A stretch of DNA of 64,000 nucleotides, taken from Deltaproteobacteria bacterium. GTDB taxonomy: Bacteria; Desulfobacterota; Binatia; UBA1149; JAJCZL01. Made by a program: the position numbers and the translations under genes. Shown one piece after another: positions 1 to 64,000 of this stretch. The notes below the pieces were generated by a model that saw only the letters and a list, made by a program, of their open reading frames with translations, was not told the origin of the DNA and searched no databases. The DNA lies in the NCBI GenBank assembly GCA_029262415.1, contig JAJCZL010000001.1, positions 53,368 to 117,367 of the forward strand, given 5' to 3'. Numbering within the stretch: the stretch's first letter is position 1; each line of letters starts with the position of its first letter.

Positions 1-712
1 AGTAGAATACCTTTCCCTGTCGATCGAAGCAGATCACGCTCGACGAAAGGGTCCCGTATGAATCGGTGTGTACGCACAGACGGGCTAGTGGACTCGAGTC
101 GGAGGGATCGATGGTGTTGCGGTGATCTCCGAGCACTGCGGCCAGGCAATCGACGATTTCCCGTTCCTCGTCGGCTTTTTGTATGACTTTGCCGGCCTCT
201 TCGAAGCGTGGCACTGCGTTGGCAAGGCGCGCGCATTCGACGTCGTTGACGTGCAGGTTGGTCAACACCGAGAGTCCCGCGGGTAGCTCAGTGGTTCTCA
301 ACCCATCCGCGTTGTCGATCACATAGGCCGCCGCGCGGTCTGCGATTAACAGATTAAAAAGGCCGTAGCCCTCGACTCCTCCAGCAACGACGGCGCCAAG
401 CCCCTCGCGGGCGGTGTAGCGCCCGACAAGGGCGCGCAGGCAGAGTTCGCCGCGGCTGCGTGTACCCGGTGCTGTAGAGGCCTCTTCGCCAGGGATGCGC
501 CGGTTGAGCAGGGCGGCGAGATGGGGAGTGCCGGAGACGGTCGCCCCGAGCCAGGTGCCGCCCGCTTGCAGATCGCGCCCGGCAACGACCCTGCGGTCCT
601 CTGGCAGAGTAGCCGGCGGCTCGCTCGGGCGAGCGTAGAACTCGTCGCGATTTGCGGCGACGACGAGAGGGAAGCGCTCGGAAACTTCTCGGAATATCGC
701 AAGCGTGCACAT
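1..712 (-). CDS. NRDE/TANGO2-family protein (runs off the window edge; absent from the ORF track)
   Basis: Manual translation from ATG 712: MCTLAIF...VVAANRDEFYARPS...AGRDLQAGGTWLG...LLNRR...SRGEL...FNLLIAD...YGTLSSS, all NRDE-family hallmarks. Confidence 0.9.
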   Translation of the reverse strand, partial: MCTLAIFREVSERFPLVVAANRDEFYARPSEPPATLPEDRRVVAGRDLQAGGTWLGATVSGTPHLAALLNRRIPGEEASTAPGTRSRGELCLRALVGRYTAREGLGAVVAGGVEGYGLFNLLIADRAAAYVIDNADGLRTTELPAGLSVLTNLHVNDVECARLANAVPRFEEAGKVIQKADEEREIVDCLAAVLGDHRNTIDPSDSSPLARLCVHTDSYGTLSSSVICFDRQGKVFY

Positions 713-862
713 CCACGGTTTTTTAGCCCGGATCGCGTGATTGAACACATCCGAGCATCGATGGCGCCGTATACACAGCGTTTGCGCAGCACTGCGCGAC
801 ATCAGATTGAGAAATCCCATAGACCCCGGGGGGTTCCGCCGACCGGAGCGCACCAATAGGGA

Positions 863-891
863 GTAGCGTGAAAGTTGTAGCGTGAAAAGTT
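863..891 (+). promoter_or_regulatory. Tandem direct repeat GTAGCGTGAAA(A)GTT in the divergent NRDE/tad intergenic region; possible regulator site
   Basis: GTAGCGTGAAA at 863-873 and 877-887, about 60 bp upstream of the tadG-like ATG. Confidence 0.35.
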
Positions 892-945
892 CGTCGCTAC
901 CGGGCTACGGCCATCCAGGGTAAATTTATCAACGGAGTTGCGGAT

Positions 946-2160
946 ATGGACAGATCAGATAGCGGAGAACGAGGCGTGTTAGTCGTCTACCTCGCATTTG
1001 GGATCCCAGTGATTCTCGGATTTCTCGGCCTTATCTTCGACGTCGGAACCTCGTACGCGCTGCGACGAGAGTTGCAGATCGGAGCAGACGCCGCAGCGAT
1101 CGCTGCGATGCAGGAGATTCGCAAAGGCAATGAGACCGGCTTCCACTCGGCCGCACTCGAAGATGCGTACCTGAACGGATTCGAACCTGTCGGCGCGACA
1201 CAGATCGACGTCAACCGTCCGCCCTCCGTGGGTCCGCGCATGGGTGATACTAACTTCGTTGAAGTTGTCATCCGCACTTCGCAAGAGCCGGTGTTCATGC
1301 AGTTCTTTAACAAATCGGCAACCCAGGTGACGGCCAGAGCTGTCGCCGGAATCCAGCCGAACGGTGCCTGTGTGTACGCGTTGAACCCTTCGTCGGCGCA
1401 AGCGTTCAAGGCCAACGGCACCGCCGACGTCGACTTAGGTACCTGCGGTATCCTCGTGAACAGCAGCCACGGCAGCGCCGCAGTCACGAACGGAGGTGGA
1501 ACAGTCACCGCCGGCAATATCGGCGTTGTGGGCGACTACAGCGGAAGCGGCTTTACGCCGACTCCCGAAACCGGCGTCGCCGCGTTTGAAGACCCCTTGG
1601 GCGACCTGCCGGCCCCTGCGAGCATCGGCTGTGACCACACCGGGGGAGTCGACGTGAAGACCCCGCTGACCCTTTACCCAGGCATCTACTGCGGCGGAAT
1701 CAACGTTTCCGCCGGCGGCGTCGCGTATCTGCAGCCGGGAATGTACGTCATGAAAGGCGGCGGTTTCCAAAGCAACGGCGGCCGCATCCAAGGCGATGGA
1801 ATAACCATCTACTTGACCGCGGCCCCCGGAAAGACCTACGGCCCGGCCGACTTCGGCGGCAACACTTCGAGCGAGATCTCGGCACCCCTTGACGGCGTCT
1901 ACAAGGGTGTGTTGTTCTTCCAAGACAGGACGATCTCCAGCCACTTTACGAACCGGTTCCGCGGAACCTCCGATACTCATTTTAAGGGTGTACTCTACTT
2001 TCCGACCACTGACGTGGTCTACGAAGGCAACGCGGCAAGCAGCGGCCGTAACACTCTTATCGTGGCCGATGAGGTGCAGTTCCTCGGCACCTCGCAGCTG
2101 GCGTCGCTGGGCTCGGAGTATATGCCACGCGCGCTCAGCCAAGCGCGTATGATGGAATAG
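946..2160 (+). CDS. TadG-like Flp pilus assembly protein (Tad N-terminal domain plus Gly-rich C-terminal domain)
   Basis: GERG-VLVVYLA prepilin-like N-terminus, then FDVG...RRELQIGADAAAIAA Tad motif. Confidence 0.85.
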   Translation: MDRSDSGERGVLVVYLAFGIPVILGFLGLIFDVGTSYALRRELQIGADAAAIAAMQEIRKGNETGFHSAALEDAYLNGFEPVGATQIDVNRPPSVGPRMGDTNFVEVVIRTSQEPVFMQFFNKSATQVTARAVAGIQPNGACVYALNPSSAQAFKANGTADVDLGTCGILVNSSHGSAAVTNGGGTVTAGNIGVVGDYSGSGFTPTPETGVAAFEDPLGDLPAPASIGCDHTGGVDVKTPLTLYPGIYCGGINVSAGGVAYLQPGMYVMKGGGFQSNGGRIQGDGITIYLTAAPGKTYGPADFGGNTSSEISAPLDGVYKGVLFFQDRTISSHFTNRFRGTSDTHFKGVLYFPTTDVVYEGNAASSGRNTLIVADEVQFLGTSQLASLGSEYMPRALSQARMME

Positions 2161-2187
2161 CGGATACGGATAGATAGACCCGCAGCC

Positions 2188-2676
2188 ATGGGAACCTACA
2201 GCACCGGCGGTGCGCGACGCCATCTACTGAGACGCAACAACCGCGAGAGCGGGGCGTCGCTGGTCGAACTCGCGATCATTCTTCCGCTGCTGTTGCTCGT
2301 AGTAGTCGGTGCAGCCGACTTCGGCCGCGCCTACTACCACTCACTGGTGCTGACCAATGCGGCGCGTGCGGGCGCAACGTTCGGTGCGTTCAGTGCCGAG
2401 AACGCTAGTAATATTTCGGGGGTCCAGGCAGCCGTTGAAGCCGACCTCGTCAACACTATCGGCACAGCAGACGTCGCGGTCACCGCCGAGCGTTTGTGCA
2501 GCTGCACGAGCGGAACGGCCGTGGCGTGCGACGGCGGCACCTGCCCATCGTCGACGGGTACCAAGCGCACCTACGTTCGGGTGCGAGTCGATAAGGTATT
2601 CACGACGATGCTCGACTATCCCGGGGTGCCTCACATGGTTCCGATGAGCAAAGAAGTGCATATGAGGGCGCGCTGA
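2188..2676 (+). CDS. TadE/TadG-family pseudopilin
   Basis: RESG-ASLVELAIILPLLLL...DFGR...AARAGA. Confidence 0.9.
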   Translation: MGTYSTGGARRHLLRRNNRESGASLVELAIILPLLLLVVVGAADFGRAYYHSLVLTNAARAGATFGAFSAENASNISGVQAAVEADLVNTIGTADVAVTAERLCSCTSGTAVACDGGTCPSSTGTKRTYVRVRVDKVFTTMLDYPGVPHMVPMSKEVHMRAR

Positions 2677-2678
2677 CC

Positions 2679-3092
2679 GTGAAGCCGGCAACAAAGGGTA
2701 ACCGTCGCCAGCGCGGAGCGGCACTCGTCGAATTCGCAGTCTCGATCCCGGTGTTCTTTATCATGACAATAGGCTTGATCGATGTAGGACGGGCGGTCTG
2801 GACGCATACGTCATTGGGCTACGTCTCGCGCGGTGCTGTTCGTTTCGCATCGGTGCGTAGTAACGAGAGCGGCAATCCGGCAAACGTCGCCGCGATCGAG
2901 GACTGGATCGTCGCGCAGAATACCGGACTGGACCCACAACGCATGACGGTGACTGCGCAGTGGGACCCGGCAAACACCCCGGGATCCAATGTGCAGGTGG
3001 ACGTGGCCTATTCTCTTCGTCCGGTCTCTTCAGTGCTCGGGGTCGCCAATCTCGATCTAAGCAGCAGTGCACGCCTGACCATCTCGTTCTGA
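2679..3092 (+). CDS. TadE-family pseudopilin
   Basis: RQRG-AALVEFAVSIP...DVGR...RGAVRFA. Confidence 0.9.
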   Translation: MKPATKGNRRQRGAALVEFAVSIPVFFIMTIGLIDVGRAVWTHTSLGYVSRGAVRFASVRSNESGNPANVAAIEDWIVAQNTGLDPQRMTVTAQWDPANTPGSNVQVDVAYSLRPVSSVLGVANLDLSSSARLTISF

Positions 3093-3141
3093 CGGCCAGT
3101 GCTACTCGACACTGGCGAGCCCCTCCCGTAGTGGGAGAGGG

Positions 3142-4959
3142 TTGTCGGTCATACCCAGCCATCGTCGCGGCGGCGTAGGCCCGCTTAAAACACTCATCCC
3201 TTACCTTTGGCCGCCCGGTCAGCCTGCGTTACGGGTGCGCGTCGTCGTTGCACTTGCCTGCCTGGCTGCCGCGAAGTTCGCCAACGTCTACGTCCCGATC
3301 CTTTACAAGTATGCGATTGACTCACTGGACGGCAGCGGCGGCGTCATCGCCCTGCCGCTCGGGGTGATCTTCGCGTACGGTGCGGCGCGCGTGGCCTCGC
3401 TTACCTTTGCCGAGCTGCGCGACGCGGTTTTCGCCAAGGTCGGCCAACGTGCGATCCGGACGATCGCGCTCTCGGTATTCCGCCACCTCCACGCTCTGTC
3501 GTTGCGTTTCCACCTCGAGCGTCAGACCGGCGGCCTGTCACGCTCCATAGAGCGCGGAACGATGGCGATCAGCACGCTGCTCAGCTTCATGCTCTTCAGC
3601 ATCCTGCCGACCATCCTTGAGATGGTACTGGTATTTGTGATCCTTTGGACGCTGCTCGACCTGTGGTTCGCGTTGGTGACGATCGCGACCGTGATCGCCT
3701 ACATAACCTACACGCTGACCGTAACTGAGTGGCGGCTCGAGTTTCGGCGCAGGATGAACGAGCAGGACAACCGCGCCAACACCCGCGCGATCGACAGCCT
3801 GCTCAACTACGAAACCGTCAAGTACTTTGCCAACGAAGATCACGAAGCGCAGCGCTACGACGAAGCCCTGCGCGCCTATGAAAAAGCGGGCGTCCTCAGC
3901 CAGGCCTCACTGTCGGTTCTCAACATAGGCCAGGCCGTGATCATCTCGTCCGGTATGACGGCGGTTATGTATATGGCCGGAAGCGGCATCGTGGCAGGCA
4001 CCATGACGCTTGGAGATTTCGTTCTGGCCAACACTTACCTGCTTCAGCTCTACCAGCCGCTCGGATTCTTCGGTTTCGTCTACCGCGAGATCAAGCAATC
4101 GCTGATCGACATGGAAAAGCTGTTCGATCTGCTGATTGTCCCTCACGAAGTTGCCGATGCGCCGGATGCCCCCGAGCTCTCGCTTAACGGGGCTGAACTA
4201 AGTTTCGAAGACGTTCACTTCGCCTATGATCCGCGACGCGAAATACTCAAAGGTATAAGCTTTAACGTACCAGCGGGTAGGACCGTGGCCATCGTCGGCC
4301 CGTCGGGCTCCGGCAAGTCGACAATCGCCCGGCTGCTGTTTCGCTTCTATGACGTGGGGTCGGGACGCATCCTGATCGACGGGCAGGACATTCGCAGTGT
4401 GACCCAGCGTTCGCTCCGCGCGGCGATAGGGATTGTCCCGCAAGACACCGTGTTGTTCAACGACACGATTGAGTACAACCTGCTCTACGGCCGACCGTCA
4501 GCGGCTCCGGTCGAGGCCCGGCGTGCGGCCGAACTCGCACATATTGCCGAATCCGTCATGCGAATGCCCGATGGGTACAAGACCGTAGTGGGGGAGCGCG
4601 GACTCAAATTGTCCGGCGGAGAAAAGCAACGCGTGGCGATCGCCCGCACTATCTTGAAAGACCCCAAACTGCTGATCTTAGACGAGGCAACCTCGGCCCT
4701 GGACTCAAAGACCGAGCAGAGCATTCAGGCGAACCTACGCGAACTCTCGGTGGGACGCACCACGGTTACAATCGCCCACCGGCTTTCCACGGTGATTGAC
4801 GCCGATCAAATTGTGGTCATCGACGCCGGCCGCATCGTCGAACGCGGAACGCATACCGAGTTACTTGCCGCCGACGCAGAGTACGCTTTGATGTGGCGAC
4901 GGCAGCAAGAACACGGGAACCAAGATGCGGCAAGCGGCGACGGCAAAACCACCGAATAG
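3142..4959 (+). CDS. ATM1/ABCB7-like ABC exporter (fused permease and ATPase)
   Basis: LSLRFHLERQTGGLSR, DSLLNYETVKYF, Walker A GPSGSGKS, signature LSGGEKQ, Walker B ILDEATS. Confidence 0.93.
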   Translation: MSVIPSHRRGGVGPLKTLIPYLWPPGQPALRVRVVVALACLAAAKFANVYVPILYKYAIDSLDGSGGVIALPLGVIFAYGAARVASLTFAELRDAVFAKVGQRAIRTIALSVFRHLHALSLRFHLERQTGGLSRSIERGTMAISTLLSFMLFSILPTILEMVLVFVILWTLLDLWFALVTIATVIAYITYTLTVTEWRLEFRRRMNEQDNRANTRAIDSLLNYETVKYFANEDHEAQRYDEALRAYEKAGVLSQASLSVLNIGQAVIISSGMTAVMYMAGSGIVAGTMTLGDFVLANTYLLQLYQPLGFFGFVYREIKQSLIDMEKLFDLLIVPHEVADAPDAPELSLNGAELSFEDVHFAYDPRREILKGISFNVPAGRTVAIVGPSGSGKSTIARLLFRFYDVGSGRILIDGQDIRSVTQRSLRAAIGIVPQDTVLFNDTIEYNLLYGRPSAAPVEARRAAELAHIAESVMRMPDGYKTVVGERGLKLSGGEKQRVAIARTILKDPKLLILDEATSALDSKTEQSIQANLRELSVGRTTVTIAHRLSTVIDADQIVVIDAGRIVERGTHTELLAADAEYALMWRRQQEHGNQDAASGDGKTTE

Positions 4960-5117
4960 TCATGCCGTGTGATGAGCCCTGCGGGCCTCAATCGCGCTCG
5001 AATCGTCGACTAGCCGCGACGGTACCAACCGCAGGGCGGCTCGCCGCACCCTGCGTTGTCTTGCTGCGGACGGCGTGTTAGCGTTTGCGTTCGCTGACGT
5101 CCCCCATCCGAGGCTAC

Positions 5118-6116
5118 ATGAACGCAAAAGATCCCGCCTATAGTTCAGTCGACGAGGTGCGCACGCGCCTGGCCGAACAAAAATACATCTGCGACCGTAA
5201 CATCGCGACAGTTGTGTACCTGGCCACGCAGCTGGAAAAACCCTTGCTGGTGGAGGGCCCGGCCGGTGTCGGCAAAACCGAACTCGCAAAGGTTATCGCC
5301 GCGAGCATCGATGCCGAGTTGATTCGACTGCAGTGCTACGAAGGGCTCGACGAAGCCAAGGCGTTGTACGAGTGGGAGTACGCCAAACAGCTGCTGTACA
5401 CGCAGATATTGAAGGAGAAGATCAGCGAGGTCACCGAAGGGACCAAGACGCTTTCGGAAGCAGTCGATCGTTTGACCGCTCAAGACGACGTGTTCTTTTC
5501 AAACCGCTTCGTATTACCGCGACCTTTGTTACAGGCCATCACCAACGAGCACCGCACGGTGCTGTTGATCGACGAGATCGACAAGGCCGATGCGGAGTTC
5601 GAGGCGTTCCTGTTGGAGATTCTCAGCGACTTTCAAGTTACGATCCCCGAGATCGGCACGATTGAGGCCAAACGTATCCCGATCGTGGTACTGACCAGTA
5701 ACAACGCCCGTGAGATGTCCGACGCGCTCAAACGTCGCTGCTTGCACCTATACATCGACTATCCAAGCCTGGAACTCGAACGAGAGATTCTGCGCGTGCG
5801 TATCCCTGGGCTTGCCGAGTCACTGGCGGGCGAGGTTACGGAGATCGTGCAGAAACTGCGTCTACTCGATCTCAAAAAGGCACCGAGCATCTCCGAAACG
5901 CTCGACTGGACCCGTGCTCTAGCGGTTATGAACATCTCCGATCTCGGTGATGACATCGTCAAAGATACGCTCTCGACGATCGCCAAATACGAAGGCGATC
6001 TGCGCAAAGCCGAGAAAGAGCTGGATACCCACGTCAAGAAAAAGCGCGCCGAAGCTGTGGCGGCATCCGGGGCGGCCGCGCAACCGGAGCAATCCGACAA
6101 GGACGTTCTCCACTAG
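5118..6116 (+). CDS. MoxR/CoxD-type AAA+ ATPase
   Basis: LLVEGPAGVGKTELAK, RLQCYEGLD, LLIDEIDKAD, DALKRRC; ATG 5118 preferred as start. Confidence 0.9.
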   Translation: MNAKDPAYSSVDEVRTRLAEQKYICDRNIATVVYLATQLEKPLLVEGPAGVGKTELAKVIAASIDAELIRLQCYEGLDEAKALYEWEYAKQLLYTQILKEKISEVTEGTKTLSEAVDRLTAQDDVFFSNRFVLPRPLLQAITNEHRTVLLIDEIDKADAEFEAFLLEILSDFQVTIPEIGTIEAKRIPIVVLTSNNAREMSDALKRRCLHLYIDYPSLELEREILRVRIPGLAESLAGEVTEIVQKLRLLDLKKAPSISETLDWTRALAVMNISDLGDDIVKDTLSTIAKYEGDLRKAEKELDTHVKKKRAEAVAASGAAAQPEQSDKDVLH

Positions 6117-6139
6117 GAAGCACTAGCTGGGCCGTATCT

Positions 6140-7543
6140 ATGGAATCGCGCATCATCGAGTTTGCCGGGGTCCTTCGACGACACGGCGTGCGCGTGTCAA
6201 CCGCAGAGACGCTCGATGCGTTGCGCGGCACCAACGTAACCGGCCTCGGCGACCGCGAGACCTTCCGCGCCACGCTGCGCGCAGCGATGGTCAAGCGCAC
6301 CAGCGATCTCGAGACCTACGAGAAGCTCTTCACGACTTTCTTCTCAGGACTCGGCGACCTTGTCGACGAACTCGCGAGTGCGTCGGCAGGGGAGATGAGC
6401 GACGCCGAGCTGCAAGACTTCCTCGATAGTCTACGCGACCTCATCGAAAACCAAGACATCGATATCTCTGATCTCGCCCGCGCGCTTGCCTTGCAAGACG
6501 CAGGCGCTCTCGAACAGATGCTGCGCGAACTCATGGACTCACGACCCATGCAAACTCCCCCCGGCGACAACCCCTCCCAGCAGGTCCGCGAGGCCGTCGA
6601 CGCGCTGGGTGCGCAGAGTCTGGCAGGGGAGTTCCAGCGGCTGATTCAAGCCGCCGAAGACGCAGGCATGAGCGAAGAGGCGCTCGAGAAGCTCAAAGAG
6701 TACCTTGCCCAACGCGCCAAAGACCTAGGCGAGATGATCAAGGGAATGCTGCGCTTCAAGCAAGAGCAAAAAGAGACGCCCGAACAGCAGGTCAAGGAGT
6801 TCGACCGTCTTCTCGACAAGAGCTTTTACTATCTGTCGCCGACGGAGATCAAGAAGATGCGTGAGGCAGTCACAGCGCTGGCGCGCAAGCTCAAGAACAT
6901 GATGGCGACGCGGCGCAAGCGTATGAAGCGCGGCCGACTCGACGTTAAGGGAACGCTGCGCTCATCGATGGAGTTCGGTGGTGTTCCGTTCCGTGTCCGT
7001 TACGAAAACAAGCGACGTGAGCGGCCGCAAATCGTCATCCTTTGCGATATATCGGATTCGGTCCGCAACGTCTCGCGTTTCATGCTGCAATTTGTTCACG
7101 GACTTCAAGATCTGTACTCGCGCGTGCGTAGCTACGTGTTCGTCGCCGACATCGCCGAGGTCACCAAACTGTTCTCCGACAACGACATCCAGACGGCGAT
7201 ACAGGGCGCGATCAACGGCGATTTTGTCAACGTCTATGCGCATTCCGATTTCGGACGTGCGTTCAAAAACTTTCACCGCGACCACCTCGAGGTCATAGAC
7301 GGACGTACCACGGTGATCATCCTCGGCGACGCCCGCAACAACTACAACGCCGCGCACGATTGGGCGATCCGCGATATTGCCGAAAGGGCGAAAAAAGTTA
7401 TCTGGCTCAACCCGGAGAACGCCTCAACATGGGGGTTCGGCGATAGTGAAATGGCGCTTTATAGCAAGCATTGCGACCTCGTCGAAGAGTGTAGAAATCT
7501 GCGCCAACTGTATAAGGTCGTTGACCATCTGGTAATGGACTAG
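6140..7543 (+). CDS. CoxE-like VWA-domain protein (partner of the MoxR ATPase)
   Basis: LCDISDSV MIDAS-like motif, SDFGRAF, IILGDARNNY; directly downstream of the AAA ATPase. Confidence 0.88.
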   Translation: MESRIIEFAGVLRRHGVRVSTAETLDALRGTNVTGLGDRETFRATLRAAMVKRTSDLETYEKLFTTFFSGLGDLVDELASASAGEMSDAELQDFLDSLRDLIENQDIDISDLARALALQDAGALEQMLRELMDSRPMQTPPGDNPSQQVREAVDALGAQSLAGEFQRLIQAAEDAGMSEEALEKLKEYLAQRAKDLGEMIKGMLRFKQEQKETPEQQVKEFDRLLDKSFYYLSPTEIKKMREAVTALARKLKNMMATRRKRMKRGRLDVKGTLRSSMEFGGVPFRVRYENKRRERPQIVILCDISDSVRNVSRFMLQFVHGLQDLYSRVRSYVFVADIAEVTKLFSDNDIQTAIQGAINGDFVNVYAHSDFGRAFKNFHRDHLEVIDGRTTVIILGDARNNYNAAHDWAIRDIAERAKKVIWLNPENASTWGFGDSEMALYSKHCDLVEECRNLRQLYKVVDHLVMD

Positions 7544-7643
7544 CCGCCCGACCGGGTGGGTTCGTGCACTATCGCAACGATGTGCACAAACTGTACTTCA
7601 AGCTGTTGACGATTGGGCGGTGCCCGGTCAGAATTCGAATCTG

Positions 7644-8183
7644 ATGGTTGCCAAGGAAGGATATGTGCGGATGCGGGTGGGTGGACTCACGCTCGATCCC
7701 GTCACCAAGACCCCGGTGGTGGTGCTGCGTGACGAGAAGGACAGCCTAAACCTGCCTATCTGGATCGGGTTGCTTGAGGCTACCTCGATGGCGACCGAGT
7801 TGGAGGGCATCAAAATGGCCCGTCCGATGACTCACGACCTGCTGCGCACGATGATTCAAGAGCTCGGCGCGCAGGTCGAACGCATCGAGGTCACCGAGTT
7901 GCGTGACAACACCTTTTTCGCGTCCATCCACCTGCAGGTAAACGGCGTGGTGATGAGGCTGGATTCGCGTCCCAGTGACGCCATAGCGCTGGCACTTCGC
8001 GTGGGTAGCCCTATCTTCGTGGCCGAGGCCGTTCTAGCTGCCTCTTCAACGCTGACCGAACAAAGCGCGACCGACGGCGATGGCGAGCCGGGCCCGGGCA
8101 AGGACATTTCCGATGTCAGTCCCGACGAATGGCAAGACATCCTTGAGAATCTCGATCCCGACGATTTCAAGTACAAGATGTAG
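7644..8183 (+). CDS. Bifunctional nuclease family protein (DUF151)
   Basis: LPIWIGLLEA, RPMTHDLL, DSRPSDAIALALR; start could be 7620 or 7644. Confidence 0.92.
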   Translation: MVAKEGYVRMRVGGLTLDPVTKTPVVVLRDEKDSLNLPIWIGLLEATSMATELEGIKMARPMTHDLLRTMIQELGAQVERIEVTELRDNTFFASIHLQVNGVVMRLDSRPSDAIALALRVGSPIFVAEAVLAASSTLTEQSATDGDGEPGPGKDISDVSPDEWQDILENLDPDDFKYKM

Positions 8184-8301
8184 CCCGACTCCGGCCGCCG
8201 ACAGGCGGCATCTACACCTAGCCCCCGAAAGGGGACCTGCCACGGGGCGCGTGCACCGAGACTTGTGAAATGGCGTCTAAGCACATAGTTTATCCCGCGC
8301 T

Positions 8302-8964
8302 GTGGCAGAGAAAGTTCAACGCGTACACATCGACCGTAAAGACCTCCGCGCACCCGACCCGTTCTTCGAGGCCGTCGGGGGGTTGCGCAAGAGCTTGGCT
8401 GAGAACCGCAATGCGGTCATTGCCGCGGGTGTGGCCGTACTGCTACTCTTCGTCGGCGTGCTCGCGCTGAACGGCTACCGGGCGCGCCGTACCGAACGTG
8501 CAGCTGCGGCGTTCTACCGGGCCACAGAATCGGTCGCGACCAACAGCCTTGAAGCTGCGAAGACGGTGTTCGCCGACCTCAACAAAAACGGGGCGCAACC
8601 TTACCGCGATCTGGCCGTGTTGTACGGTGCTGATATCGCCGTACGCGAGCAACGCTGGGACGACGCACTGAGCCTCTACCAGGGCTTTGTTGACGTAGCC
8701 GACAACGACTACCTGCGACAGATCGGAGTTCGCGGGCACGCCTACGCACTAGAGATGGCCGGCGACCTTGTCAGCGCTTCAAAGCGTTACGCCGAGGCCG
8801 CCGAGATCGACGGTCCCTACACCCTGGACTCGCTGCTCAGCCGCATCCGTACGGCCGATAAACTGGGCGACACCGCGGCAGCTGACGAAGCCGCAGCTGC
8901 TCTGGTTCAACGGTTCCCCGAAGCCGAACAAGCAGAAGAACTCGCCGCACGCACGCAGAACTGA
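8302..8964 (+). CDS. YfgM-like membrane-anchored TPR protein
   Basis: Single TM segment (VIAAGVAVLLLFVGVLAL) followed by TPR-like helices. Confidence 0.75.
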   Translation: MAEKVQRVHIDRKDLRAPDPFFEAVGGLRKSLAENRNAVIAAGVAVLLLFVGVLALNGYRARRTERAAAAFYRATESVATNSLEAAKTVFADLNKNGAQPYRDLAVLYGADIAVREQRWDDALSLYQGFVDVADNDYLRQIGVRGHAYALEMAGDLVSASKRYAEAAEIDGPYTLDSLLSRIRTADKLGDTAAADEAAAALVQRFPEAEQAEELAARTQN

Positions 8965-8986
8965 TCCGGCGCACAGGAGACCCACC

Positions 8987-9382
8987 ATGAATCGAAAAGC
9001 CGTTAATCCATGGCCCTGGTCACTGCAGTTCGGGTTCAATCAGGGAGAGCTCGTGCAAGACCAGCAACGCGTGTTGTTTTGCGCGGGCCAAACCTCAGTC
9101 GACGGCAGCGGGGCTCCCCAGCACGTAGACGACATGGGTGGCCAGGTCGAGCTTGCGCTCGATAACTTGGAGGCGGTGCTCAAAGCAGCCGACATGACTC
9201 TGGCCAACGTAGTCCGGCTCACCATATTCACGACCGATATGGACGCCGCCCTGGAGAATTTCGCCAAGCTTTCGGGCCGTCTCGGCGATGCCGGAGTCAC
9301 TCCCGCGCAAACTCTGATAGGCGTCGCGCGTCTGGCGTTCCCCGGCCTGATGATCGAGCTGGAAGCCACCGCTGTCGCCTGA
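8987..9382 (+). CDS. RidA/YjgF family protein
   Basis: RBS AGGAG, then ATG 8987; LFCAGQTS, QTLIGVARLAFPGLMIELEATA. Confidence 0.9.
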   Translation: MNRKAVNPWPWSLQFGFNQGELVQDQQRVLFCAGQTSVDGSGAPQHVDDMGGQVELALDNLEAVLKAADMTLANVVRLTIFTTDMDAALENFAKLSGRLGDAGVTPAQTLIGVARLAFPGLMIELEATAVA

Positions 9383-9456
9383 TCCCCCGGCCCGGGCGGC
9401 GAGGGCGAAAGCGTTCCCACCTCGATACTTGAAAACCGCCCTTAGGTCTCAGCGTA

Positions 9457-9484
9457 ACGTCCGATAAGATATATTATGTCAACT
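9457..9484 (+). other. dif: XerCD dif site (chromosome dimer resolution, terminus)
   Basis: ACGTCCGATAA-GATATA-TTATGTCAACT matches the 11-6-11 layout of E. coli dif GGTGCGCATAA-TGTATA-TTATGTTAAAT; lies in an AT-rich gap between convergent genes. Confidence 0.82.
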
Positions 9485-9530
9485 TAGGTACCGGATGCCC
9501 GGTCCAGAGGCCGCCCACGCCGCGGCGGGC

Positions 9531-10931
9531 TCACAGAACCCCCGCCAGCTCCTCGTACATGTAGATCGCAGCACGGACCGACTTCTCCCAGTCGCCCAGA
9601 TGTAAGCTCTCGTTTTCGGCGTGGGCGTTGGTGTATGGGTCCTCTACTCCGATAAGGAGCGCCGGGATGCCGCCGAGCTCGCGGGTCATGGGCTCGACGA
9701 ACGGGATCGAACCCCCACAGCCGATATAGACCGAGTCGCGCCCGAAGCCGCGCTCGAGCGCGCGCGCGGCGGCTGCGAATGCCGGATGATCGGTTTGCGT
9801 GTGCCACGGGCCCGCGGCTACTTCGCACGAAAATTCCGCTTGCAAGCCCCACGGCACGGCGGCTCGGAGATGCGCGATCAATGCGTCGCGGGTTTTCTCC
9901 GGGCTCATGTCAGGCACGATGCGCAGGCCCACACGGGCCCAGGCCGAATCGACCAAGATGTTACGGGCGTCTTTCCTATCCGAGGCCTGCATCGCGTTGA
10001 CGGCAACCGAGGGCCGGCGCCAGTTAAGTTCGAAGGGCGTCGTGCCGCCCGGTCGGAACATCCGCACGCCGGAGATCAGGCCGGCCTGTTTTCTATACGC
10101 ATCGCCGTCGACCGGCAGACTCGCCAGCGATGCACGTTCATCATCACTGAGTTGCCGGACATCGTCGTAGATGCCGTCAACCGCAATGCGGCCGTCGTCG
10201 TCGACCAAACCGCAAAGCATCCGCGCCAAGCCGATTGCCGCGTCGGGTAAAGGACCGCCCCACATGCCTGAGTGCAGCGCGTTCTCGAGTGCTCGGACTT
10301 CGACATCGACAACCACCAAGCCGCGCAGCGAGGTCGTGATCGACGGTATGCCGACATCGACGTTGGCGGTATCGGTCAACACCATCGCATCGGCATCCAG
10401 TTTTGAACGGTAGGTACGAAGGAATTCGCCGAGGTGCTCAGATCCGGTTTCTTCCTCCCCTTCTATTAATATTTTTACGTTGACAGGCAGTTCACCCGCC
10501 GACGCGAGCCACGCCTCAACGGCGGCAACATGTACGGAGATCCCGGCTTTATCGTCTGCCGAGCCGCGCGCGAACATGCGACCGTCAACGACGGTTGGCT
10601 CGAAAGGCGGCGTACGCCATTTCGCGTCCTCGCCGGCCGGCTGTACGTCGTGGTGGGCGTAGAGGAGCAGAGTCGGCAACGAGGAGTCGCGGACGATCTG
10701 TGCGAACACCGTTGGATGCGAGCCTTCGATTTCAAGAAGCTCGACGCCATCGAACCCTTTCGCACCCAATAGCTCGGCGACGGCAGCGGCCGATTCGCAC
10801 ACACGCTGGGGATCAAAGCCGGGAAAGGACACGCTGGGGATACGCACGAGACGCTCGAGGTCGGCAAGACAATCCGTTTTGCGCTTTGCGAATGCGGCGA
10901 CCGCGGCTTCAGCAGAACTGGGCTCAGGCAT
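9531..10931 (-). CDS. M20-family metallo-dipeptidase
   Basis: [36 protein letters not shown] zinc-ligand motifs. Confidence 0.93.
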
Positions 10932-11126
10932 AGTTACGGCATCCTAGCGGAGCCGGCAAACTCGCGCACCCGCTCGCAGCATGCGCCGCGGAGGAGCTTA
11001 TGCCGGATGCGTAAAAACGTAAGGCTTTTGACGCGCGGCGCACAACCGTGAACATGCAAGCGCCCTTCCATATCCTCGCCAACGGATTTTTGCCCTATGA
11101 AATGGGCGTTTTCCCCGACCTGCCTA

Positions 11127-11142
11127 TGGCACGCAGCTTGCT
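11127..11142 (+). promoter_or_regulatory. sigma54 (-24/-12) promoter of flp1
   Basis: TGGCACGCAGCTTGCT, GG-N10-GC. Confidence 0.8.
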
Positions 11143-11194
11143 GCTAAACGAGCAAGTACACACACGGTCCCCAGAGGGGTCAGGAGGATAGAAC

Positions 11195-11377
11195 ATGAAT
11201 ACTTTGAAAGCTCTTTGGAACGACGAACAGGGTGCATCGATGGCTGAGTACGCGCTTCTTATGGCGTTGATCGCTGTCGCGACCATCGGCGCGATTACCG
11301 CACTGCGCGACCAGATCATCACGATCTTCACGGACGCCACGACCACTCTGTCCACCGCTGGTTCGGCCGGCTCGTAA
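11195..11377 (+). CDS. flp: Flp family type IVb pilin (copy 1)
   Basis: DEQG-ASMAEYALL prepilin cleavage motif, hydrophobic helix, RBS GGAGG. Confidence 0.93.
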   Translation: MNTLKALWNDEQGASMAEYALLMALIAVATIGAITALRDQIITIFTDATTTLSTAGSAGS

Positions 11378-11396
11378 GTAGCCAAGCCTCTCGAGT

Positions 11397-11434
11397 AAAA
11401 AACGGTCGGGTGTTCGCACCCGGCCGTTTTTTTT
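11397..11434 (+). terminator. Intrinsic (probably bidirectional) terminator after flp1
   Basis: AAAAAACGGTCGGGTG-TTCG-CACCCGGCCGTTTTTTTT. Confidence 0.9.
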
Positions 11435-11630
11435 GCGCGCTGCCGTGTTCGCTTTGCGGTTCGGGTGGGCAGACGCAGCAAGAATGGCTACACCGCAGCG
11501 ATACAGCCGAGCGTGCAGCGTTCGACGGTTAGCGTTACTTTTATTGATGGCGTCTGCACAACACTGTACGAACCCGGACCCCCCTCCTACAAAAACAGCC
11601 TGAAACCCTCGGTTCTAGTAGGCTCACAGT

Positions 11631-11646
11631 TGGCACACGGGTTGCT
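11631..11646 (+). promoter_or_regulatory. sigma54 promoter of flp2
   Basis: TGGCACACGGGTTGCT, GG-N10-GC. Confidence 0.8.
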
Positions 11647-11698
11647 TCCAATAACGCATTAACACGAGCGCCCGCAAGGGCAGCAGGAGAAAATACAG

Positions 11699-11881
11699 AT
11701 GAAAGTTTTGAAAGCTCTTTGGAACGACGAACAGGGTGCATCGATGGCTGAGTACGCGCTTCTTATGGCGTTGATCGCTGTCGCGACCATCGGCGCGATT
11801 ACCGCGCTGCGCGATCAGATCATCACGATCTTCACGGATGCCACGACCACTCTGTCCACCGCTGGTTCGGCCGGCTCGTAA
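11699..11881 (+). CDS. flp: Flp family type IVb pilin (copy 2; mature protein identical to copy 1)
   Basis: Same DEQG-ASMAEY motif; RBS AGGAG. Confidence 0.93.
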   Translation: MKVLKALWNDEQGASMAEYALLMALIAVATIGAITALRDQIITIFTDATTTLSTAGSAGS

Positions 11882-11901
11882 GTAGCCAAGCCTCTCGAGC
11901 T

Positions 11902-11938
11902 AAAAACGGTCGGGTGTTCGCACCCGGCCGTTTTTTTT
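11902..11938 (+). terminator. Intrinsic terminator after flp2
   Basis: Same hairpin as 11397-11434 with a T8 tail. Confidence 0.9.
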
Positions 11939-12133
11939 GCGCTGTCGTGTTCGCTTTGCGGTTTACGCGGGGCTGAGCCCGAAACACGAGCACGCTCGAA
12001 GCAACAAACCTTTATGTGCAGCGTCCGATTCGTAACGTCATATTTTTCGACGGTGTGCGCACCGAACTGTACGACGGTGGAGCGCTTTGTTGCTGAATGC
12101 AGGCGAAAACACCTGATTTCGGCGACCCGCGGT

Positions 12134-12149
12134 TGGTACGGCTATTGCG
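12134..12149 (+). promoter_or_regulatory. sigma54 promoter of flp3
   Basis: TGGTACGGCTATTGCG, GG-N10-GC. Confidence 0.7.
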
Positions 12150-12201
12150 AGTACGGGCCTGATGGCAAGTCGGCCTACGCAGGCGACAGGAGTAACCAGT
12201 G

Positions 12202-12384
12202 ATGAATGTTATGAAAGCGCTTTGGAGCGACGAACAGGGAGCCTCTTTGACCGAGTATGCACTCCTGCTGGCAGTGGTCACCGTCGGGATGCTGGGCGCC
12301 GTCATTGCTATGCGCGATGAGATGGTGGCAACTCTCTACAGTATACCGGCGGATCTATCGTCGCTGACGAGCTCCGGCTCTTAA
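12202..12384 (+). CDS. flp: Flp family type IVb pilin (divergent copy 3)
   Basis: DEQG-ASLTEYALL; RBS AGGAG; start is GTG 12199 or ATG 12202. Confidence 0.88.
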   Translation: MNVMKALWSDEQGASLTEYALLLAVVTVGMLGAVIAMRDEMVATLYSIPADLSSLTSSGS

Positions 12385-12389
12385 CGGCC

Positions 12390-13544
12390 TCAGACCCGTT
12401 CAAATGGATCGTAGAGTTTGTTGTACTCTTCGAACGCAAAGCGATCCGTCATCCCTGCGATGTAGTCTGCGATCACGCGAGGCATAGGCGTCTCCGCATC
12501 GGCCTTCGCGACAATGTGCGGCGGCATCTGCCGAGGGTCTTCCATATAGGCGCGAAAGATTCCTGTCATCACACGACGGGCTTTTCCGGCCATCCGTCTG
12601 ACACGCTGGTGCTGGTAAAGATGCGCCATCAGCCGGTCTTTGAGTTCGCGTACGCTGTCTTCCATGTCATCGCTCATGGCGACCAGCTTGGGTTTAACCG
12701 CACGCACCCCTGAAACCGAATCGATCTTGTTCGCCGCGATCGCGGCCTCGATGTTGGTGATGAAGTCACGCACCATCGCATCGATGATGCGCCGGACGGT
12801 CTGATAGCGAACCACCTGTACGCTGGCGCCCTTGCAAACCTCTGCAGCCGGACCGTAGTGTCGGTCCCAGAGCCGCACGCCGGTGAGGTCTTCGATACGC
12901 AGCATTCCCGACTCCAACCCGTCGTCGATATCATGGGCGTTGTAGGCGATTTCGTCCGCGTAATCGACGATCTGCGCTTCTAAGAGAGGCGCGTCGTCGC
13001 GGTTGTAATCGGCGATCTCTTCGCGGGCATAGGACGTAGAATGTTTGACGATTCCCTCGCAAACCTCATAGCTCAAATTGAGACCACGGATCCCTGGGTA
13101 GCGTTCCTCGAGCACTTCGACGATGCGCAGACTTTGGCTGTTGTGCTCGAAGCTGCCGTGTTCTTCCATCAAATCAGACAGTATCCGTTCGCCGGCGTGA
13201 CCGAATGGGGTATGGCCCAGGTCGTGAGCAAGTGCGATAGCTTCGGCTAGATCTTGGTTGAGGTCGAGCGCGCGGGCAACGGTGCGGGTGATCTGCGCGC
13301 ATTCCATCGTGTGGGTAAGGCGCGTGCGATAGTAGTCGCCCTCGTGATTGACAAAGACTTGGGTCTTGTATTCCAAACGGCGAAAAGCCGTGGAATGAAT
13401 CACGCGGTCGCGGTCGCGCTGGAAGGCTGAGCGAAAGTCGTGTTCGGGCTCTGGATGCCTACGGCCACGGCTGTCGGCCGAACGCATCGCGTAGGGTGCA
13501 AGCGTACGGTCTTCCAAGTCCTCGAAGTACTTGCGGTCGCGCAC
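12390..13544 (-). CDS. dgt: Deoxyguanosinetriphosphate triphosphohydrolase (HD domain)
   Basis: FQRDRDRVIHSTAFRRLEYKTQVF, RTRLTHT, AHDLGHTPFGHAGE, DYIAGMTD. Confidence 0.95.
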   Translation of the reverse strand: MRDRKYFEDLEDRTLAPYAMRSADSRGRRHPEPEHDFRSAFQRDRDRVIHSTAFRRLEYKTQVFVNHEGDYYRTRLTHTMECAQITRTVARALDLNQDLAEAIALAHDLGHTPFGHAGERILSDLMEEHGSFEHNSQSLRIVEVLEERYPGIRGLNLSYEVCEGIVKHSTSYAREEIADYNRDDAPLLEAQIVDYADEIAYNAHDIDDGLESGMLRIEDLTGVRLWDRHYGPAAEVCKGASVQVVRYQTVRRIIDAMVRDFITNIEAAIAANKIDSVSGVRAVKPKLVAMSDDMEDSVRELKDRLMAHLYQHQRVRRMAGKARRVMTGIFRAYMEDPRQMPPHIVAKADAETPMPRVIADYIAGMTDRFAFEEYNKLYDPFERV

Positions 13545-13565
13545 GCTCCCTCCCTGTCTGCGGGC

Positions 13566-15017
13566 CTATTCGGTCGGCAGCGTCGTCGTTGTTGTAGTCG
13601 TAGTCGGCGTCCGCGGTGGCGCAAAAAATATATCCTTGAAAGCCGAAGAGACCCCCGAGGTGGCACCGAACGTCGTGCAGTTGTTGCCGGCCGCGCCGCA
13701 TCCGATGACCGCTCCGACCGACGGGTCGGAAATCAACACCTTCGAATCGGTGAACCCGCCGCTCGGGTTGGCAACCACCGACGTCGGCGCGGAAACCGAA
13801 GCTGCCACGCTGCCGAAGCTTGCGCAGGAGGTGCCGTCTGGGTCGCATGCAATAACGTCGCCGGTCGCATCGGCGATCAGCAACAGCGCGGCATCTCCGG
13901 GCATGCACTTGCTTGCGGAACTCAGCGCTTCGCAGTCGGCGCTGGTATTGCACGAAACCGCAGTATCGTGGCGGCAGACCAACGCCGATAAGAATGCCAA
14001 GTCGACGGCTCGTCCAGCCGCACCGGCGGTATCGCCGAACACGCCCTGGGGGTTACCGGTGTTCTCGTTGTAGCGGCGCAGACCGGCACCTACCGCTCCG
14101 TCGACAACCAACAAGGCCCCGTTAACCGGTGAGAACGCCATCGCCGCTACACTTTCAGAGCCGGCGGTTACGTCACCGAGCACGCCAAGGAACAAGCCTT
14201 TGCCGGGGGCCTGTGCAGCAAAGCGCGAGACGGTTCCATCCGCGTCGGCGATGAAGAGCTGGCCGTTGCCGTCAAACGCTAGTGCCTGAGGGTCGCTTAC
14301 ACTGTCCGTCTCGTCGTTAGGGTTGGCGATGATCTGACCGGTGCGCAGATCGAACTCACGTACGATTCCACCCGCGGGCGTCGGAACTATAACGAAGATA
14401 TTGCCGTCGGCAGGATTGGACGCACCGGAGACCGCGCCTGTAGCGAACGTTCCGGTTGCACCGAACTCGCCGAGATCGGTGCCTGAGGTACCGCCGAATG
14501 CGCGCAGTGAACCGACCACGAACAACGAAGGATGGGTTTGTAAAACTCTTACGTCGGTGGCGCTGGCGGTGCCGTCGTCGGCAACCAGCCTGACCGAATA
14601 CGGGCCCGCCACATCGGCACCGAAAGTCGCAAACTCGTTGCTGTCGCCGAAGCCGACCGCGCAGCTGCCGACGCTGCAATCGGCGTTAACCGTGCATTTC
14701 TCGGCAGGGGCCGACCCACAGCGATCCGCGAAGGTCGAGGCGCTGTCGGAGTTGACAAAACTCCACTGGTAATCCAAGCGGCCGCCCCGCGGTGAAGTGC
14801 TGGCACTACCGTTCAACTCAAACAAGTCGCCGATATCAACCAGAAAACTCTCGAAACCCAGCCGCGCATCGGGCGGCTGCGGACTAGATTGAGAACTACT
14901 ACCGCCGCAGCCTGCGGCAAGCGCGAGCGCCACTGCCGACGCCGCGAAAAGGAACTGTCCGGAGAGGTGTTTCCGGATCTGATGTCGAAGAATCAATGCA
15001 GCTCCTCCCTTCCCCAC
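13566..15017 (-). CDS. Putative lipoprotein with PKD-like and beta-propeller repeats, Cys-rich inserts and a Thr-rich tail
   Basis: Lipobox LAAGC; LDYQWS...GPYSVRLV PKD-like segment; PQALAFDGNGQLFIAD NHL-like repeats; C-terminal PTTTTTTTTLP; start uncertain (15017 or 14996). Confidence 0.65.
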   Translation of the reverse strand: MGKGGAALILRHQIRKHLSGQFLFAASAVALALAAGCGGSSSQSSPQPPDARLGFESFLVDIGDLFELNGSASTSPRGGRLDYQWSFVNSDSASTFADRCGSAPAEKCTVNADCSVGSCAVGFGDSNEFATFGADVAGPYSVRLVADDGTASATDVRVLQTHPSLFVVGSLRAFGGTSGTDLGEFGATGTFATGAVSGASNPADGNIFVIVPTPAGGIVREFDLRTGQIIANPNDETDSVSDPQALAFDGNGQLFIADADGTVSRFAAQAPGKGLFLGVLGDVTAGSESVAAMAFSPVNGALLVVDGAVGAGLRRYNENTGNPQGVFGDTAGAAGRAVDLAFLSALVCRHDTAVSCNTSADCEALSSASKCMPGDAALLLIADATGDVIACDPDGTSCASFGSVAASVSAPTSVVANPSGGFTDSKVLISDPSVGAVIGCGAAGNNCTTFGATSGVSSAFKDIFFAPPRTPTTTTTTTTLPTE

Positions 15018-15202
15018 CGTTCATGCCGCCGAGACCGGCCCGATCCAAGGGACCCGGCGGTCAGCCCCCTCAAGCATTGCCGCAGACGATACCTTGAAGC
15101 CGAGAATTCTCAAGTAACACGCGGGCCTACAGTGCTGCTCAAAGTAGCCGAAAGATAAAGACGATACATAAACCTAGGAGAACAAGCGGCGCATTGTGCC
15201 CG

Positions 15203-15859
15203 TCAAAACGGGTTCCACCACGGCCGCTGAAGACGCTTGCGGCAGGTCGCAAGGCGGCTTTGGTATCGCCCTGCCCGTTTACTGACTTTATCTGCGACGC
15301 CCAGTAGCCAGGCTTTCGAGTTGTGCGTGCCGCGGCGAAAACCTTCGTCACCCTCGTGATAGGCGAGATAGAGCCGAAATGCGTCGTTTCGGCGCAAGCC
15401 CAGACGCTGCGCGCTGCGGTTGGTGTACCAGCCGACGAAGTCGATAGCGTCGGAGAAGTTGTCACGATCAGCGCCGTGATTGCCGGTAGATCTTATGTAC
15501 TCGCTCCAAGTCGGTTTGACGGCCTGGGTATACCCGTACGAACTCGACAGGCGCCTCCCGGGCAACACCCACAAGAACCTACCGCGCGGTGCTTTTGCCT
15601 TAGCGTCAAAACGGGATTCTTGGTGGATGATCGCCAACTGCACACCAATCGGTACGCCCCAGCGTCGCTCGGAACGTTCGGCTGCGCGAAACCAAGAGTG
15701 GTACTCAGCAAAAATGGCACAGCTGTCGTCTATGTTGCGCGGCGCCGGCTGCGTGCAGCCCGACACCGTCGCCAACACGACCAGAGCCGCTACGATACCT
15801 AAGGGCGGGCCGAGGCCGGCCCTGCTTCCACACCACACCACCCCAGCAGCCTGGACCAC
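15203..15859 (-). CDS. Lytic transglycosylase SLT-domain lipoprotein
   Basis: IIHQESRF catalytic Glu, SSSYGYTQA, YLAYHEG; lipobox VSGC; start uncertain. Confidence 0.88.
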   Translation of the reverse strand: MVQAAGVVWCGSRAGLGPPLGIVAALVVLATVSGCTQPAPRNIDDSCAIFAEYHSWFRAAERSERRWGVPIGVQLAIIHQESRFDAKAKAPRGRFLWVLPGRRLSSSYGYTQAVKPTWSEYIRSTGNHGADRDNFSDAIDFVGWYTNRSAQRLGLRRNDAFRLYLAYHEGDEGFRRGTHNSKAWLLGVADKVSKRAGRYQSRLATCRKRLQRPWWNPF

Positions 15860-15892
15860 GCGTGGTTGCAGGTCAAAACCGGCAGAGTCTTC

Positions 15893-16432
15893 TCAGTAGG
15901 GCCACTGCGATGTGACCTGGCCGCCGCGATCGAACGAGGCGATGGTGCCACGGCCATTTTCGGTCGAGCCGATAACGATCATGCGGTTGCCCGAGTCACC
16001 GTAGGTCGCAACCGCACCGGCGCCGCTGGCCTCGATGATGTTGATCCCGACTGCCGGCTCACCCTTGCGGCCGTAAGTCTCGATCGAGCCTCCGCCACCG
16101 GTCGTTGCATCGAGGCGAACCAACGGCGTGCCCTTGGAGTCGAAGGTCACGATATTGCCTCCGCCCTCTGAGTTATGCCCTACAGCCAGCAGGGTACGGC
16201 CTTCGCGGCTCTTGAAGTTGATCAAGCCGCGCACGTCGACCGACATCGAAAGCAACGCCGGTCCGTTGATGCCGATCAGCTCAAGCTTACGCGTGCGGAT
16301 CACGTCGGCGATGTCGTCGCCGCGGGCGCCGGTCAAAACCGCAAGAGCCGCGGCCGCCACGCAGCACGCGCTCAGTCGGCGAAGTCGTTTGTTGCTTGTT
16401 TCCAGCCTAGTGAGACGATCTTCGTAGTTCAT
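15893..16432 (-). CDS. Hypothetical protein (N-terminal coiled coil/TM, Gly-rich beta repeats)
   Basis: 179-aa ORF with coding-like composition; no catalytic motif recognised. Confidence 0.65.
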   Translation of the reverse strand: MNYEDRLTRLETSNKRLRRLSACCVAAAALAVLTGARGDDIADVIRTRKLELIGINGPALLSMSVDVRGLINFKSREGRTLLAVGHNSEGGGNIVTFDSKGTPLVRLDATTGGGGSIETYGRKGEPAVGINIIEASGAGAVATYGDSGNRMIVIGSTENGRGTIASFDRGGQVTSQWPY

Positions 16433-16573
16433 TTGCTTAGTCTACAGCGTTCGCTTTTCGAGATCAGCAATCACTAGGTAGCCCATAACGCGCCGCGCTG
16501 TTTCGCGCCGTTCTCGCACTAACCCCGCGTCTCGCGTACGCAGACGCTCTCATCTCGACCAAGGAGCAAAGCC

Positions 16574-17524
16574 ATGCCGCTATGTGAGATCGCCCTGTCC
16601 GACATGCACGCTACCGCCAAAGGCATCGACCGTCCCGAAGACGTAGTCATCGGCCGCGACGGTCGCGTATTCGCATCCGATCACCGATGCGCGGTAGCCG
16701 AGATCTTCGCAGACGGCTCGTTTGCGCGCCTCGGGCCCCGCGGCGGAGCTCCAAACGGCATTAACATGGACACCCAAGGGCGTATTCTAATTGCTAATTT
16801 CGGCATTTACGACGGTGAAGAAGGGGCGCTCGAACGCTTCGACCCTGCAACCGGCAAGCACGAAACACTGGTCGCGGCAGTTAACGGCATACGCCTTACC
16901 TCGAGCAACTACCCGGTGCTCGCGCGAGACGGAACCATTTGGTGCACGCATTCGACCTCGGCTGCGCAATGGCCCGAAGCACTCGACGGGCGCAGCGACG
17001 GGTTCGTCTTTGCGCTGTTGTCCGATGGAGCGGTCAAGCACGCGGCCGGCGGTCTCAAGTTCGCCAACGGCTGTTGCCTTGATGAAGGCGAGTCGTTTCT
17101 CTACGTGAACCAAACTTCGGGCGCCGACGTGGTGCGCTTTCCGATCCTAGGCCCGGGTGAACTCGGTCGGCGCGAGACCTACGGACCGAAACTCGGTCCG
17201 CTGCTCGACGGCCCCGTCGACCCCGCCAATTTGCCTCCACCCGAAATCACCCAGAACCTCGGCTACACCGACGGCAACGGCTTCGACATCGAGGGTAACC
17301 TGTGGGTCACGCTACCCGCTGCCAACAAGATCGTCGCTATCCGTCCCGACCGCAGCGTGTTTACCGTCGCACATGACCCCGACGGAACAATCCTGAATCA
17401 CCCCACCAATATCAGTTGGGGCGGAGACGACATGCGCGACCTCTACATCGGCAGCATCCAGGCGGACTACGTCATCAAGACACGCAGCCCGGTTGCGGGC
17501 ATGAAGATGGCGCATCAGCGGTAG
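16574..17524 (+). CDS. SMP-30/gluconolactonase family protein
   Basis: PEDVV, PNGI, ANGCCL, TDGNGFDIEGNLWV, PTNISWGG; RBS AGGAG. Confidence 0.9.
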   Translation: MPLCEIALSDMHATAKGIDRPEDVVIGRDGRVFASDHRCAVAEIFADGSFARLGPRGGAPNGINMDTQGRILIANFGIYDGEEGALERFDPATGKHETLVAAVNGIRLTSSNYPVLARDGTIWCTHSTSAAQWPEALDGRSDGFVFALLSDGAVKHAAGGLKFANGCCLDEGESFLYVNQTSGADVVRFPILGPGELGRRETYGPKLGPLLDGPVDPANLPPPEITQNLGYTDGNGFDIEGNLWVTLPAANKIVAIRPDRSVFTVAHDPDGTILNHPTNISWGGDDMRDLYIGSIQADYVIKTRSPVAGMKMAHQR

Positions 17525-17548
17525 GCGTCGCAGTTGCTACGCAAGTGC

Positions 17549-19918
17549 TCAGTCGCTGTTCGCACCCCATTTCCAGTTTCTGACTTCAGGTAGATCCTCG
17601 CCATACTCGCGAATGTGTCGCCGGTGTTCGATCCACTTGTCGCGGATCGCCTGTTTCGCATAGGCCGCCGCGGGCCCCAGCTGAGTGACGCGGTCAATGA
17701 CGTCTGCGGCCAGGTGGAATCTGTCTAAGTCGTTGAGCACAACCATATCAAAGGGGGTCGTCGTCGTGCCTTCTTCCTTGTATCCACGTACATGGAGGTT
17801 CGCGTGATTGGTTCGCCGGTATGTCAGCCGATGGATGAGCCACGGATATCCGTGGTAGGCGAACAGGATGGGCCTATCTCTGGTGAAGATCGTGTCGAAA
17901 TCACGATCCGAGAGACCGTGCGGGTGTTCGCTGTCCGGTTGGAGCGTCATCAGATCGACAACGTTGACAACGCGTACCTTGAGATCAGGAAACTCCTTGC
18001 GAAGTATCGAGACGGCCGCCAGCGTCTCGAGCGTGGGGACATCGCCGGCACATGCCATCACCACGTCAGGTTCGCCGCCGCGGTCGCTGCTCGCCCATTC
18101 CCAGATACCTATACCGGCCTCACAGTGTTTGATGGCCGCGTCCATGTCGAGGTACTGAAGCTGGGGCTGTTTGCCGGCGACGATGACATTGATAAAATCA
18201 CGCGACTGCAAACACTTGTCCGCAATGCATAGCAGCGTGTTGGCATCCGGCGGCAAATATACACGAATCACGTCTGCCTTCTTGTTCACCACATGGTCGA
18301 TGAAACCGGGATCCTGATGGCTGAAACCGTTGTGGTCCTGACGCCAAACGTGTGAAGTGAGCAGATAATTGAGCGACGCGATCGGCCGTCGCCAGGGAAT
18401 TTCAGCGCTGACCTTCAGCCATTTCGCATGCTGACTGACCATCGAGTCGACGATGTGAATGAATGCTTCGTAGCTCGGAAACAACCCATGACGGCCTGTG
18501 AGGAGGTATCCCTCGAGCCAGCCCTGACAGAGATGTTCGGACAAGACCTCCATTACCCGACCGTCGGCGCTGAGGTTCTCATCGACGTCGCAAAATGGCC
18601 CAATGAAGCGTTTCGAGGTGACCTCGAACAGCGCGCTCAGTCGATTGGAAGCAGTTTCGTCGGGTCCAAAAACACGGAAGTTCTTCGACTCGTGATTCGC
18701 CTTCATTACGTCGCGGAGATATCCGCCCAGGACGCGTGTAGATTCCGCAGCTGCGACACCTGGCTGCGCAGCCTCAACCGCGTATTGGCGGAAGTCGGGA
18801 AGCCGTAGGTGTTTCAGCAGCAGACCCCCGTTCGCATGGGGATTCGCGCCCATCCGGTGCGCGCCGCGTGGTGCCAATCCGAGCAACTCGGCGCGCGGGC
18901 GCCCCTCTTCGTCGAAGAGTTCATCGGGGCGGTAGCTCCGCAACCAATCTTCCAGCGCTTGCAGATGTGCGGGGTTTTCACGTAGGTCTGCGAGCGGAAC
19001 CTGATGTGCGCGCCAGGTTCCTTCTACGGGCTTGCCGTCAACTTGCTTCGGCCCCGTCCAACCCTTCGGTGTTCGAAGTACAACCATCGGCCAGCGCGGA
19101 CGCGTGGCGAGTCCGTGGCCACGAGCGCTCTGTTGAATCTCCCCAACCTCATCGAGTACCCGGTCAAGCGCGCCGGCCAGGCTTGTGTGGACTGATTCAG
19201 GATCGTCACCTTCGACGAAGTACGGCTGGTAGCCGTATCCGAGAAATAGCTGTTCCAGTTCTTCGTCGGGCATACGCGCGAGCAATGCCGGGTTCGCAAT
19301 CTTCCAGCCGTTCAGATGCAAGATCGGAACAACCGCGCCGTCGCACGCGGGATTCAGGAACTTGTTGGAGTGCCAGCTTGCTGCCAGCGGGCCCGTTTCC
19401 GCTTCTCCATCGCCGATCACACACGCAACGATCAGGTCCGGGTTATCGAATGCTGCTCCGAATGCATGCGCCAGCGAGTATCCGAGCTCACCGCCCTCGT
19501 GTATCGAACCGGGCGTCTCCGGAGAACAATGACTGGGAACACCCCCGGGAAACGAGAACTGTTTGAAGAGCCGGCGCATGCCCTCGGCGTCTTGTGACAC
19601 CTCGGGGTAGTGTTCGCTGTAGCTGCCCTCGAGCCAGGTCTGCGCGAGGAGTCCGGCACCGCCATGCCCTGGACCCGTGATGAATATCATGTTGAGATCG
19701 CGTTCGACGACAACACGATTCAGATGCACATAAAGCAAGTTCAATCCCGGCGTCGTTCCCCAATGCCCAAGCAGGCGCGGTTTGATGTGCTCGATTGCAA
19801 GCGGCTCGCGCAGCAGGGGGTTGGCCATGAGATAAAGCTGCCCTACCGAAAGATAGTTGGCGGCACGCCAGTAGGCGTCCATTTGATCGCGCAGAGCGGT
19901 CGGTAACATCTGGCTCAT
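17549..19918 (-). CDS. xfp: Xylulose-5-phosphate/fructose-6-phosphate phosphoketolase
   Basis: [50 protein letters not shown]. Confidence 0.97.
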
Positions 19919-19943
19919 CGCATCGATCCTTCGTGGACAGGCT

Positions 19944-22900
19944 TCAAAGCTCTAGGCTCTGCGGCGCTGGAACCGATGCCCCGAGCTTAACGAGTACGTG
20001 CCGGTCATGGCCGTCTTGGGGAAAGGACACGACGATGTCGTCTGTCAACCCACCGTCGACAGCCAGGCTCGCCACACCCGTTCCCACGCCGTCCGGGTCT
20101 TCGATGGAAATTACCAATGCACCGGCCGGCCCACGTACGGAAATCTCTGCGTGCCCCCAACCCGTAGGGATGCACGGCTCGATGCGGACGCCGCCGGCCA
20201 CCCGGTGGATACCAAGGATACTTTCGACACCGAGGCGCCATGTCCAAGCCGCGGCCCCGGTGTACCACGTCCAGCCACCACGCCCGCAATGAGGTGAGAC
20301 GCTCGCAATGTCGGCCGCCATTACGTAAGGCTCGACGCGATAACGCTCGGCCGCGGCGCGGTCGAGCGCGTGGCCGATGGGATTTATCACTCGAAAGATC
20401 CTCATCGCGCGATCGGGTTCACCGATTTCCGTCAATGCACAGCCGAGCCATGCAGCCGCGTGGGTATACTGGCCACCGTTCTCGCGCACCCCGGGCGGAT
20501 AGGCTTTGATGTAACCCGGATCGCGGAACGTCTTGTCAAAAGGCGGCCACAGAAGTCTTACGAGACCATCGTCCTCGCGCACGAGCGAACTCTCAGCCGC
20601 CGCGAGAGCTTCTCGTGCTCGCGCCTCAGGAGCCGCGCCCGAGAGCACGCTCCAGGACTGGGCGATGGAGTCGATCCGGCACTCTTCGGATTCCCGCGAC
20701 CCCCACGGCGCACCACTATCGTCAAGTGCACGCCGATACCACTGGCCATCCCAACCGTTCGCTTCGACCGCACGCGCGAGTTCCGCCATTCTGCGCCGCC
20801 AGTGGTCGGCCAGTTCCCCCTCACCCCGTCGATCGCTGAGATCCGCAAAGCCGCGCATCGTCGCGATCGCAAACCAGCCGAGCCAGACACTCTCGCCGAC
20901 CCCGCCGGCGCCGACGCGATTCATTCCGTCATTCCAATCACCACTCCCCATGAGCGGAAGGTCGTGCGCACCCCGGGAGACACCGCGCTCGAGAGCACGC
21001 TCGCAGTGCTCGAAAAGCGAACGCGACTGGCCACTACGCGCAAACAGCGCGTAGCGCTCGCCCTCTTCGGCAGCCAACGCGGCACCGTCTAGAAACGGCA
21101 CGTCTTCGTCTAATATGGAATCGTCGCCCGTCGCCTCGATATAGACCGCTGTGGCGAAGGGAAGCCAGAGCAGATCGTCCGAGCAACGCGTACGCACGCC
21201 GCGTCCGGCGGGCGGGTGCCACCAGTGGAGGACATCGCCCTCTGGGAACTGGTGTGCGGCGCACTCTAGAATGTGCGATCGCAGCCGCGTCGGCGCGACG
21301 TGCACGAGACTCAACGTGTCCTGCAACTGATCGCGGAATCCGATCGCGCCGCCGGACTGGTAAAACCCGCTGCGCGCGAAGAGTCGACTGGATAGCGTTT
21401 GGTAGAGCAGCCAGCGATTCAGCATCAGGTCCATGGCCGCATCCGGCGTGCGCACTTGAACCTGATCGAGTAGATCGTCCCAGTAGGCCTGTATGCGCGT
21501 TAGCGCGGGCGCGATCGCGGCGGGTTCCCGCCAGCGACGGATGAGTTCGAGGCTTTCCTCGCGATTGCTCCCCTGACCAAGCACGAAATGCACCTCGGTT
21601 TCCTCTCCAGGGCCGAGTTCGAGATGTACCTGCAAAGCTGCGCACGGGTCTCCACCGGGCTCGACGCGACCAGAGAGCCCCCAGCGCCGCAGACCTGCAG
21701 GGGAACGCAGGTCTGCGCCTCGGCCGAGGAACTCCTCGCGGTCGGCGGTGAGTCCGTGTGGTTCAATACTCGAGGCCAAAAAGGCTACGCGTTCGCCGAA
21801 TTCCGGCAGCCAAGAACTACGGGCGAGAAGAGCACCGCAGGCCGGGTCGTATTCCGGAACGATGAACGGACTTGTTTCGCTCCGTCGCGAGCCGAGGACC
21901 CATTCTGCGTAATACGTGGCGGTGAGTCGTCGCGGGCGGCCCCAGTGGTTGCGAAGGCGCAAGCGAATCAACTTGACCGGATCGTCGGGTGGAACCAGAA
22001 TTTCGAATACCTGCTCGAGCCCCTCTGCGTTGGAACTCCATCGCGTGCTTCCCGCGCCATGACGCACCTCGTGCGCGACGCTCTGTCCGGCAGGCAACGG
22101 CGTCGGTGTCCACACGCGTCCGGTCTCTTCGTCACGCAAGTACAAAGCCTCGCCGCAGGAATCCGAGACCGGGTCGTTTGTCCAAGGCGTGAGCCGGTTC
22201 TCTCCACTGTTCACCGCCCACGTGAAGCCTCCGCCCGATTCGGTCACAAGGCAGCCGAATCCCTCATTGGCAAGTACGTTCGACCAAGGAGCCGGGGTCG
22301 TTTCGCCGGCTCCCAGAAAAATCACGTACTCCTTCCCATCCGCGCTGAAGCCGCCGAATCCGTTGTCGAACTGTAAGCCGCAAGGCCGCTTGAGCACCGG
22401 CGTAGGCTCGCTCGTTGCTTCCCAGCGGCTGGGTGAAAGAGTCGGAAGTTCCGCGCGAGGCTCCTCTACTTCTGAAATCTGCAGCTCGAGTGATCCACGG
22501 TCCGCGTCTAGAATCACACCGGCAGCGACATGCAGCAGTCGCGTGTCTGTATCCGACAGTTGGTCGGCTGCCAGGACGTGGACACCGCCGTTCCGGCCGA
22601 GGCGCTCGTACGCGCCCAACTCTTGAAGAAGCGCGAGGAGTCTTTCGCCGACCGGTTCAACGTAACCAGACGCGGCCTCGCGTAGCACCACAAGGTCGAC
22701 GTCAAGCCCCTTCTCGTGCCATAGGCGGTGGCCGGCGACGAGATCCTGGAATAGCTCGCTCACCTCTGCCACGCGGGTTTTGAACAGCAGGATCGGGAGA
22801 TCTCCTGACAGACCCATCCCCCAAAGGTGCGGCTGCCCGAGACGGTTTTCATTCAGTAACTCAGGCGCGCATCGTCGCACGCGTTGTGGGTAGACCAAGA

Positions 22901-25900
22901 GCGAGGCAAGGCGTTGCAGTGCCGGCAGCCGCGAACCATCCAGCCCGATCTGGCTCAATTGCCGGCACGCGTCGGTCGCAGCATCTGCGATCACCCAATC
23001 GAGCGCGCTGGGTGTCTGATAGCGATCGGCTATCTCGAGAACCGATTCGCGCGATCCCGCCGCCAGGGTCGCAAACGCGAGGCACTGATTCTGTCCGGCC
23101 TCTAGTTCGATGTGCACGCACAGCGAGGCAACGGCATCCAACGTAAACCCGGTTGAGGCGTCCGAGGATCGCACGCGACCCTCCGGATTCCGCACGTCGC
23201 GGCCACGACCGAGAAACGCGTGTCGGTCAGCCTCGAACCCGATAAGCCTGACGCCCGGCGTATCCGCGATCAGTCGGTGTAACAGAACCGGCGGCCGTTC
23301 CTCCGGCCCGCGCGGTCGGCGCGTAAAGAGAAGACCTGCATGGTTCTCAACCCACTCGCTGCGCACAAAGAGCTTACTGAAGGCCGGGTGTCGTTCGTCG
23401 TCACGCGGTAATGCAAGAGCGACCTCTGCGTAACTGGTAAGCGTGAGCGTTCTGGGACGCTCGGTCTCGTTGACGATCGTGAAGCGGCGAACCTCGACAT
23501 CGTCGGCGGGCATGACGGCAACTTCCATGTGAATGCCGATCCCGTAATCATGCCGGTGAAACTCCGCCAGGTGAGTAGAGAAGACGGCGGAAGCTTCGTC
23601 ATCGGCTATTTCAGACGGGCCCGGTACGGCTAACCACTGTTCGCCCGTGTCTTCGTCTTTTACGTAGAACCGCAGACCTTGGCTTTCGCAGGTAGGATCC
23701 GGCGTCCAGCGCGTCAGAGCGTAATCGTGCCAGCGAAGGCCGCCTGCCCCGCTATCGGTGATCGCGCTTGAAAGCCGACCGTTCCCGAGTAGATGGAGCG
23801 CAGTGCCGCGTTCTCCTGTAGGCGACCACGACTGTGGCGAAGGCAGAGACGTAGGGTGTACTTGCGACGCATGGGGTTCGGTCAGCGGTAGCACTTCCAG
23901 AGGCCGCTCGCTCGGCACACGTTCGTGTAGGAGCAGCTCGACCGATCGCACGCGAGGGTCGGCGTGCACGCGTCGGATGAGAACATCATCACAAAGAGCG
24001 TTATCAAGCGCCGCGAGGATCATGCCCTGATGATGTGCCATGTAAGACTGGACCGGATTCATGCGACAACCCCAGGGGACACGGTCGGATGTGAAGTCGG
24101 CGGCCTCATACAGTCCGTGCTCGCCGATCATCTCCATTGACTTGAGTTCGCGTAGATTCTCCAGTGCAGTGAATACGTCACAGCCGAGCGCGAGGACCGT
24201 CGCGTACGGTGCGACCACGCTATCCTCGGAAAGGTCGCGCCGAAGCCCCAAGCCGGGAACGCCGAAGGCGCGGTAGCGGTAGTTGCGGTCGGCGTCGAGC
24301 GCTGCGAACCCGGATTCCGAAACACCCCAGGGCATCTTCTGTTCGCTACCGTAGCGTCGTTGCGCCTCGATAGCCGCGCACTCGCTCTGCGCCAAGAGCG
24401 TGCCTCTCTCGCTACGAAACAACAGCGCAGGCATCAGGTACTCGAACAGCGAGCCGCCCCAGGAGACCAAACAAAGCCTCCCCCCGGCCACCGTGAGCCC
24501 CCGGCCGAGATGGAACCAATGCTCGAGCGGCAGGTCTCCCTTGGCGATGGCCACGAAGCTGGCAATCCGCGCCTCCGATGCAAGAAGATCGTAATGGTGG
24601 GAATCGATCTGATCGGCGCTGACGTTGTATCCGATATGAAACAGGCGTGTCTGCGTGTCGTAGAGCCAGCGGAAGTCGATGGCCAGTGCGATGCTGTCCG
24701 CCTCGGCCGCTTGGCTGATAAGTTCGCTACGAAGCCGGCTAATGGCACGCTCGCCATCGTCAAGCGCCACCGCCAGTCGCTCACACCATGGTGTGTTCGC
24801 TTCGCATTGTTCCAGCGCCGCCAGCTTTTCACGCACCTCGACAATCCGGCTGGCAGTCAGTGCGAGCGGAAGCGACAAAGCGAGCAGGTGTTCGAACTCG
24901 TGGGCCACCAAGCCCATTGATTCGGGGGCGGATGTCCACAACCGCGCCCACGGCGCGTAGGTATCAACCTCGCGGCGCATTTCGTCAATTTGATGGTGGA
25001 CCCGATCGAGCCAGATGCGAACGTCGCGCAGAACCGCCAACTCGAGGTCACCTTTGCCGTCGTCAAGAGCTTCTCTGAGTTCGCGTTCGAAAGATTGCCC
25101 CTCGCCGTCGATGAAGACGCGGAGTGTCGCTACCCATTGCATCGGATCGTCCCGGGCAATCTCACCGCTGGATTGCAGCGCGCGCAGCATTGAGCCGAGA
25201 CGTTCGCGACGATTGTGATCACCGAGCTTCGCGAGGTCGTCCTCCAGCAACGCAAGCAGATCGACGATTCCGTCCCAGCGCGCCGGCCGGAACGCGCTCT
25301 GCTCGGAGATCTCCGAGCATCCCTGCTTCAACGCAATCAGACTTGCCGCAAGGTTTCCGCTGTCAACGGTCGAGACATAGCGTGGTGCAAGCGGTTCGAG
25401 GGAGCGCGTGTCGTACCAATTCAGGAAGTGCCCGCGGTAGCGCTCCAGACGCTCCAAGGTGTCGAGCACGTTGGCCAGCCGTGATGCCAGCTCGCCCGTC
25501 CCCAGGTAGCCGAGATCCCACGCGGCAAGCGACGAAAGCAACAACATCCCGATGTTTGTTGGAGAGGTCCGATGGGCGACGACAGGGCCCGGGTGTTCTT
25601 GAAAGTTGTCGGGCGGCAGCCACTGATCTTCCGGACCACTGAAGGTCTCGAAAAACAGCCAGGTCCGGCGTGCGAGCTGACGCAGGAAACGACGGTCTTC
25701 ACGCGAGAGCCGAGCCTTCCGCTCCTCATGTTCCGATCCCAGCCGAAACGCCACTTCGGGAGAGACAAGCCAAGCCACGAGAAGCAGCGCAGCACTCGGC
25801 AGAGCATCAGGACGGATCCACCACAACAGAGCACCCAGCACGACGGCGGTGATCGGTCCTGCGAACATCGTGCGCCACTCGAGCGCGCGGCCGGAAAACT

Positions 25901-28412
25901 TCTCGAACTGCTGTGCCGTGTGTGCTGCAGTCGTCCATTCAAGCAACCCGCGCCTGGTGATGAAGATCCGCGCGCAGGTGCGCAAGATCGCGTCGAGGGC
26001 GATCCAAGCCTCGTACGGCAAAAAGACGACGAGAAGCAGCCAGCGTCCAGCGTGGTCGAGAAAGCGTCGAAAAGCCGGCCGAACCGCGCTACGGCGGCGT
26101 CCCCAACCAAACCCGGTCACCAGATCGGTAAACAGGTGACCGGCGGGCGCAAGCACGCCCAAGATGGTCCACAACCAAGGATTCCCCGGTAGAAGCAACC
26201 ATCCCACCGCGAACATCACGATGAGACTCGGCGCGAGGAGACTCCTACGCAAGTTGTCTAGGATCTTCCAGCGATCGATCACCTCGAGCCGGTTCGAGAG
26301 CCGGGAGTTGTGCGGTCCCGGAACTTGGCGGCCCAGCCAGGGGAGAAGCTGCCAGTCACCACGGATCCAGCGGTGCATGCGGCGCACGAACTCCGGGTAA
26401 CGGCGTGGGAACGATTCGTAAAGCACAACGTCTGTGGCGAGTGCGACACGCCCGTGGATCCCTTCGAATAGATCGTGGCTGGCGAGGGCATTCTCCGGCA
26501 CACGCCCCTCTAGGCTCCGGGCAAATGAATCGACGTCGTAGATTCCTTTGCCGACATAGATGCCGCTCGAGAACAGATCCTGGTAGACATCCGAAACTGC
26601 ACGACTGTAGATATCGATAGCGGTGTCGCCGGCAAACAGCCTGGTGAATGGAGAACGATTGCCACTTGCGGGATCGATCTCGACGCGGGGCTGGACGACG
26701 GTGTAACCCGCGACGACTCGACCGCTCTCTTCGTCGAACTGCGCACGGTTGAGGGGATGCGCCATGATTCCGACCAGCCGTGGCACCGAGCCACGCGGCA
26801 AAACCGTATCCGCATCAAGAGTCACCACGAAGCGAATCCCATGCAAGCGTTGCGCATCGCCGGCTTGAACCGAAAACATCGGCGATTCATCGCCCCGCAG
26901 TAGCCGGTTCAGATCTTCGAGCTTCCCGCGCTTTCGCTCCCATGCCATCCAGCGCTTTTCGCACGGGTTGTAGAGGCGTGGGCGGTGCAGCAGATGGAAG
27001 GGACCCACTTCGGAGCCGGCGTAGCGCTGGTTGAGGCTTGTCACGCCGGCGACGAGAGCATCGGTGATTGCATCGTCGCCCGGCATGCGCTCCGCATCCG
27101 CGTCGGTGAAGTCGGTCAACAAAACGAACTCAAGCGCCGCCTCCGGATTGGCCAAGTAGTGTCCCTCGAGCTTCTCGAGCAGGCGGTCTAATTCGCCGCG
27201 ATTCCCCGCAAGGCTGGGGATTACCACCGCGGTCTTAAATTCAAGTGGTATGCCGTCCGCGAAGTCGAGCTTGGGAAGGACGCTCGGCGACACCAGCCGC
27301 GTCAGCACCCAGTGAACCGCGGTGATGCCGAGGACGGACGCGGGCAGAACTACAACGAAGAATGCAGTCACCCACATACTCGGCGCCGCACCGAGATTGG
27401 CTAGATACGCCGTCGGAAGTGCTAGAACAGCCAAGATTGCGCTGACGAGCGTGAGACCGTAGGCACCTGTATTGTGGCGACCCAACCAGCGTCTGATCCG
27501 CGCTTTGATCGGTACGCGACAGGCCAACGAACGCTCGAACTCCTCGCTGCCCGCGCCGGTCAGCCAAAAACCTACGTGGCCGCGACGCTGATCGCCGAGA
27601 GTGTGGCGTTGCGCGTACGCCACTACACGTTCGGCGACCTCTATCTCGGAATGCATCGTCGCGCGGCTCAACACTTCGACAGTACGGCGGTAGCGATCGG
27701 CCGTCTCGAAGTCCATTCGGGCGTAGATGCCGGCCGGGTCGCGAAGTAGCACCGCTTCAACGCGGCTGCAGCTTTTGAAGAAGTCTTTCCACGAGATCGA
27801 TGCGATCACGCGCAGGTTACCGAGTGCACGAGCCACACACTCGGTGTCTTCCAGGATCGGGGTCGGCCTCGGCCGCACCTTGAAGGGTGGCGGCAGTGAC
27901 GGCATTATTCGTTCCACCGCGGCGACGAGCGTTTCGACGCAGGCGATCCGGAGTGCAGTCGGAAGCGCCCAAAGCTCCGCGGTCGTCAGTGTCGCGTCGT
28001 GTTGGTATACGTCAACGAAACGGGTCACGGTCGAGAGCGAAAGTTGAAGAAGAGATGCGTCTAGGAGCCCCCGTGCGAGCGCCAAGATGCGTGGCGCTCG
28101 GTCCTGGTCTTCTCCGGCCAGTGCCGGCAACTGGTGGTAAAAACCGCTCGGCAGGTCCTGTTCTATCTGTATAACGGCGCGGTGAACCAGGTAGTCGTTA
28201 TCGAGCAGCCACTCAGCGGCCTTGGCGGCACTGCGTTCCGGCTGCGACAACCCCGCCCGTGCCCGCACGAGCCAAGCCTTTACGCGGGCGATCTCCGACC
28301 ACGACGGCGCCGGGTGCGGGGGCCTGTCGGCCAATGCGTGCCCACGGGCGAACTCGCTCGCGACGAAATCGAGAGCATGCTCGGGAGATTCCGAGCCTGC
28401 CGAAGCGGTCAC
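19944..28412 (-). CDS. Cyclic beta-1,2-glucan synthase (GT84 synthase plus C-terminal GH94 phosphorylase), Cgs/NdvB-like
   Basis: [40 protein letters not shown]; GH94 part [32 protein letters not shown]; 2822 aa. Confidence 0.93.
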
Positions 28413-29500
28413 AACCTACCGAGTCCCGAAGAAGGCGACCGCTCCGACGGTCGGGCGGACGGTTGGCCGACCTGACGTGCCCGACGGCCATCGCGGTCGC
28501 GCACGACCAGAAGCGGAATATTAGCATGGGTCAATATGTACTCGGTGACGCCGCCACAAGGAGAATCGATCCGACCCGATGCCCCGTGAGCCGACATGAC
28601 AACGAGATCTGCTTTCTCTTCGCGGATTAGTTGCTCGAGTTTCGTACGTACCCTTCCGTCTCCGACCACCAAGGTACGAACGCGGGTTCCGCTCTGCTTG
28701 ATGCGAGCACGAAGACGGTCGAGATAGGCGCTTGCTACCCGCTCGTTGCGCTCCATCACAGTGCGCTTGAGCTCTGCTCCCTCCGCGTCCGGCGAACCCA
28801 TCTGAATAATCTCGGGGTCTGGAACGACATGAACGAGGAGAATCTCGGCGTCTTGCGCGGCGGCAATACGTATCGCGGTCGGAACGACGCTCTCCGCGCG
28901 AGGCGACCCGTCGAGCGGCAGCAAAATCCGCTGGTATTGCACGCTGTTGCCTTTCGCCGCTGCGGCAGCCGGCACCAGCAGCAGCGATCCCGGTACGCGA
29001 TCGATAAGCTTACGGGCCGTCCCGCCGAGGTCCCACTCGGTCAGCCCGCGCGTCCCATGACTGCAGAGAGCCGTGAGGTCGACATCGTGGCGCTTGGCCC
29101 AGTTGCAGATCTGCTCCGCGGGATTACCCTGAATAACCTCGGAGCAAACTACTGTGTCACGGTTACCGAGCCGCGTTGTGGCTATGTCGAGAAGCGCCCG
29201 TGCCTCCAGCTGGCGGATACCCCAATCAAGCGGGTCTGCCGGCACGTCACCCGCCACTCCCGCCTCGGAATCAAGTACGTGGAGCAGCGTCAGCCGTGCA
29301 CCTAGTGCTCGCGCGATGAGCCGCGCGTGGGGAACGATTCCGCTTCCGAGTTCAGAGCCATCGAGGCAGGCCACCATTTCACCGACGCAACTCGACTTGG
29401 TCGCGGACTTATCTAGGTGCCGCCGCGGAGGATCCGGATGCGGCGGGCCAACCAACGAATGAGAGCTCAAACCCATCGGTGCGAATAACTCTACGTTCAT
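28409..29500 (-). CDS. Tandem-domain universal stress protein
   Basis: Two USP domains (CSHGTRG; MSAHGASG...CGGVTEYIL); RBS GGAGGAG before ATG 29500; stop overlaps the glucan synthase GTG. Confidence 0.9.
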   Translation of the reverse strand: MNVELFAPMGLSSHSLVGPPHPDPPRRHLDKSATKSSCVGEMVACLDGSELGSGIVPHARLIARALGARLTLLHVLDSEAGVAGDVPADPLDWGIRQLEARALLDIATTRLGNRDTVVCSEVIQGNPAEQICNWAKRHDVDLTALCSHGTRGLTEWDLGGTARKLIDRVPGSLLLVPAAAAAKGNSVQYQRILLPLDGSPRAESVVPTAIRIAAAQDAEILLVHVVPDPEIIQMGSPDAEGAELKRTVMERNERVASAYLDRLRARIKQSGTRVRTLVVGDGRVRTKLEQLIREEKADLVVMSAHGASGRIDSPCGGVTEYILTHANIPLLVVRDRDGRRARQVGQPSARPSERSPSSGLGRL

Positions 29501-29550
29501 TGACTCCTCCGGCGCTGACGGAGCGCGCGTCTGCCGAGCACTTATGAAGC

Positions 29551-29566
29551 TGCAACGACTGTGCCG
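29551..29566 (-). promoter_or_regulatory. sigma54-like promoter of the usp-cgs-xfp operon
   Basis: CGGCACAGTCGTTGCA on the minus strand, about 50 bp upstream of ATG 29500. Confidence 0.65.
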
Positions 29567-29713
29567 ACGGGTACACACCGCCGACCCGCCTCTGGCGCTC
29601 AGCCGGCAGGAAACCCGCGGCAGCGTGACTTGATTGGTGTGGCCGATTGTCCCTTTTTGAGGCTCGCTATCACACGCCGGATCTCGACCGGCAGGGCTGA
29701 TTGGACGCGCTGG

Positions 29714-29729
29714 TGGTACGCCGGTTGCA
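29714..29729 (+). promoter_or_regulatory. sigma54-like promoter
   Basis: TGGTACGCCGGTTGCA upstream of ORF 29814. Confidence 0.65.
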
Positions 29730-29813
29730 AAAGTATATTCGGGTTGTTCGAGTTGTCGGGTCCTTTGGCCCTAGTCTCGGAGCACCCTAGTCGTACGTGA
29801 GGAGGGCATTGGT

Positions 29814-30080
29814 ATGGAAAGCGAACTGAAGAAGCGGCTTGGGGTCGAGATTGATACGCTGCGCCAGGCACGCGACGAGTTACGCGTGCAGATTCACCTC
29901 GGTGCAGCCGAGGCTCGGCAAGTCTGGGAGGGGATCGAGAAGAACTGGGGGCACCTTGAGGCGAGACTCAAACGTGTCGGTCATGCCACGCAGGAGTCGG
30001 CAACCGAGATCGAAGAGGCAGCTGAGACGCTCGTGAAGAAGATAAAGGACGGCTACAAGCACGTTCGTGAACTGCTGTAG
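29814..30080 (+). CDS. Small coiled-coil hypothetical protein
   Basis: 88 aa, RDELRVQIHLGAAEAR; RBS GAGGAGG; upstream sigma54 site. Confidence 0.8.
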   Translation: MESELKKRLGVEIDTLRQARDELRVQIHLGAAEARQVWEGIEKNWGHLEARLKRVGHATQESATEIEEAAETLVKKIKDGYKHVRELL

Positions 30081-30130
30081 TCTGGAACGCCAAGACATCC
30101 GCAACCGCTATGCCGCGCGGCTCGTTCGAC

Positions 30131-30379
30131 TCAGCCGACTCCGCTGTCCGTCGCCCTGCTCTCTGCGCAGCCGTCGGCGGTCGGCAGATGCATCGGCGGC
30201 TGCAGTGATGGACACGGTACTCGCTCGACCGATTCGACCGTCCATTCGCTACCGCTGTGCTCAACGAGGAAGCCGTTTACCGTACGCTGAGCCACGATCA
30301 GGCTCAGCGCTGCGACCTCGACCTTCACTCGTATGCCCGTAAGTGGGCAGAGGCTCCACGTGTATCGGTAGTATTTCAT
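30131..30379 (-). CDS. Small hypothetical protein (82 aa)
   Basis: ATG 30379 with GAGGGG RBS and a sigma54 site upstream; no family recognised. Confidence 0.5.
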   Translation of the reverse strand: MKYYRYTWSLCPLTGIRVKVEVAALSLIVAQRTVNGFLVEHSGSEWTVESVERVPCPSLQPPMHLPTADGCAESRATDSGVG

Positions 30380-30458
30380 AGCTTGCCCCTCGCCTATTAC
30401 CGGCGTGATGACTCCCACCCAACGCAGACCCGCTGCCAAGTCCGCCTATCCTGCAACA

Positions 30459-30474
30459 AGCATTGTTCGTGCCA
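30459..30474 (-). promoter_or_regulatory. sigma54-like promoter
   Basis: TGGCACGAACAATGCT on the minus strand. Confidence 0.6.
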
Positions 30475-30679
30475 AGCTGCCTCATAGACGGCGTCGCCGG
30501 GCGGCCCCCCGGCGATCCTGACCGCGCGTCCTACGAACTGCCCGCCCGGTTTGGGCGGTACGCCACATCGCGAGGCATCGGTTCTCAACCCCTACGACGC
30601 CCCGACGACGCCAGGTTCCCAGGCGGTGGAGATTCACTTCTACGGCGGTCGCGGCTACAGGTGCGTACACCCGCTCGCA

Positions 30680-31522
30680 ATGGATATATCCGGCTTCATC
30701 TGGATCTTCGTGATCCTCATGGTCATGCAGCCCATGCTCAAGCAGCGCCTTCTCGAGAGTTCGCGCCGGCGCCTGATTGCTCAGTTTGAGAAGAAACGTA
30801 GTTCCCGCGTAATCTTGCTCGTCCATCGCCAAGAGACAATGTCGATCCTCGGCTTTCCGGTTTTGCGCTACGTGGATGTGCACGACTCAGAGGAGATCTT
30901 GCGCGCGCTACATCTTACTGATCCGAACGTCCCGCTCGACCTGGTCTTGCACACACCCGGTGGTCTTTTCCTTTCGGCCCTTCAAATCGCGCGCGCGGTC
31001 AAGCGCCACAAGGGGCACGTCACCGTGTTCGTCCCTCACTACGCAATGTCGGGGGGCGCGCTGATCGCCTTGGCTGCCGACCAAATTGTCATGTGTGAGG
31101 ATGCGGTGTTGGGTCCGGTCGACCCACAGCTTGGACAGAAATCGGCGGCCTCGGTGTTAGCGGCAGTAGCGAAGAAACCGGTCGACAAAGTCGACGACGA
31201 AACGCTCATGCTTGCAGACCAAGCCGAGAAGGCGATTCGCCAGGTCCGTTCGGCTGTCACTTTCCTGTTGACCGACCGACTGCCACCCACGCAGACCGAG
31301 GAATTGGCTGAGCTGTTAACCCGCGGAGCGTGGACACACGACCATGGCATAACCCCCGATGATGCGCGCGAGATGGGTCTGCCTGTCGAAACCGACATCC
31401 CCCACGAGATCCTGCAGCTCATGGACCTTTACCCGCAACCGGTACGACGGCAGCCATCGGTCGAATACCTTCCCGAACACCATCCCGCGCCCGTGCCCGA
31501 TCCGGCCAACCGGCAGCCCTAG
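30680..31522 (+). CDS. SDH-family Clp-fold serine protease
   Basis: N-terminal TM; LIHRQE-like LVHRQET, LHTPGG, AMSGGALIALAA, LGPVDPQ, WTHDHGI; ATG 30680 preferred. Confidence 0.88.
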   Translation: MDISGFIWIFVILMVMQPMLKQRLLESSRRRLIAQFEKKRSSRVILLVHRQETMSILGFPVLRYVDVHDSEEILRALHLTDPNVPLDLVLHTPGGLFLSALQIARAVKRHKGHVTVFVPHYAMSGGALIALAADQIVMCEDAVLGPVDPQLGQKSAASVLAAVAKKPVDKVDDETLMLADQAEKAIRQVRSAVTFLLTDRLPPTQTEELAELLTRGAWTHDHGITPDDAREMGLPVETDIPHEILQLMDLYPQPVRRQPSVEYLPEHHPAPVPDPANRQP

Positions 31523-31565
31523 TACCGAACAATCCAGCCTGAGAGGAGAGTTCTGCGTGTGCCCG

Positions 31566-33221
31566 TCACAAGAGCGCACGCGCGACGAAAGCCTCCGCTT
31601 CTTCCTGCACCCGCGCCAGGTGATCGCTGCCGAGGAAGCTTTCGGCGTAGATCTTGTAGATCGGCTCGGTGCCTGAAGGTCGCGCGGCGAACCAAGCATT
31701 CTTGCTGGTGACCTTGAGGCCGCCGATCGACGCATCGTTTCCGGGCGCGTTGGTGAGAACCTGCTCGACGGCTTCGCCGGCCAACTCGGAGGCGGTAACG
31801 TCTGATGCACTGAGTTTACCGAGGTGTGCGCGGGTATCGGCGTCAGCAGCCACGTCGATGCGTGCGTAGTGCGGCTCGCCGAGTTTTTGCGTCCAATCGT
31901 GGTAAACCTCGCCAAGATCGCGGCCTGCACGGGCAGTGGCCTCAACGGCCAGGAGATTGAGAAGGATTCCATCCTTGTCGGTCGTCCATGCAGTGCCGTC
32001 ACGTCGCAAAAACGATGCGCCCGCACTTTCTTCGCCGACAAAACCGCACGTGCCGTCGAGCAGCGGATCGACGAACCACTTGAAGCCAACCGGCACTTCG
32101 AACACCGGCCGCTTAAGAGACCCTGCAATGCGTTCAAGGAGTGCGCTGGTGACAATCGTCTTTCCAACTCCCACCGAGTCCGCCCACGCGGATCGATGTG
32201 CAAAGAGATGCCCCGCAGCGACGGCTAGATAGTTGTTCGGGGGGAGAAGCCCGGCGCCCTTAGTTACGATGCCGTACCGATCGGCATCGGTGTCATTCGA
32301 GAACGCAATGTCGAAATGGTCGCGTAAGCCCACCACCGAAGCCATGGCGTGAGGCGACGAGCAGTCCATACGAATCCGCGCGTCCCAGTCCAAAGTCATG
32401 AACGCGAAACGCGGATCGACCGCGTCGGAGACAACCGTCAGGTCGAGATCCAGAGCTTCGGCAATCGGCTTCCAGTAAGGCAGCGCCGCGCCGCCGAGAG
32501 GATCGACGGCGACACGCAGGCCGGATCCGCGGATAGCATCGACGTCGAGTACGTCAGGGAGTGCGGCAACGTAGCGCCCGACATAGTCGTAGCCGCGGGT
32601 GGTGGATAAGCACCTGGCGCGCTCGAACGGAATCCTTGCAACATCTCGGTTGCCACCATCAAGCAGTCGGTTTGCCTCGCTTTCGATCCATGCCGTCACC
32701 TCACCACCGGCTGGTCCTCCGCTGGGCGGGTTGTACTTAATGCCACCATCCTCGGGCGGATTGTGCGACGGCGTAATCACGATGCCGTCGGCCAAGCCGT
32801 TGCGGCGGCCTCGGTTAGCCTCGAGGATCGCATGAGAGACTGCCGGCGTGGGCGTGAAGCGATCCTCCGAGTCGATCCGCACCTCGATTCCGTGCGCGGC
32901 AAGGACTTCGATAACGGTCGTCTTCGCCGGTTCGGACAAAGCATGGGAGTCGGCGCCCAGAAACAGCGGCCCCGTTACATTCTTGCTCGCACGGTGGCGG
33001 CCGACCGCCTCGGCAATCGCAACTAGATGACACTCGTTGAAGTTCGCGCGCAGAGGCGACCCGCGGTGACCCGAGGTCCCAAAGGAGACGCGTTGCTCTG
33101 CAAGCTCCGGGTCGGGGCTGCCGGTGTAGTAAGCGCGAATCAGCGATGGAACGTCGATGAGGTCGCCCTGCTGCGCCGGCGTACCCGCCCTCGGATGTAT
33201 CGCCACGGCTAGCCCGCCCAT
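31566..33221 (-). CDS. pgm: Phosphoglucomutase (alpha-D-glucose-1,6-bisphosphate dependent)
   Basis: FGTSGHRG, ITPSHNPP phosphoserine loop, NDTDADR, GEESAG, RPSGTE; start is ATG 33221 or GTG 33206. Confidence 0.95.
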   Translation of the reverse strand: MGGLAVAIHPRAGTPAQQGDLIDVPSLIRAYYTGSPDPELAEQRVSFGTSGHRGSPLRANFNECHLVAIAEAVGRHRASKNVTGPLFLGADSHALSEPAKTTVIEVLAAHGIEVRIDSEDRFTPTPAVSHAILEANRGRRNGLADGIVITPSHNPPEDGGIKYNPPSGGPAGGEVTAWIESEANRLLDGGNRDVARIPFERARCLSTTRGYDYVGRYVAALPDVLDVDAIRGSGLRVAVDPLGGAALPYWKPIAEALDLDLTVVSDAVDPRFAFMTLDWDARIRMDCSSPHAMASVVGLRDHFDIAFSNDTDADRYGIVTKGAGLLPPNNYLAVAAGHLFAHRSAWADSVGVGKTIVTSALLERIAGSLKRPVFEVPVGFKWFVDPLLDGTCGFVGEESAGASFLRRDGTAWTTDKDGILLNLLAVEATARAGRDLGEVYHDWTQKLGEPHYARIDVAADADTRAHLGKLSASDVTASELAGEAVEQVLTNAPGNDASIGGLKVTSKNAWFAARPSGTEPIYKIYAESFLGSDHLARVQEEAEAFVARALL

Positions 33222-33336
33222 TTCTTGTGATGAACCGAAATCATGGACTATTCGAATACTTGGCGGGAGGAGCTGGGCCAAGCGCCGACACCTCAGTCGG
33301 TACCTTGTACCCGCTGAGGTGACGCCGCGCCTGGAC

Positions 33337-34140
33337 TCACGGCAAGTCCGCCAGTCGGCCCGCGAACAGCTCGAGGAGTTCGTCGGTGATCGCCTCCTGC
33401 CGCAGTACACGCCAATCCTGGCGGAGCCGACCAAGGCTGCGGTCACAACCTTGTCGTGCCGAATCGGCGGCGTGTAGACGTGCACGAACTTCGCTGCGCA
33501 GACCTTCGGCAAGGCCTACGACCAGTCGTGCCGAGAGTGCCTCTTGGATCGCGGCAGCCAAGACCGCGGCCGGTGGAGAGTAGGTCTGCGGCGCAACACG
33601 TGGATCAAACGCACCGCCCACTAGCAGCGGGGCCCGGTGCAGCTCGCTACCGCCACCGGTTGGATGAAGCATCGTCACCGGTCCTACATGATTGATGTCA
33701 AGAAGAGTCCACGCGACTCGTCGTGCGGCAGAGTCAACCTCCTCGGGAGCCGATGCCGCAGGCAACGACGATACGATACGTTTCTGCAACACCCCCTCAG
33801 CAGGAACGGTGTCGGCGAGTCGTCGGCCAACCAGTAGGAGCGGACCCTCACGCGGCAGCTGTTCCAACAATCGCCGCGCGAGCCCGCCGCAGAAGGATCG
33901 TTCCGGTCCGACCAGCACCCAGAGCGCGGCCCCCGGCTCCTCTTCGCGCGGCTTGCCGCCAAAGCGCGCGACCATCTCCTCCACCCAGCCGATATAAGCC
34001 GAAGCCTCGGCCGCGGCCGCTTCGACTCTCGCCTGCTGCGCGCGTGCAAGTGTCCACACCGCTTGTACGACCTGGCGTATGGCGGCTACGCCGTCAATTG
34101 CCCGCTCCGCGGCGTGAAGATCGCTGGGCCGCTCGCTCAC
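33337..34140 (-). CDS. atpG: N-ATPase gamma subunit
   Basis: GPERSFCGG, SEVRARL, RQEAITDELLELFAG. Confidence 0.88.
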   Translation of the reverse strand: MSERPSDLHAAERAIDGVAAIRQVVQAVWTLARAQQARVEAAAAEASAYIGWVEEMVARFGGKPREEEPGAALWVLVGPERSFCGGLARRLLEQLPREGPLLLVGRRLADTVPAEGVLQKRIVSSLPAASAPEEVDSAARRVAWTLLDINHVGPVTMLHPTGGGSELHRAPLLVGGAFDPRVAPQTYSPPAAVLAAAIQEALSARLVVGLAEGLRSEVRARLHAADSARQGCDRSLGRLRQDWRVLRQEAITDELLELFAGRLADLP

Positions 34141-35684
34141 GGCGCTTCCTCGGCGCCGGCGACGCTTGCCTCAGAGCCCGTACGCTCGCGTGCCAGGATC
34201 GCAATGATCGCTCGGCGGTCGTCGTCGCTGAGGATAGCTTCGCGGTCAATCCGTTCGACAACCACGGGCAAGCGGCTCCGGCATTCGCCCACAAGCTTGC
34301 AGACGGTGTCGGACAAGCCCTCATCGGGGATTCGTAGCAGGAGTTCCTGCTGATCCACCAACAGCAGCCGGAGCACTTCGTCGAACACCCCAAGCGGAGC
34401 ACCGTGAGGTGCGCGCAGGAGAGTTCGGGCACGCCGGCCGATCTCGAGTCTGCGCATCGTGGCCGGTTCGAGCCGAGTACCCAGCCGTGAGAACACCTCG
34501 AGTTCAAGGAAGGAAGCGTACTCCAGGTGTAAGCGTCCGGCCAGTTCACGAAACGCCTGCGATTGCGCCTTTCCACCCACACGGCTCACGCTCGTAGCGG
34601 CATCAACAGCCGGCTTTTGCCCTGCGGCGAATAGCTTGCGTGACAGGACAATCTGACCATCCGTAACTGAAATAAGATTTGTCGGGATGTACGCCGATAG
34701 CCGCTCGTCTTCGGTCAAGGCAACCGGTAATGCCGTGAGCGAGCCGCCACCCCTTTCCGCACAAAGCAGCGTGGCACGCTCAAGAAGCCGCGAGTGTAGA
34801 TAGAATATATCCCCGGGATAGGCCTCGCGTCCCGGTGGCCGCCGCAACAGCAGCGAAAGCTCGCGCCACGCCACGGCGTGCGCCGAGAGATCGTCGTAGA
34901 CGATCAATACGTCTTCCCCGCGCTCGACAAACCACTCCGCCATGGCTGTAGCCGAGTACGGTGCGAGGTAACGCAGGCCCGGGCTCTCGTCCTGATAAGC
35001 AGTGACGATCGCCCAGCGGCCCCCGCTTCTCTGCAGCTTTGCAAAGATCTGCGACACCTCGGCACGACGCCGGCCGATCGCCACATAGATGCAAACAACA
35101 CCGGTTTCGCGTTGACGCAGCATCGTATCGACCGCAAGTGCGGTCTTGCCGGTTCCTTCGTCGCCGAGGATAAGCTCACGCTGGCCGCGACCGATCGGGA
35201 ACAGGGCGTCGATCGCAAGAACCCCTGTATAGAGGGGCTCATGAACTGCCGCCCGTTCGTGGATCTCCGGCGCGCGCCGATCGATCGGCATTTCGCTCAT
35301 GCGACCGCCAAACGACCGGCCGTCTCGCCCCCGGCCGGTCGGGTCAAGCACTTTGCCGAGAATCGCTTCGCCTGCAGGAACGGTTGGCAGACGGTGTAGC
35401 GCGCGGACTCTTGCCCCCAGTTTCACCGGCCGCGCCGCATCTAGGGCAACCGCTTCCACCGCTCCTCGGCGTAGGCCGAGAACCAATGCGGGTCCGCTAT
35501 CTTCTACCTCGATGAGTTCATCGGCACCGACATCGGGCAGACCGCGGATCTGCAGCACCCCCTGCGCGGCAGCCTCAACCCTTCCCTCAGCCAGAAGCCG
35601 CACGCGCGGACGCGTTTCGGCCGAAGCCCTGGTGATCGCACCAGCCACCTCTTGCAGCACTGCCCGGGCGCGTGGGTCAGCCAC
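34137..35684 (-). CDS. atpA: N-ATPase alpha subunit
   Basis: PIGRGQRELILGDEGTGKT, RRPPGREAYPGDIFYLHSRLLERA, SVSRVGG; GTG 35684 overlaps the atpF stop. Confidence 0.95.
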   Translation of the reverse strand: MADPRARAVLQEVAGAITRASAETRPRVRLLAEGRVEAAAQGVLQIRGLPDVGADELIEVEDSGPALVLGLRRGAVEAVALDAARPVKLGARVRALHRLPTVPAGEAILGKVLDPTGRGRDGRSFGGRMSEMPIDRRAPEIHERAAVHEPLYTGVLAIDALFPIGRGQRELILGDEGTGKTALAVDTMLRQRETGVVCIYVAIGRRRAEVSQIFAKLQRSGGRWAIVTAYQDESPGLRYLAPYSATAMAEWFVERGEDVLIVYDDLSAHAVAWRELSLLLRRPPGREAYPGDIFYLHSRLLERATLLCAERGGGSLTALPVALTEDERLSAYIPTNLISVTDGQIVLSRKLFAAGQKPAVDAATSVSRVGGKAQSQAFRELAGRLHLEYASFLELEVFSRLGTRLEPATMRRLEIGRRARTLLRAPHGAPLGVFDEVLRLLLVDQQELLLRIPDEGLSDTVCKLVGECRSRLPVVVERIDREAILSDDDRRAIIAILARERTGSEASVAGAEEAP

Positions 35685-36450
35685 TCGCAGTTTCCTCCTC
35701 GACGAGCTCACGCACGCGGTCGCGCAAGACGGCGAGATGGCCGGCAACCGATGCATCGAGCACACGGTCGCCGATGCGAAGAACAGGGCCGGCCAGGAGA
35801 TCTGCGTCTTCACGTACAACGAGGTCGAAGGCTACAGCGCAGACCTGCGTAAGAGCCTGGCGAAGCGAATGGAGAGCTTCTTCTGACGGAGGCCTCGGCA
35901 CGCTGAGCTCAACCGTCAAACGGCCGCTCGGGCCGGCGATTGCGATCGATTCCTTCTTTAGTGTGTCGCGATGCTCGCCGAGCGAAACCACGAGTGCTTT
36001 GGTGAGGACGCTGTCAGCGGACTCCGGGAGCAGTTCTTTCAACAGCCGTCCCGCGATCTCCGCCGCACCGTCGGCGGTCGTCTCGCGTAACCACTCGAGC
36101 TCTTCAATACGTTCGCGCTCGAGCGTGCGCTGAACGCGTTCGCGTTCAGCGACGGCATCCTGGCGGGCTTGCCCGAGGATGCGCGCCTCTTCCTTCGCGG
36201 CCTGCTCCCTTGCATCGGCAACGATCGTCTCACGAAGGTGCTCGATCTCGGCAAGGCGTGCCTGTGCCTCTTCACGCTGTGCTCGCGCAGCATCCCGCTC
36301 GGCGGCGGCCCGTCCGTGCTCGCGCGCGAGTTCCTCGCGTCGGCGCTCGATCCCCTCGCGTAGCGGGCGGTACAGCACGCGCTGAAGGATCCAGAGAAGA
36401 AGGAGGAAGTTTACGATCTCAAAAACAAACGTAGTCCAGTCGAAGCTCAT
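35677..36450 (-). CDS. atpF: N-ATPase b subunit with a C-terminal delta-like extension
   Basis: DWTTFVFEIVNFLLLLWIL, coiled coil, then DADLLAGPVLRIGDRVLDASV (delta C-terminus-like). Confidence 0.92.
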   Translation of the reverse strand: MSFDWTTFVFEIVNFLLLLWILQRVLYRPLREGIERRREELAREHGRAAAERDAARAQREEAQARLAEIEHLRETIVADAREQAAKEEARILGQARQDAVAERERVQRTLERERIEELEWLRETTADGAAEIAGRLLKELLPESADSVLTKALVVSLGEHRDTLKKESIAIAGPSGRLTVELSVPRPPSEEALHSLRQALTQVCAVAFDLVVREDADLLAGPVLRIGDRVLDASVAGHLAVLRDRVRELVEEETASG

Positions 36451-36456
36451 ACATTC

Positions 36457-36705
36457 TCAGCCAACGAAGGGATTGGCGAACAGAAGAACCAGCGCGATTA
36501 CCAGCGCGTAGATGGCAGTCGATTCGACCATCGCCATTCCCACGAACAAGGTACGTGTAATCGTGTCGGCGCTATCGGGTTGCCGCGAGATGGCGTCAAG
36601 CGCCCGAGAGAGCGCACGTCCCTCTCCGAGTGCCGGGCCGATTGACCCTATCGCGACGGCGAAACCCGCGGTTGCGATTGAGACTAAGGCTATCCAGTCG
36701 GTCAT
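36457..36705 (-). CDS. atpE: N-ATPase c subunit (Na+-binding signature)
   Basis: GPALGEG (E28), RQP loop, ESTAIY (E61-S62-T63-Y66). Confidence 0.97.
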   Translation of the reverse strand: MTDWIALVSIATAGFAVAIGSIGPALGEGRALSRALDAISRQPDSADTITRTLFVGMAMVESTAIYALVIALVLLFANPFVG

Positions 36706-37373
36706 GGCGGTTGTCCTCCTTGCAGAGTGCGGGGATTGGTCATTTGGAATGCGCTTGCACTGAACACCAGTGTCAGCACGCCGAAGATGTACGCCTGTAC
36801 CGCGCTTGTCAGGACGCTCAGCAGCATCAGCGGCAGCGGCACAAGGAACGCGGCTAGGTAGAGGACAACCGCTCCGACCAGAGTCGTCGACAGCATGTTA
36901 CCGAACAGCCGGAGCGCCAGCGCAATGGTACGGCTCACCTCACCGATCAGGTTAAAGGGAAGAAGCAGTAGATTCGGTTCGGCATAGTGTCGAAGATACC
37001 GCCAACCTTCGCGGCGGGCGGCGAAGACGTGAGAAGCGAGCCACGCTATAGCCGCGAGCGCGGCGGCCATCGACAAATCACGTGTCGGACTCGAAATACC
37101 CGGGACGAGTCCCACCAGATTCGCAGAGAGGATGAAAATCCATTGGGTCAAAACGAGCGGAACCAGCGGGCGGGCATCGATATTCACCATATCCTCGATC
37201 GCGCGCTCGAGGAACGCATAGATAACCTCGAGCGCCTCACGTGCCGAGTCGAAACGTAGCGCGACAATGCTCGTGAGGGCGATGATCAACGAAAGCGCAC
37301 CCGAAGCGACCACCGTGTCGGTCAGGACGATTGGGCCCCAGCGAAGCAGTTCCTGTGGGAACACCTCCCCCAT
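36702..37373 (-). CDS. atpB: N-ATPase a subunit
   Basis: SRTIALALRLFGNM conserved Arg, QAYIFGVL; ATG 37373 overlaps the atpR stop. Confidence 0.95.
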   Translation of the reverse strand: MGEVFPQELLRWGPIVLTDTVVASGALSLIIALTSIVALRFDSAREALEVIYAFLERAIEDMVNIDARPLVPLVLTQWIFILSANLVGLVPGISSPTRDLSMAAALAAIAWLASHVFAARREGWRYLRHYAEPNLLLLPFNLIGEVSRTIALALRLFGNMLSTTLVGAVVLYLAAFLVPLPLMLLSVLTSAVQAYIFGVLTLVFSASAFQMTNPRTLQGGQPP

Positions 37374-37633
37374 CACCAGCCGCCTGCGCGCGCGAGTGCG
37401 TGCGAACGCACGACCCAAAACCCACATATTGACGACCAAGCGGAAGCCGGCGCCAGCACGATCGCGGCGAACAGAAACAGACCGGGAAGAGCGATGCACA
37501 ACGGTAGCGTCGCCAGCGCCACCGTCACGCCGCCGCGCGCGACAAGCGCGGCCCTGGCTCTTGTGACCGTGAGATGCACAATCGCCGCCAAGCCGCCCAG
37601 GGCGGCCGCGAAGACGGGTCCTTCTACGGTCAC
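37373..37633 (-). CDS. atpR: N-ATPase AtpR-like membrane subunit
   Basis: 86-aa hydrophobic ORF between atpQ and atpB, the position of atpR in N-ATPase operons. Confidence 0.7.
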   Translation of the reverse strand: MTVEGPVFAAALGGLAAIVHLTVTRARAALVARGGVTVALATLPLCIALPGLFLFAAIVLAPASAWSSICGFWVVRSHALARAGGW

Positions 37634-37637
37634 AACA

Positions 37638-37937
37638 TCATTCCTCGTCCTCTTGGAGGCTCTGCTGAATCAGTCGCCAACTGCCGAATGCACCGGCGAT
37701 GAAGCCGACAAGGATGAGGCCGACAGCCAAGCCCGGGCGGCCCATGCGCTCTGCGAGCACGTGTCCGAGCACCGCACCGGCCACGAGGGGAAGCGAAAAC
37801 ACGAACCCCAGCGAGCCGACGTGGGCGGCATAGCGCCAGAAACCACCTCCCCTTCGGCGCGCACGCGAAAGTCGACGGGCCTTACCGCGAACCTCGCGCA
37901 CGAACTCTTGCTCAAGCGGATCTTCATCCGTGCTCAC
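37638..37937 (-). CDS. atpQ: N-ATPase AtpQ (AtpZ/AtpI-like) subunit
   Basis: GSLGFVFSLPLVAGAVLGHVL two-TM motif; operon position. Confidence 0.88.
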   Translation of the reverse strand: MSTDEDPLEQEFVREVRGKARRLSRARRRGGGFWRYAAHVGSLGFVFSLPLVAGAVLGHVLAERMGRPGLAVGLILVGFIAGAFGSWRLIQQSLQEDEE

Positions 37938-38329
37938 TGCGACGCCTCCTGACGCGCCAGACGCCGCATTGCTTCCTTGGCGAGATCGTCGAAGACATCG
38001 CGCTGCGCTTTGCTCCGCTGTCGACGAGCGCGCGCATGCTGCTGCACAAGACCTGCTACTTCTTCCAACCTACGGGCGAGGATGGCCTCGCGCACCATCA
38101 CCCGGCAGCACCCGCCGCAAAGGTCGAGCAACCCGCCGGCCAAAGCCATGAAGGCCTCGCCTTCTGCGTCTTCGAAGAGCAACAAGCCGGCCGGAAGTAC
38201 CGCCGCTAGATCGATACACCCAGGATGGATGCCGAACCAGCCATCCTGGTCTTCGGCACGAACTCTACGCACTGCCCCCTGGTAGACAATCGACACCGGT
38301 GTGCGAACTGCGAGGTCGATGGTGCTCAC
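37934..38329 (-). CDS. atpC: N-ATPase epsilon subunit
   Basis: [21 protein letters not shown]; follows atpD. Confidence 0.88.
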
Positions 38330-39699
38330 GAGCTCACTCTCTCCAGGTCGGCCAGCCCTCCGATCATGAATAGGTGGTGCTCTTCGAGTTCGTCGAATTC
38401 ACCGGAGAGGATGCGCTCGCATCCGCCGAGCGTGTCCAACAAGGGCACGCGGACGCCACCGCGACCTGTGAAGGCTTCGGAGACTTTGAAAGGCTGCGTC
38501 AGGAATCGGTCGAGTCTCCGAGCTCGCTGGACAAGCTGGCGGTCTTCACGAGAGAGCTCGTCCATCCCCAGCATTGCGATCACATCTTCGAGGTCACGGT
38601 AGCGGGCCAGCACACCACGGACCTGCTCGGCAAGCTCATAGTGGCGTAAACCGACGGCTGCCGGATCGAGCAAACGCGAATGAGAGCGCAAAGGATCGAC
38701 CGCCGGATACAGTCCGGCTGAGGCGCGGCCACGTGTCAAAACCACTTGTGCGTCCAGATGCTCGATCACCGCGGCAGCGCCGGGGTCGGTAAGATCGTCG
38801 GCAGGAACGTAGACCGCTTGGACCGATGTGATTGCCCCATCAACTGTCGAAGCAATGCGCTCCTCGACCTCCGCAAGCTCGGTCGCAAGAGTCGGCTGAT
38901 AGCCCACGCGCGAAGGTACGTAGCCGGCCAGTGCGGATGTTTCCATCCCGGCTTGAACGAACCGAAAAATGTTGTCCATCAGCAACAGCACATCGGCGCC
39001 GGCACGATCACGAAAGTCTTCGGCCAGGGTCAGCGCCGCGTGGGGAACACGCAGCCGTAAGCCAGGCGGTGCGTCCATTTGGCCGAATACCATGGCGGTT
39101 CGATCCATCAGGCCCGCGCGTCGGAGGTCGCTCCACAATTCGTGGCCTTCGCGAATACGCTCGCCAATGCCCGCAAAAATCGCGTACCCGCGATGGGCCT
39201 CGAGAACAGCGCCGATGAACTCGACAAGCAGCAACGTCTTGCCGACCCCAGCGCCGCCGAACAGGCCGGTCTTGCCGCCGCGCGCGAACGGACACAACAA
39301 ATCGACGATCTTAACGCCGGTATGTAGCGGTTCGAGAAGCGATCGGTGGCGATCCAGCGTAGGCGGCGGCCGGTGGATCGGCAGGCGCTCGGCCGCTTCG
39401 ATAGGCGGACCACCATCAAGCTGGCGACCGGTGCAATCCATGAGCCGGCCAAGAACACCCTCACCAACAGGTACTGTGAGCGGACCGCCAAGCGCATGTA
39501 CCACATCACCGCGACGCACCCCCGAGGTCGACTGGAGAGCCAGTCCCCGCGCGAGTCCGGGTTCGGGGTGACTCAACACCTCAAGATCCCGGGGCGGCGG
39601 GCCGGGAATACTAAGCGCTTCACGAACCCCGGGCTCGCTGCCTTCGGCGAAGCGAACATCGACAACGCTGCCCTGTACTCCCTCAACGCGGCCATCCAT
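38326..39699 (-). CDS. atpD: N-ATPase beta subunit
   Basis: [42 protein letters not shown]; start is ATG 39699 or GTG 39705. Confidence 0.97.
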
Positions 39700-39712
39700 A
39701 TGCACCTAGGCC

Positions 39713-39728
39713 AGCAAGCCGCGTGCCC
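39713..39728 (-). promoter_or_regulatory. sigma54-like promoter of the N-ATPase operon
   Basis: GGGCACGCGGCTTGCT on the minus strand; predicted +1 falls about 3 nt before ATG 39699. Confidence 0.55.
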
Positions 39729-39879
39729 ACGCGAGGTAGCAATGGGAGAGGCCTTGGTTGTAAACGCCTTCGCTAATACGAGGCCAAACGCCCCAAGCTG
39801 ACGTCTTTGACCACACCCGACCACGCACCGACCACAGTTTACAGCCGCGTCAGTGTCGCAGACGCAGGCGCGCTGCCAT

Positions 39880-39895
39880 CGGCACTCCGTTTGCA
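39880..39895 (+). promoter_or_regulatory. sigma54-like promoter of the P-type ATPase
   Basis: CGGCACTCCGTTTGCA; implies the true start lies downstream of the TTG 39807 given in the ORF track. Confidence 0.6.
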
Positions 39896-39956
39896 GTCAG
39901 GCGGTCGGGAGGACTGCGTTTCGGCACATCGTAGAACCCACGAATCCATCCCGACT

Positions 39957-42698
39957 GTGCCTGAACAAAGCTGGTCGCTTCCGGTTGATGCCGTTCTCAA
40001 GGCGCTTGAGGTTGAGCGCGACCGGGGTCTGCCCCCGGCGCAGGTAGCGCACCGCCGACGCCACTTCGGGCCCAACCGCCTACGGCGGGTGAAGCGGCGT
40101 AGCGTCCTGCAAATCTTTTGGAGCCAAGTGGCAAGCCCGATCGTGGTTTTGCTGGCTGGCGCGGTACTCGTCGCCCTAGCCTTTGGCGAGCAGCTCGAGG
40201 CCGTCGCTATCGCAGCCGTGCTCGTAGTTAATACCGCGATCGGCTTTTGGACCGAAAAGCACGCGTTACGCTCGATGGAAGGGCTCCGCGTCCTCGGGCG
40301 TGTTCAGGCCACGGTACGCCGGTCCGGAATATCGAGCGTCGTAGCAGCCGACGATCTAGTGCCCGGCGATATCGTGCTGCTTGACGCAGGTGATGTGTTG
40401 ACAGCCGACCTCCGGTTGGTGAGCGCCTCGGGCCTCCAGGTCGACGAAGCGACACTAACCGGAGAGTCGCTGGCGGTTGAGAAGACGGTCGCACCATGTG
40501 CGGCCGAGGCTGCGCTCGCAGATCGGACCGCGATGGTCTTCAAAGGAACTGCCGTAACTAATGGGAGTGCCGAAGGCGTCGTGGTTGCGACCGGGATGGC
40601 AACCGAACTGGGGCGTATCTCGCAGCTGGTCGAGCAAGCCCAGTCAGAAGCCACGCCACTCGAGGTTCGCCTGGCTCGATTGGGCCACCACCTGATCCTC
40701 TTCTCGCTCGTGATCGCCGCGTTCGTAGCTGCCACCAACATCTGGGCCGGCCGTGGCCTCTACCTTTCGATCGAAATCGCCCTCGCCTTAGCCGTCGCTG
40801 CCGTACCTGAAGGCCTCCCGATCGTCGCCACCATGGCTCTCGCGCGCGGTATGTGGCGGATGGCCGGCCGCAACGCGCTCGTTGAGCGCCTCTCCGCCGT
40901 CGAAACTTTGGGCTCGACCAGCGTTATTCTCACCGACAAGACCGGAACTCTCACCGAGAACCGAATGGTCGTTGCAGAACTCGCGCTGCCCGGTGAAGCA
41001 ATCCTCAGTCTCGAGCCGGGGCGCAAGCCGAGCGCAATCCCGTTGTCGAACGAAGCGACGGTCGATCCCGAGCAGCAACGGCTGCTGCGCGACGCCTTGC
41101 GCGTAGCGGTTCTGTGCAACAACGCCGAACTCGCGCCGGAAGACGCCCGCAATGAGACCCGCGCCACAGGCGACCCCACCGAGGTCGCTCTCTTGGTCGC
41201 CGGCCGCGATGCCGGCCTCGAGCGCAACCAGCTGCTGGTGACCACGCCTGAACTCGAAGAGATAGCCTTTGATCCCGAAGGCAAGCGGATGGCGACGCTG
41301 CACAGCATTGATGGCGGCGTGCTTGCCGCCGTCAAGGGTGCTCCCGAAACGGTCATCCCGTGTTGCGCGCAATACCGAACGACAGAGGGCGGCGTCGAGG
41401 AACTCGACGCCGCAGCCCAGGCCGAGTGGATCGCGCGCGCCGCATTGATGGCGGCACGCGGCCAGCGCGTCCTAGCGCTGGCCACCAAGGAGCTCTCCCT
41501 AGACTCCGCCTTTTGCTACGAGGCCCTGAACCTCGTGGGTTTGGTGGCGCTAGTCGATCCACCTCGGGACGGTGTCGGCACCGTGATTGACGATTGCCGG
41601 GCGGCAGGGATGCGCGTGGTCATGGTTACGGGGGACCACGGGGGTACCGCATGGCACGTCGCGCGCGTGACCGGGCTGATCGACGCCGACCAAGCCGAGT
41701 CGGTCTCCTCTCTAGACGCACGGACGATCCCGCGCTTCGACAACCTCTCGGATAGCGAAACACAACAAGTACTTTCAGCGCCGGTAATCGCGCGTGCCAC
41801 ACCGAAACAGAAGCTCGAGTTGATCTCCCTCTATCAAAACCACGGTGCCGTAGTCGCAATGACAGGCGACGGTGTGAATGACGCCCCCGCGCTCAAGAAA
41901 GCAGACATCGGCGTGGCGATGGGTAAACGCGGCACTCAGGTCGCGCGCGAGGCCGCCGACATGGTGCTCCAAGACGACGAATTCGGAACCATCGTCGCTG
42001 CAATCACGGAGGGGCGTGCGATTTTCGTGAATATCCGCAAGTTCGTGCTCTACCTGATGTCGTGCAACGTAAGTGAGATCCTGGTCGTTGCGGTGGCATC
42101 ATTCACGCAAGGCCCTCTCCCTCTGTTACCGCTCCAAATCCTATTCCTGAATCTCATAACCGATGTCTTCCCGGCGTTGGCCCTCGGCGTCGGTGAGGGG
42201 TCGCCTACCCTCATGACAGAGCCTCCGCGCAAGGTGGAAGAACCCCTGATCACGCGGCGACAATGGGGACGGATCTTCGGCTTCGCAGCCGTGATCGCGT
42301 TGAGCGTACTTGCCGCACTGCTGATTGCGATCGAGGTCCTAGGCAAGACCGGCCGACAGGCCACGACAATCTCGTTTCTCACTCTGGCGCTCGCACAACT
42401 TTGGCACGTATTGAACATGCGCGAGAGGGGCTCGCGATGGTGGAGGAACGAAATCACCGCCAACCCCTGGATCTGGGGCGCTTTGCTCCTGTGCGTTGCG
42501 CTGGTTGCCGTTGCGGTACATTGGGCGCCGCTAGCGGCCACGCTGAAGCTCTCGGATCCAGGTGCGGACGGCTGGGGACTCGCCCTTTTGATGAGCCTGC
42601 TCCCACTCCTAGCGGGTCAGCTCTGGCTCGTGGCCGTGGAGCGAATGTCCCGAGACCGCGCAAGCGAAAGTACCGCAACGCCGAAGTATCGGAGGTGA
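39957..42698 (+). CDS. Cation-transporting P-type ATPase (P2A, Ca2+/CtpF-like)
   Basis: TGES, VPEGLP, DKTGTLT phosphorylation site, TGDH, MTGDGVNDAPALK, NLITDVFPALAL; start uncertain (39807-39957). Confidence 0.95.
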   Translation: MPEQSWSLPVDAVLKALEVERDRGLPPAQVAHRRRHFGPNRLRRVKRRSVLQIFWSQVASPIVVLLAGAVLVALAFGEQLEAVAIAAVLVVNTAIGFWTEKHALRSMEGLRVLGRVQATVRRSGISSVVAADDLVPGDIVLLDAGDVLTADLRLVSASGLQVDEATLTGESLAVEKTVAPCAAEAALADRTAMVFKGTAVTNGSAEGVVVATGMATELGRISQLVEQAQSEATPLEVRLARLGHHLILFSLVIAAFVAATNIWAGRGLYLSIEIALALAVAAVPEGLPIVATMALARGMWRMAGRNALVERLSAVETLGSTSVILTDKTGTLTENRMVVAELALPGEAILSLEPGRKPSAIPLSNEATVDPEQQRLLRDALRVAVLCNNAELAPEDARNETRATGDPTEVALLVAGRDAGLERNQLLVTTPELEEIAFDPEGKRMATLHSIDGGVLAAVKGAPETVIPCCAQYRTTEGGVEELDAAAQAEWIARAALMAARGQRVLALATKELSLDSAFCYEALNLVGLVALVDPPRDGVGTVIDDCRAAGMRVVMVTGDHGGTAWHVARVTGLIDADQAESVSSLDARTIPRFDNLSDSETQQVLSAPVIARATPKQKLELISLYQNHGAVVAMTGDGVNDAPALKKADIGVAMGKRGTQVAREAADMVLQDDEFGTIVAAITEGRAIFVNIRKFVLYLMSCNVSEILVVAVASFTQGPLPLLPLQILFLNLITDVFPALALGVGEGSPTLMTEPPRKVEEPLITRRQWGRIFGFAAVIALSVLAALLIAIEVLGKTGRQATTISFLTLALAQLWHVLNMRERGSRWWRNEITANPWIWGALLLCVALVAVAVHWAPLAATLKLSDPGADGWGLALLMSLLPLLAGQLWLVAVERMSRDRASESTATPKYRR

Positions 42699-42701
42699 CA
42701 T

Positions 42702-42821
42702 ATGGCCCAACAGCGAACCAACAAGAGAACTCGACCGTCGAACGCGGAGGTGGCGCGTATCCTGCGCGCGCTTGGACTGCGATCGGAAAGCAAAGGCCAG
42801 GTGCCTTGCTATCGCCCTTAG
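42702..42821 (+). pseudogene. Possible 5' remnant of a PolX-family DNA polymerase gene (39 codons)
   Basis: Strong RBS GGAGGTGA; peptide ...SNAEVARILRALGLRSESKG resembles the PolX N-terminus (NxEIARxxxxIAxLLExKG), then an early stop. Confidence 0.3.
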
Positions 42822-43978
42822 CCGAAGGGTTGCAATACCAGCATGCCTTCGGGCACGAGGCGGGTTGCGAGCATCACCTCGTTGATATCGCGATGTTCCA
42901 TCCACGTGGAATCGCGTCGGTTCTCGACGTTACGCCAGAACGTTTCGATCGCCGTGGCGAGTGGCAGGTAAGCAACAAGCTCTGCAAGACGCGACCGTAC
43001 GCCGGGCGTCGTGTGGACCCTGTCGGCGGCCGCTCGTATGTCGTTCTCAATCGCCGTGACCGCCACAAGGCCGATGGCCAGTCCGATCTCGCGGAACGCA
43101 ATCCGTTGTGAGGCGGAACGCTTCAAGTCGCCCTGACGTGTGTAGTGGGCAAGTCCCGCGAGCGACGCCGCGAGAAGTTCTTCAAGTAAGCCGTCCACCA
43201 CCGGGGCGCCCTCTCTCATCAATTGCTCAACCCGGTACGCGTCGATCAACAAACCACCAAGACCCAACGGATCCGACGTCGCCCAGTCGCGCCCTTCCAC
43301 CAGGTCTGCAAACTCTTGCACCGCCTCCTCCAGGGTCGGCTCCGGCGACGCAGCAGCCAGGTTTCGGGCTGTGGTCTGCAACTGGACGAGTGTGATGTAG
43401 CCGTCGAGCGGATCGTGGTGCCCCATCGAGGCGACGAGCGGGCGTGAAAGATCGATGCTCATCTTCCATACCGGTGCGCGGTGGGAGGGGGGCCCCGTTG
43501 TGAAGGCCAAATGGGCAACCTCGGCAAGCTCACGCGCCCAGGTGTTGAAATGCGGCAGCCCGGTTGAACGCGACACCTGGTCGAGGGTGTGCATCCACCT
43601 GGTCAGGTAATGGAAATACTGTCCGTCCCGTTCCCACTCGAGGCGCTCATCGAGGGGTGCGCTGTGAGCTCGCTCGGCGAGCTCTTTACCGATTCGCAGG
43701 CCGCCTCGGGTCGGATGAAGTTCTCCTTGTCTCTCCTCGAGCCCACTGATCCATCCCCTACGGCGGTCATCGGTCCGGTGGCGTCCAAGTACGTGATGCA
43801 CCTGGTCGACCAATCGAAGCGCGAGATCTCGGTATCGCTGTTCGCCTGTCGAGTTGGCAAGCGCGAGGAAGTTGCAGACAGCAAAGGCATCGGTCCACAG
43901 GTAGCGGCGCGGCGTTCCCTCCGTTGTAAGCCCCGTGCGTTCGGCAAAGTGCAACATGAGCGCTTCGGCATCCGTCAC
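42818..43978 (-). CDS. Conserved hypothetical protein (RYLWTDAFAV / DGQYFHYLTRWM motifs)
   Basis: Long ORF downstream of pcm-ere with Trp/His/Asp-rich blocks; start is GTG 43978 or ATG 43957. Confidence 0.8.
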   Translation of the reverse strand: MTDAEALMLHFAERTGLTTEGTPRRYLWTDAFAVCNFLALANSTGEQRYRDLALRLVDQVHHVLGRHRTDDRRRGWISGLEERQGELHPTRGGLRIGKELAERAHSAPLDERLEWERDGQYFHYLTRWMHTLDQVSRSTGLPHFNTWARELAEVAHLAFTTGPPSHRAPVWKMSIDLSRPLVASMGHHDPLDGYITLVQLQTTARNLAAASPEPTLEEAVQEFADLVEGRDWATSDPLGLGGLLIDAYRVEQLMREGAPVVDGLLEELLAASLAGLAHYTRQGDLKRSASQRIAFREIGLAIGLVAVTAIENDIRAAADRVHTTPGVRSRLAELVAYLPLATAIETFWRNVENRRDSTWMEHRDINEVMLATRLVPEGMLVLQPFG

Positions 43979-44004
43979 CGACCGCCCTCGCTCGCGCTTC
44001 GGCA

Positions 44005-46017
44005 TCAGGGCGCGAATGGGTGACTCCTCGCAAGCAGCGCGGCGTCCGCGCCAAGTACGGGGCGAACTGCGCGGGTATCGTCGATCCACACGTATTCGTC
44101 GAATTGATGAGGCAGACTGGCGTGGAAGTAATGGCTTTGGAGCTCAGTGTCGGGCCGGTAGACCACTCCGATCGCGCGCTCCAGGCGCGGCGTTTCCAAC
44201 TCCAAGCGTAACTCGGCGCGGTCGGGCTCACGCAGATGAAGGAAGAATGCGGGAATCTCCGCGTCACGACACAAACGCTCATAACTCTCCGGGTGGGACG
44301 GCCGGACGTTCATGACCTGCATCGGAGCGCCCCAGTCGTCGGCGGCCGCGACCGTGCCGTGATCGGTACCGAAGCCGATGAGGAACGCCGCGTCTCCGTA
44401 CTTTTCCCGGCACAACTGCCCCACATTGAGCTGGCCGCGCAGACCCATTTCTGTCGCTGAGGCGTCTCCGAGGTGCGAGTTGTGCTCCCACAATACCGCC
44501 TTCGTCCCCTCGCCGTGGAACGCGAGCAGTGACTCGAGCGTGTCGAACATGTGCTGGTCGCGCAGGTTCCACGATTCGTTCGCCCCGTAATACATGCTGC
44601 GATAGTAACGCTCGGCATCGGCAACCAAGCGGGCATTTTGCACGGCGTCGAGAACCGACTCCCCGTCGCGCTCGGCGTAGTCGAGGCGTCGCGCCATCAG
44701 ATCGCTGAGCATCGCAACCGCCTCGCGTTCGCATACGCGGTAACGGCCGGACACAGCGGCGCGGCCGTATGCGGCAGGATCGGTCTCCCACGGCGTCAGG
44801 CAGGCGTAGCGATGTCGCGCGACCCGGGCTGCCCCGGGATCCACGCGATCGAGAAACTCCAGCACCGCCTGGATCGACGTAAACAGGCTGTAAAGATCGA
44901 GTCCGTGAAACGCCACCGGTGGGCGCTCGCCGCGCAGCTCTGCATTGCGCTCGCGCAGCCACTCGACAAAGCGCAGGGTCTCATGGTTGCGCCACATCCA
45001 GGTTGGGAAGCGACGAAAGACACGCGTATCGCTGCCGGTCGCCAAGATCGGGCGATCGCTCTGCACCCAGCGATTGACCGCGGCGGCATCCGGCCAATCG
45101 GCCTCAACCGCCACCACGAGGAACCCACGTGAGCGGATCAGCCCTTTGGTGATCTCGGCACGCATTCGATAAAACTCGGAGGTACCGTGGCTGGCTTCGC
45201 CGATCAGAACCAAATGCGCATCGCCGATGCGCTCGAGCAGCGGCCCGAGATCGTGGCCTTCGATTTTCTCGAACGCTAGAGCTTCTTCGCGGACAAGCCG
45301 AGCCACACCGGCTGGGCGGCTCGGCACGCGCGTCGTGTGGCCGTCCCAGGCCTCATCGGCCTCCCAGCCCTGTGCACCGATCAGTGGAACGAAGCGGACG
45401 TCGCCTAACTCTTCGCGCTCAAAGCTGTCGTTACCCCGGCGAGTCACCCTCACCATTTTCTGTAGCTCGCGTCCCTCACCGACCGGCATCACCAGTCGGC
45501 CGCCCACGTTTAGTTGATCGAGCAGGGCCCGGGGCACATCCGGACCGCCGGCAGCGACCACAATCGCGTCATAGGGCGCGTGCTCGGACCAACCTAGCGA
45601 GCCGTCGCCATGGTGGGTCAAGACGTTGCCCAGGCCGAGTTCCGCAAGCCGTCGTGCGGCCAGTCGGGCGAGTTCTTGGTGGCGTTCGACGGTGTAGACC
45701 TGCCGCGCAACCTTGGCGAGAATGGCCGCCGCATAGCCTGAGCCCGTGCCGATCTCGAGCACCTTGTCGTCGGGGCCGAGCTTAAGTGCGATCGTCATCA
45801 TCGCGACAATGTAGGGCTGCGAGATGGTCTGCCCCTGCTCGATCGGCAGCGGCGAATCCTGATACGCAAACTCCCATAGCTCGGGGGGCAGAAACAACTC
45901 TCGCGGCACGCTGCGGAACGCGTGGAGGACACGTTCATCGCGGATGCCCCGAGCCAGGATCTGCGCCCGGACCATGTCCTCACGCTCGCTATCAAACTCC
46001 GTACTTTGCGCGACCAT
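44005..46017 (-). CDS. pcm: Protein-L-isoaspartate O-methyltransferase fused to an erythromycin esterase domain
   Basis: QTISQPYIVA, VLEIGTGSGY, YDAIVVAAG; then LIGEASHGTSEFY, SWNLRDQHM, WEHNSHLGDA, ERAIGVVYRP. Confidence 0.93.
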   Translation of the reverse strand: MVAQSTEFDSEREDMVRAQILARGIRDERVLHAFRSVPRELFLPPELWEFAYQDSPLPIEQGQTISQPYIVAMMTIALKLGPDDKVLEIGTGSGYAAAILAKVARQVYTVERHQELARLAARRLAELGLGNVLTHHGDGSLGWSEHAPYDAIVVAAGGPDVPRALLDQLNVGGRLVMPVGEGRELQKMVRVTRRGNDSFEREELGDVRFVPLIGAQGWEADEAWDGHTTRVPSRPAGVARLVREEALAFEKIEGHDLGPLLERIGDAHLVLIGEASHGTSEFYRMRAEITKGLIRSRGFLVVAVEADWPDAAAVNRWVQSDRPILATGSDTRVFRRFPTWMWRNHETLRFVEWLRERNAELRGERPPVAFHGLDLYSLFTSIQAVLEFLDRVDPGAARVARHRYACLTPWETDPAAYGRAAVSGRYRVCEREAVAMLSDLMARRLDYAERDGESVLDAVQNARLVADAERYYRSMYYGANESWNLRDQHMFDTLESLLAFHGEGTKAVLWEHNSHLGDASATEMGLRGQLNVGQLCREKYGDAAFLIGFGTDHGTVAAADDWGAPMQVMNVRPSHPESYERLCRDAEIPAFFLHLREPDRAELRLELETPRLERAIGVVYRPDTELQSHYFHASLPHQFDEYVWIDDTRAVRPVLGADAALLARSHPFAP

Positions 46018-46089
46018 CGTCTTGTCGGCTCGGCATACCGAGCACACGGCCCTCGCCGGAACGCCGGCTCACGTACCACCTGCTGAAGA

Positions 46090-46105
46090 AGCACGCAGCG
46101 TGCCA
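46090..46105 (-). promoter_or_regulatory. sigma54-like promoter of pcm-ere
   Basis: TGGCACGCTGCGTGCT on the minus strand. Confidence 0.65.
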
Positions 46106-46274
46106 AGCCACCGGTAAAGCTCCGAGCACATCAAACATAGGTCTGCAGCTTCTCCTGCGTCTCGACCTGAGGCGTGCAACCCCAGAATGGGACGTCGGCG
46201 CACTGCAACCTTTCGTGGGCCGCGCCGCGCCGGTATGATCGGCGCGTGAGCGCAAAACAGCCGCGGTGCAGGTG

Positions 46275-48476
46275 ATGGCGGAAAAACGAGTCCCACCTTT
46301 CCAGTCTGCAGAGGTGGACGCGGTCCTATCGTGCTTGATGGACGCCGTGGTCGCGATCGATGCGCAAAGTCGGGTCGTGTTCTTCAATGCCGTTGCTGAG
46401 CAGATGTTCGGCTATTCAGCGGCCCAAGCGCTCGGGGCACCGGTCGAGCGATTCATGCCCGAACGCTTCCGCGACAAGCATGCCGAGCACGTCCGCCGCT
46501 TCGCAGAGGCAGATATCTCCTCACGGCGAATAGGAACGCGCGGCGAGATACGCGGGCTGCGCGCGAACGGCGACGAATTCCCGATAGAAGCGTCTATCGG
46601 TCGGATCGAGACCGACGGCGGCGATCTCTATACGGTCGTGTTGCGGGACATGACGGAGCGCGAACTCGCGCAGCGCGCGACTCGACAACGCGAGTACTAC
46701 CTCCGCTCGCTGCTCGACACCGTCGATGCCGTCATTGTGCTGCTCGGCTTGGACGGAACAGTCCTTGAATGGAACCCGCGCGCGGAGTCGTTCTACGGTG
46801 CGCCTGCCATAGCCGTGATCGGCCGCCCCTACGCCGATTTCATTCCTGCTGAAGAACGCGACGCCGTCTACGCCGAGATCAAGCGCATAGGACGCGAAGG
46901 AACGCCGACGGACAGATTCGAGAGTGCCGTCCAGACCCATCGTGGGTTGCGACACGTCGTGTGGAACGCCGCCCTCGTGGCCGACGAAACCGGCAATCCT
47001 GCCATTCTCGCGACCGGCCACGACATCACCGAGCAAAAGGAAGCCCATGAGATTGCCCGGCACCTCGCGGCAATCGTTCAGTCTTCCGACGACGCCATCA
47101 TCGGCACAACGCTCAACGGCGAGATTGTAAGCTGGAACTGGGCTGCGCAAACAATCTTTGGATACACACCCGACCAAGCGGTCGGTCAGCCGATCACCAT
47201 GCTCTCGCAGGAAGGCCAAAGGGGTAAGACCGATCAAATCCTTGAACGAACCCGATCGGGCCTCAGAGTTGATCACGTCGAAACGCTCCAAGTAAGCAAA
47301 CAAGGGAAAATCGTCCCGGTCTCGCTTTCCATGTTTCCCGTTCGTACATCGAACGGTGAGATCGTCGGCTGTGCCGCCATCGCACGCGACATCACCGAGC
47401 AAACGCTGTCACGCGAGGCGCATGCCGACCTCGCCGGTATTATCGAGGAATCGCTGAACGAGATCTTCGTTGTCGATTCGAGCACGCTCCATTTCAGGGC
47501 CGTCAACCGCGGAGCGCGTGAGAACCTCGGCTACTCGTTCGATCAGCTATGCGAACTCACCCTCGTCGACATCATGCCGGAATTCTCACGGGAGAGATTC
47601 GAAGCGTTGATCGCGCCACTACGCGCTGCTGCCAAGACCATGCTTCAATTCGAGACAATTCACGCACGAAAGAACGGCAGTTGTTATCCTGTTGAGGTTC
47701 ACCTCCAGTTCGGCAGGTACGCGGGCGCAGAAAGATTCGTCGCAATTGTGCTCGACATCACCGAGCGCAAGGAGGCCGCGCAGCGTGAAACAGAATGCGA
47801 ACGACGTAGCCACAAACTAGAAGCTCTTGCCTCCATCAGCACGTTGACCGCCGGTATCGCGCACGACATCGGCACTCCCATGACGGCGATTCTCGGCTAC
47901 GCCGAGATGATGCGAAAACAGCTCCCCGACGACAAGAACCGTGGGCGTGCGGCCGTCATAGTCGAACAGGTGCATCGGGTCTCCGAACTCGTGGAGGCGC
48001 TTCTCGACATGGCCCGCCCCGGCGATCGGCCTTTCGTACCGGTCGATCCGGCAGCTGTTTTGAGGACTTCGCTGGAGCTGTATCGAGAGAACCTGCGCAA
48101 ACGCAACATCGGCGTGGAGGCCAGCCTCGGCCCCGTCCCGGCCGTCATTGGCGACGCAAAGCGTCTCCAGAGGGTATTTATCAACCTCATCGTCAACGCC
48201 GCTGACGCTATGGTGAACGGAGGCACCCTGCACGTGTCGCTGACCAATCCGGACGACCGCCATGTGGCGATCCGCATCCGCGATACCGGCACCGGAATCG
48301 CGCCGGAAGTGTTGCCGCGGATATTCGAGCCCCTCTATACGACCAAAGAACGCACCAGCGGGACGGGGCTAGGACTAGCGGTCGCTAAGGGGATCATTAG
48401 TGAGCACGGCGGAGAGATCTCCGCAACAAGTCAACCAGGCGTCGGTACAGAGTTCACGATTGTGTTGCCGATCTAG
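46275..48476 (+). CDS. Cytoplasmic sensor histidine kinase with four PAS domains
   Basis: Four PAS/PAC units; H-box GIAHDIGTP, N-box NLIVNA, DTGTGI, GTGLGL; no TM segment. Confidence 0.93.
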   Translation: MAEKRVPPFQSAEVDAVLSCLMDAVVAIDAQSRVVFFNAVAEQMFGYSAAQALGAPVERFMPERFRDKHAEHVRRFAEADISSRRIGTRGEIRGLRANGDEFPIEASIGRIETDGGDLYTVVLRDMTERELAQRATRQREYYLRSLLDTVDAVIVLLGLDGTVLEWNPRAESFYGAPAIAVIGRPYADFIPAEERDAVYAEIKRIGREGTPTDRFESAVQTHRGLRHVVWNAALVADETGNPAILATGHDITEQKEAHEIARHLAAIVQSSDDAIIGTTLNGEIVSWNWAAQTIFGYTPDQAVGQPITMLSQEGQRGKTDQILERTRSGLRVDHVETLQVSKQGKIVPVSLSMFPVRTSNGEIVGCAAIARDITEQTLSREAHADLAGIIEESLNEIFVVDSSTLHFRAVNRGARENLGYSFDQLCELTLVDIMPEFSRERFEALIAPLRAAAKTMLQFETIHARKNGSCYPVEVHLQFGRYAGAERFVAIVLDITERKEAAQRETECERRSHKLEALASISTLTAGIAHDIGTPMTAILGYAEMMRKQLPDDKNRGRAAVIVEQVHRVSELVEALLDMARPGDRPFVPVDPAAVLRTSLELYRENLRKRNIGVEASLGPVPAVIGDAKRLQRVFINLIVNAADAMVNGGTLHVSLTNPDDRHVAIRIRDTGTGIAPEVLPRIFEPLYTTKERTSGTGLGLAVAKGIISEHGGEISATSQPGVGTEFTIVLPI

Positions 48477-48639
48477 GAGCCGCCGCCGCATTGGGTACCC
48501 ACCGAGCGAGTCCCGGCAACCGTGTCGCTAAACGGGAAATAGCCCCGCCACAGGAGCGCACTGGGTCAATCCGCCTCGAATCGAGGCGCCAAACCACGTG
48601 TCTCGATCTCGAACAGGGGCCGGTGCTGACAGATTCCGT

Positions 48640-48655
48640 TGGCACCCGCCGTGCA
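48640..48655 (+). promoter_or_regulatory. sigma54-like promoter of the response regulator
   Basis: TGGCACCCGCCGTGCA in the 260-bp gap between kinase and regulator. Confidence 0.55.
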
Positions 48656-48735
48656 GTATCCAATGCCTGGGAGGCTTTTGGTATGACCTGTCGAAACGAG
48701 ATCGAACTCCCCAGAGCCGCTTTCCGCGCAGCCAC

Positions 48736-50130
48736 ATGAACCTCAGGAACTCTCGCAGCGTTCTTGCGGTGGATGACGAGGCTGTCGTCCGCGACATGAT
48801 CCTCGAGCTTCTCAGCGGCGAGGGTTTCGACGTAGCCACGGTCAGTTGCGCTAACGACGCGCTCGCCGCGATCGAGGAGCGCGACTTCGATGTCGTGTTA
48901 ACCGATCTGCAAATGCCCGGTCAAGACGGCATAGAACTCATCCTCCGATTGCGCACCCTACGCCCGGAAACGCCGGTGATCTTGATGACCGCGTTCGGAA
49001 GCATCCAGACTGCGGTTAAAGCCATGCGAGCCGGCGCGCTCGATTATGTCACCAAACCATTCGAGTCCGATGCCCTCTTGGTTGCACTCGAACGTGCGCT
49101 CGCCCATCGCGAACTAGAAGAAGAGAACCGAAGACTGCGACGCGCAGTCGATCGTACGGCGTCATTCGGTGACCTTGTCGGGAAGAGCGCTGCGATGAAC
49201 GAGATCTACGCGCTCATACGAAAGATATCCAACAACCGGAGTAACGTCCTTATTACCGGCGAAAGTGGCACGGGAAAGGAAGTCGTGGCCAGAACCATTC
49301 ACTTCTCGGGCGCACGCACCGAACAACCTTTCGTGCCGATCAACTGCACGGCGATGCCCGAGGGGCTACTCGAGAGCGAGCTTTTCGGACACGTGCGCGG
49401 TGCATTCACCGGTGCCCACACCACGAAAAAAGGCCTGTTCGAAGCCGCCAACGGTGGAACCATTTTTCTCGACGAGATCGGCGACATGCCGCTGAGTCTT
49501 CAGGGTAAACTGTTGCGGGTCATCCAAGACCAGGAAGTGCGCGCGGTCGGTGCCAATCAGTCCACCAAGGTCGATGTAAGAATAGTTGCTGCGACCAACC
49601 AAGCTCTGAGGCGAAACATCGAAAGTGGTGAGTTCCGAAAAGACCTCTACTACCGACTGAACGTCATCCCGATCCACATCCCACCGCTGCGCGAACGGCC
49701 CGAAGACATTCCTCTGCTCGCGGCCGCTTTCCTACTCAAACACGCCGAGAAAGGGTCCAGACACATCTCCGAGAAGGCGATGCGTCGTCTGATGGACGCC
49801 CCTTGGGAGGGCAACGCCCGTGAACTCGAAAACACCATCGAGCGTGCCCTCGCGTTAGCCGAAAGCCCTGAGATCAAGGCAACGGACATCTTGCTTCCGA
49901 GCGACCCCATTCACGGCGATGGCAGCCTCGAACAAACTCTGGTGCGCCTGGCCCTGGAACGACGGATTTCCGTCCGCGACCTCACCAATCTCTATATCGA
50001 TTCTACTTTGCAGGCAGTCCACGGTCGTAAGGGCGAGGCAGCAAAAATCCTGGGAATGAACCGCCGAACCTTGTATCGACGCGAGGGACGCGTGGGCGAA
50101 GACACGCAAGCAGACGGTGACGAGGAGTAG
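48736..50130 (+). CDS. NtrC-family sigma54-dependent response regulator
   Basis: Receiver [42 protein letters not shown], Fis-like HTH; ATG 48736 preferred. Confidence 0.95.
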
Positions 50131-50196
50131 CGAAAGCGCAGCCGTGATGCGAGATGCTGCATTCCCCGCAAGCTGGGCCGCAGATGCGCGTTGATT

Positions 50197-50679
50197 TCAA
50201 GTCGACGAGGCTTGCACCTCAACGCTCCCGGCCGAAGCGGGAGGACGAACGACCAGCACCGGACACGGAGCCGAACGAATCACTCGCTCGGTAACGCTTC
50301 CGATGAACAGGTGTCCGAGCCCGCGTCGCCCGTGCGTCGCCATCACAATCACGCTCGCGTCCCATTTCTTAGCCTCGTCGCAGATGACGTCGTCGGTAAC
50401 GCCGCGCACGACTCGGGTTTCCACGTCGGGGATCGTATGCAGATGCCGCTTCACCCAGCCCTCCAGCTGCTTGATAGCCGAGCGCTCGATCGCTAATTCG
50501 ATATCGGCCATATCGACCGGTGGATGAAAATCGGTGTACGCGAGTGAAATGCTGTGCGGGACATGCAGGACCATCAGTGCCGAGCCCTCGTCCTTGGCCA
50601 AGTGGGCCGCGTATTGCACCGCCGCGAACGATTCCGCTGATAGATCGGTTGTGGTCATAATTTTCTTGAAGCGTTGCAT
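50197..50679 (-). CDS. Universal stress protein
   Basis: TTDLS...IVMATHGRRGLGHLFIGSVTERVIRSAPCPVLVV. Confidence 0.95.
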   Translation of the reverse strand: MQRFKKIMTTTDLSAESFAAVQYAAHLAKDEGSALMVLHVPHSISLAYTDFHPPVDMADIELAIERSAIKQLEGWVKRHLHTIPDVETRVVRGVTDDVICDEAKKWDASVIVMATHGRRGLGHLFIGSVTERVIRSAPCPVLVVRPPASAGSVEVQASST

Positions 50680-50893
50680 AACGGTCGTCCTCCTATCGTT
50701 GCACCTGATCAGTGTTAGCAGTCGACGACGGTGTTCGGAAACGTGACGGTACCGCGGACCTTAATCGTCCGCCCGGTCATCTCCCCACGCTGGCGTGTCC
50801 CAATTCCGCACGAAGTGGGACACTAAAACTCACTCGCACGCGTGCCACTAGACACTACGAGCGCGAAGGCCTGGCGCCGCTAGTACCTACATT

Positions 50894-50939
50894 ATAAGTG
50901 CCTCCGGCATGACTCGAACATGCTACCTACGGATTAGGA
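50894..50939 (-). repeat. Displaced 3' half of tRNA-Arg(CCT) (att direct repeat)
   Basis: 45 of 46 nt identical to 61754-61799, running from the anticodon loop to just past the tRNA 3' end. Confidence 0.93.
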
Positions 50940-50960
50940 TGCGCGTTGAAGACGTAAGGG

Positions 50961-53525
50961 TCAGTCTTTGCAGGCGGTTTTCTTCGTCGTTGCCTTGCAG
51001 GGGACGCCGCGGGCGGTCAGGCAGTCATCCACGGCCGGATCGGCGCCGAACAACAAAGAGAACGAAAGCTCGCTTTGCAATAGGGCTCCGGTCACCTCGG
51101 TTCCTTTCATCGTGACGCGATACTTAGCGACGCCCTTGGACGGCACCTCGATTACCTTGACCTGGACGATGCCGTTGGCCGACGGAATCAACCCGGCCGA
51201 GTCGCGGAACCGGTACTTGCCGGCCGTTGCCGAGCTTTTGTCATCGAAGTCGGACGCGGCGATGGCGGCGGTATAGATGGTTTGCCCCGCTGCATCGCGC
51301 AGATCGACCAAGAGCCCCGTCACCGTCGGTGCCGAGCTGAAATCGGAGAGCGGCAGTTCTCCCTTGGCCTTGAGCCGGTCGTTGGCTGCTCCGTCCTTGA
51401 ACTTGACCGTGATCTTATTGCGCGAAGCCGCGCGTACGCCGTTGCTCTGGCATACACCGGCGCTACAGGTACCCGCCGGCGTGCAAAGGTCGCCGTCATT
51501 GCAAGTCGTGGCGCTCAAGTTCGCGTATACGCATCCGGTCGTGGCATTGCAGATGTCGTCGGTGCAGTCGTTGCCGTCGTCGCAGGCGGCGTCCGAGGGA
51601 GTGTGCTGGCAGACGTTACCGGGTCCGCAGGTGTCGACCGTGCAGGCGATGCCCTCCTCACAGGAAGCCAGATGTTCGCATGTGTGCGCGACGTTGTCGC
51701 AGGTATCGACAGTGCAGTCGTCGCCGTCGTCGCACAACGATACGCCGGGAAAGCCCGGAGTCCCGGCAACGCAGCCTTCGTCCTGGCATTGGCCGCTACA
51801 GAAGTCGCCGTCGGCCGTGTTGCCGTCATCGCAGCTCTCGTCCTGGTCGATCTCGGAGTTTCCGCACACCGAGCAGCCGCCGAGAGCCGGGTCGAGAACG
51901 AGCGAAACCGATGGAGCGACGGTTCCGGCGAGTATCGGCGGCTTATCGGCATCGCGGTATCTTATGTTGTTTTGGCCTTGCCAATAATCCGTCGATGTCC
52001 CGGCGATAAGCTGGGAACCTGCGTCCATGATCATGCTTTCGCGTATGACCAGGTCGTTGTCGCCGGCAGTTTCTTGCGGCGAGCCGTTCGCGTTGTCGAT
52101 TCGCCCACCGTCGAGCATCCTCAATCGGCACACATCGATTTCCGTGAAGCCGCCGTTGATGTCGGCGCCGTTTAGAATCTTGCCTCCGATGGTCACGTCA
52201 TTGCCGACCCGCAGATCCAGCATGCCACCGTAGCCGCCGTAGGCGTATTCGCCGGCGCCCGAGAGGTTGCGACCACGCACGTCGACCGTACCGTCGATCC
52301 TCACCGGACCGTCGGAGCGAATGGTCAACTCGGCGCCTGTTTTCGAGTGTCCGTCGATGAGCCCGCTCGACCCCACGGCTAAGCCTCCACCGTAGGCCTC
52401 GAAGTTCATCAAGCCACCCTGTCCGCAACGGCCCAGCCCTTGGGCGACGACCTCTCCATCCAGCGTGATCGTATCGCCGGAGAAGTACACGTTGGCGCCC
52501 AGGGGCTCGCCGCTACAACCACCGAAGCCGCTGTTGCCGATGAACTTGGCGTGGTCTTCGAATATGACGTTGCCGTCGGCGTAAAAAGTGCCGTAGCCGC
52601 CGTAGCCTTGGTACAGGTAGCCGTAATAGAGCACCGAGTTGCCGTTGGCGCTCAGCCGCGTCTTGTCGCCGGGGATCGTCGAGCCGGCGATGAGCAGGTC
52701 GCCGCCGGCGGAAAAGCCGATCGAACCGCCGGAGGCGCCGGAGACGTTACCGCCATTGCTGGTGATGTCATCGCCGACGGTGATGTTGCCGCTGGCCTCC
52801 AGTTGAGCGGCACCACCGCGTCCCCCGGAGAGTTCCATGCTCGCCCCGGTGCTGATGTCTTGCGAAGCTATCATGGTGACGTCGCCCGCATACTCGGCGT
52901 AGGTATAGCCGCTCGATGGTCCGGCATTGCCTTCGATTTTCGCGTTCGAGATCACCGATCCCGTGAACGACTCGATCTTGAGCGTGCCGGCATTGGCGCC
53001 GCCGACCGAACCGTCGATCTTGATCGTGCCCGAAAGAGTGACGTCGCCGGAGGCGTCGAGGACAACGTCGCCGCCCGGGTTGCCGCTGGCGATCAGCTTG
53101 CCGTCAAAATTGATGACGCCGCCCCCGACGCTGCAGGTGCCGACTGCGAGAACGCTGCAGGCGACATCGTCGAGACAGGCAACAGTGGGATCCCCGGAAC
53201 AGCCGCGTTGGGCGGTTACCGAGAACGTTCCTGCGGTCTGCCCGCCCAAGCGGAGGTCCACCGCAGTATTGTTAGCGCCCACGTCGACGAGAAAATCACC
53301 GCAGAGGACGCTGCTTGTCCCTTTCAATTGCCCGGCGCCGGTTACTTGCACCGTGCGCAGGCCGAAATCGAGAACGCCGGGGGGTAGTACTTCGACCACG
53401 TCGCTGATCACGCAGGGATCGGCAGTGGGAGCGCAGACATCGTCGGGGCCGTTGGCGACGATGATCGCGCCGGCCGGAACGGCGAAAACCCAAGTCAGGA
53501 GAGTCGCGTACAGAGTCTTACTCAT
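50961..53525 (-). CDS. Large secreted Gly-rich protein with Cys-rich repeats (adhesin-like)
   Basis: Sec signal ending PAGA; Gly/Ser/Asn-rich region; CGNSEIDQDESCDDGNTADGDFCSGQC (Myxococcus cysteine-rich repeat-like); four CDDGxxCTxDxC-type repeats. Confidence 0.8.
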   Translation of the reverse strand: MSKTLYATLLTWVFAVPAGAIIVANGPDDVCAPTADPCVISDVVEVLPPGVLDFGLRTVQVTGAGQLKGTSSVLCGDFLVDVGANNTAVDLRLGGQTAGTFSVTAQRGCSGDPTVACLDDVACSVLAVGTCSVGGGVINFDGKLIASGNPGGDVVLDASGDVTLSGTIKIDGSVGGANAGTLKIESFTGSVISNAKIEGNAGPSSGYTYAEYAGDVTMIASQDISTGASMELSGGRGGAAQLEASGNITVGDDITSNGGNVSGASGGSIGFSAGGDLLIAGSTIPGDKTRLSANGNSVLYYGYLYQGYGGYGTFYADGNVIFEDHAKFIGNSGFGGCSGEPLGANVYFSGDTITLDGEVVAQGLGRCGQGGLMNFEAYGGGLAVGSSGLIDGHSKTGAELTIRSDGPVRIDGTVDVRGRNLSGAGEYAYGGYGGMLDLRVGNDVTIGGKILNGADINGGFTEIDVCRLRMLDGGRIDNANGSPQETAGDNDLVIRESMIMDAGSQLIAGTSTDYWQGQNNIRYRDADKPPILAGTVAPSVSLVLDPALGGCSVCGNSEIDQDESCDDGNTADGDFCSGQCQDEGCVAGTPGFPGVSLCDDGDDCTVDTCDNVAHTCEHLASCEEGIACTVDTCGPGNVCQHTPSDAACDDGNDCTDDICNATTGCVYANLSATTCNDGDLCTPAGTCSAGVCQSNGVRAASRNKITVKFKDGAANDRLKAKGELPLSDFSSAPTVTGLLVDLRDAAGQTIYTAAIAASDFDDKSSATAGKYRFRDSAGLIPSANGIVQVKVIEVPSKGVAKYRVTMKGTEVTGALLQSELSFSLLFGADPAVDDCLTARGVPCKATTKKTACKD

Positions 53526-54385
53526 GGCTGAGCATCAGATACGCGGCTGCGCATGGCACCGCGGGCGTTGTTGTCGCTTGTCGATCCCTTCGTGACTTGG
53601 TGACGCCCGCGTACGACGATACCGTGGCCCCCGTTATCGACCGAGACCACGCCGCTGATATCGTTACCGCGACCGTCGGAGACGACACCGTGGCTGCCGT
53701 TGCCTGCTGCGCGGCCGTCGACGAGTGCCCCGCGTGACTTGAGCCGGATTCCGGCGCCGGCGTTTCGCTCGGCGCGAACGCCAACGAGTCGACCCCCCTC
53801 TCCGGACATGCGTAGGCCGTCACCGCCGTTCTGTATCGCGGCGACGTCGACCAGTACGACGCCGGCCGAGCGAATGTGCACGCCGTGATGCCGGCAGCCA
53901 TTAGTTTGCACACGTTCCACGCGACGCAGGCTGTTCTTGCGCGTCGCGAGAATGCCGGTACCGAAACCGACGACCTGCCCCACCTCGCTGCCGGTTCCGC
54001 CGATGATCAACGCGCCTTCGCTGCCGCCGCTCTCGACGCGGATGCCGACTCCGTAGCTGGTTCCCAAGATCGACAGGCCGGCGAGATCGACGGTTATGTT
54101 CTCGGCCAGAGAAGGGGCTCTGACGACCAGACCGTTCAAACGGCAGCGTGTCGTCACGACCGGGTCGTCCGCTCGTAGAGTGGTGTCACCGGCGACGATG
54201 TCTCCGCACGCGCACGCGACCCGCACACCGCCGATGTCGTCGCCGCAAATGGTGGCAGCAGCCGTTTGCACTCCTATTAATGCGGCGCCGAGAAGAACCG
54301 AAGCGGAGGACAAAGCGACCGCGGGCAACACTCCGACGCGGCGGACCCTCGTTGGTTGCGATTTGGCCACGGTAGAGGCTAGCAA
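53522..54385 (-). CDS. Secreted right-handed beta-helix protein
   Basis: Signal peptide; repeated NxGxGI/NGGDG units; stop overlaps the ATG of the downstream gene. Confidence 0.75.
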   Translation of the reverse strand: MLASTVAKSQPTRVRRVGVLPAVALSSASVLLGAALIGVQTAAATICGDDIGGVRVACACGDIVAGDTTLRADDPVVTTRCRLNGLVVRAPSLAENITVDLAGLSILGTSYGVGIRVESGGSEGALIIGGTGSEVGQVVGFGTGILATRKNSLRRVERVQTNGCRHHGVHIRSAGVVLVDVAAIQNGGDGLRMSGEGGRLVGVRAERNAGAGIRLKSRGALVDGRAAGNGSHGVVSDGRGNDISGVVSVDNGGHGIVVRGRHQVTKGSTSDNNARGAMRSRVSDAQP

Positions 54386-54499
54386 ACCGGTCTGTTTCCG
54401 GTCAAGGGTCTACTGCCGTCTTTTACTGACTTTCCTCTCGGCGGCACGGTGCGGCCGCCCCGAATGGGGGCCAGAGGCCGCCGGGGCTATCGACGACAC

Positions 54500-55864
54500 T
54501 CAGTCGATATAGCCCAGCCCGCGCAGCTGGAATTCCAGGTTCTCGTGGTCATCCGCCGAAGCGCTCGACTCTTGACGAGCGCCCGATCGCGAGGGGTGTA
54601 GCTCCGACCAACTCGACAAGTCGCGGCTGAGTTTGTCTACGTGGCCGCCTTCGGTGATCGGGTGTAGCTCGCTCGGATCGTTGACCAAATCGAAGTAGGC
54701 GTGTTCGTCGCGCGTTATCCAGTGGATCAACTTGGCGTCGGCTGTCGTGACCGAGCGCAGATGGCCTTTGCCTTGGCCGCGGTCGGGACTGCGTTCTGTT
54801 TCGCTGACAACCAAGCCGACCGGTGCGGAACCACCGGCGATGAAGTGCGCGAGAGAGGCGCCGGGGAGTGGATGCTCGCGGATGCCGACCAGATCCAAGA
54901 TCGTCGAAGCGATCGTGACCGAGGCCGGAACGGTATCGGGAATGCGGCGCGCTTCGATTCCCGGCCCCACAAACAACAGAGGGACGTGCAGGACCTCTCG
55001 ATACAGTGTGTTTACGTGAAAGCAGCGACCGTGTTCGAGAAACTCCTCGCCGTGGTCGGAGAGAAATACGATCACCGTATGGTCTAGTAGGTTTCGCTCT
55101 TGCAGATATGCGAGCAGTTTGCCGACGTACCTGTCGCCGCGATGTATGGCGCCATCGTATTCGGCGATGTAGCGTCGAATGCTACTGCGCTGCTTGTCGC
55201 TCTGGCAAAAACTTCGCAACCCGCGTTTCGGCGGGGACTCGGGCAGATCGATGGCTGCGCGATCTAAGGCATCGGTGAGATAGGGCGTATGGGCATCGTA
55301 ACCGTGCGAGAACAGGAAGAACGGCTCCTCCATATCCTGTTCGAACCAGTATTTGGTAGCTTCGAGATTGTCGCGGAAGTACTTGCCGTTGGTACGGTAG
55401 GTGTCAAAGCCGTTGTCGAAGCCGAAGGCCGCATCGAGATTCCCACCGCCTGTGAATGCCGCCGTCACATAGCCTTTGCCTGACAAGACCCCTGCCAAAG
55501 TCGGTATGGTATCGGACAGTCGAGCACGGTCGCGCAGCGCTTTGTAGCCGTGCTCGGCCGGATAGAGGCCCGTAAACATCGACATATGCGCCGGGCGCGT
55601 CCAGGAAGACTGGCTGATCGCATTTTCGAACAGGGCCGCAGCGGCTGACAGTCGATCGATGTTGGGGGTGACATCGCGAGCTTCGTAGCCGTAGGCACCC
55701 ATGTGATCTGCGCGCAACGTGTCCATCGAAATCAGCACTACGTTGCAGCCCGGGCAGGCGGGGACGGGGGGCTCGGGCGCTCGACTACAGTCGGCGGCCA
55801 AGGCCACGGCGCCCGCCAGCGCTAGGCTGGTTAGCCACGTATGTCGGTTCGCAGGATCACGCAC
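54500..55864 (-). CDS. Sulfatase-like hydrolase (alkaline phosphatase superfamily)
   Basis: SMDTLRADH, WTRPAHMSMFTG, HGYDAHTPY, SDHGEEFLEHG; N-terminal signal. Confidence 0.88.
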   Translation of the reverse strand: MRDPANRHTWLTSLALAGAVALAADCSRAPEPPVPACPGCNVVLISMDTLRADHMGAYGYEARDVTPNIDRLSAAAALFENAISQSSWTRPAHMSMFTGLYPAEHGYKALRDRARLSDTIPTLAGVLSGKGYVTAAFTGGGNLDAAFGFDNGFDTYRTNGKYFRDNLEATKYWFEQDMEEPFFLFSHGYDAHTPYLTDALDRAAIDLPESPPKRGLRSFCQSDKQRSSIRRYIAEYDGAIHRGDRYVGKLLAYLQERNLLDHTVIVFLSDHGEEFLEHGRCFHVNTLYREVLHVPLLFVGPGIEARRIPDTVPASVTIASTILDLVGIREHPLPGASLAHFIAGGSAPVGLVVSETERSPDRGQGKGHLRSVTTADAKLIHWITRDEHAYFDLVNDPSELHPITEGGHVDKLSRDLSSWSELHPSRSGARQESSASADDHENLEFQLRGLGYID

Positions 55865-55945
55865 GGTCGTCGATCGAGCGGATCATATCGCGGGCCGCGC
55901 CGGATTGGCAGCGCGTTGGGGTCCGTTTCGCAGCGGGCATCGCTC

Positions 55946-55961
55946 TGGCACGGTACTGGCT
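55946..55961 (+). promoter_or_regulatory. Possible sigma54 promoter of the radical SAM operon
   Basis: TGGCACGGTACTGGCT (GG-N10-GC, perfect -24 box, imperfect -12 box); a TTGACA also lies at 55967. Confidence 0.45.
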
Positions 55962-56022
55962 TACGGTTGACACGGCTGCTTCAAGTACTATTGAATGCGA
56001 TCGGACCAGGGGCTCCAGAGTC

Positions 56023-57552
56023 ATGCCCATCTTACCGAGGCTGCCGCAACGTGTGCTCGCCGGGCGAGGCGGTTGTATATCCGCTAGGCGCCTGGTCGAG
56101 TATCACCTGTTCGAACGGCTCGGCCGCACAATTCTCCTGAACGTCGAGACCATGCTGTTTTACGAGGCCACGCTACTGGTGCGTGAACTCGTCGAGCAGC
56201 TGGCCACCGAAGCGGAAGTCGATCCGATCTACGCCATGGGCCGGAGATATCCGCGCGCCGAGGTCGAGCAAGCGTTGGCCTATCTCGAGCGGGAAGGATT
56301 CCTGCGATCACCGGACGAAGCCGACCATCGCCCGGCTCCACCACTAAGGAAGCGGCGCGGTATCCGCCACCTGGAATTGATGGTCACGCATGGCTGTAAC
56401 ATGGGTTGCCGCTACTGTTACGGTGCTTACGGCGAGGCCGGGTGGAGCGATGCCCCGCACCTGTACGGATCGCAGAGCAAGGGCATGTCGCTTGAGACGG
56501 CGCTTCGGGGAGTCGATTTCCTGTTTCGCGAATCCGGCACGAACCGCGACTTAAGCCTGATTTTCTTCGGCGGCGAGCCGTTGCTCGAACTGAATCTGAT
56601 ACGCCGGATCGTCCCCTATGTCCGTCAACGCGAAGCAGAGACCGGCAAAACAGTTAGCTTGTCCCTGTCTACTAACGGAACGTTGCTCAGCGAGAAGGTC
56701 GTCGAGTTCCTCGTCGCCAATCGCATCGGCTGCCAGGTTTCGATCGACGGCGGAAAGGAAGTCCAGGATCGCAACCGACCGTTGCGCGGCGGCATGGCCT
56801 CCTACGATCGAATGCTTCCCGGCGTTCAACGGCTGATCGAGGCGCGACCGGGACGGGTTCGCGCGCGTGCGACGGTTGCTCACGACGAAGTGCAGGTAGT
56901 CGAGATAGTCGAGCATCTGCTCGGCCTCGGCTTTGGCTCGGTCCATGCCGAACCCGCTGTGGGTGGTCCTGAGGGCATGGCCGTGAGCGAAAGCGACGTC
57001 AGGGCAATCATGTGTCAAAACGAGAAGCTAGCCGGCAACTTGGTCGAGAGCGTGCGCGCGGACCGGCGATTAGACTACGCCAACCTAGTCCGCTTTGTTC
57101 GCCAGACCCGTGTTGTGCGTGAGCGCCTGGCTTACTATTGCGGTGCGGCCCGGACCTACCTGGCGCTATCGCAGGACGGGGCGTTCTATCCCTGCCACCG
57201 TTTCGTCGGTATGGACGACTACCGCATGGGCGATCTCGAAAATGGTCTCGATCTTCGCCTGCAAGACAGGATTCTGGCGCTTACGGTCGATGCGCGTGCC
57301 ACATGTAAGGATTGCTGGGCCCGGTACTTTTGTGGTGGTGGTTGCTGGAAGCACGCCGTCGACAACAGCGGCGGTCTCGAGCGGCCCGAAGAGGAGGTGA
57401 GTTGCCGGATCATCCGCCACACGATCGAGTGCGCGATGGCAATCAACACCGAGCTGCGCCTGATCGATGCCGAGGTCCTCGGTGACGGCACCGACCCGGC
57501 CGCTGTCGACCGCTACGGTCGGGCGCGCCCGGAGGTAAAGGCCGGTGCGTAG
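56023..57552 (+). CDS. Radical SAM/SPASM maturase with an N-terminal RRE (PqqD-like) domain; PapB/CteB/QhpD-like
   Basis: CNMGCRYC at 56395-56418, FFGGEPLL, STNG, SIDG; SPASM YCGA...YPCHRF...CKDCWARYFCGGGC...C; N-terminal YHLFE...LLNVE...EQALAYLEREGFL RRE-like segment. Confidence 0.93.
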   Translation: MPILPRLPQRVLAGRGGCISARRLVEYHLFERLGRTILLNVETMLFYEATLLVRELVEQLATEAEVDPIYAMGRRYPRAEVEQALAYLEREGFLRSPDEADHRPAPPLRKRRGIRHLELMVTHGCNMGCRYCYGAYGEAGWSDAPHLYGSQSKGMSLETALRGVDFLFRESGTNRDLSLIFFGGEPLLELNLIRRIVPYVRQREAETGKTVSLSLSTNGTLLSEKVVEFLVANRIGCQVSIDGGKEVQDRNRPLRGGMASYDRMLPGVQRLIEARPGRVRARATVAHDEVQVVEIVEHLLGLGFGSVHAEPAVGGPEGMAVSESDVRAIMCQNEKLAGNLVESVRADRRLDYANLVRFVRQTRVVRERLAYYCGAARTYLALSQDGAFYPCHRFVGMDDYRMGDLENGLDLRLQDRILALTVDARATCKDCWARYFCGGGCWKHAVDNSGGLERPEEEVSCRIIRHTIECAMAINTELRLIDAEVLGDGTDPAAVDRYGRARPEVKAGA

Positions 57553-58597
57553 ACGAAGGTTCTTGAGTTGGTTGCTGCGCCTTACCGGCGGCTGTTTCAC
57601 GGTTGCTGCGGGGATTGGCGCGGCGCCGTTGGCGCGAATCAACACCGTGTTGCTCGGTGAGGCCTGGGCGCAAGAGCCGTGCACCGAGGACATGTGTGCG
57701 ACGCGCGATGCGTGCGCGCTAGGAGACACGATCGGGCATACATGTGAGCTGCGCGACATCTGTGACACGGACGAATCGGGAGACTGCGCTGGAGATGTCT
57801 GTAGCAGCGATCGGTCGGAGGACTGCCGCGGCGATTCCTGCCAGTCCGACAACTCCGGTTCTTGTAACAGCGACAACTGCGATAGCGATTCGTCGGGGAG
57901 CTGCCGCAGTGATCAGTGCACGGATGATTCCTCGGGAGACTGTACCAGTGATCAGTGCGATACGGATAGTGTTGATTGTATCGGGGACGCGTGCACCACC
58001 GACGAGATCTGCCCGAGCGAGGTTTGCGGCGATGACGTTCCCGCTTGCGTTTCCGATTCTTGTTCGACGGATGCCTCAGGAAGCTGCGTCAGCGACGACT
58101 GCTCGGCGGATACCTCGGGCGCGTGCGCTAGCGACTCTTGCACGAACGATAGCTCGGGCAGTTGCCGCGGCGACAGTTGTCAAAGCGACGATTCCGGAAG
58201 TTGCCGGAACGATGCATGCACGACGCAGGACAGCTCGGTTTCCTGCAGATCCGACGCTTGCGACATCGATGGTGCGGGGTCGTGTGTCGCCGACGGCTGT
58301 GCCACGGATGGCGCAGGTGCCTGCACAGCCGACCGCTGCCAGGCCGACGGGTCGGGAGACTGTGCATCGCAGGACATCTGTGTAGTGGACGCATCATCGC
58401 TGTGCGGAAGTGACCTGTGCCGCGACGACCGCAGTCCGTCTGAGTGTACGGCAAAGGATACCTGCGCACTCGACTTGGCCGAGAACAGGCATTCGGTACG
58501 CCGGCACCTGGCGCGAAAGGATATTGACCGGGCGACAAAGTGGCTCTACGGGCTGTCGGCGACAGTCTTTTGGCTCGGAGGAAGTTGGTCGGGATAA
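57545..58597 (+). CDS. Twin-arginine-signal Cys/Asp repeat protein A (putative radical SAM substrate)
   Basis: RRRRFL, AWA-QEPC cleavage site; 41 Cys in residues 46-310, each followed by D/E at +3 or +4; hydrophobic C-terminus; GTG overlaps the radical SAM stop. Confidence 0.85.
   Translation: MRRRRFLSWLLRLTGGCFTVAAGIGAAPLARINTVLLGEAWAQEPCTEDMCATRDACALGDTIGHTCELRDICDTDESGDCAGDVCSSDRSEDCRGDSCQSDNSGSCNSDNCDSDSSGSCRSDQCTDDSSGDCTSDQCDTDSVDCIGDACTTDEICPSEVCGDDVPACVSDSCSTDASGSCVSDDCSADTSGACASDSCTNDSSGSCRGDSCQSDDSGSCRNDACTTQDSSVSCRSDACDIDGAGSCVADGCATDGAGACTADRCQADGSGDCASQDICVVDASSLCGSDLCRDDRSPSECTAKDTCALDLAENRHSVRRHLARKDIDRATKWLYGLSATVFWLGGSWSG
57680..58474 (+). repeat. About 13-aa tandem repeat C-x2-D-x-C-x2-D-x-S-G-x (protein A)
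   Basis: For example CQSDNSGSCNSDNCDSDSSGSCRSDQCTDDSSGD. Confidence 0.9.
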
Positions 58598-58651
58598 AAT
58601 GGAGCGTTAAAGGCACGAGGATCGGCGCCGGATTTATGACGGAGTAGGCCA

Positions 58652-60664
58652 ATGCTCAGAAGAAAGTTCCTCAGATGGATCGTCGGGTTCGGCGGCGGTT
58701 ACTTCACGGTTGCAGCAGGGACCGGCGTTGCGCCATTGTTGCGAATCAACACGGCGTTACTTACCGAGGCCCGCGCGCAAGAGCCCTGCGGCCAGGATAC
58801 CTGCACGATCTCGGACGTGTGCCAAGCTGACAGCGTCGGTCATACCTGCCAGGTACGCGACGTATGCGACGAGGACGGCTCAGGTGACTGCACCAACGAC
58901 GAGTGCACCCAAGATGCATCGCTCGACTGCAGCGGCGACCGCTGCATAAGCGACGCTTCGGGTTCTTGCACGAACGACGGCGGTCCCGCCTGCACCGACG
59001 ACCAGAGCTGCCCGGCTGACGAAGTGGGTTGCCGCGATGATTACTCGGGCGTCTGCGGTTCGGACAGCTCGGGTACTTGTACGAACGACTCCTGCGGCTC
59101 GGACAGTTCGAAAGAGTGTCAGAGTGACATCTGCGCCGCCGACTCATCGGGCAGTGGAGATACGGATTTCTGCGTTGCCGATAGCTCCGGTGGGTGCCAA
59201 AACGACGACTGCGTTTCCGACAAATCTGGTGATTGTGGGAACGACCTGTGCCTCAGCGATAAATCGGGCCAATGCACCGGCGATCGTTGCCGCAGCGACA
59301 GTTCAGGGGACTGCACGAACGACGGCGGTCCGGCATGCATCGAGGATCAGAGCTGCCCGGCCGACGAAGTTGGCTGCCGCGATGATTACTCGGGCGTCTG
59401 CAGTTCGGACAGCTCAGGGTCTTGCACCAACGACTCCTGCGGCTCGGACAGCTCGAAAGGCTGTCAGAGTGACATCTGTCTCGCCGACTCGTCGGGCGAC
59501 GGTAGTACCGATTTTTGCATTGCTGACAGTTCCGGGCAGTGCGACGTAGATAGCTGCATTTCAGATAGATCGGGTTCTGGGAACCACGACGACTGCCTTT
59601 CAGATAGTTCCGGAGCCTGCACGGAGGACCTCTGCAGATCAGACAGCTCCGGCGACTGTACCGGCGACCGCTGCCGCTTGGACTCCTCGGGAATCTGCAC
59701 TGAACACGACGTGTGCGTACGGGATGCGTCGTTTCCTTGCGCGAGCGACCTGTGTAGGGACGACCGCAGCCCGGCCGACTGTGCAGCCAAGGACACGTGC
59801 GCGCTCGACTTGGCAGGCAACGGCCGATCGACGGGCCGGCGCCTCGCCCGCGCAGGGCTCAGTCGAACGTTGCACTGGTTATACGGAATTTCCTCGCTCG
59901 CGCTCGCTGTCGCGCTCGGGCACGGCGTCGCGCGCGCTGCCGTCGTGATCGACGCTACCGATGCCGTCTTCTTCCCGGATGTGACCTACGCGACTGGACA
60001 AACGGTTAGCGTGGGCGCACCGGTAGGGCCGTTTCTGCGCGACTGTGACGACGACGGCAGCCTCGAGGCCGATACCAACGGCGACGGCGCTTGCAGCGGT
60101 GATCCTGAGGTGGATGACTTCAATGGCGACGGCAGCCGTGAACTGCCGCCGGCTACGGCCTTGTCCGGAAACTACGAGTTCACCTGCTTTTTTATCCCCG
60201 ATGATGTCGCGATCATCGTAACCGGCCCGCTCAGCGTGACGGCATCGATGGAGGTCGCGGTGTTCGGTGTGCTGAGGCTTGCGTCGGGAGCCGATGTATC
60301 TTCGTCGGCGATGATCGATACGCGCACGAGTGCCTGGCTGTCCGAGGACGGCTCGCCGATCAACCTGACTACAGGGCTTGTCGGGACCATCGACGAGAGC
60401 GACAGCGGCTTCGACGGTAGAGAAGGTGTGCCGCCGATTTTGTACACGAGCCTTTGCGATACGAACGGGCTGTGCGGTGACGCCAACTCCGACGGTCGTA
60501 TCACCGCGACGGACGCCTTGGCGGTTCTCAAGAACGCCGTTGGTCTGGGCGTGTGTTCCGCTGCCGTTTGCGACGTGAATTCCTCGGGCGGCGTGACGGC
60601 GACCGACGCACTTCTGGTTCTCCAGAAAGCGGTGGGCGTGGCGGTGACCCTGGACTGTCCTTGA
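58652..60664 (+). CDS. Twin-arginine-signal Cys/Asp repeat protein B with a C-terminal dockerin-like domain
   Basis: LRRKFL, ARA-QEPC; 48 Cys in residues 46-386, each followed by D at +3 or +4; second RR-plus-hydrophobic segment; GDANSDGRITATDAL...DVNSSGGVTATDAL duplicated dockerin-like motif at 60473-60661. Confidence 0.87.
   Translation: MLRRKFLRWIVGFGGGYFTVAAGTGVAPLLRINTALLTEARAQEPCGQDTCTISDVCQADSVGHTCQVRDVCDEDGSGDCTNDECTQDASLDCSGDRCISDASGSCTNDGGPACTDDQSCPADEVGCRDDYSGVCGSDSSGTCTNDSCGSDSSKECQSDICAADSSGSGDTDFCVADSSGGCQNDDCVSDKSGDCGNDLCLSDKSGQCTGDRCRSDSSGDCTNDGGPACIEDQSCPADEVGCRDDYSGVCSSDSSGSCTNDSCGSDSSKGCQSDICLADSSGDGSTDFCIADSSGQCDVDSCISDRSGSGNHDDCLSDSSGACTEDLCRSDSSGDCTGDRCRLDSSGICTEHDVCVRDASFPCASDLCRDDRSPADCAAKDTCALDLAGNGRSTGRRLARAGLSRTLHWLYGISSLALAVALGHGVARAAVVIDATDAVFFPDVTYATGQTVSVGAPVGPFLRDCDDDGSLEADTNGDGACSGDPEVDDFNGDGSRELPPATALSGNYEFTCFFIPDDVAIIVTGPLSVTASMEVAVFGVLRLASGADVSSSAMIDTRTSAWLSEDGSPINLTTGLVGTIDESDSGFDGREGVPPILYTSLCDTNGLCGDANSDGRITATDALAVLKNAVGLGVCSAAVCDVNSSGGVTATDALLVLQKAVGVAVTLDCP
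58967..59656 (+). repeat. 345-bp (115-aa) internal tandem duplication in protein B
   Basis: CTNDGGPAC...CPADEVGCRDDYSGVC starts at 58967 and again at 59312; the register holds to 59656. Confidence 0.9.
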
Positions 60665-60692
60665 AGGAGCCGTAGGGTACCGGAGCAGAAAT

Positions 60693-61196
60693 ATGAATCT
60701 TGACATTCACGAACGCGACGTCGAACCAATACTCTGCCGTACCTGTGCGGCTTGCTGCAGGGTTACGCTATCGCTGCGCGATACGGTGTCGCGATACCGG
60801 TGTTTCCTCAGGCAGATAGGCTACGAAGTGCTGCCTCCACGCACGTCGACGAGTGCCGATTGTTGCGACAAGCGGCACGATGCACGCCTGGACATGGGGT
60901 ACTGCAAGTACCTTGAGATCGGCAATACGCCCGCGACAACCGCGTACCGCTGTCGCATTTACGAAAGCGAAGAGATGCCGCAGCTCTGTACCGACTACAA
61001 TTGTGTGAGCTGGGCCAAGGCGAACGATACCTACAACGAGAAAAACGCCACCCTGGTCAAGGCGCAGGAGGCTCTCGAGCGGCTACGCTCGAACGGCGCA
61101 GTAGGTACCGTAAGCAGTTCTGGAGGGCGCGAAGCCCTTGCTTGCCCGCTAAATCAAGTGGAGACTACGAAGGGGGCAGGCAAATGGATAGGATAG
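60693..61196 (+). CDS. YkgJ/CxxCxxCC-family Cys-cluster (Fe-S or Zn) protein
   Basis: CRTCAACC, DCC, YCKYL, CRIYE...PQLCTDYNC. Confidence 0.78.
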   Translation: MNLDIHERDVEPILCRTCAACCRVTLSLRDTVSRYRCFLRQIGYEVLPPRTSTSADCCDKRHDARLDMGYCKYLEIGNTPATTAYRCRIYESEEMPQLCTDYNCVSWAKANDTYNEKNATLVKAQEALERLRSNGAVGTVSSSGGREALACPLNQVETTKGAGKWIG

Positions 61197-61600
61197 AATG
61201 GAGTGACAGACTCAGCGTTGGCGTTAAACAGCTTGATGAACAACACATCCGTATCATCCGCATGATCAACCGCATGATCGATCACGTGAATAGCCAGATT
61301 GCTGTCGATGATTGGGATATTATCTCTGACACGCTCTTTGAGATGACGCAGTATTCTCAGGATCACTTCGATTGCGAAGAGGCACTCATGAACAGGTACG
61401 GATACCCAAAGGGCGATCACCAGGAGGAACTCCACATGGAGTTCCTGGAGACAACCGTTGAGCTTTCCCGAACTCTGGAATCCCCCACGAAACACTCGCT
61501 TGAAGAGTTACTTGCATATCTAGGGAATTGGTGGGTTGGGCACATCCTTGGAGAGGATATGCAATATAAGCTATTTTTCGCCGACCACGGCGTGACATAG
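61184..61600 (+). CDS. Bacteriohemerythrin
   Basis: EWSDRLSVGVKQLDEQH, HFDCEEALM, GYP, HILGED; ATG 61184 overlaps the upstream stop. Confidence 0.92.
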   Translation: MDRIEWSDRLSVGVKQLDEQHIRIIRMINRMIDHVNSQIAVDDWDIISDTLFEMTQYSQDHFDCEEALMNRYGYPKGDHQEELHMEFLETTVELSRTLESPTKHSLEELLAYLGNWWVGHILGEDMQYKLFFADHGVT

Positions 61601-61758
61601 TAGAACAAAGCGCAACCTCGAACCCGTCACCCGAATTGGGACACGCGACGACGCGGCTTCTCGGGCAGCGCCGGATCTACCAACTCGCGCACCTCGGCCA
61701 ACCGCCTTTGCGAACATTAAGGTAGCGATAGAGACTTATGCCGTAACTACCTGATAAG

Positions 61759-61832
<74 letters not shown>

Positions 61833-61852
61833 TCACCGGCGAATAGAGAGTT

Positions 61853-62395
61853 CTAGCCTTTGGAGGAGCCGCCTGCAAAAGACCGCACGATGTGCTCGTG
61901 GGGTGAGCCTCCGACGCGCACGTCGGTGACCGCTATGCGCGGAAACGGGTCGCCGGGGTGCGGCGTGACCGCCGACATCAGATTCACGACAACGCGGAAC
62001 TGGGCGTCGCTCAGTTCTATATCGCTATAGGCTTCGAACACGCATTCGGCGAGATCGGTCGGGCCGTCAAAACCCGTCGCGCTGAACCAGCCGCTGCGCA
62101 GCGAGGCTTCGTCGAGCCGGTGGTTGAACGACGCCGAGACGCCTGCGGAAAGTAGGCTCTTACATTCCACGTTGACGCTGTCGCCGACGAAGCGACCCAC
62201 CGGAGCGTACTGCACTACGTATTGCAGTGCGCCTACCGAGACTTCATCGAGAATCCCGAAGGTAACAACAAAATGGGTCTTGCCCTGTTTGGCCGAGACT
62301 GTGTTTGCGCCGGCCGCAGCGGCGGCAAGCGCCATCGCAACCAAAGCAACTGCTGCCCAGAACCCTTGTGACTTTGTAAGAAACCCTTTGCCCAC
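61853..62395 (-). CDS. Secreted protein, cohesin-like beta-sandwich
   Basis: Signal peptide; GALQYVVQY...FVG...VEC...FN...L..G..SATGFDGPTDLAECVF pattern. Confidence 0.55.
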   Translation of the reverse strand: MGKGFLTKSQGFWAAVALVAMALAAAAAGANTVSAKQGKTHFVVTFGILDEVSVGALQYVVQYAPVGRFVGDSVNVECKSLLSAGVSASFNHRLDEASLRSGWFSATGFDGPTDLAECVFEAYSDIELSDAQFRVVVNLMSAVTPHPGDPFPRIAVTDVRVGGSPHEHIVRSFAGGSSKG

Positions 62396-62623
62396 GATCG
62401 TTGATCCCCCGCTTTCGGGAGTCGCCTGCCCTGGGTTTCATCGAGTCACGCCGGTCTTGTTGCGTCCAGACGGATGCGCCGAATCCTTAGACTGAGAAAG
62501 GGTTTTTACACCACTTGGGTGGGCTTGAATGCTTAGAAACACGCGAGTGCGCAAGCGAACGCGCAGCCGTGATCTGCGCGCACCCGCAGCAAGACGCTCA
62601 CCCAAGTGAGGGGGAACGACGCT

Positions 62624-64000
62624 TCAGCCGATCGAGGGGTGTTTATCTACCCAAGGCGCGGCCTCTTCGAGCTGCGCGGCAAGGCGAATCAAAACGTCCT
62701 CAGCCCAAGGAGCGCCGACAAAGTGGACGCCGATCGGCAAACCGGCCTCGCTCCAGGCAAGCGGCAACGAGATCGCCGGCTGTCCGGTTGCGTTGAACAT
62801 CGGGGTGAACGGTGCCATGCCCGCTGCGTTCATCAGCGGCATCATCGGGTCGTTGTCGGCACCTTCGAACAGCGCCCCGATCTTGGGCGGCTCGTAGGCG
62901 ACCGTCGGCGTGACCAGGACGTCAAAGTCGCTCATCCAGTGAGAAACAATCGCGCGTGAAATCGTCTGTAGCTTCTGCAAAGCCTGCAGGTAGGTGAGGC
63001 TGTCTACCTGCGAAGAGATCTCACGCATCGCTGCGTTGCACGGTTCGATCTTGCTCCAATCTTGGATCGGCCAGTATACCGAACCGGTGTTCCACACCGT
63101 CATAAAAGAGGGATAAACCTCGGCGATGAGTTCGCCGAAGCTGAACTCTTCTTCGACGATCTCATGGCCGAGATCCGCGAGCAGCGCGGCCGTGTGGCGC
63201 ACAGCCTTGACGCACTGGTCGGCAACCGGGCTGCCGTTGGGTGATTGCGTCATGCACGCGACGCGGAGTTTTGCGACCTTCTCGCCCGCTTCCAATGCAA
63301 ACGGCCGCACCGGCGCGGGAGCGTTGTACCAGGCCAGCGGGTCTTGCACGGCGAGCAAATCGAGGATCGCTGCAGTATCGGCAACGGTATGCGTGACCAC
63401 TCCTTCGACGCAGCCTCCGTGCATGACGTCGGAGATTCCGGGAGGGCCCGAGGGCACACGCCCACGCGAGGGCTTGAGACCGACCAGCCCGCAGCACGAA
63501 GCCGGAATCCTGATCGAGCCGCCGCCGTCGTTGGCATGGGCTACCGGCGTAAGCCCGGACGCACACATCGAGGCGGCACCGCCGCTTGACCCACCAGGAG
63601 TACGCGATGTGTCCCACGGATTACGGGTTGCGCCGTACAATTCGTTCTCTGTCACTGACAGCGTACCAAACTCCGGCGTGTTGGTCCGGCACATGAACAA
63701 AAACCCACCCTTCTTGAAGTTGTCGACGACAGCGTCGCTGTGGTCGGCGACATAGTCCTTCGCGCCCTTGCAGCCGAAGGTAGTCGGCCAGCCGGTTACG
63801 CAGGTAAGGTCTTTGATGGGGATAGGCACGCCGTGAAACGGGGCCAGATCATCGCCGCGCATGACGGCATCGGTCGCGGCTTCGGCTTCCTTCAGGAATT
63901 CGGTGTCACGACGCCAGACGACGGCGTTCAACTGCGGATTGATCTTGTCGATTCGATCCAAATAGAACTGCGCAGCCTCGGTCGGGCTGATCTTCTTGGT
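62624..64000 (-). CDS. Amidase signature family enzyme (5' end beyond the window)
   Basis: GVPIPIKD, TNTPEFG, PGGSSGG, NDGGGSIRIPASCCG; frame stays open to the window edge. Confidence 0.95.
   Translation of the reverse strand, partial: TKKISPTEAAQFYLDRIDKINPQLNAVVWRRDTEFLKEAEAATDAVMRGDDLAPFHGVPIPIKDLTCVTGWPTTFGCKGAKDYVADHSDAVVDNFKKGGFLFMCRTNTPEFGTLSVTENELYGATRNPWDTSRTPGGSSGGAASMCASGLTPVAHANDGGGSIRIPASCCGLVGLKPSRGRVPSGPPGISDVMHGGCVEGVVTHTVADTAAILDLLAVQDPLAWYNAPAPVRPFALEAGEKVAKLRVACMTQSPNGSPVADQCVKAVRHTAALLADLGHEIVEEEFSFGELIAEVYPSFMTVWNTGSVYWPIQDWSKIEPCNAAMREISSQVDSLTYLQALQKLQTISRAIVSHWMSDFDVLVTPTVAYEPPKIGALFEGADNDPMMPLMNAAGMAPFTPMFNATGQPAISLPLAWSEAGLPIGVHFVGAPWAEDVLIRLAAQLEEAAPWVDKHPSIG

Follow-up and report, generated by a model that had tools for sequence, protein, structure and literature searches.

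Most of what is known of Cys-thioether chemistry comes from small peptides, and the first protein-sized example was published in 2026 (PMC13692751). In PapB/PapA (freyrasin; NF047865), a radical SAM (rSAM)/SPASM thioether maturase uses Cys as the donor and Asp as the acceptor, which must be located C-terminally of the donor, resulting in tandem, nonoverlapping rings. PapB accepts donor-acceptor spacings of i+1 to i+7, so that a CxxD spacing is within proven reach (PMC12373016). As judged from its genes, the locus analyzed here resembles this system in all these respects, but the six CXXXD rings of PapA are in a small peptide, whereas the proteins encoded here have 350 to 670 amino acids (up to about 1,000 in relatives) and 41 to 57 candidate sites, mostly CxxD, and possess an RR-type leader and a fusion to folded domains. 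SCIFF peptides contain about 45 amino acids and six Cys, and their acceptor is Thr, not Asp; CteB, the maturase of the SCIFF peptide CteA (thermocellin; PDB 5WGG and 5WHY), is the closest solved structure to the enzyme of the locus.

QhpD/QhpC (quinohemoprotein amine dehydrogenase) belongs to the same thioether-maturase group, with an RRE and a leader, and is accompanied by the dedicated partner genes qhpA, B, E, and F. The links that QhpD installs in its target, a protein subunit, are Cys-Asp (S-C-beta) and Cys-Glu, and the product is periplasmic (PMC13692751). QhpC, however, is a small enzyme subunit with three long-range links; neither a Qhp-like protease or exporter nor the qhp operon context is conserved here, and the repeat proteins are the sole conserved neighbors of the related enzymes.

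CrpC staples the 28.8-kDa C-X-X-Q/D repeat protein CrpA of Methanococcus voltae (PMC13692751, September 2026), and only some of the motifs were modified in vitro. Its similarities to the present system are (i) an RRE-rSAM-SPASM enzyme with a protein-scale Cys-rich repeat target, the crosslinking at our locus being predicted from the genes, (ii) paralogous substrates with a common N-terminal leader-like region, and (iii) a motif of the C-X-X-Q/D type. In contrast, CrpA consists of 10 repeats of 17 residues and has mixed acceptors (PMC13692751), the system was characterized in an archaeon, and its description mentions neither a Tat-like leader nor an internal signal or C-domain. The enzymes also differ in family (68.9 bits on TIGR04463, the CrpC-family model for large Cys-rich targets; cutoff 525), and CrpC appears to be a functional analogue of our enzyme, outside its family. 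The HXS antiphage system likewise contains a signal-peptide-bearing repeat protein, HxsA, that is matured by cytoplasmic rSAM/SPASM enzymes and acts in the periplasm (PMC13128918), but it differs in chemistry, in its His-x-Ser repeats, and in enzyme family (HxsB/C rSAM; 95 bits on the HxsB model TIGR03978, cutoff 370). A PADLOC defense scan of our locus returned only generic matches of the rSAM core to viperin models, and nothing points to a defense role for the present system.

Composition and integrity of the locus

The window (the whole stretch of 64,000 nucleotides analyzed) contains five tightly packed genes at positions 56023 to 61600, all on the plus strand, as are the features described below unless stated otherwise. 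These genes encode (i) the rSAM/SPASM maturase (56023 to 57552; 509 amino acids), (ii) the Cys-Asp repeat protein RepA (57545 to 58597; 350 amino acids, GTG start), (iii) RepB, a Cys-Asp repeat protein with an extracytoplasmic-type module (58652 to 60664; 670 amino acids), (iv) ORF4, a putative divergent CxxCxxCC (YkgJ/PF03692-type) cysteine-cluster protein (60693 to 61196), and (v) a bacteriohemerythrin (61184 to 61600; 138 amino acids from the ATG at 61184). The gene coordinates reproduced the arrangement given in an earlier note on this DNA, with overlaps of 8 nt (rSAM/repA) and 13 nt (ORF4/hemerythrin) and gaps of 54 nt (repA-repB) and 28 nt (repB-ORF4). A GGAG-type ribosome-binding site is found upstream of repA, repB, and ORF4, and the hemerythrin start is preceded by AAGGGGG. 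The first 18 or so amino acids of the enzyme are of low confidence, and an alternative GTG start is located at 56053. Since the 39-nt DNA units of the repeats are only 61 to 72% identical to each other, the repeats are not an artifact of collapsed-repeat assembly. The sequence of the locus is matched by independent Logan contigs, which come from four runs of a single biofilm-metagenome study; the sequencing runs found for the locus are of DNA only.

An RRE-rSAM-SPASM enzyme outside the curated families

Domain models, homology to CteB, and the AF2 fold agree with the initial description of the enzyme as an rSAM/SPASM protein with an RRE-like domain. The Radical_SAM (PF04055) and SPASM (TIGR04085) models matched with 49.3 bits (cutoff 29.5) and 60 bits (cutoff 27), respectively. 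C125, C129, and C132 of the CX3CX2C motif (amino acids 125 to 132; positions 56395 to 56418) are invariant in the alignment, as are seven Cys of the SPASM domain (amino acids 373 to 461; 57139 to 57405), and C470 is nearly so. CteB (5WGG) matched amino acids 27 to 475 (E value of 1e-61), RRE included, and was also the top fold match to the AF2 model (pLDDT of 84), with TM scores of 0.87 to 0.90 over 459 to 468 alignment columns. In this model, the N-terminal domain (amino acids ~27 to 100; 56101 to 56322) has the beta3-alpha3 topology of PqqD-like winged-helix domains, with strands at 27 to 32, 35 to 40, and 45 to 48 and helices at 51 to 62, 68 to 72, and 78 to 90; the pLDDT of 10-residue blocks was 86 to 95 over amino acids 21 to 90.

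The curated models that matched best were all of Cys-thioether maturases, namely, the nif11-like peptide maturase TIGR04064 (7e-88; 295.3 bits, cutoff 518.7), the SCIFF maturase TIGR03974 (2e-80; 271.2 bits, cutoff 425), the PapB family NF047865 (7.5e-80; 268.6 bits, cutoff 340), and QhpD TIGR03906 (1.3e-78; 264.8 bits, cutoff 453). We assign the enzyme, by homology, to this CteB/PapB/QhpD/nif11 group and predict that it binds a leader. It scores below the cutoff of every curated family, and its own family is covered by no HMM; its chemistry could thus differ in linking to C-alpha, in using a different acceptor atom, or in modifying only a few sites. The proposal that this is not a described family holds in the sense that no HMM exists for it, but protein-scale ranthionine crosslinking as such was published in September 2026 (PMC13692751).

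Strict pairing of enzyme and repeat genes

A Cys-Asp repeat gene was found in all 32 related loci, which belong to about 7 phyla, and in none of the 53 outgroup loci; the orthologs thus always adjoin CxxD-repeat genes, the relation that the earlier note had suggested checking. In 24 of the 27 loci in which it could be placed, the repeat gene starts between -8 and +22 nt from the stop of the enzyme gene. The enzymes with repeat neighbors form a single clade (SH-aLRT of 100) that corresponds to one change on the tree, PapB being in a separate clade. The adjacent branch contains the true SCIFF maturases, and an outgroup enzyme (from locus L035) reached 550 bits on TIGR03974 (cutoff 425). In the related loci, no gene besides those for the enzyme and the repeat protein was conserved, including any for a small SCIFF peptide. 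The core consists of two components, and the five-gene system first proposed shrinks to the enzyme and the repeat protein.

Given this strict linkage, the single clade, and a conserved leader shared by the repeat proteins, RepA and RepB are by far the best candidate substrates of the enzyme. Comparison of the loci thus bears out the substrate role suggested for them, and the predicted enzyme-substrate pairing is well supported. We consider it likely that the locus encodes a two-component protein-maturation system composed of a cytoplasmic RRE-rSAM-SPASM enzyme and large Cys-Asp repeat proteins, in which, to judge from the sequences, the enzyme most likely staples Cys-x-x-Asp units into long strings of small thioether rings.

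Cys-Asp repeats and proposed mechanism

The repeat core of RepA (amino acids 46 to 312; 57680 to 58480) contains 41 Cys, of which 34 are in CxxD, 6 in CxxxD, and 1 in CxxE motifs; that of RepB (amino acids 46 to 392; 58787 to 59827) contains 48, 44 in CxxD and 4 in CxxxD motifs. These are exactly the numbers of crosslink sites that had been proposed, and each of the 89 core Cys has an Asp or Glu at +3 or +4. In composition-preserving shuffles, the mean number of CxxD motifs was 7.7 (RepA) and 9.3 (RepB), with a maximum of 18 in 5,000. Consecutive Cys are alternately 5 and 8 residues apart, so that the unit, C-x-x-D-x-C-x-S-D-S-S-G-x, has 13 residues, and repB has an internal 300-nt duplication (58858 to 59157 and 59203 to 59502; 78% identity). 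RepA and RepB are 59% identical over the first 110 amino acids, and their lengths, shared leader, and repeat counts agree with their description as paralogs built from C-x2-D repeats. RepA matched no Pfam or NCBIfam model, and in the repeat proteins no such model covered the repeats and no Nif11-type leader was detected. The rule is near-absolute in the family, since of the 1,367 Cys in the repeat regions of 41 ORFs, 1,347 (98.5%) have an Asp at +3 or +4. RepA and RepB accordingly show the sequence pattern of ranthipeptide-type substrates, with predicted Cys donors and C-terminal Asp/Glu acceptors that are repeated behind a leader.

The mechanism that we propose is as follows. The RRE of the enzyme would bind the conserved leader of about 42 residues, as suggested by homology to CteB, PapB, and QhpD, and the enzyme would then proceed along the core. 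At each C-x-x-D (at times C-x-x-x-D), a hydrogen atom would be taken from the Asp beta-carbon and the Cys sulfur joined there. Which bond forms, how many sites are used, and what becomes of the product are our inferences. The product would carry at most 41 rings in RepA or 48 in RepB, each a thioether (ranthionine) ring of four or five residues, lined up one after another at two per 13-residue unit. It would keep its Asp carboxylates and form a rigid, strongly acidic rod with nonreducible crosslinks.

Leader, internal signal, and topology

Both proteins start with a leader (amino acids 1 to 42; 57545 to 57670 in repA and 58652 to 58777 in repB), which in RepA comprises RRRRFLSW, a weakly hydrophobic stretch, PLARIN, and AWA. 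The family leader, also about 42 residues long, reads M-x-R-R-x-F-L-x-W, a Gly-rich stretch, and P-L-x-R-[IV]-N, with R4, L29, and N33 invariant across phyla. RepA ends in a tail (amino acids 313 to 350) that is basic/amphipathic and hydrophobic for a short stretch at its end. The core of most members continues in frame into a conserved folded C-domain. In RepB, the core is followed by a basic n-region, a Sec-like h-region, and ARA|A (amino acids ~396 to 429; 59837 to 59938), by the conserved beta-rich C-domain (amino acids 431 to 585; 59942 to 60406), and by a type I dockerin (amino acids 609 to 656; 60476 to 60619; PF00404, 31.2 bits, cutoff 22.9). The modules that accompany the C-domain are dockerin, Ig-like, or Ca-binding.

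There is about an even chance that the stapled domain uses its Tat-like leader for export and is processed at the AxA that precedes the first Cys, and we give similar odds to the idea that, together with the beta-rich C-domain and the dockerin, Ig-like, or Ca-binding modules, it serves anaerobic biofilm bacteria as a structure of the cell envelope or surface. RRxFL[KR]W fits the Tat consensus in most family members, and an AxA is found 2 to 5 residues ahead of the first core Cys in about two-thirds of the leaders. The Tat signal originally assigned is nevertheless Tat-like by motif only: TIGR01409 (cutoff 16.7 bits) was silent on the leaders of RepA and RepB and gave 13.5 and 14.1 bits on 2 of 10 tested leaders. 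The uncharged stretch varies from 8 to 22 residues (8 to 12 in Hydrogenedentota), its hydrophobicity is weak (KD of 1.54), and the invariant L29 and N33 are atypical for signal peptides. The segment that follows the repeats, by comparison, is a conserved Sec-like signal with a net-positive n-region, an h-region of 12 to 20 residues (mean max-12 KD of 2.34), and AxA, and in locus L005 it stands as the signal peptide at the N terminus of a C-domain encoded by its own gene. Its positively charged N-side and AxA would keep the end of the repeats cytoplasmic, and its presence conflicts with simple Tat export.

These data argue for a serious, if tentative, alternative in which the enzyme acts on the same substrates but the repeats do not leave the cytoplasm, and in which the RR leader has no role other than as the RRE ligand. 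The segment after the repeats might then be a signal-anchor or a cleavable signal, leaving the C-domain outside and the rod on the cytoplasmic membrane face, and the rod of the split forms might be soluble in the cytoplasm; we hold both parts just as tentatively. Besides the Tat consensus and the AxA positions, this topology has against it that the partner C-domain of split loci is secreted, which would leave the two halves in different compartments, and that a cytoplasmic role is not evident for a rod that is free of aromatic residues and has a pI of about 4.

Alternative readings of the repeats

Cys/Asp-rich repeats could alternatively bind metals or Ca2+. A reading in which the repeats are chiefly metal- or Ca2+-binding or disulfide rich, and in which the enzyme modifies few residues (e.g., the first module) or catalyzes another reaction, would make the large number of sites misleading, but we regard it as unlikely. 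It draws on (i) the first core module, C-x-[ED]-D-x-C...G-H-T-C...D-x-S-G-D-C, which is conserved far better than later units, (ii) the partial and heterogeneous modification by CrpC and the induction of the Crp cluster on pyrite, a hint of metal binding (PMC13692751), (iii) the position of the enzyme under every family cutoff, and (iv) the D-x-S-G motif and plentiful Asp, which recall Ca-binding repeats. The +3/+4 rule speaks against it, since it holds in about 7 phyla: 86.0% of the 1,367 Cys have Asp at +3 and 12.6% only at +4, 13 have only Glu, and 7 have neither, so that 1,360 have an Asp/Glu partner, while the remaining repeat positions are strongly variable (3.4 to 3.7 bits). For simple chelation, Glu, His, or a different spacing should do as well, whereas 172 of the 192 Cys lacking an Asp at +3 have one at +4, as a donor-acceptor pair predicts. 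Furthermore, repeat genes never adjoin outgroup enzymes.

We judge it quite improbable that RepA and RepB are multicore RiPP precursors that are cut after stapling into many small cyclic thioether peptides. Multicore precursors do occur in other RiPP classes, and the units here are tandem and short (13 amino acids), but they lack a conserved flanking cleavage motif, the residues at their variable positions change from one unit to the next, the core is mostly fused to the folded C-domain, and the genes conserved across 33 loci include none for a protease or transporter.

Neighboring genes

A sulfatase-family gene (PF00884; 54500 to 55864) is divergently transcribed on the opposite strand, 158 nt upstream of the enzyme gene, but the idea that the enzyme is its anSME can be dismissed, because the anSME model TIGR03942 gave 90.5 bits (cutoff 349), anSME as a fold match leaves the N-terminal domain uncovered and comes far behind CteB, and the sulfatase-like protein has T-R-P-A-H where C/S-x-P-x-R is expected. 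Nor do the orthologs track sulfatases, a pattern that the earlier note had named as contrary to its reading: of the 32 related loci, just two (L021 and L031) yielded a homolog of this gene.

ORF4 had been described as a CxxCxxCC protein, which is correct at the motif level but not in the sense of direct PF03692 membership (7.4 bits, E value of 9.8; cutoff 23). Of the eight remote relatives tested, six (phmmer E values of 1e-12 to 3e-6) passed PF03692 with 27 to 35.5 bits, and P0164 (E value of 1.9e-5) was just under the cutoff with 22.9 bits; through this transitive homology, ORF4 is predicted to be a divergent relative of the family. Its homologs occur in only four other loci (L007, L019, L021, and L031) and also away from any enzyme-repeat locus, and ORF4 is an optional accessory outside the core. 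No hemerythrin homolog was present in any of the 85 related loci, making this gene a local addition that is nowhere conserved with the system; its product matched the bacteriohemerythrin model NF033749 with 100.9 bits (cutoff 84). As local accessories, ORF4 and the hemerythrin may perhaps provide Fe-S or redox support outside the core mechanism.

Gene layout and the Cys-Asp rule

Five same-strand ORFs were found with exactly the coordinates, overlaps, and gaps given in an earlier note. On the plus strand, the gene for the radical SAM enzyme (56023-57552, 509 amino acids [aa]) overlaps by 8 nt with repA (57545-58597, 350 aa, GTG start), which is followed after a 54-nt gap by repB (58652-60664, 670 aa); both rep genes encode Cys-Asp repeat proteins, the candidate substrates. 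ORF4, encoding a CxxCxxCC protein (60693-61196, 167 aa), lies after a further gap of 28 nt and overlaps by 13 nt with the hemerythrin gene (61184-61600, 138 aa), for which the ATG at 61184 is almost certainly the true start. GGAG-type ribosome-binding sites are located upstream of repA, repB, and ORF4, and the hemerythrin start follows AAGGGGG. A scan for promoters and terminators returned signals at chance level.

Neither RepA nor RepB is matched by any Pfam or NCBIfam model. Their cores are strongly acidic (pI of ~4), with Cys, Asp, and Ser making up about 15%, 20%, and 18% of residues, respectively, and aromatic residues are absent from the RepA core. The Cys spacing alternates between 5 and 8 residues, resulting in the 13-residue unit C-x-x-D-x-C-x-S-D-S-S-G-x. 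All 41 core cysteines of RepA (34 CxxD, 6 CxxxD, and 1 CxxE) and all 48 of RepB (44 CxxD and 4 CxxxD) have an acidic residue at position +3 or +4, whereas composition-preserving shuffles of the two proteins contained a mean of 8 to 9 and a maximum of 18 CxxD motifs.

This count was extended to 1,367 repeat-region cysteines in 41 distinct ORFs of the family, with up to 57 such cysteines per protein. Asp was present at +3 in 1,175 cases (86%, against a background of 18%) and at +4 only in 172; another 13 cysteines had only Glu, and 7 had neither. Thus, Asp was found at +4 for 172 of the 192 cysteines lacking it at +3, which is the compensation that donor-acceptor pairing predicts. Secondary Asp peaks at -2 and -5, each for only half of the cysteines, are due to the 5/8 spacing. 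In an entropy table of the 13-mers, the C and D positions have zero entropy by construction, since the units were excised with a pattern that fixes them; the Cys-centered counts are unbiased. The acceptor Asp or Glu is always C-terminal to the Cys; PapB requires a C-terminal acceptor and takes spacings from i+1 to i+7 (PMC12373016). Taken together, these regularities are strong indirect evidence, short of proof, that linkage to its Asp is the intended fate of each Cys.

The maturase

Pfam and NCBIfam identified the Radical_SAM and SPASM domains, respectively, in the enzyme. The NCBIfam models scoring highest were all of Cys-thioether maturases, namely, TIGR04064 (nif11-type, 295 bits), TIGR03974 (SCIFF, 271 bits), NF047865 (PapB, 269 bits), and TIGR03906 (QhpD, 265 bits); TIGR03942 (anSME) and TIGR04463 (the CrpC family) obtained 90 and 69 bits, respectively. 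All of these scores are below the curated cutoffs. The HMM comparison proposed in the earlier note thus places the enzyme closest to thioether maturases but within none of the PapB, SCIFF, QhpD, or anSME families, and no curated model names either the maturase or the repeat protein.

The nearest solved structure is CteB (E = 1e-61, enzyme residues 27 to 475), and since the match starts at residue 27, it includes the N-terminal recognition domain of CteB. An AlphaFold2 model generated from 22 orthologues (pLDDT 84, pTM 0.85) has an N-terminal domain of three strands and three helices. Its first fold match was again CteB (E = 4e-35, TM score of 0.90 on the target, ~460 aligned columns), and its second was anSME, in this case without the N-terminal domain. 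Across the orthologues, neither the CX3CX2C motif nor any of seven SPASM cysteines varies. Domain models, the CteB match, the predicted fold, and the invariant cysteines all confirm the initial assignment as a radical SAM/SPASM enzyme with an RRE (the N-terminal recognition domain).

Genomic pairing of maturase and repeat protein

More than 100 orthologue clusters of the enzyme exist at 43-63% identity. We compared 32 loci with orthologues in this range with 53 outgroup loci containing distant relatives (27-36% identity). A downstream same-strand Cys-Asp repeat ORF was present in 32/32 orthologue loci and 0/53 outgroup loci, so that the orthologues of these 32 loci always neighbor CxxD-repeat genes, a point that the earlier note had singled out for verification. 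In 24 of the 27 loci with a placeable start, the repeat ORF begins -8 to +22 nt from the enzyme stop; the exceptions are L007 (165 nt), L008 (4.3 kb), and L012. Among 81 enzymes placed on a maximum-likelihood tree, those with a repeat neighbor form one clade with a long stem, an SH-aLRT value of 100, and one state change, and the true SCIFF maturases occupy the neighboring branch. According to record labels, the clade spans about seven phyla: Thermodesulfobacteriota, "Deltaproteobacteria" metagenome-assembled genomes (MAGs) under Myxococcota, Nitrospirota, Brocadiaceae, Acidobacteriota, Hydrogenedentota, and one betaproteobacterium. The family is widely distributed in uncultured Thermodesulfobacteriota, Nitrospirota, anammox Planctomycetota, Acidobacteriota, and Hydrogenedentota.

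In an all-against-all ORF clustering of 33 loci, the genes for the enzyme and the repeat protein were the only conserved ones, and no conserved protease or transporter was detected. The five-gene system originally proposed hence reduces to two genes, with ORF4 being occasional and the hemerythrin unmatched. The pairing, the single clade, and the Cys-Asp rule bear out the proposal that the repeat proteins are the substrates. Judged from sequence, the enzyme probably acts on RepA and RepB, forming Cys-Asp thioethers at most sites, and we consider the core mechanism as a whole to be likely.

Several loci deviate in their arrangement. L008 (6028-9085, a Brocadiaceae MAG) is the only locus in which other complete genes, encoding two secreted beta-propeller-like repeat proteins, separate the maturase from the repeat genes, of which there are two. 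In L012, the 2.1 kb from the maturase to the first recognizable leader comprise leaderless ORFs with repeats and a C-domain (the beta-rich domain after the repeats), probably a frameshifted copy. L003 (Desulfobulbaceae) contains two short repeat proteins (9486-11034 and 11222-12949; 222 and 261 aa) that end with F-P-W-N-L-F-L-P-x-I-x-G-x in place of the junction and C-domain and are followed by a signal-peptide-bearing FG-GAP protein.

Leader, internal signal, and topology

All family members begin with M-x-R-R-x-F-L-x-W, followed by a Gly/Ala/Thr-rich, weakly hydrophobic stretch (mean best 12-residue Kyte-Doolittle score of 1.54) and P-L-x-R-[IV]-N. About two-thirds of the members have AxA 2 to 5 residues ahead of the first core Cys. 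R4, L29, and N33 of this leader (~42 aa) are invariant, indicating specific recognition by a protein, presumably the RRE. The leader region, used as the query in two protein-database searches, retrieved almost nothing, a result uninformative on family size, with candidate length tied to query length and few shared 5-residue words.

In most members, the repeats are followed by (i) a conserved junction, DLCRxD...DTCALD, (ii) a basic amphipathic stretch, LNxAxRWLY, (iii) a more hydrophobic segment of 12 to 20 residues (score of 2.34) with AxA at its end, (iv) a conserved beta-rich domain, VIDA...GPFLRDCDxDGxLEADTNGDG, and (v) variable modules, which are a dockerin in RepB and TIG or Ca-binding-like repeats elsewhere. 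RepA ends within the hydrophobic segment. The C-domain was modeled confidently by AlphaFold2 (pLDDT above 90, about 155 residues); a Foldseek search against the PDB returned nothing below an E value of 0.1, and its weak beta-solenoid, ice-binding, and adhesin look-alikes are uninformative on function.

The Tat signal assigned initially was overstated. The RR motif is Tat-signal-like, but TIGR01409 did not match the two leaders of the window, and of 10 leaders tested, 2 obtained subthreshold scores of 13.5 and 14.1 bits (cutoff, 16.7); a second signal-like segment follows the repeats. In L005, a separate gene has this segment as its N-terminal signal peptide. With two N-in/C-out signals around one domain, simple use of both is impossible: either the repeats are cytoplasmic, with the leader serving solely as a ligand of the RRE, or the internal segment of the fused proteins does not span the membrane. 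We regard export of the stapled domain as evenly balanced; the cytoplasmic-face model, in which the repeats stay in the cytoplasm, is a serious contender that we place a little short of even.

A more far-reaching reading, doubtful when all of its parts are taken jointly, is that one twin-arginine leader serves both as RRE recognition sequence and as export signal. In this case, the RRE would resemble a Tat proofreading chaperone in holding the signal until stapling is complete, and the products, once exported, would be polyanionic, redox-proof rods with 40 to 60 enzymatic thioether crosslinks per chain, far above the six of freyrasin and the three of QhpC. Anaerobes of at least seven phyla would use such rods as structural or mineral-binding elements of envelope or biofilm where disulfides cannot survive.

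Relation to known systems

The family shares a common logic with PapB/PapA (Cys linked to Asp in tandem small rings) and QhpD/QhpC (Cys-Asp/Glu links within a protein). Literature searches returned no description of the present family and a single comparable system, Crp of Methanococcus voltae, which is of similar scale but involves a different enzyme family. CrpC, an RRE-rSAM-SPASM enzyme (TIGR04463), installs ranthionine links in the 28.8-kDa CrpA, which has ten 17-residue repeats of the C-X-X-Q/D type; this work was published in September 2026, and its authors report similar clusters across all domains of life (PMC13692751). The claimed novelty is therefore tempered by this protein-scale precedent. 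In HXS, a repeat protein with a signal peptide undergoes maturation by cytoplasmic rSAM enzymes before acting in the periplasm (PMC13128918). The present family differs from known systems in its distinct enzyme clade, 13-residue unit, near-perfect pairing rule, number of sites, RR leader, and architecture of internal signal and C-domain.

If the proposed chemistry is correct, few polypeptides described to date would carry as many enzymatic crosslinks as these proteins. With each Cys paired with the Asp at +3, the rule is unusually simple and regular, which makes the family a good model for (i) the processing of long substrates by a radical SAM enzyme, (ii) the scaling of RiPP-type recognition to proteins, and (iii) the targeting of crosslinked cargo across or to the membrane. 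Since thioether rings withstand reduction, the family may also illustrate disulfide-free stabilization of exposed proteins in strict anaerobes. Leader and 13-residue units could possibly provide a genetically encoded, modular stapling cassette for protein engineering.

Accessory and neighboring genes

Divergent from the radical SAM gene is a sulfatase-family gene (PF00884; 54500-55864, minus strand), and the earlier note had named orthologues that track sulfatases as evidence against the substrate proposal. The encoded protein has T-R-P-A-H at the C/S-x-P-x-R position of formylglycine sulfatases, suggesting that it probably uses a Thr nucleophile or is otherwise not of the formylglycine type, and L021 and L031 are the only other loci with such genes upstream of the system. 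Motif and recurrence favor the repeat proteins as the partners and, together with the anSME score of 90 bits, exclude a sulfatase maturase. A defense role found no support; the sole PADLOC matches were generic radical-SAM-core matches to viperin models.

Hemerythrin homologues were absent from all related loci. ORF4 contains CxxCxxCC, and its direct match to PF03692 has an E value of 9.8. An exhaustive HMMER search retrieved only 50 representatives among 1.8 billion proteins, and most of the remote relatives tested are above the PF03692 cutoff. One of these, P0160 (670 aa), has a LanC-like domain, of the lanthionine cyclase type, fused to a CxxCxxCC domain at its C terminus, tying this little-understood CxxCxxCC domain to another class of thioether-forming enzymes; four further relatives of 740 to 833 aa similarly have the ORF4 match at their C-terminal end. 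ORF4 homologues are located beside the system in L007, L019, L021, and L031 and also occur in unrelated contexts, so that we treat ORF4 as an optional accessory. Two homologues (L086, 5113-7558, 47% identity; L087, 277-2455, 40% identity) are away from any rSAM/Cys-Asp locus; one adjoins a TPR-sulfotransferase gene, and the other is near a NifU-like gene, downstream at a distance of two small ORFs.

Sequence quality and surroundings

An assembly artefact or collapsed repeat is ruled out, since the 39-nt repeat units share just 61-72% DNA identity and Tandem Repeats Finder reported no array of them, which indicates old, diverged repeats, and the assembly agrees with Logan contigs obtained independently from four runs of a single biofilm-metagenome study. 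The search for runs covering the locus retrieved none of RNA. Within repB, 300 nt are duplicated (58858-59157 and 59203-59502, 78% identity, 345-nt spacing); the duplicated block of ~115 aa contains the atypical stretch C-T-N-D-G-G-P-A-C...C-P-A-D-E-V-G-C.

Directly past the hemerythrin gene, a tRNA-Arg(CCT) gene (61758-61832) is on the minus strand, and G+C dips to 0.53-0.57 at 61000-62000. Another minus-strand gene (61853-62395) encodes a protein of 180 aa whose N-terminal segment is hydrophobic and which has a weak, subthreshold likeness to the F-type pilin TraA (E = 0.002 to 0.02). On the other side, also on the minus strand, a gene for a 287-aa protein with no family match (53522-54385) overlaps by 4 nt with that of an 854-aa protein (50961-53525) with Gly-rich beta-helix-like repeats and Cys-rich acidic repeats (TIGR02232 myxo_disulf_rpt and Dicty_CTDC). 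Its N terminus, judged by eye, is hydrophobic and signal-like, making it a second Cys/Asp-rich protein of extracellular type near the system, with a different type of repeat.

Follow-up and report, generated by a model that had tools for sequence, protein, structure and literature searches.

QhpC, the partner of QhpD, has a short leader that is removed by a dedicated protease, and it relies on a dedicated exporter. The enzyme QhpD forms Cys-to-Asp/Glu thioethers on a periplasm-bound protein, and its RRE engages the leader (PMC13692751). In Methanococcus voltae, CrpA and CrpB are two paralogous, large, Cys-rich proteins with CxxQ/D repeats; the 47-aa N-terminus they have in common is near-identical, acts as leader and is engaged by the RRE of CrpC, and the product contains ranthionine-type thioethers (PMC13692751). 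The leader of CteA docks as a β-strand against β3 of the CteB RRE (PMC6231123). CteA and PapA, the substrates of CteB and PapB, are peptides of roughly 45-50 residues with short leaders and no export signal.

In twin-arginine (Tat) export, signals double as binding sites for NapD, TorD and DmsD (PMC3712460, PMC3316669), and export of NapA, TorA and DmsA awaits maturation (PMC3712460, PMC3316669, PMC8428690). The bufferins (BufA, with BufB/BufC) are protein-sized RiPP-like precursors that have a general-pathway signal, of the Sec type, instead of a classical leader. They are modified by an MNIO enzyme, have a partner protein with an RRE-like domain and no dedicated protease or exporter, and their signal peptide is dispensable for modification (PMC11626156). 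No system that combines a Tat signal with a radical SAM RiPP or ranthipeptide was found described in the literature.

The locus

A radical SAM/SPASM maturase gene lies directly upstream of the genes for two Cys/Asp-repeat proteins, A and B, in a Deltaproteobacteria bacterium. The window is the whole stretch of 64,000 nt that was analysed, and positions below refer to it.

56023..57552, + strand: radical SAM/SPASM peptide/protein maturase, CteB-like, 509 aa (NCBIfam and CteB alignment)
56101..56304, + strand: N-terminal RRE of the maturase, predicted winged helix-turn-helix peptide-binding domain, approximately residues 27-94
56395-56418, + strand: CX3CX2C motif of the maturase, CNMGCRYC
57545-58597, + strand: protein A, whole
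57545..57670, + strand: protein A putative leader/signal, residues 1-42
57548-57571: RRRRFLSW of the protein A leader
57581-57634: h-region of the protein A leader
57626-57655: PLARINTVLL of the protein A leader
57662-57670: AWA of the protein A leader
57671..58597, + strand: protein A beyond the leader, 41 repeat Cys
58496-58594, + strand: protein A terminal RR and hydrophobic segment
58652-60664, + strand: protein B, whole
58652..58777, + strand: protein B putative leader/signal, residues 1-42
58658-58678: RRKFLRW of the protein B leader
58733-58762: PLLRINTALL of the protein B leader
58769-58777: ARA of the protein B leader
58778..60664, + strand: protein B beyond the leader, 48 repeat Cys
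59834-59938, + strand: protein B internal signal-like segment, GRRLARAG...GHGVARA
60479-60637: protein B C-terminal dockerin (PF00404, 2.5e-7), preceded by a DxNGDG-type domain

Protein A starts with GTG, with the Shine-Dalgarno sequence GGAGG 9 nt upstream, and protein B with ATG, with GGAG 6 nt upstream. An Asp or Glu is found at +3 of 35 of the 41 repeat Cys in protein A and of 44 of the 48 in protein B. By this substrate logic, the product would be a Cys-to-acceptor thioether. The initial annotation had seen neither a leader peptidase nor an ABC exporter in the operon, and this extends to eight other loci: none of the nine encodes a protease or an ABC exporter, and the conserved unit consists of the maturase and its substrate(s) only.

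The locus resembles CrpA/CrpB-CrpC in its SPASM radical SAM enzyme with N-terminal RRE and its pair of paralogous, large, Cys-rich repeat substrates. The Crp proteins are archaeal with no signal peptide reported, whereas the shared N-terminus of A and B is Tat-shaped, and most members of the A/B family add a second signal-like segment and a surface domain. Unlike QhpC-QhpD, the locus lacks dedicated protease and exporter genes. In this, and in the protein size of its precursors with a general-pathway type of signal, it is similar to the bufferins, although their signal type and enzyme differ.

The maturase and its RRE

The best NCBIfam matches of the maturase are nif11 rSAM (7e-88), SCIFF (2e-80), PapB (8e-80) and QhpD (TIGR03906, 1e-78). 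All four scores are below the equivalog cut-offs (295 vs 519, 271 vs 425, 269 vs 340 and 265 vs 453 bits, respectively), and the maturase is therefore placed in a separate subfamily, which comprises 198 clusters at E<=1e-60. QhpD is a homologous enzyme, but one that differs at the equivalog level. The SPASM model TIGR04085 matches with 60 bits against a cut-off of 27, and across 112 sequences the cysteines of the SPASM domain never vary. The idea that the enzyme is an anaerobic sulfatase maturase acting on the product of the adjacent sulfatase-like gene was rejected: the TIGR03942 score is only 90 bits, with the cut-off at 349, and no Cys/Ser-x-Pro-x-Arg motif was seen on reading the sequence of the sulfatase-like protein.

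CteB is the best structural match. Residues 27-475 of the maturase align with PDB 5wgg (E 1e-61), the RRE with CteB residues 7 to approximately 90. An ortholog of 54% identity, modeled with AlphaFold2, has an N-terminal β3α3 domain (E15-20, E23-28, E33-36, H39-49, H57-64, H67-79) with a pLDDT of about 96, and Foldseek comparison of this model with 5wgg gave a target TM-score of 0.90. Pfam PqqD/RRE models did not match the maturase N-terminus. By alignment and by structure modeling, then, the maturase carries a genuine RRE. The residues of β1-β3 are nearly invariant in 111 maturase homologs.

The leaders of proteins A and B

The N-terminus of protein A is MRRRRFLSWLLRLTGGCFTVAAGIGAAPLARINTVLLGEAWAQEPC... 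and that of protein B is MLRRKFLRWIVGFGGGYFTVAAGTGVAPLLRINTALLTEARAQEPC.... Both open with RRxFL and share ...FTVAAGxGxAPLxRINTxLLxEAxAQEPC without any offset, and in each the first repeat Cys is residue 46, exactly as first annotated. Residues 40-42 read AxA in both. The h-region of protein A contains Cys17. Identity between A and B is 64% in the leader and 53% in the remainder. At 42 aa the signal had been called unusually long; it is only slightly over the local range, since ten Tat signals native to this genome have about 29-39 aa, with c-regions of 10-15 aa that also contain Arg. The premise that signal peptides diverge quickly holds weakly here: five native Tat paralogs are 29-47% identical in their signals and 39-48% in their mature parts.

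Judged from its motifs, the leader is built like a signal of the twin-arginine type. The consensus (S/T)-R-R-x-F-L-K is represented by RRRRFLS in A and LRRKFLR in B, and the c-region has a basic residue, R31, followed by A40-x-A42 (judged by motif alone). The usual Tat h-region is uncharged, moderately hydrophobic and at least about 13 residues long. The uncharged run behind the motif is 18 residues in A and 22 in B; however, it is shorter than 13 in 14 of the 35 family leaders, with a minimum of 8 in one member. The mean Kyte-Doolittle hydrophobicity over 12 residues is 1.62 for A and 1.47 for B, within the 1.09-2.36 of the native Tat signals; the family mean is 1.40 and that of the native signals 1.82. 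The shared build and overlapping hydrophobicity of the native signals would favor a Tat reading, and the genome encodes TatC (221 bits).

The weaker h-region of the family, single members that depart from the twin-Arg motif and the failure of Tat profiles count against it. A genome-wide search with TIGR01409 (E<=10) returned 16 matches, with neither the A nor the B leader among them. Direct hmmscan with NCBIfam and Pfam, including TIGR01409 and PF10518 (E<=10), matched neither the leaders nor the internal RR segments.

Conservation of the leader across the family

Relatives of the leader came from pattern scans, from the neighbours of maturase genes and from a full HMM scan; a word-indexed leader search gave one relative only. 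The resulting alignment has 35 leaders from distinct clusters of <50% identity, and includes Deltaproteobacteria MAGs, Syntrophorhabdus, Desulfobulbaceae and Hydrogenedentes. In a set of 1.84 billion proteins, the leader profile matches 30 representatives. Two blocks, RRxFLxW and PLx[RK][IVL]Nxx[LF][LF], are common to A, B and the 33 other leaders. R4 and N33 are invariant (35/35), and R3 (33/35), F6 (31/35) and L7 (26/35) complete the first motif; the twin-Arg pair is replaced by KR in L012 and by TR in P0140. W9 and G16 are each found in 30 of 35 leaders, P28 in 29 and L29 in 31. R31 is present in 26, with K or Q in most of the remainder, and A40 and A42 in 28 and 30, respectively. Thus the conservation of the polar RINT block, first remarked between the two paralogs, reaches well beyond them.

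Could this conservation merely reflect a recent duplication? A and B are paralogs that lie side by side, with an overall identity of 53%. However, the same blocks are conserved across the 35 leaders, in clusters of <50% identity and in several lineages, so that the family alignment contradicts such an origin and its probability is negligible.

Some conserved positions of the leader go beyond what Tat requires, namely W9, G16, P28, L29 and the invariant N33, which points to a second binding partner; with an extra motif of this kind present family-wide in a Tat-type signal, the signal may double as an enzyme docking site. Another explanation is a plain Tat signal that is cut at AxA, with a c-region block that serves export or an unlinked chaperone while the maturase reads the CxxD core or the folded domain. 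A role of the block in export could be Sec avoidance by the basic residue, or spacing and presentation to the signal peptidase. The canonical Tat features appear to be there, as is TatC, but the c-regions of the native Tat paralogs have no such block, and no role in Tat or for signal peptidase I is known for an invariant Asn and a P-L pair at this place. The near-invariant RRE β-strands likewise argue for use of the RRE. We regard a plain Tat signal as somewhat doubtful.

A sister family (L019, L021) again combines a radical SAM enzyme that bears an RRE with CxxD-type repeat proteins, and these have a classical Tat signal and, in addition, an extra N-terminal block that is conserved. This pairing would count in favor of a dual role in export and recognition.

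The second signal-like segment

Most family members have, C-terminal to the repeats, a strongly hydrophobic second signal-like segment with a positive N-flank and an AxA/AYG-Q site, and then an extracytoplasmic-type domain with a dockerin or IPTL-CTERM. Over 15 residues, the mean Kyte-Doolittle value of the N-terminal h-region is rarely >1.7, and that of the internal segment and the C-terminal tags is >2. By the positive-inside rule, the positive N-flank of this segment would place the Cys domain on the cytoplasmic side. The internal segment and the C-terminal sorting tags therefore appear to complicate simple Tat export.

The N-terminus could instead be a cytoplasmic RiPP-type leader with no more than a likeness to a Tat signal, and the hydrophobic segment that follows could be the true signal, of the Sec/SRP type, or the anchor of the C-terminal surface domain. 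The Cys/Asp domain would then sit on the cytoplasmic face, tethered by this segment. This agrees with the leaders being missed by the Tat HMMs, with an N-terminal h-region weaker than the internal segment and the C-terminal tags, with the positive flank and cleavage site of that segment, with the IPTL-CTERM or dockerin tails that place the C-domain outside, and with the end of protein A, which terminates exactly in the hydrophobic segment. However, RR-x-F-L, with its arginines at 33-35 of 35, together with a conserved AxA, would be an odd coincidence. Moreover, the short members L014a, L014b and L015 and the sister family have no internal segment and retain the RR leader. Export of the whole protein by Tat, anchored through its C-terminal IPTL tail, would also agree with the topology. 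A merely Tat-like cytoplasmic leader is thus unlikely.

Leader-RRE models and precedents

Modeling of the RRE with the leader had been suggested as a check. In L014, the orthologous maturase and its substrate are in frame (TGA, one codon, ATG), and the two were read through as a natural fusion. AlphaFold2 with a 21-row paired-type alignment gave a mean pLDDT of 55.8; when a deep alignment of maturases alone was used with 75 substrate residues, the enzyme reached a pLDDT of 83.7. The leader was not docked on the RRE in either of the two runs (leader pLDDT 28-46), and a monomer cis-fusion model of this kind is a weak test. A phmmer search of PDB chains with the leader, for CteA-like leader peptides, found nothing.

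The undocked models agree with a plain Tat signal, and published precedents cut both ways (PMC13692751 and PMC3712460 vs PMC11626156 and PMC6231123). Modification of bufferin precursors does not require the signal peptide (PMC11626156), CrpC is partly active without RRE or leader (PMC13692751), and the RRE of SuiB is not used by SuiA (PMC6231123), all in line with a maturase that ignores the leader. On the other side are the RRE-engaged N-terminus of CrpA/CrpB and the Tat signals read by NapD.

Proposed role of the leader

It is plausible, though tentative, that residues 1-42 of A and B are both export signal and maturase recognition site. The initial annotation had proposed as much; the Tat-type architecture, the RRE and the extra conserved motif stand, and the link between them did not emerge from the AlphaFold2 models. 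We infer that the RRE binds the leader, and likewise infer the chemistry, export through Tat and the site of cleavage. The signal would consist of an RRxFLxW n-region, a Gly/Ala-rich, weakly hydrophobic h-region of 17-22 residues, a basic residue and the AxA site, with W9, G16 and the block P-L-x-[RK]-[IVL]-N-x-x-[LF]-[LF] as its non-Tat conserved positions. The weak h-region may fail to engage SRP/Sec, and the precursor would be held in the cytoplasm. The upstream CteB-like maturase would dock with its N-terminal RRE on the PLxRIN or the RRxFLxW block and install Cys-to-Asp thioether (ranthionine-type) rings at roughly 40-48 CxxD repeats. The crosslinked protein would be handed on to TatBC and exported, and signal peptidase I would cleave after A42, which would make a dedicated protease or transporter unnecessary.

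More speculative, and on balance rather unlikely, is a further step in which the RRE acts as a Tat-proofreading chaperone that masks the RR signal until the approximately 40-48 rings are formed, with two export signals per polypeptide in most members. In both readings, as with NapA-NapD, TorA-TorD and DmsA-DmsD, the RR signal peptide is proposed as the site of a maturation factor. There, however, the partner is a chaperone of the TorD/NapD family and the maturation is cofactor insertion, whereas here it would be the RRE of the modifying enzyme itself.

Should the leader be both Tat signal and RRE site, RRE-guided RiPP modification and Tat signal-peptide proofreading, each known separately, would be merged in one element. 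This would account for the export of heavily crosslinked products of protein size with no protease or transporter dedicated to them, and the family would possess a simple, portable two-gene cassette to make and export thioether-stapled repeat proteins. If the RRE masks the RR signal, a general export signal would stand in for leader, leader protease and dedicated exporter. The family is small and well defined, and so RR, W9, P28-L29, R31 and N33 are clear targets for mutation.

Operon and leader sequences

The maturase, a CteB-like radical SAM/SPASM enzyme, and the two Cys/Asp-repeat proteins A and B form a three-gene unit, all on the plus strand:

56023-57552, + strand, radical SAM/SPASM enzyme, 509 aa
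57545-58597, + strand, protein A, 350 aa, with a GTG start that overlaps the maturase stop
58652-60664, + strand, protein B, 670 aa

A correctly spaced Shine-Dalgarno sequence precedes both the A and B starts, and these are the only copies in the genome. The N-termini are MRRRRFLSWLLRLTGGCFTVAAGIGAAPLARINTVLLGEAWAQEPC (A) and MLRRKFLRWIVGFGGGYFTVAAGTGVAPLLRINTALLTEARAQEPC (B). The initial annotation described them accurately: the two share a common register, in which AxA occupies residues 40-42 and residue 46 is the first repeat Cys. The A leader (residues 1-42) has an additional Cys17. Past the leader there are 41 Cys in A and 48 in B, with Asp/Glu at +3 of 35/41 and 44/48, respectively.

Two neighboring minus-strand genes were also inspected. 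The sulfatase/alkaline-phosphatase-family protein that adjoins the maturase (54500-55864) appears an unlikely target of the radical SAM enzyme, because the usual Cys/Ser-x-Pro-x-Arg motif was not seen when its sequence was inspected by eye. The secreted-looking 854-aa protein at 50961-53525 has Cys-rich acidic repeats in its C-terminal half (TIGR02232 myxo_disulf_rpt, PF00526) and belongs to a Cys-rich family other than that of A and B.

Leader conservation

Identity between A and B is 64% over residues 1-42 and 53% over the rest of the proteins, taken alone a modest excess. The premise that signal peptides diverge quickly is only weakly true here, since five native Tat-dependent molybdoenzyme paralogs from the same genome, used as a control, show 29-47% identity in the signal vs 39-48% in the mature part. 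The family was gathered by pattern scans, from the neighborhoods of maturase homologs and by a profile search in which the leader has 30 matches at E<=0.001 among 1.84 billion representatives, including 26 at E<=1e-10. In an alignment of 35 leaders R4 is invariant, followed by R3 (33/35), F6 and L29 (31/35 each), W9, G16 and A42 (30/35 each), P28 (29/35) and A40 (28/35). Conservation of the polar RINT block, initially noted in A and B, extends across the family, with N33 in 35/35 and R31 in 26/35 (K or Q in most others). These counts define two conserved blocks, [RK]RxF[LI]xW and PLx[RK][IVL]Nxx[LF][LF]; AxA comes after the second, ~13 residues ahead of the first Cys. None of W9, G16, P28, L29 and N33 is known to be required in a Tat signal. 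The likeness of the A and B leaders is real and is strengthened by the family comparison, the decisive evidence against chance or recent duplication.

At one ortholog locus (L016, 6400-6720) a frameshift splits the leader and leaves RRTFLAWL and LPLSRLNAAFL...C in different frames; either the gene is a pseudogene or the assembly is in error here.

Possible Tat-signal character of the leader

The leader has RRxFL, a Gly/Ala/Thr-rich h-region, a basic c-region residue and an AxA site, and TatC is encoded in the genome. With these features a plain Tat signal is conceivable but doubtful; the conserved positions outside known Tat requirements are evidence on the other side. The length of 42 aa, first regarded as unusual, is not, as ten Tat signals native to this genome span 29-39 aa, with c-regions of 10-15 aa that likewise contain Arg (e.g., MATSKFSRRLFLKTSALSVLALGLGRLQPLAPGSAEASA). 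In E. coli, the signal is 39 aa long in TorA and 45 aa in DmsA.

Several observations count against a Tat signal. The A and B leaders are unmatched by the Tat profiles TIGR01409 and PF10518, the mean best 12-residue hydrophobicity is 1.40 in family leaders vs 1.82 in native signals, and the uninterrupted uncharged run is <13 residues in 14/35 leaders. Exceptions include KR (L012), TR (relative P0140) and just 8 uncharged residues in a Hydrogenedentes member. A purely cytoplasmic leader would accommodate the missing profile matches and the weak h-region; set beside the Tat-like features, it is improbable.

Maturase and a test of leader docking

The maturase has good scores with the nif11, SCIFF, PapB and QhpD maturase models, all below equivalog cut-offs, and its SPASM domain scores above cut-off. 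Residues 27-475 align with CteB (5wgg), including the region that forms the peptide-binding RRE in CteB. An AlphaFold2 model of a Desulfobulbaceae ortholog 54% identical to the maturase (111 homologs, mean pLDDT 83.7) displays an N-terminal domain of β-β-β-α-α-α order at pLDDT about 96; its best PDB match is CteB (E 1e-38, target TM-score 0.90). The RRE β-strand residues are nearly invariant across the maturase family. In the CteB structure the CteA leader extends the RRE sheet at β3; SuiB makes no use of its RRE (PMC6231123). A C-terminal tail ending in ...(P)AG[VI]S[RG][VL]AV is conserved in about 14 maturase clusters (P0044, P0047, P0049, P0053-P0058, P0062, P0067, P0076, P0077, P0079) and absent from the maturase described here.

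At locus L014 (6480-6488) the maturase and first substrate are in one frame, with TGA and one codon between them. This is probably a coincidence; read-through would yield a natural enzyme-substrate fusion, and its translation was the docking query. A 21-row alignment with substrate rows gave a poor model (mean pLDDT 55.8, leader 30-45). Keeping only substrate residues 1-75 and using a deep alignment of maturases produced a sound model of the enzyme, in which the leader had pLDDT 28-46 and, as its sole structure, a short helix over RRKFIQWLLTL. The leader was not docked on the RRE in either AlphaFold2 run. The test is weak, since a monomer network was applied to a cis fusion and the peptide had no alignment of its own; at most its outcome leans against leader-RRE binding.

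Export and topology

As initially stated for this operon, no leader peptidase or ABC exporter is present, and at nine loci the conserved unit is the maturase with one or two substrates and nothing more, neither protease nor ABC exporter being found. This fits the use of general pathways. A complication is a second segment past the last repeat (CALDLA) in most members, of the form [ST]RRxFA[RK]AG..K..K, 13-17 strongly hydrophobic residues and an AxA/AYG-Q site:

A 58496-58594, B 59834-59938, second twin-arginine-like segment; also in L006, L008-L012, L016, P0124, P0131, P0135, P0146
L011 3500-3657, L009 1700-1814, P0147/P0144/P0142/P0137 C-termini and 60479-60637 (B), C-terminal sorting modules

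A terminates within this segment. B extends beyond it into a DxNGDG-rich domain and then a dockerin (60479-60637), and most orthologs likewise continue into a surface-type domain. The C-terminal surface-sorting modules vary by member: IPTL-CTERM (above the TIGR04174 cut-off in L011, P0147 and P0144), dockerin (B) or TIG/IPT domains (a Syntrophorhabdus member). Given the dockerin of B and the above-cut-off IPTL-CTERM of orthologs, the C-terminal domain of family members lies outside the cytoplasm. The positive-inside rule would orient the internal segment across the membrane as N-in/C-out and leave the Cys/Asp domain inside.

The N-terminal Tat signal may export the whole protein, the internal segment being no membrane span and the IPTL tail a Tat-type C-tail anchor. 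This is favored by a sister family of CxxD-type repeat proteins whose N-termini include a classical Tat signal, VTRREFIxAGLVVS..TILAGTW.DLS.A|Q:

L019 352-981; L021 5001-7257, sister system, Cys/Asp repeat proteins

A conserved extension of ~33 residues (NPPDDRP..APEILAxSSPASGK) stands before that signal, and downstream comes a radical SAM enzyme whose N-terminus is RRE-like. Alternatively the internal segment may be the real export signal and the N-terminal region not one. Against this second reading, the short members L014a, L014b and L015 have the RR leader but no internal segment.

Comparison with known systems and distribution

QhpD/QhpC is the classical case of Cys-Asp/Glu crosslinking of a periplasm-bound protein. 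The closest case to the present system is CrpABC of Methanococcus voltae, in which an RRE-bearing SPASM radical SAM enzyme forms ranthionine links on a large Cys-rich CxxQ/D-repeat protein; the first 47 residues are common to CrpA and CrpB, and leader truncation or RRE removal lowers processing without abolishing it (PMC13692751). It is established that Tat signals can also serve as binding sites for NapD, TorD or DmsD (PMC3712460, PMC3316669). In bufferins, which are RiPP-like proteins carrying Sec signals, modification does not need the signal (PMC11626156). Literature searches turned up no account of a radical-SAM-modified precursor that has a Tat-type leader. The dual role first proposed, export tag and maturase recognition site in one leader, is tentatively preferred.

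The distribution of the system is patchy, with the leader profile matching 1/301 sampled genomes of the phylum, namely this one. A tRNA gene lies just downstream of the operon:

61758-61832, - strand, tRNA-Arg(CCT)

The patchy distribution and the adjoining tRNA-Arg are together consistent with lateral acquisition of the system.

Follow-up and report, generated by a model that had tools for sequence, protein, structure and literature searches.

Why is every cysteine in the repeats of two neighbouring bacterial proteins followed by an acidic residue at one of two distances? The proteins, here called A and B, are encoded directly after a radical SAM/SPASM enzyme (Table 1) in the window, a 64,000-nucleotide stretch of contig JAJCZL010000001.1 of a Deltaproteobacteria bacterium. 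The best reading of this locus is protein-scale Cys-to-Asp ranthionine stapling of the PapB, QhpD and CrpC kind, with its chemistry inferred.

Table 1. Positions in the window of the enzyme, of proteins A and B and of their parts
Feature	Position	Strand	Description or basis
Radical SAM/SPASM enzyme	56023..57552	+	509 aa; Pfam Radical_SAM, NCBIfam SPASM domain
Protein A	57545..58597	+	350 aa; leader, repeats, short basic-plus-hydrophobic tail
Leader of A, residues 1-42 (putative)	57545..57670	+	RRRRFLSW, weakly hydrophobic Gly/Ala-rich core, PLxRINT (PLARINT), AWA
Repeat region of A	57680..58474	+	41 Cys, D/E at +3 or +4; net charge -46
C-terminal RR-plus-hydrophobic tail of A, residues 319-350	58499..58594	+	sequence
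Protein B	58652..60664	+	670 aa; leader, repeats, internal signal-like segment, conserved beta-rich domain, dockerin
Repeat region of B	58787..59809	+	48 Cys, Asp at +3 or +4; net charge -52
Internal 345-nt tandem duplication in B	58858..59502 (58858-59157 + 59203-59502)	+	78% nt identity
Internal signal-like segment of B, residues 396-429	59837..59938	+	RRLAR, hydrophobic core, then ARA
Conserved beta-rich domain of B, ~residues 430-600	59939..60451	+	AF2 pLDDT > 90; conserved across most of the family
Dockerin type I domain of B, residues 609-656	60476..60619	+	Pfam PF00404, E 2.5e-7

Retranslation of the two genes bore out the counts of the earlier note. In protein A (57545-58597) all 41 repeat cysteines have an acid at +3 or +4 (34 CX2D, 1 CX2E and 6 CX3D). 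In protein B (58652-60664) Asp stands at +3 or +4 of all 48 (44 CX2D and 4 CX3D). Protein A has 42 cysteines in total; Cys17 lies in the N-terminal signal-like segment and the other 41 in the repeats (Cys46-Cys307). The repeat cysteines of B run from Cys46 to Cys383. Eight more are found in its C-terminal domains, two of which are also CX2D. In 20,000 composition-preserving shuffles per repeat region, run separately for A and B, the mean fraction of cysteines obeying the rule was 0.40 for A (maximum 0.69) and 0.37 for B (maximum 0.64), compared to 1.00 observed in each. As the units go back to duplication, the 89 sites of A and B cannot be counted as independent. Despite this, the duplication within B is itself informative. 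Over the 99 residues aligned between its two copies, 22 differ, but none of the 28 Cys and paired-acid positions does, and synonymous changes are present in 5 of the 28 corresponding codons (Fisher p = 2e-4). The claim that the Cys-Cys spacing varies more than the Cys-acid spacing also stood: the acid follows at 3 (85%) or 4 (15%) residues and the next cysteine mostly at 5, 6, 8, 9 or 13. The distance from Asp to the next Cys (2 or 5) is nearly as regular as that from Cys to Asp.

A profile searched against 1.84 billion representatives gave 43 clusters at E <= 1e-30. The weaker matches that we inspected were unrelated low-complexity or CTDC-type proteins. A literature search returned no description of the repeat-protein family, and a search for RNA evidence found the stretch only in DNA runs of a biofilm metagenome. 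Loss of the i+3 Asp in homologues that keep the cysteine, which would have refuted the earlier note, was not borne out: across 32 distinct members of the family, 1190 of 1196 repeat cysteines retain D/E at +3 or +4, and most of the six that do not are found where the repeat region begins or ends. The repeats are built of 13-residue units, C-x-x-D-x-C-x-[SA]-D-[SK]-S-G-x, in which C1, D4, C6 and D9 are 100% conserved over 323 canonical copies. The earlier suggestion that the other positions vary freely is correct only in part, since Ser11 is conserved at 94% and Gly12 at 77%. An upstream rule, with D/E at -2 or -5 of each Cys, also holds at 94% in the family, so that the in-line +3/+4 register is favoured but not proven. 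In around 20 units one Cys of the pair is missing and its neighbour remains. The Asp is kept in these units (SGxGxxDxC, ~20 cases) and therefore probably does more than accept a cross-link, for example by binding a cation or forming a turn. Taken together with Ser11 and Gly12, whose conservation comes close to that of the Cys-acid pair, this means that some of the conservation reflects something besides donor/acceptor pairing.

The repeat proteins are strictly paired with the enzyme. Starting from the repeat protein, all loci reached (7/7) have the enzyme directly upstream, and a repeat ORF comes directly after the enzyme in 14/15 informative loci reached from the enzyme. At locus L010 the repeat ORF is ~4 kb downstream of the enzyme on the same strand. 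The enzyme often overlaps the next gene by 4-8 nt in the family loci; here, the GTG start of protein A overlaps the enzyme stop by 8 nt and has a GGAGG 8 nt upstream. At locus L024 a single deletion took out the C-terminal half of the enzyme plus the repeats. Paired loci are present in several phyla, in Brocadiaceae, Thermodesulfovibrionales, Syntrophaceae, Desulfatiglandales, Acidobacteriota and others. Besides the enzyme and the repeat protein, no neighbour common to the loci was found. No export protease or transporter gene lies near the enzyme, A or B, and neither, by comparison with the Paracoccus locus, do genes for the alpha, beta and gamma subunits of the QHNDH dehydrogenase.

The leaders of A and B are 67% identical (31/46). 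Conservation of the leader extends to the whole family, and its hydropathy over 12 residues peaks at 1.0-1.9. It looks like a twin-arginine (Tat) export signal: both leaders match at the motif level, with an RRxFL motif, a weakly hydrophobic core and a basic residue before AxA (RRKFLRW ... ARA in B). A leader of Tat type would imply that the proteins mature in the reducing cytoplasm, which counts against disulfides.

These observations bear on a different explanation, that A and B are disulfide-bonded and/or Ca2+-binding repeat proteins akin to those with thrombospondin type-3, Dictyostelium CTDC or myxococcal Cys-rich acidic repeats and that the enzyme has some other or minor role. The CTDC, TIGR02232 and thrombospondin type-3 repeats are also Cys/Asp-rich and extracellular. 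CxxDxC occurs in CTDC-type repeats, and our repeat profile weakly picks up one such protein. The very acidic proteins A and B share their island with a TIGR02232/CTDC-repeat protein, and the Asp that outlasts its Cys, like the conserved D-[SK]-S-G, is what a cation-binding turn might show. However, control Cys/acid repeats obey the rule at only 35-50%, with 7/20 in the neighbouring 854-aa TIGR02232/CTDC-repeat protein and 25/50 in a CTDC-type protein. Repeats of these kinds have no radical SAM enzyme linked to them, whereas the family studied here is strictly paired with one and at one locus was lost together with it. The number of cysteines is odd in 18 and even in 14 of the 32 family proteins, which, along with the single-Cys units, disfavours obligate disulfides. 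A Tat-type rather than a Sec-type leader is also ill-suited to disulfide formation in the periplasm. The thrombospondin type-3 alternative of the earlier note found no support: neither A nor the repeat part of B matched any Pfam family, TSP_3 and CTDC included, even at E <= 10, or any NCBIfam family, TIGR02232 included, at E <= 0.01. We consider a disulfide or Ca2+ repeat with an incidental enzyme to be quite improbable.

The enzyme contains the cluster motif CNMGCRYC (C125-x3-C129-x2-C132) and a SPASM domain (TIGR04085, E 2.3e-16) with cysteines C373, C391, C428, C431, C437, C441, C461 and C470. All of these cysteines are invariant in six orthologues. A predicted RRE-like domain occupies the N-terminus (~residues 20-110). 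The closest solved structure is that of CteB (5WGG/5WHY), which a profile of the six orthologues matches over residues 21-473, RRE included, with E 1.7e-92; the alignment begins at CteB residue 4-7 and spans the CteB RRE. The best NCBIfam matches are to the nif11-type maturase (295 bits), the SCIFF thioether maturase (271), PapB (269) and QhpD (265). The enzyme stays under every NCBIfam equivalog cut-off, including those for PapB (NF047865, 268.6 bits vs 340), QhpD (TIGR03906, 264.8 vs 453), the Crp rSAM (TIGR04463, 68.9 vs 525) and the anaerobic sulfatase maturase (TIGR03942, 90.5 vs 349), so its reaction could differ. Assignment as a sulfatase maturase was rejected on this low score and on the adjacent sulfatase-like gene, which is divergent, with SMDTLRAD at the nucleophile position where C/S-x-P-x-R is expected; it has no FGly motif and is absent from all the other loci.

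Six positions line the active site of CteB: F112, F152, T186, S210, H363 and Q364 (PMC10288494). The corresponding residues of the enzyme are Y133, F182, S216, S240, H392 and R393 (Y-F-S-S-H-R), of which His392-Arg393 is invariant in the six orthologues. The lining is Y-F-T-S-H-R in QhpD (Cys-to-Asp/Glu) and F-F-T-S-H-Q in ScfB and CteB (Cys-to-Thr). The enzyme therefore agrees with QhpD at five of the six positions, among them the first (Tyr) and the last (Arg), and differs by a conservative Ser/Thr exchange at the remaining one. If Arg at position 6 goes with carboxylate acceptors, the acceptor type of uncharacterised enzymes could become easier to predict. Judged by the sequence of its cluster motif, SPASM domain, RRE and active site, the enzyme is a member of the ranthisynthase group (PapB / CteB / QhpD).

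We consider it probable that A and B are whole-protein substrates of the upstream enzyme and carry dozens of non-reducible Cys-Asp bridges. In the mechanism that we infer, the N-terminal RRE would grip the conserved leader (~42 residues) shared by A and B, and the catalytic domain would proceed along the 13-residue units. At each Cys-X2/3-Asp(Glu) motif, a hydrogen atom would be abstracted from the side-chain methylene of the acidic residue. The carbon would then be joined to the sulfur of the in-line Cys (i to i+3/4), giving an S-C(beta) product, a small non-reducible thioether (ranthionine) ring. Around 41 such rings would form in A and 48 in B. The Tat-like leader, ending in AxA, would direct export of the stapled, very acidic chain after modification and would then be removed by signal peptidase. 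The earlier note had read the Cys-acid pair as the register of a thioether donor and acceptor, and this is supported by the enzyme class, the QhpD-like active site, the strict synteny and the precedent of CrpC and PapB.

The enzyme may instead modify A and B by another chemistry or in another register. The options include sactionines, with sulfur joined to the alpha carbon, and pairing that is nested or crosses between units (for example C1-D9 with C6-D4, or Asp(i) to Cys(i+2)); alternatively, only a subset of the motifs may be modified. The scores below all equivalog cut-offs and the 94% upstream rule speak for this. PapB can make nested besides in-line links (PMC9413430). Not every motif was modified by CrpC, whose acceptors include non-acidic ones (PMC13692751). 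Certain sactisynthases are similar to ranthisynthases in sequence and active-site profile (PMC10288494). On the other hand, the +3/+4 rule leaves 0.5% of the cysteines unserved and the upstream rule 6%, all characterised relatives have the Cys before the acceptor, and the lining residues are those of QhpD with one conservative change. Another chemistry or register is thus unlikely in our view.

Short peptides are well-known targets of thioether stapling by radical SAM enzymes. On the scale of a protein such stapling has only recently been shown for a single archaeal protein, CrpA of Methanococcus voltae (PMC13692751, 2026). CrpC cross-links CAVD and PCAGD motifs of this 28.8-kDa repeat protein, and each of these motifs loses 2 Da and one alkylatable thiol (PMC13692751). 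As in the window, an RRE-bearing SPASM radical SAM enzyme adjoins protein-sized Cys-rich repeat proteins, which are paralogous substrates with a common N-terminal leader (~45 residues in Crp; PMC13692751) and C-x-x-D/Q motifs with the Cys first. The Crp enzyme is of another family (TIGR04463) and archaeal, while the A/B family is bacterial. CrpA has 10 copies of a 17-residue repeat, unlike the 13-residue repeat and 41-56 motifs of the A/B family, and some Crp acceptors are non-acidic. A Tat-type leader, an internal signal-like segment, a surface domain and a sorting tag are not reported for Crp.

The other known systems act on smaller substrates. PapB (PapA/PapB, freyrasin, Paenibacillus polymyxa) is also an RRE-radical SAM-SPASM enzyme, which turns each Cys-Xn-Asp/Glu into an in-line S-C(beta) ring. 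It accepts n = 0-6, a range that covers the n = 2 of A and B (PMC9413430). The short peptide PapA has six CX3D motifs, whereas A and B are 350-670 aa long with 41-48 motifs, mostly CX2D, begin with a Tat-like leader and have no export protease or transporter gene nearby. QhpD, a radical SAM/SPASM enzyme of ~28% identity to the one here, forms Cys-to-Asp and Cys-to-Glu thioethers on QhpC, a subunit that ends up in the periplasm. QhpC differs in having three bridges with spacings of 6-9 and in being the 80-110-aa gamma subunit of quinohemoprotein amine dehydrogenase. CteB of the SCIFF system (ScfA/ScfB) matches the enzyme over its full length, including RRE and SPASM, but joins Cys to Thr C(gamma) in a ~50-aa peptide and has Phe and Gln at positions 1 and 6 in place of Tyr and Arg. 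In the substrates of CrpC, PapB and QhpD the Cys is ahead of the acceptor, as it is in A and B.

The repeats could also be metal sites. Each CxxDxCxxD unit offers four potential ligands (2 Cys + 2 Asp), for example for Fe, Zn, Cu or Fe-S. Loading would take place in the cytoplasm, followed by folded Tat export, and the enzyme would help with loading or add no more than a few anchoring modifications. Proteins loaded with a cofactor are typical Tat cargo. The CrpA operon is induced on pyrite, and CrpA is suspected of metal binding. AF2 finds no autonomous fold in the repeats: in the model of protein B (25-sequence alignment) they have pLDDT 30-40 and no secondary structure, so that the model yields no Cys-Asp distance geometry and speaks neither for nor against stapling. 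Against this stand the tolerance of one-Cys units and the enzyme itself, an RRE-bearing CteB-like maturase with a QhpD-like active site, a type without a known role in metal insertion. We regard dedicated metal sites as very doubtful. The two ideas are not exclusive, and the carboxylates of thioether-stapled Asp could still bind cations.

In B-type members the stapled repeats would be followed by a surface module. In B this consists of the conserved beta domain plus the dockerin; some relatives have IPTL-CTERM in place of the dockerin. Foldseek against the PDB gave nothing below E = 3 for the beta domain, which matches no known family. Throughout the family, the internal signal-like segment exceeds the N-terminal leader in hydrophobicity. 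If it were the true export signal, the repeats would remain in the cytoplasm.

More tentatively, stapling by the upstream enzyme could be part of a widespread but rare two-gene cassette that makes an exported "thioether ladder". Within an acidic module of 300 residues, a single radical SAM enzyme would staple virtually every one of the ~40-55 CxxD motifs. The Tat signal would serve as the RiPP leader too, with export and signal peptidase taking over from the usual leader protease and transporter. As a portable, non-reducible stand-in for disulfide-rich stalks, the module would be fused to varied surface domains (dockerin, IPTL-CTERM, beta-helix). The hosts of the cassette are mostly lineages known as anaerobes, namely anammox, sulfate-reducing and syntrophic bacteria. 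A suggested rationale in anaerobes is that the cross-links would be redox-inert where extracellular disulfides would be reduced. If true, this would extend protein stapling to bacteria of several phyla, to ~40-55 motifs per chain and to exported, surface-sorted proteins with a Tat-like leader. The 13-residue unit, with its two invariant CxxD motifs, is a very clean test substrate. The module on its own, as in protein A, is also present in the Brocadiaceae loci L008 and L021.

Each repeat cysteine of proteins A and B is followed by Asp or Glu at position +3 or +4. This had been claimed in the earlier note from a hand count, which our recount matched exactly. A has 41 repeat cysteines (34 CX2D, 1 CX2E, and 6 CX3D), with one extra cysteine in the N-terminal leader, and B has 48 (44 CX2D and 4 CX3D). 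The fraction obeying the rule is 1.00, compared to 0.40 (A) and 0.37 (B) in 20,000 composition-preserving shuffles (maximum ≤0.69), with the proviso that duplication, by which repeats grow, makes the sites non-independent. An internal duplication of 345 nt is present in B. Its two copies have 22 replacements in 99 residues, all of them outside the 28 Cys or paired-acid positions, even though five of the codons at these positions carry synonymous changes (Fisher p = 2e-4). Judged from these copies, the Cys and paired-acid positions are therefore under purifying selection. The Cys-acid observation is confirmed and is highly non-random.

The rule also holds in homologues. A word-indexed search returned 19 relatives with 37-55% identity, and more were obtained from a scan of species-representative genomes with an enzyme profile. 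Of the 1196 repeat cysteines in 32 distinct proteins, 1190 are followed by Asp or Glu at +3 or +4 (997 CX2D, 175 CX3D, 16 CX2E, and 2 CX3E), and most of the six exceptions sit where the repeat region begins or ends. Only 43 clusters at E ≤ 1e-30 came out of an exhaustive profile search of 1.84 billion representatives; the repeat-protein family is real but rare. The weaker matches are unrelated low-complexity or CTDC-type proteins. The repeats of A and B do not match the known Cys-rich acidic types (TIGR02232, CTDC). Pfam families gave no match to A or to the repeat part of B, even at E ≤ 10. A secreted-type protein of 854 residues encoded nearby does carry TIGR02232/Dicty_CTDC repeats (CDDGNDCTDDIC and similar), but these are of a different type, and it follows the rule at only 7 of 20 cysteines, which is its own chance expectation. 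A CTDC-type protein follows it at 25 of 50.

The 13-residue unit has the consensus C1-x-x-D4-x-C6-x-[SA]8-D9-[SK]10-S11-G12-x13 (323 canonical units). C1, D4, C6, and D9 are present in 100% of these, S11 in 94%, and G12 in 77%. The suggestion that the other positions vary freely thus applies to positions 2, 3, 5, 7, and 13 but fails for S11 and G12. In CX3D units the next cysteine is displaced by one residue (spacing 6 or 9 instead of 5 or 8), and the distance from Asp to the next Cys is likewise kept. An alternative upstream rule, with the acid at -2 or -5, accounts for 94% of cysteines, compared to 99.5% for +3 or +4; only the downstream register provides nearly every cysteine with a partner. 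Around 20 units lack one cysteine, usually with Gly in its place (SGxGxxDxC), and retain the Asp. The acid is found without Cys, and Cys is never found without the acid. Both the conservation of D-[SK]-S-G and the Asp kept in Cys-less units point to a possible role in binding Ca or another metal. Such a role could exist alongside stapling, since the carboxylate is retained in a beta-linked Asp.

The enzyme has a CX3CX2C motif and a SPASM domain. The top-scoring NCBIfam models are the nif11-type maturase (295 bits), the SCIFF thioether maturase (271), PapB (269), and QhpD (265), all under the equivalog cut-offs; the sulfatase maturase model scored 90 bits. A profile of six orthologues matched the thioether synthase CteB (5WGG/5WHY) with E 1.7e-92 over CteB residues 4 to 450, including the N-terminal RRE. 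A single-sequence alignment to CteB likewise covers the RRE. Six residues line the active site of CteB: F112, F152, T186, S210, H363, and Q364 (PMC10288494). These positions were transferred through the alignment (PDB chain numbering offset +3). They read Y-F-S-S-H-R in the window enzyme and its orthologues (predicted acceptor Asp/Glu), Y-F-T-S-H-R in both QhpD from a Paracoccus plasmid (acceptor Asp/Glu) and the nif11-type maturase, and F-F-T-S-H-Q in ScfB/CteB (acceptor Thr). His392-Arg393 is invariant among the orthologues. Arg393 may recognise the carboxylate, as far as two enzyme classes can indicate.

Links of this kind have precedents. CrpC of Methanococcus voltae puts ranthionine links into the 28.8-kDa repeat protein CrpA, in which CAVD and PCAGD are among the modified motifs and the Cys is always ahead of the acceptor (PMC13692751). 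PapB forms Cys-Asp/Glu links at six CX3D/E motifs and tolerates CXnD with n = 0-6 (PMC9413430). The bridges made by QhpD in QhpC are two Cys-Asp and one Cys-Glu. Stapling of A and B by the enzyme through Cys-to-Asp/Glu S-C(β) thioethers is the best-supported explanation, and we consider it reasonably probable. The sequences would also allow a link that differs in register or carbon (nested, cross-unit, or at the alpha-carbon). Obligate disulfides between the repeat cysteines fit poorly: 18 proteins have an odd number of repeat-region cysteines and 14 an even number, and units with a single Cys are tolerated. The leader also appears Tat-like (RRxFL, a weakly hydrophobic core, a basic residue, and AxA), which would imply folding in the reducing cytoplasm.

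Enzyme and repeat protein occur together. In 7 of 7 loci found from the repeat protein, an orthologous enzyme (51-74% identical) is encoded directly upstream, often with a gene overlap of 4 nt. At one relative's locus (L007:1-1135) the orthologous enzyme gene is broken across two reading frames; the probable cause is an indel introduced by long-read assembly, not decay to a pseudogene. The enzyme-side scan gave 17 loci, 15 of which have a same-strand downstream CxxD-rich ORF, directly after the enzyme in 14 and around 4 kb further on in L010. At one locus the contig ends 205 bp past the enzyme. At another (L024:5667-6827), the first ~257 enzyme residues run, within one ORF, straight into the conserved C-terminal domain at its midpoint region (…SRCLPVGPFLRDCDGDG…); one deletion took out the SPASM half together with the leader and every repeat. 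Either the cassette has decayed or the assembly is chimeric. Taxa named for the loci are Brocadiaceae, Thermodesulfovibrionales, Syntrophaceae, Desulfatiglandales, Syntrophobacter, Desulfobacteraceae, a Nitrospira MAG, Acidobacteriota, and a betaproteobacterium. One Desulfatiglandales locus (L012:7643-13424) has one enzyme followed by two intact CxxD paralogues and two fragments. No other common neighbour of the cassette was seen across the neighbourhoods examined.

In every member the repeats are followed by another signal-like segment (RRxFA+, a hydrophobic core, and usually then AxA). With a hydropathy of 2.0-3.0, its core exceeds the N-terminal leader in hydrophobicity. The chains of A and of the Brocadiaceae proteins of loci L008 and L021 terminate within this second segment. 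B-type members continue with a conserved beta domain and a dockerin, IPTL-CTERM, or other end. A few members have a different, beta-helix-like passenger; the second L012 paralogue carries one after the internal signal-like segment, and this passenger type is also present in L011 and P0015. Two N-in/C-out signals of one chain cannot jointly span the membrane, and the second segment is incompatible with the simple picture of a Tat-exported, surface-sorted protein. The predicted stapled module could end up either outside or in the cytoplasm. In one relative (L002:10823-11963), where the repeat protein has an end of the IPTL-CTERM type, the next genes are exosortase-like and XrtH-associated, an arrangement that would fit surface sorting of the C-terminal part. 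No such genes adjoin B in the window, where B ends in a dockerin. In an AF2 model of B (25-sequence alignment), the repeats have pLDDT 30-40 and no secondary structure; the unmodified repeats thus have no predicted autonomous fold, which is compatible with every reading. The beta-rich domain (residues ~430-590) has pLDDT > 90 and no significant match among PDB folds.

Features of the cassette and its surroundings in the window
Feature	Positions	Strand	Remark
57-nt direct repeat, first copy	50883-50939
854-aa Cys-rich protein	50961-53525	-
Sulfatase-family protein	54500-55864	-
Radical SAM enzyme, 509 aa	56023-57552	+	directly upstream of A and B
Protein A, 350 aa	57545-58597	+	tandem with B
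First repeat Cys codon of A	57680
Second signal-like segment of A	58499-58594	+	common to all relatives
Protein B, 670 aa	58652-60664	+	tandem with A
Asp codon paired with last repeat Cys of B	59809
Second signal-like segment of B	59837-59938	+	common to all relatives
167-aa CxxCxxCC protein and overlapping hemerythrin-domain protein	60693-61600	+	after B
57-nt direct repeat, second copy	61743-61799
tRNA-Arg(CCT) gene	61758-61832	-	3' part within the 57-nt repeat

The window derives from a biofilm metagenome. The start codon of A is GTG, with GGAGG 8 nt upstream and an 8-nt overlap with the enzyme stop codon. The CxxCxxCC and hemerythrin-domain proteins were both absent beside the cassette at every other locus examined. 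In the sulfatase-family protein, SMDTLRAD stands at the position of the sulfatase motif C/S-x-P-x-R, so the protein probably uses Thr instead of formylglycine and would not need a radical SAM maturase. The two copies of the 57-nt direct repeat are 93% identical and 10,860 bp apart. Between them are the genes for the 854-aa protein, a 287-aa protein, the sulfatase-like protein, the radical SAM enzyme, A, B, the CxxCxxCC protein, and the hemerythrin. No integrase was seen between the copies. The layout resembles that of a genomic island integrated at the tRNA.
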